Origin: Lytechinus pictus
Taxonomy: Eukaryota
Direction: 5' to 3'
Length of the DNA: 64,000 nucleotides
Assembly (NCBI RefSeq): GCF_037042905.1
Contig: NC_087245.1
Location: forward strand, 27,220,001-27,284,000
The number at the start of each line of letters is the position of its first letter. Within the stretch, counting starts at the first letter, position 1. Below the pieces are notes generated by a model. It was given only the letters and a program-made list of their open reading frames with translations, was not told where the DNA came from and made no database searches. Both the position numbers and the translations under genes were made by a program. Positions 1-64,000 of the stretch are shown in pieces.

Positions 1-32211: not shown

Positions 32212-33668
32212 CAGGCGCGTAGCCAGGGGGGGGGCGGTGGGGGCGGTCGCCCCCCCAAAAAACGTCCCCAAAAAGAAAAAAAAGAAGGGAAAAAAGAGAG
32301 GAAAAAAGGAAAAGGGAAGAGAGGAAAGGGAAGAAAGGTAGCTTTGTCGGTTTTTTTTTCTTTTTATTCTTTTTTTTCTCAAAAGAGAAACTCCTTCACT
32401 CTTCCTGTAAATTTATATATGAATTTTGCTTCCGCGCTGCGCGCGGTTAAATGACAATATTGAAGTTCTCCATTGTTTCCCCCACCCTTTCTCTAACCCT
32501 GCTTTTCCACCTCAGCTATATGTGTTTCTTGCCAGTTAAAGTTCAAATGTATAGATTAGGGCATGGAATTAGAGTAAGGTTAGGCCGAAGTATATGAAGT
32601 TATCTTTTTTTTTTATTGATCGCGCAACTTCTGGTCGGGTCGGCTCCGGGCGGGTAAAATCTTTATATCAATTTCTGCCGTCACCTCCATAAAGTCAACT
32701 TCTCCCGCTTTTCAGGTCAACAACCATAGGTAAACAACCATAATTTGGGGGAAACAGGTTCCTAATTTAAAAAGAGGAATGTATAAAATTCGTGTCGTAT
32801 TAAATAAAAAAGTACAATATTTTTTTTCAAATTCTATTAATCTTCATGTTATTTCCCTGCACATTCATCTCCTGTCCTATTTGTTCGCCCTCAGTTTGAA
32901 ATTTTGAATGACACTTAGGTTTCTTTATAATTCAAAATGAAGCGCTTCAGGATAAGTCAAAGAAATTAGGCATCCTTTTTTATATAATTTTAATAAATCA
33001 CAGAAGTTTCAACTTTTTGCGTACTATTTTCCTTGTAATGAAGTTCAATAATCTTAGGTTATCAATTGAATTAGAGCCGATGGGGTATTAGACATATCTG
33101 CATTTGATGAAACGTCCGCCCTTTAAAATTTCAGAGTTTTATTGCTCTGCGCGGGGAGGAATATCTTCCTCCCGGCATATACACTTCTTCTCCTCTGTTT
33201 TGCGAGTTAAAGATATGCACTGTCGCTAAATTGTTTGTAATCAAATCCGATATTTCCAAGGGAAGTATTCAATATGTCTTTGAGAATACCCTTTTCTCGG
33301 GACCCTTTTCATGGCAAAAAAAATTGAAAAAACGCTTTAGCTTCCGCGCTTCGCGCGGGGTTATTATGATTTTAATTTCCTCCATTGTATACCTTTTTGT
33401 GCGTTCACAATCACTTTTGAAAACAAGGTTCAAAATCACAATAAAGTCAACTGAATTGGAGCTGATATAGGTACTAGAGACAAGAGAGACGGCTCCTTTT
33501 CATTTTAATTTATGACACACCAAAAGCTTCACGCTTCGCGCGGGAGGGGGAAACTCCCCCTCCCTGCACCCACCCCCCAGGGAGCGCGCTTCGCGCGCTC
33601 TGTAAGTGTTGGCACGCTTCGCGTGCATTTACCGCCCCCTCCAAAATGAAATCCTGGCTACGCGGTTG
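32212..33668. mobile_element. hAT-like non-autonomous DNA transposon, 1457 bp, perfect 8-bp TSD
   Basis: CCTACATA|CAGGCGCGTAGCCAGG ... CCTGGCTACGCGGTTG|CCTACATA, with internal GCGCTTCGCGCG motifs. Confidence 0.85.
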
Positions 33669-33954
33669 CCTACATAACATCTCTTCCATAAGGTTGTAAT
33701 CACTGGAACCATCGCCATCAAAATGTAGTTTTAACGTTAGAACAGGGGCCCGTCATTTCAACCCTTTTCGATCATGGGGTTTTATATAGTGCCCCCCCCC
33801 CCTAAAGCTCCACCCGGGGCCAGGCACTTGCCCCCTAACGTTAGATATGCCACTGCTGATTCTGGCAGTTATTGAACTAGTTAAAATACACATGTATACT
33901 ACATTATGTACATATGGAATATAATTATACTACATCATGATTTTTTACGGTTGC

Positions 33955-34820
33955 AGACCATGTGCGCATGAGCAGAGGCCCTGACAACGACGACGCCGTT
34001 GATAAACGAAACCAATAATATCGAATGCGTAATTCTACGGACGCGTCAAATGTACGCGCGCCGTCTCATTAGTTGCGTAGTAAATACGAGCAGCACACGC
34101 GGACGTCTTGGTTGAATTTACCTTTTTAATTATCACCCTTTTCCAGCTTTTGTAAGTATCAAGTTGCAAGTTTCTAATAATGAAATAATATTTTAAAGCT
34201 AAAACTGTGATATTGTATCGTGAAGAATGTTTCAAACGAAAATCCTAGCTTTTAAACGGTGTTTAAGTCAATCGCCCGTCGACACTCTAACCCGCGAATA
34301 GCAGAATTGCATGGTTATCCACGCCTGTAGTGTCGGCGGAAAAGTGACCTAGCCTCTTGCTCATGCTCGCTCATAATTGCGAGCAATGCCGCAGTGCAAT
34401 TGTTGTAATTGACGTTGAACGGTCAATCAGCTTGTTCGCGCACATTCATCTCAATAAGCGTATTACTATTATGACGTGTCAATTGTTTCATCATTAATTA
34501 GGAAATATAAACAACATAAAAAAAGTAACAGAAACAATATCACAACAACAACAAAAAGAAGAAAGTGCACAGAATTGGCACTGGCTTGACTTTTATTTTT
34601 ATCTTGTTAATGTTATGTTATTAAATGTTACTAGGCCTAATACACTAGTCTAGTTAGTTTAGTAACATTATTTGGATTTTGGAATGGGATGGGCGTTTTG
34701 ATCAAACTTGAACTTTTAACTTATTGAAATAACATAACGGTACCGGTACGGTACGGTACCGTAGTTTCGAAAATCAAAATTTTGAAAGTCAACCAGCCAG
34801 CAGCAGGTTTCCAGGATAAA
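33955..34820. promoter_or_regulatory. CpG-enriched putative promoter region upstream of KIF9 (possibly bidirectional with SOSS-B)
   Basis: Local CpG enrichment in an AT-rich background, TGCGCATG at ~33963, and candidate donors on both strands (+ 34152 GTAAGT; - 34121 GTAAAT). Confidence 0.45.
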
Positions 34821-34821
34821 G

Positions 34822-37800
34822 ATGAAAATGAAAGGTCGTCGCAGTGAAGGGAAGGGTGGATCAAAATCAAATCAGGGTTCTAATGAAGGGGCAGAGGATT
34901 CAGATGAATTCCAAGTTGAAGAAGATTATTCTGTTGCTCAAACTCCAATCTACATGGATGAGACATCGATCCTGAGAATGGTATGGGTGGGAATTATTCA
35001 ACTCCATGCAAGAAACAGAAGAAAAGTTTGCTCACTTAAAAGTATCCTATTTTTTAAATTTAAGCTGTCTTGGACAGTGTTAAATTTTTTTGTGAAAAAT
35101 GCAATTAATACAGTTTTAAAGCATTGTTTAAACAATTTTATCAATTTGATGTATCATTTCCATCTGTTTCATTAATATTATTTTACATTGGCCTAAATAG
35201 AAAAATGCCCTAAAGTCTAGACCTTTAATGAAGTTGTTGTATGACAAGTGAAGTTCAAATATACACTGTACTGTAGGCCTACTGAAATCTAGGCCTAATT
35301 ACATTTTGTTTGAAATACTGTAGCATACTCGTATCAATGTCTTATATTTTATGTTTTACCTCATTTCTTAAGATTAAGAGAGATTAAAATTTTTAAGATA
35401 AAGAATGATCTACTTTTAATACCAGTAATAACACAAGATCCCCTATATTATGGTGTATAAAAGAATATTCATTTTTGTTGCTAATTTCAATGAAGTATTG
35501 TATTCTATTTGCATTTTGTACATACATTTTGATTTACATTTTTGGTCGTGTTGTGAAACTAGATATAACTCTTCCATGCAGCTTTGAGAAATATATTGAT
35601 GATTATATTTCTGTGAGAATGTACTTTAGCACTGATTTTAAATTGTTTTAAGGGTGTTTACAACAAGTACACACATGGGAAACACCTAAAATCTTTTCAG
35701 AATTTCACTGTTGTCCTCTTATTTCCTTCCTTAGGGAGAACTTGAATCAAGTGAAACATCAATGATGAATAAGCGAAGCAGTAAGGTGCGTGTCTATGTA
35801 CGCACTAGGCCAACTGACAAGTTTGCCCAGGATATGATTGAGCTCGTTCCTGATGGCAAGGTAGGTTTTCCTCAAAAGTTTAGATTCATTAATCATTTAT
35901 TGAAGTCTTTGCTTAATTGAATCTGAGTCTGGTGAAAATTCTAAGAATGATGATTTTACAAACGCAGTGGGAATATATTTTTGTGATAATGATGATTGGT
36001 GACTTATAGTCATAATTTTAGAGTGTTGGGTCATCCTTACAAAAAGCATTAATTTATGACATTGTTCATCAAGTGTTTCTTTTGGTTACCTCTTATGCTA
36101 GTAGTTTATTTTGAACAAGAATGCATCACAAAAAATCTGATTAAAAACATGCAATTAACAAGGGAGCAGTACATTACCACAATTTTCATGTACATAATGT
36201 TCATATATGTTGCTATTTTTCTGTTTTACAGTTTTGTTTTACTTCCATCTAATGATCTAACAATATTTTCATGCTAGATCATATTAAATACAATTTGTAC
36301 AACTTTGTAGTTGCATGTAAAGATATAATTTCATGATGAAAAACAAAGGGTATGAATCATCATTCTTTATTGTCACAGAGCGTCAACATCCATGCCAAGA
36401 AAGATGTGAAAAGAGGCGTGGTGAACAATCAGATGTTAGATTGGTCCTTTAAGATGGATGGTATTCTTCATAATGCTAGTCAAGATAAGGTTTATGAAGA
36501 AGTTGCTTCACCTCTAGTCACACAGCTTCTTGATGGTTATAATGGTGAGTTTTTTAATATATTTTTTTATATAGATTATAGAACTTGATTTGCTGAATTT
36601 GCAATTTAAGTGTATTTTTATGAGAAAATTCAATTTTCCTTTAACCCCCCCCCCCCCTCATCCATGTGTGTGAGTTGTTATTTGTTATTGCTGTATTTTT
36701 GTATATTAGGAAATAATTTTGCTTACCAATTTGATGAGCTTTTTGGTCATAAAAGAAAAGCTCTTCACAACATACTGTGCAGTCCTATATGAAATCTGCT
36801 ATCCAAAGGTATTTTTTGTGGAGCATTAAAAAAAAATGTGGAGGAAATTGTGATGCTATACCAGGAAAAACATTCCATGTAGAAGTAATTTTTTTCTTTT
36901 TACATCAATTGTTTAACATTTATGTAGCCTGCATGAATGGCTTTCAATGATTTCTAAATTGCTTTCCACTTATCTGAAGGCAGGTCAATTTGTGATATTT
37001 GTAAGTCAGTCTCCATTTGTTTATTATAAGGATTTTTATTTCCATTTATTATCCAGATGCATAATTTGAATTCAGTTTGAGAAAAGTTGATTTATGGATG
37101 ATCATTAAAAGTTCCTATATTGTCTTATATTTGTTTTCATCTCATATTGTCTTTCACCCTGTATGTATGGTTAAATAAATAATGATAATTGTATTAAAGT
37201 AACTAAGAGAATCAGTTCAAGCAAGAAATATTTGAGAATCATCCATAACAAATCTCATTTCACTCTACTTCTTTAGTTGATAAACTAATTTGATTATCAA
37301 GTCGTGGAAGTTGATACAATTTTTTTAGAATGTGTACCTATTCTTTCTCACTCTGTATCTGTGAAGGGCTTATTTTTGAGGATATTAAGAGATGGTTTGT
37401 AATTGTATTGAGGCAAGATTTCAATATTCTGTCAAATTAACAGGGACATTATTATGTTATGGTCAAACTGGCGCTGGTAAAACCTACACAATGACTGGAG
37501 CAACAGAGAATTACAAGCAAAGAGGAATCATCCCAAGGGCTATCTCACAGGTATGTAAAGAACAGAAAATTGTCTAGTTTTATTTGCCATATGGTATTTG
37601 TGGCATAGTGAAAATTATTATGATTCCCCTGACTCTTGAAACATTTGTCATATGCATAGTTCATATCTGATTTATAAGGGTATTTGCATTTGATTCAATT
37701 TCCAAACCATTCAAACTAGAAAATATAAATCATCATTATTATCATACATACTATTTTTTTGCCTTTCAGTGTTTCTAATATATTTTACTTATAATTGAAA

Positions 37801-40800
37801 ATTAAAGTTCCCCTGCTATGTAAATAATGTAAATTTTCAACAGAGAAGTTTGGGGGTATAATGGATATTCCTCATTGTTATTATTGACTATGTACTGTGT
37901 AAAAAAAAATAGAATTAACCCATCAAGGTAGTCAGCTTAACAAAGTGTCTTCTTTAAGGTATCAAACTAAACCCAAATCACACAATTACAAGACTACTGC
38001 TCTACCAAATGAGCTATCACACCTCCCAATGGAAAGATTTTGAGCAAAATAACTGAGTAAAAGTTCCTACACTCCGATTCATTGGGCGAAATTACTGTTT
38101 ATATATATTAATTTCAATTCTCCTCATTTCTTTATAAATGCCTCAGGTTTACAAGGAAATAGAGGACAGACCAGAGCAAGCGATCACCGTTCGGATCACC
38201 TATTTAGAGATCTACAACGAGACCATGTTTGATCTCTTGTCCACTCTGCCATACAGTATGCAGGGGCTTCCCCAGATGACCATCACAGAGGACGAGTTTG
38301 GGATAAATATCAAAGGCTTGAGTGTACATCTTGCTCACAATGAAGAGGAGGCTCTCAATCTGCTGTTTGAGGTATATTTATGATAATGATTATTCTTCAT
38401 TGATTTTAGGGAGTTGTTTTTTAATATTTTTTTTTGTAGTTCCATATCCATTTGATTTAATGCTTGGGGTGCTCTGAAAGAGAAAAAAATATCTGTCCTT
38501 TTAATGCGCATTAGTTGTTCATATAGGCAGTTTCTCAAATTGTAATTTTCAATTTTAAGATCTGACAAAAATGACAGTTTCATATTTTTGTAATATCTGA
38601 TATTTCTTCTATACGTTTTTCGAGCTTGACATTTCGATTTAATTTGCCCATGTTGATTATATTGGCTGACTGATGAAATGGCTTTGACTTTACAGGGCGG
38701 AAATGGCAAGGAAAATAGAGTAATGTTTCGGCTTACCGTTTGTAAAATAAATGTGTGGTCAACTTATGAAAGATATCAATCGTATTTATTCCCTGGACAC
38801 TGTACAGTGATAAAAATTATATAGATTTCTGTAGTCAGTGCAGTGAGTGCACTATGGAATATTCAGATTGAATTACCTTGAAGGCCACACCTTTCCATAA
38901 AAGTGAGGTGGTTTGGCAGGTTTAACCCTTATAAGACTGTGGAGGGTTGCTGATTCAGCCCCTCGACATTTTTCGCGATAAATCCGCCGCACAATTTTTT
39001 TGACCCCGTCGCTCGCTGACTTTTTACTTTCAAGTCTCGCGCAAGTTTTGAGACCAAAATTGTGACCCTCGGGTACACGGTTCCGAAATTACGCAACATT
39101 TTGTAAGTGCATGCAGACCCTAAATTACTCAAAAACGTGAATTCGTGTACAATTTCAAAATTCATAAATGAATAATTATTTTTCCTTTTAGTGATTAAAA
39201 TCAATTAATTTCATCTTGTTTATGGTCAAAATAAAGTCCCTGACAATTAACATTGAAAAAAAAAAAAAAAAAAAAAGTTGAAAAACAAAGAAATACATAA
39301 TAAATTTTGAAAAAAATAAAATTCATAAGAAAATAAATGTGAAATATGATCAGATTCCTATAAAGAGGCTGTGAATCAAAAATCAGCATTCTAGGGGCAT
39401 TATTTAGTTAATTAGAGCAAACCGTTGATTTTATGCATAAATAAGCATAATTAATTAGCAGTGAGATTTTTAGCAGAATTTGATCTTATACTAGTAGTTT
39501 TGTAGATTATGCCATGGGTAATGCGCGTGCCAATTTTCGTCGCGATCGCGTGATTGATGGCCGAGATCATAAGGGGGGCTGAATCAGCCCCCCCCCCTCA
39601 GTATTCTTAGGTGTCGAAATAGCCCAGTCTTTTTAGGGTTAAGGCGGCCCCATGGGATCCATTTATAAAACTTACTTCAGGTTTCTCAATGGTATCATTG
39701 GGTGAAAAGGGGTAAGGTCCAATCTTGGTAATATCTGTCTATCTTCCCTTTTTCTTTCATGTATTGAATTGACAGTTTCGTTTGAATAATTTTCATGAAT
39801 AATTGGAATGGTTTTATTCAATTATTCATATCATATCTTAGGGTGAGACCAATCGTGCCATCGCCTCTCATGCTCTGAACAGTGTATCCTCCCGATCTCA
39901 CTGTATCTTCACCATACACGTTGAATCAAGATCCAGGACCGAATCCAATGCTAAATACATCCGCAGCAAGTTCAACCTGGTCGATCTTGCTGGTTCAGAG
40001 CGCCTTAGTAAGACAGGGGTAAGTGCTGATCATTTTGAAAGGTCAAGGTGTCCACAATAAGTTTAGTTGAATCGATAGATTAGATTATGAGCAAAAAAAG
40101 AATGTACAGATTTCACTAACTTTTTCAGTTGAGTCAAGATACATAATATGGTTACTGTTCTAAGTTGTGCAAAAAATTTGATTGAAGTTCAGGAAAAGTA
40201 GTTTGAATTATATGACACCTAGATAGATCCTTGTCATTTGATTGGTTGTTTGGTATCGATCATTCTGCCCATTTTACAATGACGACATCAGCCATGCAAT
40301 TTTGGATCCATACGATTTTGTCCATTGCATGCGCGCACCAAAAGAGCAGGCACCACAGGTTTTACACTCGTATTTGCAGTGCGCGTCTTGTATGTATGCG
40401 ACAATCAACAGACCAAGCTCGCACTGCATGAGCATTATTTTGCATCAAAATTACCGGTAATAAATTTCAAATGAAAAGGGATGTATGTTTAGGTGTCATA
40501 TAAATCAAATTATGATTTTTTTATTTTTATTTGTGCAATGGACAGAATACTTCATTCGGTGAAAGATGAAATGTATGACCCATTCAACTCAGGCTGCGCC
40601 TCGTTGAATGGATCATTTCATCTTTCACTTCAGGAAGTATTCTGTCCATTGCACTCATAAACATTCATTATTTATATACTAATTTGTTACACTTCTATAT
40701 ATTTCAGATGATAGTAGAGTACATGTATGGGAATACAGTGATGTAGACATGATGAGCTCATATCTGTGATTATTTTTTCTTCTTTACAGTCTGAAGGCAA

Positions 40801-43800
40801 GACACAGCAAGAGGCTGTGTACATCAACAAATCCTTGACATTCCTGGAACAGACGACCATTGCCTTGGCTGATAGGAGACGAGAGCATATACCCTACAGA
40901 CAGACCAAGCTTACACACTGTCTCAAAGATTCATTAGGTATGCAAACTCTTTAAATGCCACAGAAATTGCGTTTTTAATGAGATTTATGTGTTTTATAAG
41001 GTGTGAATTAATGACTCTAGGATGTTAAGGCCTCTGCACACCTTACAACTGGTTCATGATCATGTTGCAATTTTTTGAACAAAATTGCTTTTATTGTCTC
41101 ACCTGCATAGCAGAATGAGACTAAAGGCGCCGCTTTTCCTATGGCGGTGGCGGCTCTGGCGTCAACATCAAATCTTTACCGAAGGTTAAGTTTTTGAAAT
41201 GACAGCATAACTTAGAAAGTATATGGACCTATTTCATGAAACTTGGACATAAAGTTAATCAAGTATTACTGAACATCCTGCCTGAGTTTCATATAGTAGT
41301 CTTATTTTATTCAAACAGTGCCTGGGAAAATTAAATATACAAATAATTGTTCAATTAATCATAGCTTTAAGTCTGTGGCAAACTGTGTACAGAAAATTAC
41401 AACCAGTTCCATGATTTGAGCATATCTCTTTATGCCCCTAGCCTCCCTTCTTGTATGGTGAAATTGCTACACAAATCAAAAATTAAATTGTCTTTCCAAC
41501 AGGTGGAAACTGCAACACCCTCATGATCGCCAACGTCTGGGGAGAAGCCAACCAGATAGAGGAAACTATCTCAACCCTGCGCTTTGCTACCAGGATGATG
41601 TGCATCGCTGTTAATCCCGCCGTCAATGAATACTTTGATCCTGCACTGCTTGTGAAGAAACTTGAGAAGGAGATCAAACATCTGAAACATGAACTCACCA
41701 TGCATGATACTCTGGTGAGTTTAAAGTCCTGCGAGCAAACACTATTGCAATCCATCTTTGATCTTATTATGGAAAAATTTTATCATTTGATATAAACTAA
41801 TCTCAGAAATTTAGTTATTGAATATCAGAAATATGCAGACAAATTGAACTTTAAAATTTATTTATTAAAAATCATATGGCAGCCAAAAGCTGAATTGAGT
41901 GGACTTTACATCACATAATAAAATACAACAAATAATCAATGCAAAGATTGCATCCTGAAATTTTTAGCCCATTTCATGCTTTTTGTCATAGGTTTTAAAT
42001 AAAAAAGAAAGAAAGAAATAAATAAAACACACACAGAGATTTAATTTTGATTGATTTCATGTTAAATAACAAACTTTAATAATGTAATACATATTTTGAT
42101 TCCATAGCATAAATGTTTTGGGTCTATTACCGTATCTAGTATTGAATTGGAATGGTGATAGATGCATGGGGGGTAGGGGGTGTTCACTAAAGCTAAAATC
42201 ATGATTCCAATTGTTATGAAGAGAGAGGAGATCAAATTGAAGATAACCTTTTCTTGCAGGCCAACCGGAGCCAAGTGAGTTACGAGCCGCTATCCGATAC
42301 TCAACTTCTAGAGGTCAACAACCAGGTCCGACGCTACCTTGATGGCTCGCTGGAAGAGATCGATATCGTCAACATTCGACAAATCCAGAGCATCTTTCAA
42401 ACATTCAAAACAATGGTTAGTCAGATGGAGAGTGAGGTCGAAGGTCGTTTAAGGCAGAAGTATACCATCATTGACCGGATGGATCCTAATGCTGTAGCTG
42501 CTGCACAGAAGGTAAGCAGACCTTACGATAATCAGAGCTTTTTGTTTGTTCAGATATCCTTCTTATACCACTAGTACTCGATCAGTCATATTGTTTGATA
42601 CTTGTATTAGTTTCCCTGACATTGACTCGACTTACTCGGTAATCGATATGAAGCATCTTATGTATTTTTTTCAGGTATTTACATCAATATAGATTTTAAG
42701 TAAAGGTTGCAACTTGCGAAAGAATGTAATCAGTGGTATTTCCATATCAAACAAACTGAGCACAATCTATAGTATTAAGGTTTTCGGGGGGGGGGGGGGA
42801 TGTTCGGGAAGGGGTTATCTTCACAATGATAACAGTGCTTAAATACTTAATGTTTCTATCAAAGCACCTTATATGCACCTGTTAATACAAACTGGACTTG
42901 CTTTTGAACCCGATGCTGATATCTTGGGCACCTTTGCAATCTAACGCAGAGTCTATCTCAGACAATTGAAGAGCAAATTGTACTTTTTTTTGGGGGGGGG
43001 GGGCTGCTCCTCTTTACCTCCTTCCCATATTTAACTAATTCTTTTTTACTTTAATTATTTCAATCAGGCTGGTGTAGTGTTTGATGAGGATGGTGGTGCT
43101 ACATATGTAGGAGAGGTCGACGGACAGGGCTTTGGTATAGGAGTTGCTCCTGCTTCATCTAAGCCAGCTCATTCATCTGTGGTGTCTGCACGAAAGGCCA
43201 GGGGAAGGAAAGCCAAGGAAAGGGGAAGGTGAGAACTTTATCCATGTTTTTTTCCTGTAATTTTGCCTTGTTATGTCAAAAGCTAGATATAAGTTACATG
43301 TTCTTAACTTTTGTTTGAGGCAATAAAGCTGATTAAAAATTTGGCAAACTTCCTGTCTTCAAAGATGTCATACTGCTAAATTTTTCAACTGCCATTGCTG
43401 TGTAAGTTCAAGGCCTGTTAGATTGAGGCTAGACAATATTGGTAATTTTGTCATGAATGTGAAATAGCATGGTAACAGTACTCAAAAGCCAATCAAAATC
43501 AAGGTGTGTATAGTAGGTACTCTTGTACTCATGATGGTAAATTTGCCAATAGTTGTACATTTAAAGCGACCTTACATTGACAAATCATGGGGATATCAAG
43601 GCTAATCTCAGAACGGAGAAGGGATTTGAGTCTTTCACTCGGCTGCATGCCTGGGGGTGTTATGTAATAGACGTCGGCGTGTCTAGGAGGTCTAATAGGA
43701 GATCAATAGTTAGAAGACTAACCAACCAGAAGTAAACTGCGTGTTTTCACTTTGAAACATGTAACTTCACAGAGGTTATTAAGTTTGGTTTAGCAATCAA

Positions 43801-46800
43801 GAGACCTGCTTAGAGTCTAGGAATTGGGATTGTTGGAAACCAGAAGTGCGACGACCCTAAGAAAATAACCATCACGAGGTCGGTCAAATTCGTGCTGTCA
43901 GAACTTTTATTGCATTAGTATGATGGGCACTCATGACGGACGGATTATATTATGCAAGTCAATTGGCCTTTTGCAAATTTCGTATTGATTAAATTTTCCC
44001 GTGATTTGTCAATTGCTGGGCGCTTTAAGTACATTTAAGTTCAGGAATAAAATGCTCCTGCACATTTGCTATCCATTATTTAATCTCATTGATGACTATG
44101 CAGTACCATGCACATCACCTGAATGCAATCTGACCATGCAGTGATGCATAATGTATATACCACATGTCTTTGAGTCACTCTTGGGTCTTTGTAAAACAGT
44201 CCCCAGATCTTTTGATTTAATTGGCTTCAATCGATGTTTTAAATAATAGTTACAATTCACCATGTTAGGATATTTCAGACTAAGATTTCGATGGTGGCAG
44301 GGATTACCCTTACATATTGAAGAATGGTGAGATATCAAGGAGATCTGAAACTGTTATTGTTATGGATCTTCATACAGCCCTCAACTGAAAGGTGTTTCCA
44401 CCCCTTCCCCTACCATGGAGCGAGCCTCCCCCGTCAGGAACGGTAACATCGGCCCGGACACTAGAGAATCAGCGGTCCGGACTGAGACGGCCTCGGTGAC
44501 TGGGTCGCAGGGTCCAGCAGCAGAGGGCGCTACACAGGGAAGAGCGACTCCGCCGCTCAGGACAGTTGCATTTGAGGAATTCAAGCACGAGAAAGGCAGT
44601 GAGATCAATAGGATACTCATGGAAAATAAAGGTGAGAAGGTCACATTTATTTACTTTTATGGATGTTTAAACCTCAGTTCCAGGTCCTGCCATCTTTTTT
44701 TTAGGTTTTTGGAATTTGACCATGTCCATGAAGTTGAGCAACTTTAACTTTTTGTACGTTACTGGTATATTTTCCTACCGTCTTTCTAGACAATTTCTCA
44801 AATAATTCTAGTTATAGTTATCTTAGGCACCTTAGCAAAAGTCAGAGCCAGTTATTTCATGCAAGAAGACTGTATGCATCTTTTCATTGCCAATATTCAT
44901 GTTCCTTTCCATTTTCGAAAGATGCATAATGCTTTTGTAACAGGATTCCTGATGAAAGACACTGTACAAACTTTGGGTGAGATGCCTTAATTAACATTTT
45001 CTGTTTAACATGGTCCAAATGTCATTTCAAGCAGTTGAATGGGGTGACTTTGTTGCAATACAATAGGAAATAATTGCCCAAGATATACCAAGTCATGATC
45101 ATGAAGAAAATAAGGTAGTTTTACAGTTCTTATGCCATTTTAAAAATTACTACAAATCAACTTTGAAATTTTAGGAAAAAATAATTATATTGGGATAATC
45201 TGCTGATTCTGCCCACTATCATACATTGTGTAATTTGACCTAAATTTAAGAAGAAAAGGCAAATCTTGTAGAAAAAATAGTGTTCAGGCTTTTTACTTAC
45301 TTAAAAAAAAAATGATTTGTGGTTTCTTTTGTAGATATTCTTAAAGGGAAGAGGAAACATTGCAGAGACTTGGCCAAGACTATCAACATGACAAAGCAAG
45401 AGATTGATGTGACGAGGAGTGCTATTGAGAAATTAAGGCAAGAGAAAGCTGAGCAAGGTTAGTTTATGGATCCAATTCCTAATCGGATGCGAGTCTTTTC
45501 TTGCGTTTCGTATTCATGATTCACTATGAGCTGCAAACCTGTAAGAAGGATAAGTGTATACTGTCTCCTTGTAAAAATTAGAAATTGCAAACTTGTTTGT
45601 CTCTTTAGAAAAATTAGAATATTGTATGAGGATTAGGAAAAATTATGATATTGCTCCTTTTTATGTGGGTGCAATTTGTAAAGAAATGGAACAAATGTTG
45701 CCACACCCTTATATAATATATCAAGATCATAATCTTTCAAAGCAGGGGAATTGGAAAATCCTAAATCTTATTTCTGTATTCCCACTGGGTTGATTTTAGG
45801 TGTGTAATTCAATATCTTGTGAAAGCTTTAATATACAGGTTGCTAGATGACGAAATTTAGTTCAATTTTCAATGGTCAATTTTCCAATTATTTGTTGTCA
45901 ATGAATTTGTCCCTGTATTTCATCGGTCCTCTGATGATAAATCCCTTGCTGTACCGGTAAAAAAAAACCCTTTTTAATCAGGCTATATGAAATAACATCA
46001 ATTAATCTTTTGTTTCATAGGTGACTTTGTGAACGAGGAAGGCGAGATGGTGATCAGTGAGGAAGAGTTCCAGATGATCAGGAAACTGAAGGAACTCAAA
46101 GCTTCATACCGCAGTGATTATGATGAACTAAGACAGATTAAATCAGAGATACAGTACTGTCAGAAGCTTGTAGACCAGTGCAGACAAAGACTTGTAACTG
46201 GTAAGGTTATGCAATACAATGAGGGTTACAGGTGACAGGGAAGGGTTTTATGGTTGACTATATACTTTACTTAGTATCCATATATTGTTAATGATCTTTT
46301 ACAACTTGCACATAATTTGTGAATTTCTGCTCATAATCAGTATAATTATGTGATTTTTTTTTTTCTAGATTCGGTTTGAGTCTGCTATTAGAATGTAAGT
46401 AAACCTGTATCGTTCCTCATTTTCAGAATTCGACAGCTGGTACAGTGAATGTTTCCTTAGTACTGAGGAGGGTCAGAGTAGTGCAGCGGCAGGAGTTGGA
46501 GCAAGACCCGGAACGCAGTATGACATGGTGAGTATACCTCTGTAACCTATCTGTTTTGATGAATTATTCAAATCCCTATTCAGTCAATGTGTATTTTTCA
46601 AATTGGCAACAGCAATTATTTCCTGGGGGGGGGGGGTGGATTTCATAATAAAATTGTATTGAATTTGATATGAGAATATTTTTCAAAGCTAGAAATTGGC
46701 TATATTACATAGAGAATGATTTTGACTTTTTCATTATGTTGCCATTTTAAGGAATTCAGTGCTTGTTTGACTAAATTTGTGATACAAATAAAAACAGCAA

Positions 46801-47570
46801 TGAACAAAATTATGTTCATACAAACATTAGAAATGGATAGTGGAAATTTATTCTAGTCTTTAATGAATGTGCAAAAAGATTAAAATGTAAATCAATTTCT
46901 TTAAAACAAAAAATGTACAGAACAGAAGAAATATTTTTTCTGGTTAATGTTGGCTTAAAACCAAGCTAAAATTTTGTTTTTGCTATCTTTGCTGTGCAGC
47001 CTGAAGATGAAGGGGAGAAGTTTGAGAGATTACAATCAGAACTCCTAATGGAGAATCCTGATTCAGCGTCTTTCTACAATGCCAAGATGAGGACAGATAG
47101 GCGGGTAAGTGAAAACTTGTTGGTAACTTATAATCAAGATGTTGCAGGTATGAATTGTTTGTGGAGCTTATTGTATTATATACGTGGAAGTCTTCTTGCA
47201 CATCATTAATTATTTTCCCAGAATACATGCACTTACTCAGTGGCAGATTTAGAGAGAGAGAGAGGGGGGGGGGGGGGGGGGGCTAACCGCAGTAAATAAA
47301 GGCAAAATGTTTGGAAAAGATAAAAGAAAAATGTTTTTTTTGAAAAAAGGGATCCGCCACTACACTACTGTGCACTGTCTGTATAATATTTGTAATTTTC
47401 TGTCATTAATCATTTAGTGTATATTTCTTTCATTCTGTTGACAGAAAATTTTGGAGGATGCCATGAATCAGCCTCAACCCCAGGTCTCCTCTAACCGGCC
47501 AAGGGACATCACATCGCCTACGGTCACCATACGCAACAAACCCCCATCTATGATGCTTGTCCAGAATTAG
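34822..47570 (+). CDS. KIF9: Kinesin-9 family motor KIF9, 873 aa, 16 coding exons
   Basis: Exons: 34822-34980, 35735-35860, 36379-36544, 37444-37550, 38147-38371, 39842-40018, 40790-40937, 41503-41714, 42260-42511, 43068-43228, 44378-44631, 45335-45457, 46021-46200, 46427-46527, 47000-47104, 47445-47570 (2622 nt, in frame, TAG stop). It has the P-loop GQTGAGKT, switch I SSRSH, switch II DLAGSER and HIPYR. The KIF9-specific stretches RGVVNNQMLDWSFKMDG and GATENYKQRGIIPRA are present. Confidence 0.96.
38926..39638. mobile_element. piggyBac-like MITE in KIF9 intron 5
   Basis: ttaa|CCCTTATAAGACTG ... CAGTCTTTTTAGGG|ttaa; subterminal gctgattcagcccc / ggggctgaatcagc. Confidence 0.8.
40203..40654. 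repeat. Inverted-repeat element ending in a ~120-bp hairpin, KIF9 intron 6
   Basis: ttgaattatatgacaccta (40203) pairs with taggtgtcatataaatcaa (~40490). The hairpin is gtgcaatggacagaatacttc...gaagtattctgtccattgcac at 40533-40654. Confidence 0.7.
41094..41291 (-). mobile_element. 3'-end fragment of the Helentron-associated element family
   Basis: ttgtctcacctgcatagcagaatgagacta..ggcgccgcttttcc... is the reverse complement of 17840-18040. Confidence 0.75.
47239..47362. mobile_element. Short hAT-like MITE in last KIF9 intron
   Basis: cagtggcagatt ... gatccgccacta with a poly-G core and similar flanks (cacttact / cactact). Confidence 0.5.
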
Positions 47571-48803
47571 TGCCACTAAAACCATGAACTGCTTTCAACA
47601 TCTGTGGAGACCAACAATAGCTATTTTCAAATGAACATTGTCTGTTTAATGATACTTAATCAATATGATAGAAGTTTCAAATATTTTTGGTTGAATCTAT
47701 TAACAAGGTTGATGAATAGTCACAAAGTGTAACATTAGAAACATTATTGAAAACGAATCAAAATGGTTAATGATTGGAGGGGGGATGTTCTTGTCAAGAA
47801 AGGGGAGAATGAAATGTTTAGAGAGTACACTTGTTGGTTTCATATTGGATCTTTGTCATGTTATTCCTAATGCTTTTAGGATGTATAAACTGTTATCTTT
47901 CAGCTAGGAAGTTAGAGATGACTGTGATCTTTAAATCAAGATTGGTTTTAATACTTTGAGTTAAAACTTGATGTATCACTCCTAACATTTTGATTACTTG
48001 ATCATTGTACAAGATTTTTAAAGTGAAATAAAGCCAAATTTCATTGAGATGGGCATCTATGGTTTTGTGTGGTTTATAAAATGCTATTGTTATAGACTTA
48101 GTTAAGAGGTACAGTTCCTCAGAAAAGCCTTGTGTCAGAAACATGCTACAAATTTCTCTCTGAGTAAATTACTAGAGTGTATGCAAACATCTTTCTATGC
48201 AATTTTCCTACTTCTTAAAGTTCATTTCAGCTGAATTTTAAAACTAATAGTAGAAAAAACTAAGATGCAATCATAGATATATCTTGTTTCTGTCAAATCA
48301 AAGTGTTGACTACTGTGAAGATAAAGTTGTTAAATGAACACATGTACATTCAAGCTTTGTAATTATTGTATATAGAAAATGTACAGTATATGAATATAAA
48401 GGTATGTGTAGATAATACAATGTAAAATCAAGGCTCTCTGTAAAATCAAGGCTCAATTAACTTTTCTTCTAAGTTACATGTAATTCATTTCACATCTTTT
48501 CATGTGTAAAGGTAACTGAAGTCAGTGGTTATATTGGTTTTTAGATTTGACTTTTATTTCCAAGTTTGAGTGAAGAAACCAATTATGTTTTCTTTCAGGC
48601 TGACATAAAAGGTCAGCTAATCGGCCTCAATGCCAGATTTTCCACCAGCCTCTTGGCCTCAGTCCGAGTCACACATACAAATTCTATGGGAGAAATTTAT
48701 ATGCTGTGGCCTTGTTACTAAGAACTGGGGAAATCAAGTCCCTCACTGATTCTTGTTTATTTTTGATGTATGATAATAATGATAGTAGGTCCTATGTAAT
48801 AAA

Positions 48804-48989
48804 GGGCAATTCCATAAAATCTTTTTTGTATATCTGACCCCCATTTTGCGTTTCTTCACTTCAAGAACTGCTTGAGTCATGATAAAGAGAGAGTATTTTA
48901 TACCCCTTCATATGAATTAGAAAATAGAGACAAGCCATTGCAGGAAGGTCTCCAGATGGGGGTCGGATGTACAATTTATGAAATTGCCC
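48804..48989. mobile_element. Short MITE
   Basis: gggcaattccataaa ... tttatgaaattgccc. Confidence 0.55.
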
Positions 48990-50069
48990 AATATTAAAGA
49001 TTTTGTGCATTAATGATTGGTGTATTTCTCAAATATTTTTGTTGATTGCATTGATGTAAACGCTGTAAAGCATGCATATGGGAATGATTATGTGCCCGGT
49101 AAATTGCCGATAAGTCTTCACCCGCTTTGTCTACTCCTTGTTTGGTCTTATACACAGACCCACATAGTCTAATCCTAGTTCGTCTACAACCAGCTCGTCA
49201 ACTAACCATTTGGTCTAATTGCTATTTAGGCTCTTCTTCATTTGTCTAATGTGGAGTTAGGCTATACCCATTATGCAAATTATCCACTTGGTCTAGCACC
49301 GTCTAGTCTCTGTGGTTAGATTTTACTGATTACCTGAAATTTGAAAATGCTACAACTTTCTCATTTTACATCAGATTTTGATGAAATTTTGAATGTTATT
49401 ATCATTGTTTTGTTTTGTTTTTTATTCAGTCAACTTTTAGCTTGGGTGGACGTGACTTTTATCTGAGCGCATTTAAAGAAATTCCGTAGATATAAAGTGT
49501 ACTTGGAAACTTGAAATCATGAGATATGTAACAATTTTATAAAGATTTTGAAGAAATTGAATTCACCCAATTTGATATATATCTCTGATAACATTTTGAC
49601 CTCTTTCAATTTTGTTGTAGTTCTGGAAAAGTTAATCTGGATTAGATATAACTCTCCTTGTATTCTTAAACTGAACATAAATGTTTGTTTCTTAAATTTT
49701 CTGCTCCCATGAAAATGATATGTTCTCGAGTTCCTTCTTCATAGATCTTGAGAAGTTTGCAATGTAATTTCTGTACTGTAATGTTATAGTGTGTGTATTT
49801 CTCCGTCCGTTTGCATTTTCCCTCCTTGATTCCAACTATATACATACATAACAGAAAGATTATGCTAGCATAGGTTTGAGATTTTCTATTATTTTTATTA
49901 CAATTTCGATTTATATTATTATTTATACCAATCTCGTCAATCATGCGAGAATTTTCTTTTATCAACTGTATCATACATGTTTATAATAAATGTGAAAATT
50001 GTCCATATTCAAAAAATTGTTACTGTGCATTGTTTATGTATTAATCTCCATTCACATTGATCATTTTAA

Positions 50070-50666
50070 AGGGGAATCCAGCCTTGGTCATAAAATGTTG
50101 TGTTGGGAAGGAGAAAAATAAATTAAACAGAATGGTGAAAGTTTGAAAGAAATCAGACAAGCAATAAGAAAGTTATAGCTGCTTTAAAATTGAGATCACT
50201 AATAGTATGTAGATTTCAAATTGGCCACTGTGTAAGTAAATTATGACAATTCAAGGACAACTTTCCCATAGGCCATGTACTTTATTATCAGGGATTTGTG
50301 GTTTTCTCCTAAGTACCCACTCCCCTGGGGCAGTAATCTAAATATAACCCAGGTAGTATATTGTTTTATGTCCTCATGAAAGAAAAATATACCCGGTAAT
50401 TTGAAATGAAACTTTTGGGAAAAATGACATTTTAGCCATATGTATTGGAGTACACAGAAGAGAAGTCCTTGCCTTACATCACTATGACATCCCATATGCG
50501 GCCAATTTGAAGTCTCTATGGGTATAGTGATTACCAATATTTACAACTTTTAAAAATTCATAACTTTCTTGTTGTTTGTCCAATATTGTTCAAACTTTCA
50601 CCTATCAACTTGTCTGATTTTTCTTTTTCTTATAAAAACAAGTTTTTATTTGGGTTGGATTCCCCT
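50070..50666. mobile_element. Kolobok-like MITE (TTAA TSD)
   Basis: ttaa|aggggaatcca ... tggattcccct|ttaa; shares the aataagaaagttat...gagatcactaat subterminal block with the other family members. Confidence 0.8.
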
Positions 50667-51332
50667 TTAAAGTACATTTAAATGCTTTTAATGATATAAT
50701 TGCACTTTCTCACATTAACAAGATGAATGTCAGAGAAATTTATGCTATACTGAGGAACGTGGATGTACTACTATGAAATGTTTCTAGGATACTTTTCCGT
50801 ACAGTTGTTGCAAAAAAAAATCTCACCTGACCTTTCTTATTTTCAAGCTTTCATTCTGTTGAACTTGTTAGCATTTCTTTCTTTCTGTTTTACTACATCG
50901 ATTTCAATATATTCACAATCTTCTGCCAGTCAATCTCCCTCTTCAACATATATCATTTTCTTTGTTTTTCTCATTACACCTACATCCTACATTCCTAATG
51001 ATCTCCTTTTCAAATTTCCAATTCTCTTGGGGTTTTTTTCCTCCTCTTTCTTTGGCAGTCTCTCCTTAGCCCCCTCCATAATACGCCCCTCTCATTTTAT
51101 TTTCAAGTTTCAACCATATCAACTCCTAACTTTTCTCCTCATATCTCTTTGGAATGTCTCATCTTCTCTCTTTCTTTCTCTTTACAACGAACACTTTGAT
51201 TGTTGCTTGCTCCTATTTTCACCATCTTGGCATTTCCAACTCCCATTTTCTGACTCCTAATTTCCCTCCTCGTTTTCTCTCTTTTTCACAAGCCACTTTC
51301 TTGGATGTTTTCTCCTATGGCATTTCCAACCC

Positions 51333-52285
51333 ATTTTTGTCTCACCTGCATAGCAGAGTGAGACTATAGGCGCCGCTTTTCCGACGGCGACGGCGGCGTC
51401 AACACCAAATCTTAACCTGAGGTTAAGTTTTTGAAATGACAGCATAACTTAGAAAGTATATGGACCTAGTTCATGAAACTTGGCCATAAGGTTAATCAAG
51501 TATTACTGAACATCCTCCCTGAGTTTCATGTCACATGACCAAGGTCAAAGGTCATTTAGGGTCAATGAACTTAGACCATGTTGGGGGAATCAACATCAAA
51601 ATCTTAACCTAAGGTTAAGTTTTTGAAATGTCATCATAACTTAGAAAATATATGGACCTAGTTCATGAAACTTATACATAAGGTTAATCAAGTATCACTG
51701 AACATCCTGCATGAGTTTCACATCACATGAACAAGGTCAAAGGTCATTTAGGGTCAATGAACTTTGGCCGAATTGGGGGTATCTGTTGAATTACCATCAT
51801 AACTTTGAAAGTTTATGGATCTGATTCATGAAACTTGGACATAATAGTAATCAAGTATTACTGAACATCCTGTGCAAGTTTCAGGTCACATGATCAAGGT
51901 CAAAGGTCATTTAGGGTCAATGAACTTTGGCCAAATTGGGGTATTTGTTGAATTACAGCCATAAATTTGAAAGTGTGTTGGTCTAGTTCATAAAACTTGG
52001 ACATAATAGTAATCAAGTATCACTGAACATCCTGTGCGAGTTTCAGGTCACATGATCAAGGTCAAAGGTCATGTAAGGTCAAAGAACTTTGGCCACGTTG
52101 GGGGTATTTGTTGAATTGCCATCATATCTCTATAAGTGTATTGGTCTAGTTCATAAAACGTGGAAATAAGAGTAACCAAGTATCACTGAACATCTTGTGC
52201 GAGTTATAGTAGTTTTCAAAATCAGCACTGCTGCTATATTGAATCGCGTGATGCAGGTGAGACGGCCAGAGGCATTCCACTTGTT
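51333..52285 (-). mobile_element. Helentron-associated tandem-repeat element, copy 2 (inverted, near-identical to 17079-18043)
   Basis: Its reverse complement matches copy 1 almost base for base; visible differences are a few substitutions and a shorter GCC tract. Confidence 0.9.
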
Positions 52286-53022
52286 CTCTCTCTCACTGCC
52301 TTTCTCTTCATAACTTCCTGCATTTTTTTTTTGCTGTCTCTTTCTCTGATTACCACAGCATTTTCTTTCCAACTCCAAAATTTTATCGTTTTTTTTCTTT
52401 CATTTCATCCCTTCCCCCTTGTCATCTCTTCACGCCCCACCTCTCTCTCCCTTCTCTTCTAAAGCTCGCCATTTTCCTATCCAGTGCTTTCAGTTTCTCC
52501 AAGGCTCTCATCTTGTGTTCTCCCTTCTCTTCCTCTCTTTCTCCTTCATTTCCAAAGGCTGTTCCATAGAGCCATTTTACCTACAGAACAACTTTAAACA
52601 TGACTGGTTACCCTTTCTTGGCCTCAATATGGTAGCCCAAACTTAATGTTTTAATTTACAAATGGAGTATATTTCCTATGTCCCTTATCAATGTTTGAAA
52701 GAAATTCACTACCAGAATACAGGCCAATTAGTTTTCTAGTTAGGTTTGATGAACATGAGGATTCTAATCTACAAAAGCAAGATTTCAACTGCAGCTGATG
52801 AGAATCAAAGATTGAGAATCTAACTTAGCACCCAAGAAAGGGTCATAGTCATTTTATATTACGTTATGTGTTATTTGCAAATATGAAACACTAGATATGA
52901 AACACTTTTGAACCTCATATGAACCGATAAAGTAGCCCGATTACACTCATTCCTTTGTTTTTACAAAATGTACAGCTTTATTTATTTCTATATATACAGC
53001 ATTTTATTGTTATCGTTCCTGT

Positions 53023-56000
53023 TCACCTAATGGCTTCTGCTTTTTCATTTGGGTTGCTAACATCCTCGGTCTCTATTGCCATTCCTACATCTGAGGTTAG
53101 TGTCACAGTGACTTCTGAAGCATGTTCCATTATCCAGGAATGCATCTTGTCTTGTCCAAGCTCTCTGTAAAGCTCATTCTGTCTACGCTCTGCCCTGGCT
53201 ACTTCTGCATTCATTCTGTATATATACAAAATTGTGAAAATCTGTAGATGACCCAAATGATTTGAGGTACAAGTATAACAAGAACAAAATGTTTGACATT
53301 TGCACAAGGTGCATTCCATGTCGTCAAAATGACTACAAATTTGCCAGTAACCATGATGACGGAAATTCAAATGAAAGCTTATTTCCTGCCATGTACTGTG
53401 TCAGCGAGTGTAATAAAAGCAATTATTTAATCTAATACAATCTCAGTGTCTGAAAATGTCTTTTAATAATTAATGTGAATCTTGGAAAACGAAAGCTTTG
53501 TCCTCTGAAAACATAAATCTTACCTGTTACTCTCACTCAAGGCTCTTTGGAGAAATGCATCAACCCGCTGATCCTCATCAGCATCGCCAACTCTTCGTCT
53601 TGCTTCCTACCAAAAGGACACGATAGACAACAATATGAAATAAGTATCAAAACTTAACTTAAATGACAGCTTAACTTCTAGATCTAGAATCTAGATCTAT
53701 AGACCTTTATCGCAAATAGATTCATGCAAAGGATCATTGGATCGAAAAGGGGGCAATAGCACTGCTATTGTCCGGATGCGACCATGCGAACGCTAGCAGC
53801 CGACAAGGGAGGCAGCATAGCTCAGTCGGTTAGAGCGCATGTTTTGGAGAAGATTGTAGATCTCAATGTGAGGGGTTTGAGTCCCGTACATGCCGAAACG
53901 CGTCTAACAAAAAATCTGATGCTATAGCGTTGTGTGTTAGCGTGCCTCACCACTTACTCTATTCAGTGCAGGTGTGAATACAGTTGGAAAACACTCCGTC
54001 CATCGGAAAGGACACAAATGTTGGTCCCGTGAGTCACAACCTATGCACGTTAAAACCAATACACTATTCGTCAAAGAGTAGGGTGTTCACCTGATGTATT
54101 GTATGCCATTATAATCAATATAATGATTGCGGGCATTAACGGAAAGACAAGACAAGATACTAGTAGTGCATGATTTCCATAGTGTATCAAAAGCCAACAT
54201 TTTGCTATCTTCAATTAAACGCCTCGTCATATGTGTTCCAGAGTCTAAAATCACTTTTCTTCTTCATTATGGGTGGCAGAGATAGATGTGCTGTTGATAG
54301 CTGCAAAAATTACCGAAGATTTTATGAGGACAAGTGCAATTTTGTTTAATTTTTGTGCACTGTCTGTGTGTATTCTGAGCTGTGCGGCTGTGACTGTGCA
54401 AAGTGTGCTTGTATGCACAGACTGCGGGCATTCTTGCACTCTCGACACCCATTTAATACGTGATTATAGATAATTATTATATTAAAAATAATAATTTATA
54501 ATCACGTATCAAATTTTAGTATTTGTTAAATAATAATTTTTATCTATAAATTGTTCTTGAAAACGGCATTTTTAATCGAAGGTACGTCATAACGAAGTGG
54601 TTCAAGGGTCAGACCTATTGTATTTGCTTTGTTGACAAACGGATCAAGGGATCTACACGAGATCAGTCTGGTAAGAAACCTTCAATTTTTCACCTTTTTA
54701 TTAACCAATTTTTGGAACCTTCATACGCATTAGGCGTTTGAAGGTTCAAATATCAATAAAATTCACACTTATAAACCGATTTCACCCTGTAAATATGGAT
54801 TTCCTAGGGAAATCCATCCGGGTGTGGAGGTCTCGCTTATGCATATATGGGAGGCGGTTCAAGGCTATATGTCAAAATATTAAAAAATATCATCATGGAG
54901 TCCTCAAGGCTAGGCTGGCTTCCTGAAAGCCGATTTCGTGTTTGCCCCCTTTCCATTCCCGTGAAGGCGTGATCCTTTGTGGTGACTGACCCTCACGAGA
55001 ATATGCTAAATTGCTATTTCATTTGCGATAAGGTTTAAATTAACGTTATGCAGACTTGGCCTGGGGCACAACAGAAAAAAAAAGCAACCCATTTATTAAA
55101 ACTCATATTAAAGTAAACTAAGGCAAACGACCTTGCTTAAGTTAGGGAATAGCCATAGGAGGCCGATAGAGAAACAGGAACTTAGTGACTGAACTGGAAG
55201 TCTCAACAATCTTTTGTTATTTTGGGTGGCGACGTGGCTGTCCCTGGCTAAGTTAAACTTAACGAGTAAGTTAGCTTGTTTGGCCTTAGACCAAAAGCTT
55301 CGGTCTCTGTTATGTTGGTTATTCAGCTGAACTCCGTTGGCTTGGCTAACCAAATACAGAGACCAAAGTTCTGGCGCGATCTGTACAGGGGACTCAAATG
55401 GGCATATATTTATGTCAGTAGAGGCGCACGGCCAATATTGGAGACTGTCTCCAATGTGGGAGATTATCTCCAATATCAGAGACTTTTGTAAAGAATTTGG
55501 GTATCCAATTTCAGAGACAGTCTCCAGTTTTGGAGACCCATTTCCTTTGTTTACATTTGCTGCAAAAGGATTACCTTGGCGGCAAATAAAAATGTGATAA
55601 GGAGATTCCTCATGAAAAATTACCCCTTTTCACCGTCTACTTTAAAAATTCACCGTCTATGGCAGTGAGTCCAAACTTCGCGCGTGTCCATACTTCGCGG
55701 ACGGTCATTATCTAAAAAAACTAGCCAATATCCTTAAAATCTGACATCACCAACGTGAAAAGCGACCTAAAATTACCCTTTGGTGTAAGTTTCTTTAGGA
55801 TGAGTTCAGTATTCATGAAAATATTGGCAAAAGATCGGCAAATTTGTCGCCGTTAGCGCCCGTTTTGAAGAAATCTGATATTCTCAACAAGCATCACGAT
55901 ATCACCATTTTGCAAGCATAAATCATCAAAAATGTGAGTTAAATATGGTACTAACCGATTCTATAGCATTTTGCCATCAATCTGATATAAATTTTTCACT

Positions 56001-57735
56001 TTTTCAGCTTGAGTTTCTGTTTAAATCTCCACAAAAACTTTGGTCCGCGAAGTTAGGTCACACTTTTTCTGAACGGTTTTCCAGCACAGCGCGCAATCGC
56101 CGATCGGAATAGAATTTTGAGATCGCGATACCGGCGAAAGCCCTTGACCTACTTCACATTTTCGTCCATGATTTTATACTTTATGATCTTGCCGTCAATG
56201 TGGTAACTATTTCTTGAATTCTTTTTGTATGAATTATGAATATTTTGTGAAAAAAAATTAGCCTGATGAATATTTTTGAAAAGTGCGCGAAGTTTGGACA
56301 CCCCATCATACTTTTGTTTTGATAAGGATTTTTGTTGTCAATCACACACAAAACAAATGGGCTTCTGACCTCAGTGAGACAAAATTTTGGGTGGAAAAAA
56401 TCTTGCTTTTGTTGGTGTTGTTTCTTTTGTCCTTTTGCAAAGCAAGTCTCCAATGTGGGAGATTGTCTCCCCTATTGGAGAGAGTCTCCCATATTGGCCG
56501 TGCGCCTCTACTGTATGTATTATTTAGTTAATTCGATTAAAACAGGGAAGTGAAGTTGCGCGACAGCGGAGGTAAGTCACTGTTTTTGTTCCTTTTAACT
56601 TTATTTTTTCCCCGTTTATTGGCAATTAATGTCAAGAGGGAATATTAATTTGCATTTCGGTCGCGTTAATTTTCAAAAGTTTGATTCATTAAAGGAGAAT
56701 GAAACTCTTGGAGCAAGTTAGCTTTTGTGAAAGCAGAAAAATCAAAGAATAAGATCAACAAAACTTTGAGTAAAATAGGACTAGCAATAAAAGAGTTATG
56801 AGCATTTGAATGTCGAGATCACTAATGCTATGGAGATCCTCACATTGGCAATGCGACCAAGATCTGTGATGTCACACACGTACAACTCTCCCATTTGGAC
56901 ACTGAAAATATACCCCAAAACATCTCTTTTTGCTCATTCTAATCATATGACAAACGATTCATCAATGATATAATGTTGTGAAACCTCTGTACTTGTCATC
57001 TCATAAAGAGAACACCTCACCTTGTGATAGACTCTATAAAAGTGAGAATATAAGTGAAATAAGTACTAAAGTAATGAGGGAGTTGTACGTGTGTGATATC
57101 ACAGATCTTGGTCGCATTGCCGTTGTGAGGATCTACATGGCACTAGTGATCTCAATATTCGAATGCTCATAACTTTCTTATTATTCATTCAATCTTCCTC
57201 AAACTTTCAACAGTATTTTTCTTTGATTTTTCTCTTTGATATGGATTCAGCTGGTTTCAAGGGTTTCATTCTCCTTTAATTTAAAGACAAAAATTGAAGA
57301 GCCCCGACGGGGGATTTTGCATTGTAAGTCCCCTAATGGTGGCTGCACGATAGCGAGCCGTCTGTGTACGAGGAGAAATTAAAAAATGTTAAAAAACTCG
57401 AAACAGACGGCTGCCAGTTGTCTAGTTTGGCCTTTGCCTGGCGCCGCGGACTCGGAGCGATTTCCCATCGGAGCTGACCGGCATCGCATCGCCAACTCTT
57501 CGGGCGTGCCGGATCTTCCTCACCCTGCCCGCTGACAACGTCAACGCGCCGACAGACCAATATAATCACTCAGTAGTCAGACAGTATCACACGTTTGTAC
57601 ACTAATCAAGATCTAAATCGCCACTAAAATTCTCCTTACCTTTTGTTCTTCGTAATTCCGTGCTACAAAATCTGCCAAATGATTAGGTTTATTATCATTT
57701 TCTTGTGGATTTTGAGTTAAATCTCGATTTTCCAT
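53023..57735 (-). CDS. Hypothetical 123-aa protein, 3 exons (no family recognised)
   Basis: Exons 57735-57640 (ATG..AAG|GTAAG, phase 0), 53606-53524 (TAG|..AG|GTAAG, phase 2) and 53215-53023 (CAG|..TGA). The joined frame is open: MENRDLTQNPQENDNKPNHLADFVARNYEEQKEARRRVGDADEDQRVDAFLQRALSESNRMNAEVARAERRQNELYRELGQDKMHSWIMEHASEVTVTLTSDVGMAIETEDVSNPNEKAEAIR. Minus-strand AATAAA at 53008-53003 and 52986-52981. Confidence 0.72.
53808..54100 (+). mobile_element. tRNA-derived SINE (family A, copy 2), 3' truncated
   Basis: ggaggcagcatagctcagtcggttagagcg...ggtttgagtccc; homologous to 341-713. Confidence 0.8.
55416..56513. mobile_element. Non-autonomous DNA transposon with perfect 23-bp TIRs and 5-bp TSD (hAT5-like?)
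   Basis: TATGT|CAGTAGAGGCGCACGGCCAATAT ... ATATTGGCCGTGCGCCTCTACTG|TATGT, with subterminal GGAGA/TCTCC repeats. Confidence 0.8.
56693..57275. mobile_element. Kolobok-like MITE (TTAA TSD), same family as 28591-29179 in opposite orientation
   Basis: ttaa|aggagaatgaaac ... gtttcattctcct|ttaa; the core is the reverse complement of the 28591 copy's core. Confidence 0.85.
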
Positions 57736-57743
57736 CGCGTCTT

Positions 57744-57756
57744 GTTGCTTGGCGAT
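57744..57756. promoter_or_regulatory. RFX X-box-like motif adjacent to the ATG of the 123-aa gene
   Basis: GTTGCTTGGCGAT, 8 nt upstream of the start codon; resembles the GTTGCYNGGCAAC consensus. Confidence 0.45.
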
Positions 57757-58297
57757 CTTCTTTTTTTTTCTCAGAAACGCCATCTACGACTAAATATGGG
57801 AAAATTCACCTATGCAGATTGAAAATTGATAGAAAAATACTAGTAAAGGTTTCAGCCCCATTCAGTCGATGACAGCAGCTCCTCCAAATGTTGTGTGATA
57901 AAAATTCCCCAAAATGCAATTTTCTAAAAATAAATAAAAATGAAAATAAAAAATTGAACAAATAATAAGGATTGAAACTAATTTTATTTGTGCGTTGGAT
58001 GTATGATGCAGGAGCTCTAGGCTCTAGACACATTAGGCCTATATATACTCCTATTTCATTTTATAGGCCTACCCCTTTTGAATATTCATCATATTCCATT
58101 ACAAAGTTTGAATAAACAGAATAATGGGGAAGCTGCTCGAATAATGACGTCACGAACCCTTAATTGGTTGATGTGTCGGAGTTTTTTATGATTGTGGAAA
58201 GGAAGGAAGGTATAGAGGGGAAGCTTATCGAATGGGAAAAAAGGAATTAAGGAAGGGAAAAGGGAAGGAAGAAGGAAAAGAGGGGAGGAAGAATTAA

Positions 58298-58882
58298 AGG
58301 TCAAATCCACCCCAGAAAAATCTTAATTATTAATAAATAGAGAAAAATCAAAGTAGCAGAACGCTGAAAATTTCATCAAAATCGGATGTAGAATAGGAAA
58401 GTTATATGGCATTTTAAAGTTTCCCTTATTTTTCACAAAACAGTGATATGCACAATTCAGTGACATGCAAATAAGACAGTCGATGATGTCCTTCACTCAC
58501 TATTTTTATTTTTTTATTGTTACTTTTTTACATATTTAACAATAAGGACCAACTTGACTGAACCATATAGTATTAAATAATGCTATATAATTCCACCGTT
58601 CAGGGAGGAATTAATTGTTGTTTCACTTGACAATGAGGAGAAAATTAGAATATTTCATATATAACAAAATACAAAAGAAATAGTGAGTGGATGACGTCAT
58701 CAGTCTCCTCATTTGCATACCGACCAGGGTGTGCATATAACTGTTTTGTGAAATTAAGCAAAAGTTTAAAATGTCATATCTATTTTTCTTTACAACCGAT
58801 TTTGATGAAATTTTCAGTGTTGTGCTTATTTGATTTTTCTCTATTTATTCGAATCAACTTTTTGTTGGGGTGGACTTGTCCT
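58298..58882. mobile_element. Kolobok-like MITE, second subfamily (fragments also near 12025-12440, 14190-14582, 49330-49460)
   Basis: ttaa|aggtcaaatccacccc ... ggggtggacttgtcct; the right-hand TTAA is lost. Confidence 0.7.
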
Positions 58883-59599
58883 TCGGAAAGAAAGAAGAAA
58901 GAAAGAAAGAAAGAAGAAAAAAAGAAAAAATAAAGCAAGGAAGAAAAATACTAGACAGAAAGCCGAAATAATGTAGAAACTTAAAGGCGGAAGGAATGAA
59001 TAAAATAGGGCCTATGCAAGGAAAGATTTCTTCTTTTAAAAAGACCGTGAAGACAAGAATAATAATAAAAAGAAAACTTAACCGGATAAATGGATTAAAC
59101 TTAAATAATGGATGAATTAGATTAGATTGGCAACCGAGGCCTTTCGTAGAAAACCTTTTTTTGGTGGATCTGTCCACCGTCCAGCATACGGCCTCCGCCA
59201 TTTGAACCCTTACTGGGGTGCAGAGTTGTATTATATTATGCCTGTGTGAGAGAGAAGGTATATAGGCCGACATGTAAATGAATAAAAAAAAAAGAAAAGG
59301 AAGGAAATGAGAGGAGAAGATCTGGAAAATTGCAAACCTTTTAGGCCACTCTATCACATTAAAATTATCTCTCGCAATTTGCGCCTCGCCTCACATTAAA
59401 AAAATTGATTTTCCAACCTAAATTGTACTTTGAAAAATGGCACATTTTATTTTGAAAAAAACTCGGACATTTTCCATTTTGAAGAAGGGCACTTTTCCGA
59501 CTGCCCCTGCACCCCTTCCCGGTACCGCCGCCCCTGTATCTATTTTTTTATATTTTTGTTTTTTTAAACAAGTTCACATCTAGTTACCAATAATGCATA

Positions 59600-59747
59600 T
59601 ATAGCATTTCCATTTATTTTAAAAGCAGGATAAAAGAGCATTGTATATTAAATGCCTTGTTCACGGGCATAGCTGCCGCGGCCGGGGATCGAACCCCGGA
59701 ATTTTTCATGCATAGCCAGGCGCCTTAGACCACTCGGCCACGGCACC
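59600..59747 (-). mobile_element. tRNA-derived SINE (family C)
   Basis: Minus-strand GGTGCCGTGGCCGAGTGGTCTAAGGCG...GGTTCGATCCCCGGCCGCGGC, followed by a non-tRNA body (cccgtgaacaaggcattt). Confidence 0.7.
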
Positions 59748-60394
59748 TGTATCTATATCCTTCTCTCCTTCTGCTTAACCCCCCCCCCCCCTCCAAAAAA
59801 AAAAACACGTGGCCTTGGACAGTGAACTACGATTTTTTTTTTCAGACTGCAGCACTGTCGATCAAAGAGGTATAGCGCCATCTTGCAACAAAGTACTTTT
59901 AGGTAAGTTTTGTAAATACGTGTCATTTCCTTTTTTCATTCAAGCCTGGATTGACGAGTCTTGTCGAATTTTCAACACCTATCATCATGGTACGAAAATC
60001 AAATTTGTTATATTTTTTGAAAGAATGTTCTCTTTAGTGTTTCAATGTCTATTTCAAATGTTATTCCTGACCTTGAATGGGGGAAATCGAGAAGGAAAGT
60101 TATCATAATGATTATTTTATAAAGAGGTGGGCAGCTGTTTAATTATGTTTAGTCCCATTCACTGCTGTTGATGTGGCGTTTGCAGTAGATGTATGTTGTT
60201 GACGTAGTTAGGCAGGACAACAAGAATTTCAAAATGTGTTTGTTGTCGAGAGAATGATATCAAAATATTCCTTAATATCTAATTTATCATGTGAAACCAC
60301 TTAAAACTTACGTAAAATTCATTTAAACTGTAAAAAAAAGGAAATTCATAGCACCAACATGGTCCGAAAAAGCCATAGATAGGCACGGCCGTAG

Positions 60395-60410
60395 TCACTA
60401 GATGGCGCTG
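60395..60410. promoter_or_regulatory. CTCF-consensus-like motif within a CpG-rich segment
   Basis: TCACTAGATGGCGCTG matches the CCASYAGRKGGCRS core at all but the first position. Confidence 0.4.
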
Positions 60411-62199
60411 TCGCGGAAGTGCTCAAAATTTGTACGCAAGCTTCGTTCGCATGTCAATCATTGCAATCGCATAGCGATGCGATATCGTCAAAATTAAGCC
60501 CCTGTTAGCGCGGATGTGTATGATATTTTCTCTTTGTGATTGTCCTCCCGTGCGATGAAAAATATGTCATCGTATTGCACAGGACTTTCGCGAGCTACCG
60601 ATACCATTTTCGTGCCCCAAATTCCATGAAATCTTCCGAAAATAAACATGAAAGTGTCGGTAAGTCGAAAATGTCTTGAGTTGCTTTCAATTCTTACCTT
60701 ATTTAGTTGTATTTCTTGTAAAATGGGTCTCGAAGGGTTCCGGATTTTCCGTTGATTGTGAAACTTGAGTTGATTTCCTTTCTGTGTATTGCAGTGAAAT
60801 TGCAGCGCGGTGAATCGCAAGGGCTCGGGAAGCCCTTCTCAGTGAGGTTTGCAAGCTGAGCTGTCCTTGAATTTGGTCGAATTTCGAGCCATTTTAATCG
60901 CGCGCGGGATGATTAATTTACATCATAATAGAGATTAAGATTACGTCACGTACGTGCGTACCTGTGATACACACAGAAATGAAATTGAACTTGAATCACA
61001 CGGAATCACAGTCAAGAAATGCTTTGTTTTCTTCGTTTGCTGAATGATTTCCTGAATTTAAAATCATGAATAAACACCAGAGTAATGACATGAATAAGAT
61101 AATCATGGTCATATTTGAGAAATAACTAAATATTTTCTGAAAACGAGTGAAGATGATGGGGCAGTGATGTGCATGCACTGGAAAATGAACATTCACTGTC
61201 AGTGTCAGTGCCGTGGTGTCGGTGTTTTACTGCCAATACTGGCTTTACTAATTACTTTTGCACTGGTTTTTCTTTTGCCAACTACCGGTACTAGATTAAA
61301 AACTCATTTATTGATATGTTTATTGCAATTTTTGAATAAATGGTAATACAAAGTGGGAAAAAAAAGATAAATGAAGATAAAAATAATTTTGACTAAAAAC
61401 TTGTCATGCCATCACCCCCCCCCCCTAAAAAAAATACCCACTATCTTGAATGACTCAGGTAATTTAATTTGTATTGAAAAAAATAAACAATTGTATTTAT
61501 GCATTTTATATTTCTGATTCTTTCTGCCAGAATACCAGATGCCATCATGAATAACCTCACCACCAGGTTGAACTCCTAAACATCTTGATGATGACTATCT
61601 CCCGAGATATATCTTGCCTTCTTGAGATTGGAAGTTTTAAGTTCAAGTCAGAGCGACTTAAGGCCCTACTACCAAGAAGAATCCAGATTTACATAAAAAA
61701 AAATCCCACGAAAGATACAAACTGATTTTACTATTAATGTGTAGTGTGTGTGTGAGACACTGTTTGTGTTTATTTTGATGAGGATCTCCTGTCTCTTTTT
61801 ATTATTTCATTGACTGAATGAATGATCAATACCTAAAAGTGAGAACTGATTTTTGAGGAGAGTAGATAAGTGTATGGTTTTGAGTGAATTTGAGTAACTT
61901 TTGTTTTTATTACCGGTATTTTTTTCATCATTATTATTATTTTGCCTTTTATTACATATTTTCAGTTTATTTAACATTAAGTTTAAGTAACCAAACTTGA
62001 TCAAAGTGTTCAATTTTTGGGATAGAATTTTGTAATTTCATTTATCAGGTAATAAAACTGAGTTTGGTAAATCTAAAAAAGGACACTAAAAATATGAACA
62101 CTTGGAGATGCTCACTAAGATGAGGAAAAAACATGAAAGGAACTGGAACTTAAGTGGATGTTATAGCATGCCTTTTGAAGATCTCCAAGCACCTGGAAT

Positions 62200-62440
62200 C
62201 ATAGGCGGTGGAAGTGGGGGGGGGGGCGTATCCCACTAAATTTTAGGTGGGGAGGGGACGACCCCCCCCCCTCAATTTTTTGTTGATAACCTTTTTTTTT
62301 TTTTTTTTTTGGCTTGTCAATTTTCACTTTTGTTTCCTGTGTCCCCCCCCCCCTAAGATTTTTGGTCACTATTTTTTTTTTTTTTTTGTCAAAAAGTTTT
62401 GGCGGTTCCCCCCTAAAATTTTTGGCTTCCGCCGCCAATG
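62200..62440. mobile_element. hAT-like MITE, 8-bp TSD
   Basis: cctggaat|CATAGGCGGTGGAAG ... CTTCCGCCGCCAATG|ccaggaat (7 of 8 TSD positions match). Confidence 0.75.
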
Positions 62441-63180
62441 CCAGGAATGATGATGTTCAACTGAGAGTCGCTGAAGTGGAACTTGTTGCAGAGAATGATT
62501 ATTCCAGGACAAGTTAGATGATATTACCCAGCCCATACATCACAACAATGGAAGGGAGACAATATACCCCTGTACTACGTGAAGTATCATATTATCTTCA
62601 GGTTGGTTTGGAAAGTAATAATAGTCCTCTAGTCAATATTAACGTCTGTCCAACATAATGGTACTATCGAGCAATTTGGGGGTTCAATCACAAACAGCAA
62701 AAGTTTAGTAAATTGACACTAGTAAGATAATTAAACAAATATAATACAGCCAAACTGTCTGACCCCTTACTTGACTACTGACTTAACTACTTATTAAAAA
62801 ATGACAAGTGATGCTTAGGCCCTTTGTAACCATTGTATTGGGCAGACTTTGAAGCAGATGACTAGAATTCATACTTTCATGAAGATGAAGGAAGATCAAA
62901 AGAATTATTACAATTTAGCAAATATGAAATTAGAACACTGTCATGGTTATAAAAAATAATGAATTTCTATCCAGTAAAATGACAATACAATGTAAGAAAT
63001 AATTGCAATCAAGTAATTTCATTTGCAAAAGATATTTTCCATAATTTAATAACCAAATTTCTCAAGATAATATTCTTCTGCACAGAAGTGTATGACACGC
63101 TCAGTGTAAATCATGCTGTTTATAAATCTCTAGGAAACCTTTTTTTTCAAAATGAAAATACATGTAAACTTAATAAAAAC

Positions 63181-63390
63181 CAGGGGTGGATCCAGGATTT
63201 ATCCTGGGGGGGGGGGGGGCACATTTTCATGATGAAAATTTGTCAAGCAAAAAAAGGGCCTTGCTTTCCGGGGGGGGGGGGGGGGGCATACTTTGGTGAA
63301 AATGGCATATTTTCATTACAAATCTCGACTGAGGCTCTCTAAGGGGGGGCTGGGGTGAGCCAGATGTGCCCTCCCCCAGATCCACCAGTG
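63181..63390. mobile_element. hAT-like MITE, 8-bp TSD
   Basis: ataaaaac|CAGGGGTGGATC ... GATCCACCAGTG|ataaaaat. Confidence 0.65.
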
Positions 63391-64000
63391 ATAAAAATCA
63401 ACATTTGTGAAAGATGGCATACGTACCTTATACTGAATTGGTAAATTCAATGCATATGTCTACAAAATGAAACTGACATGTTTGAATAAATTGCTTATTT
63501 TTGTTTCTAGAAAGAATTCATTAACAGCTTAGAGTTATTGAGAAAACATCAGGCAAACATAACATTCTGATATGCAATAACTAAATCTGTTTTAAATATG
63601 CTTTGTTTATGTCAAAGGCTTTATCGAAATAAGATTATGCTATAATTTATAAATTACTGCATTTTGGAGCCCATTATAATTCAAAATGAATCATATAGGG
63701 CAGTGCCACACCTTATTCACTAAAATAAAGGAGGGGTGCAGCTGAAAAATCTCATCAGCAGGGGCAATAATTTTCACCGCCATTTCAATAGTACTATTAG
63801 ATATCATGAAAACACATAATTAAAATAAAATTAACTTTCTCTCAGGAAGTGCCCCTGTATACTATTACAGCCCTTGACCAGTATATTCTCTCAAGAGGTT
63901 CAATAATTCCTTCCCTTCCCTTAATTGTAGAGTCGGTTCGGGTGCGAATGTGTCTGAAAAAAATGATAAGCCAAAAAAAAAAGATCATTAGTAAAAATTG

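Follow-up and report, generated by a model that had tools for sequence, protein, structure and literature searches.

A three-exon gene of Lytechinus pictus and its unnamed family of small proteins with a possible link to cilia

Three short open segments on the minus strand of a 64,000-nt stretch of the Lytechinus pictus genome (the window) raise the question of whether they form a real gene and, if so, what kind of protein it encodes. The initial annotation described them as a hidden gene of 123 codons, preceded by an X-box-like motif and possibly encoding a ciliary protein. Hidden it is not, as RefSeq already carries the gene as LOC129274500 in L. pictus and LOC121406525 in L. variegatus, both labelled “uncharacterized”. 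The L. pictus record describes the protein of the window gene and the L. variegatus record its orthologue, but they hold neither a family nor a function. Novelty lies in the unnamed family to which the annotated gene belongs.

Gene structure, splicing and start codon

Sequence analysis reproduced the gene structure of the initial annotation, with its exons and splice sites, its phases and the frame of 123 aa. The three minus-strand exons give 372 nt, encoding 123 aa and a TGA stop codon, and both introns are of the GT..AG type. The coding part of exon 1 (57640-57735, 96 nt), counted in the sequence from the ATG that opens the 123-aa frame, is followed by intron 1 (53607-57639, 4033 nt, phase 0), exon 2 (53524-53606, 83 nt), where the long conserved helix begins, intron 2 (53216-53523, 308 nt, phase 2) and the coding part of exon 3 including TGA (53023-53215, 193 nt). 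The alignment places the invariant residues Met61 and His91 in exon 3, together with Gly80 and Trp87. Several inverted-repeat elements are located inside intron 1. The 3′ untranslated region (52574-53022, minus strand) harbors AATAAA at 53008-53003 and 52986-52981 on the same strand. The first of these begins at the 15th base past the stop codon, as had been described, but it is not the sole 3′ end in a close relative, organism B, since an X5 contig of that organism continues to 52574.

RNA data of this relative (X22 and X5) and of organism A (X19 and X15) were searched for the predicted junctions 57640>53606 and 53524>53215. In X22, intron 1 is skipped exactly by 43 reads with 30 start places and intron 2 by 34 reads with 22 start places, the latter reads skipping 309 nt with one letter between, which is a net 308. 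Both joints are present in one X5 contig. Neither was found in the two organism-A runs examined, and X19 showed zero depth over 52838-53505, including exon 3, in the roughly 6 in 100 of that run that was read. Exon depth amounts to about 20-40 reads versus hundreds to thousands on nearby repeats, and the ORF showed no Pfam match and no transposase or RT homology. A transposon-derived ORF is ruled out by this non-repeat depth and the absence of a Pfam match. A 17-mer shared with a repeat in an intron raised the possibility that exon 2 arose from it by exonisation, which was dropped because 10 of 1000 random pieces share as much. The gene is thus real, spliced and conserved, falls into no known non-ciliary family and is no transposon, so that nothing was found of what the initial annotation had named as speaking against it (no splicing, no conserved ORF, a known non-ciliary family or a transposon).

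The start codon is less straightforward, as an upstream in-frame ATG at 57783 had been overlooked. It adds a 16-codon extension (57736-57783, minus strand) and opens a 139-aa frame identical to the current RefSeq model, XP_054767302.2. The start of the 123-aa form is also used by XP_041453470.1 of L. variegatus (123 aa, 94% identical) and by the earlier L. pictus model XP_054767302.1 (124 aa), and reads of both X22 and X5 cover exon 1. The end of the X5 contig lies near 57742 (computed from the record length, and not a mapped transcription start), short of the ATG at 57783, and past 57848 the depth in X22 amounts to 0.15. The upstream ATG is probably not the one used, and the 123-aa start fits the remaining evidence better. 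This suggests that the current RefSeq start for L. pictus lies 16 codons too far upstream of the start backed by L. variegatus, the earlier L. pictus model and X5.

An unnamed family of small proteins

A profile search detected 43 further relatives, giving 44 representatives at E<=1e-3 when the query is counted. Ten of these 43 were looked up, and the taxa comprise Nematostella (UniProt A7S231), Lingula, Dreissena, Octopus, Bradybaena, Ridgeia, Branchiostoma and high-GC eukaryotes. Profiles of seven non-echinoid named members and of eight Ala-rich members recovered P0002 at E 1.1e-20 and 7.7e-16, respectively. Met61 and His91 are invariant in all 45 members aligned, and glutamate is frequent at positions 57 (35/42), 64 (40/45) and 90 (41/45). 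The motif W-x-x-[ED]-H occurs in 39 of the 45 and the pattern F-x-x-R-A-x-x-E-S-x-R-M in 34. All nine members tested are acidic, with a pI of 4.3-5.3. Between the L. pictus and L. variegatus proteins there is one difference in residues 17-99 and there are six in the tails; the core read differences, four among the 40 of 992 difference rows listed, are all synonymous. Judged from these comparisons, the core is under constraint. The members share an acidic core of three predicted helices.

In age, the family reaches back at least to cnidarians and bilaterians. Membership probably extends to protists, and the family is far older than the echinoderms, a point which the initial annotation had overlooked. 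Because the family tree is poorly settled (the search was incomplete and 25 of 42 inner branches stayed open), no phylogenetic claim is drawn from it. Longer or fused forms of 246-2000 aa were absent among 8000 candidates, which is weak evidence. Prokaryote genomes, scanned with a single pattern, gave 27 matches, none of them confirmed; a metagenome scan with P0021 likewise gave 598 matches without a confirmed one, and a scan with A4 gave three loci out of 599 matches. With respect to the literature, the main texts of papers contained neither the Lytechinus identifiers nor any of six that belong to members from Nematostella, Lingula and Branchiostoma, and no identifier occurred in the supplements of PMC9481973. 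The supplements of PMC11473876 and PMC9712504 contained neither the identifiers nor a control word and are hence uninformative.

Searches linked the family to no Pfam domain and no PDB sequence. In Pfam-A, at most three of the 45 members share one family (E 0.069), and searches of PDB chain sequences reached best E values of 0.086 (phmmer), of 0.13 in a second search and of 0.21 (45-sequence profile), with none of the chains axonemal. A model built from 45 sequences (mean pLDDT 80.8, pTM 0.52) predicts helices at residues 18-36, 41-79 and 81-98, the conserved Gly80 marking a break, and an all-helical fold without a compact domain. With the first model, Foldseek against the PDB returned six rows, all of them at E 7.5 or worse, and with the second model none. 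The ESM Atlas gave no feature match for P0002 or P0011, and its structure rows, all with TM <0.5 by query, are uninformative. VIA-align against 48,161 chains found none at Z>=8, the best being Z 7.9 (rmsd 2.1, 64 aligned), and returned generic helical hairpins. These included two chains of doublet microtubules (Z 7.1 and 6.5, identity 8-9%), which were counted neither way.

Methionine, histidine and glutamate serve as metal or haem ligands, and the invariance of Met61 and His91 together with the frequent glutamates would suit a small helical bundle that binds metal or haem through these two residues with Glu57, Glu64 and Glu90. Against this, the conserved motif is W-x-x-E-H and no canonical E-x-x-H pair exists, the model forms no compact bundle, and ferritin rows of the first Foldseek run appeared at E 8.5 or worse. 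We regard such a bundle as very improbable.

Evidence for and against a ciliary role

RFX factors recognize the X-box, for which the consensus GTNRCC-N(0-3)-RGYAAC is given in 10.1101/2022.11.11.515474. The candidate site at 57744-57756 (minus strand) lies 8 nt before the 123-aa ATG and consists of a perfect RGYAAC half-site, a 1-nt spacer and a second half, the comparison giving one mismatch to the consensus. The motif reported initially stands as a near-consensus site; the letters quoted for it were those of the plus strand, and the gene strand carries their reverse complement. According to the same source, RFX motifs in S. rosetta occur in 21.9% of ciliary versus 2.0% of all promoters, with 60.4% of them no more than 50 bp from the start. 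Of all window positions, 1.7% have a comparable site at a distance of up to 50 nt and 3.4% at a distance of up to 100 nt. Where the candidate sits is thus a 2-3% event, for a site chosen after the fact. Under the 139-aa RefSeq model the site would be coding. The two known ciliary genes in the window have no site of like quality within 300 nt of their apparent first ATG.

Expression was taken from PMC12521550 (file 6), which lists LOC121406525 as enriched in cluster 1 of the culture in 5% FBS (32.5% versus 15.8% of cells, adjusted p 7.6e-10), one of at least two ciliated clusters. The markers of this cluster include RSPH4, tektin-B1, enkurin and PACRG, and hyalin and fibropellin mark it as epithelial too. 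At about twofold, the enrichment is lower than the three- to fivefold of axonemal genes and equals that of the general genes NPEPL1 and NDUFA9 at neighbouring ranks. Among the matches listed, LOC121406525 has a single row, in cluster 1, and none under cluster 5, which also has radial-spoke markers; it is missing from the bulk table of that study.

These data are open to a reading in which the protein has a general, non-ciliary role in the cytoplasm of marine invertebrates and some protists, as an adaptor or as the subunit of a complex, with the X-box-like site arising by chance. Its detection in 15.8% of the cells that do not belong to the ciliated cluster, the housekeeping-like enrichment and the lack of any ciliary motif in the family agree with it, as do window-wide X-box matches at chance level (4 versus 2.66 and 3 versus 2.59 expected). 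It would, however, leave the site ahead of the ATG as a 2-3% event, the sole cluster among the matches listed is a ciliated one, and the core ciliary gene IFT46 is similarly weak there (26.2 versus 11.0; PMC12521550 file 6). We consider this reading a serious possibility, although not a probable one. Octopus and a land snail retain the gene, an observation equally compatible with many housekeeping roles.

The initial annotation had suggested that the protein may be axonemal or sperm-flagellar; a doublet microtubule inner protein (MIP) would be one such structural protein. A small, helical protein with an extended model, an X-box and a cluster common to tektins and radial-spoke genes would suit this proposal, and the small doublet MIPs built with NWE, SNYG, PYG, GFG and ELLEn modules (PMC10973386) are similar in size, helical and extended. 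The present family differs from them in being acidic and in the absence of their motifs: neither NWE ([ILV]-L-I-G-N-W-x-E) nor SNYG ([ST]-N-x-x-[ILVY]-G) occurs in any of the 45 members, and the same holds for PYG, GFG and ELLEn with rough patterns that were derived from their names only. Moreover, no axonemal chain appeared among PDB sequence matches up to E 10; as a positive control, a neighbouring NME8-like exon does retrieve axoneme chains in this search, and 8SNB is a sea-urchin doublet model. The enrichment is also weaker than that of axonemal genes. A structural role in the axoneme or sperm flagellum is accordingly improbable, a doublet inner protein is unlikely, and this part of the initial annotation was not borne out.

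Proposed role and meaning of the family

The wider ciliary proposal retains modest support from the X-box with one mismatch and the weak enrichment in the ciliated cluster, and we consider a ciliary role plausible, at slightly less than an even chance. Our best explanation, put forward tentatively and at about the same level, is a conserved small acidic helical binding subunit, possibly switched by RFX within the general cilium-building programme. RFX-regulated core ciliary genes such as IFT46 resemble the window gene in the 5′ X-box-like site and the weak enrichment; they have no sequence relation to it, and RFX control would be putative here. The protein would likely be a non-enzymatic binding subunit, with positions 46, 50, 53, 54, 57, 58, 60, 61 and 64 of the long helix and the Trp-x-x-Glu-His motif forming a docking surface for one conserved partner, while the tails would be dispensable. 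RFX may bind the site adjoining the 5′ end, and the partner could be ciliary, in an assembly, transport or accessory complex and not in the doublet lumen.

It is a more doubtful proposition that the family is an undescribed, pre-animal small ciliary family, kept by microbial eukaryotes with flagella and by invertebrates ranging from sea anemone to amphioxus, supposedly absent from vertebrates and ecdysozoans, and missing from vertebrate and model-organism sets. As such sets lie behind ciliary inventories, the family would, if this reading were true, be a component which those inventories missed. The published sea-anemone ciliome was searched against UniProt Nematostella proteins, as stated in 10.1101/153437.

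The gene model itself is ordinary. The searches add to it an unnamed but coherent family whose invariant residues recur in cnidarians, spiralians, deuterostomes and probably protists, and which has neither a Pfam model nor a solved relative. If ciliary, it would represent a conserved component that catalogues centred on human and Chlamydomonas do not show; if not, it is still a new family worth a Pfam entry.

Gene structure, splicing and annotation

The candidate gene lies on the minus strand and comprises three exons (exon 1, coding part 57735-57640; exon 2, 53606-53524; exon 3, coding part with TGA, 53215-53023), separated by two introns (4033 and 308 nt; phases 0 and 2) with GT..AG borders. 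As described in the initial annotation, the exons give 123 codons followed by TGA, and the 15th base past the stop is the first of an AATAAA. The ATG of this form is present as described; an in-frame ATG at 57783, giving 139 aa, had been overlooked. With exon 3 as query, two proteins emerged from three candidates, namely LOC129274500 of L. pictus (uncharacterized, 139 aa, identical to the long frame) and LOC121406525 of L. variegatus (123 aa). In an earlier version of the L. pictus model, XP_054767302.1 (124 aa), translation begins at the ATG of the 123-aa form. From these matches and the earlier model it follows that the gene is already annotated and only nameless, so it is not "hidden" as first claimed. 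Between the two L. pictus RefSeq versions (P0004 and P0001) there are several substitutions and an insertion of one residue, which shows allelic variation at the locus.

Four of the 24 listed runs were examined. In raw RNA reads of a close relative, organism B (run X22), intron 1 is skipped exactly by 43 reads and intron 2 by 34, which are the junctions 57640>53606 and 53524>53215 that had been predicted; both joints also occur in one contig of a second organism-B run (X5). All six listed amino-acid-changing differences of organism B agree with the L. variegatus protein. Neither joint was present in the examined runs of organism A, of which X19 (about 6 in 100 of the run read) had zero depth over exon 3. 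These reads establish splicing in the close relative and not in organism A. The X5 contig (802 nt) aligns from 52574, and by subtraction about 104 nt remain for exon 1, placing its end near 57742, short of the upstream ATG. This contig end, which is not a mapped start, favours the 123-aa form together with the two RefSeq models. Between the L. pictus and L. variegatus proteins, one difference falls within residues 17-99 and six in the tails; the four core read differences listed (among 40 of 992 difference rows) are all synonymous.

Genomic surroundings

Between 82 and 48000, an NME8/IC1-like gene (minus; NDK and thioredoxin pieces), an exon near 21968 (minus; presumably a SOSS-B/NABP-like first exon) and a kinesin gene (plus; which we take to be KIF9-like) precede the candidate in a row, the kinesin gene lying tail to tail with it. 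Two of the candidate's three closest recognisable neighbours are therefore ciliary genes. Some 900 nt upstream of the kinesin start lies an ATG-led plus-strand frame of at least 53 codons (34822-34980) that matches no Pfam entry; it may represent a gene of its own or an additional exon. A purine-rich minus-strand stretch (50760-52640, 71-74%) with many stops resembles decayed charged coding sequence; it is interrupted by a 163-nt tandem array (51399-52205), its unique parts have almost no RNA depth, and at a guess it is possibly an old retroelement. Intron 1 holds nested MITE-like inverted repeats (55416-56513 and 56688-57280); reads there bridge 55657 to 56309 and 56688 to 57281, as if derived from empty sites or from related copies at other loci. 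An exact 17-mer occurs both in exon 2 (53581-53597) and in GC-rich sequence of intron 1 (57486-57502); with matches to the intron just as good for 10 of 1000 random pieces, it is likely chance or a repeat.

The X-box-like site and expression

The 13-mer at 57744-57756, just above the X5 contig end, indeed lies 8 nt before the ATG of the 123-aa form and is coding in the longer frame. Its RGYAAC half is perfect, and it has one mismatch to GTNRCC-N(0-3)-RGYAAC, the RFX consensus quoted in 10.1101/2022.11.11.515474. For S. rosetta, that source gives RFX motifs in 21.9% of ciliary versus 2.0% of all promoters, mostly ≤50 bp from the start. Across the whole window such matches occur at chance level (4 seen versus 2.66 expected; 3 versus 2.59). 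With 12 sites of this quality in the window, a position has another one within 50 nt in 1.7% of cases and within 100 nt in 3.4%; the placement is therefore mildly unusual, though the site was picked post hoc. Within 300 nt of the apparent first ATG of either known ciliary gene (near 9336 and 35762), no such site occurs. Two perfect matches (856-869 and 3914-3928) fall between NME8/IC1-like exons, where they may point to a promoter inside or next to that gene.

Expression was taken from supplementary tables 1-12 of PMC12521550 (cluster rows from file 6). Among the rows listed, LOC121406525 has one, in cluster 1 of the 5% FBS culture (32.5% versus 15.8% of cells, log2FC 0.31, adjusted p 7.6e-10), a cluster marked by RSPH4 (43.7/9.1), tektin-B1 (34.9/6.9), enkurin (38.6/10.6) and PACRG and likewise containing hyalin and fibropellin. 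It ranks near IFT46 (26.2/11.0), DYNLRB2 (32.2/15.1), NPEPL1 and NDUFA9. IFT46 resembles it in enrichment and also in missing from the rows listed for cluster 5, which has radial-spoke markers too. As KIF9 and RFX likewise have no listed row, the table is insensitive. These data lend weak support to a general ciliary gene and none to a structural axonemal one. The suggested ciliary role is plausible, with this support and the site's placement on one side and the chance level of matches and the gene's absence from the bulk table of PMC12521550 on the other; a non-ciliary adaptor is a possible, somewhat doubtful reading.

An unnamed ancient protein family

A four-sequence echinoid profile searched against 1.84 billion representatives gave 44 proteins at E≤1e-3, query included (57-167 aa); Diadema antillarum and D. 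setosum have relatives of 140 aa. Ten of the 43 non-query relatives were looked up taxonomically: seven are named uncharacterised members from Nematostella (A7S231), Lingula, Dreissena, Octopus, Bradybaena, Ridgeia and Branchiostoma, and three are environmental sequences without a name. No Pfam family is common to more than 3 of the 45 members, which, with 10 of 43 relatives looked up, only hints at absence from vertebrates or insects. Reciprocal profiles of seven non-echinoid named members and of eight Ala-rich members recover the candidate protein (E 1.1e-20 and 7.7e-16), and by this sequence measure the family is coherent. Three metagenome loci code for Ala-rich members and are probably eukaryotic: L001 (GC3 0.77), L002 and L003. 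In L002 (1-3300), an intronless DHX8/PRP22 helicase frame is followed after about 190 nt by the family member, the two differing in GC3 (0.30 versus 0.49); the locus is either compact or possibly a chimeric contig. L003 (GC3 0.98), with a tail-to-tail neighbour weakly matching TTL (E 0.012), would by base composition be of non-animal origin.

Met61 and His91 are invariant (45/45), and Phe23, Gln31, Arg46, Phe50, Arg53, Ala54, Glu57, Ser58, Arg60, Glu64, Gly80, Trp87 and Glu90 are strongly conserved; a metal- or haem-binding bundle is very improbable. All nine members tested are acidic (pI 4.3-5.3). AlphaFold2 with 45 sequences predicts helices at 18-36, 41-79 and 81-98 (mean pLDDT 80.8, pTM 0.52, weak tails), that is, confident secondary structure and no compact fold, as might be expected for a subunit settling on a partner. 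PDB sequence searches gave best E-values of 0.086, 0.13 and 0.21 with no axonemal chain among these hits, whereas an NME8-like exon of the same window, as positive control, does match axoneme chains. Unlike those doublet microtubule inner proteins that carry NWE or SNYG modules, none of the 45 members has either consensus as defined in PMC10973386. With the expression data, this argues against the axonemal or sperm structural protein first proposed, and a doublet or sperm structural role is improbable. As the likeliest reading, at not quite an even chance, we tentatively propose a small acidic helical subunit under putative RFX control: its conserved helix face and W-x-x-E-H motif would dock on one ciliary partner, and RFX would drive its expression.

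Ten identifiers of family members occur in none of the main texts of the accessible literature, and no description of the family was found in the literature searched; most subscription papers lie outside this scope, and supplements may list the family, most notably the 10.1101/153437 ciliome tables, whose searches ran against UniProt Nematostella proteins. No Strongylocentrotus purpuratus protein is among the close relatives in the homologue search; the gene model may be missing there, in which case sea-urchin proteomics would overlook the protein. The candidate is a real gene, known as an uncharacterised model, and the new part is the ancient, nameless family to which it belongs.
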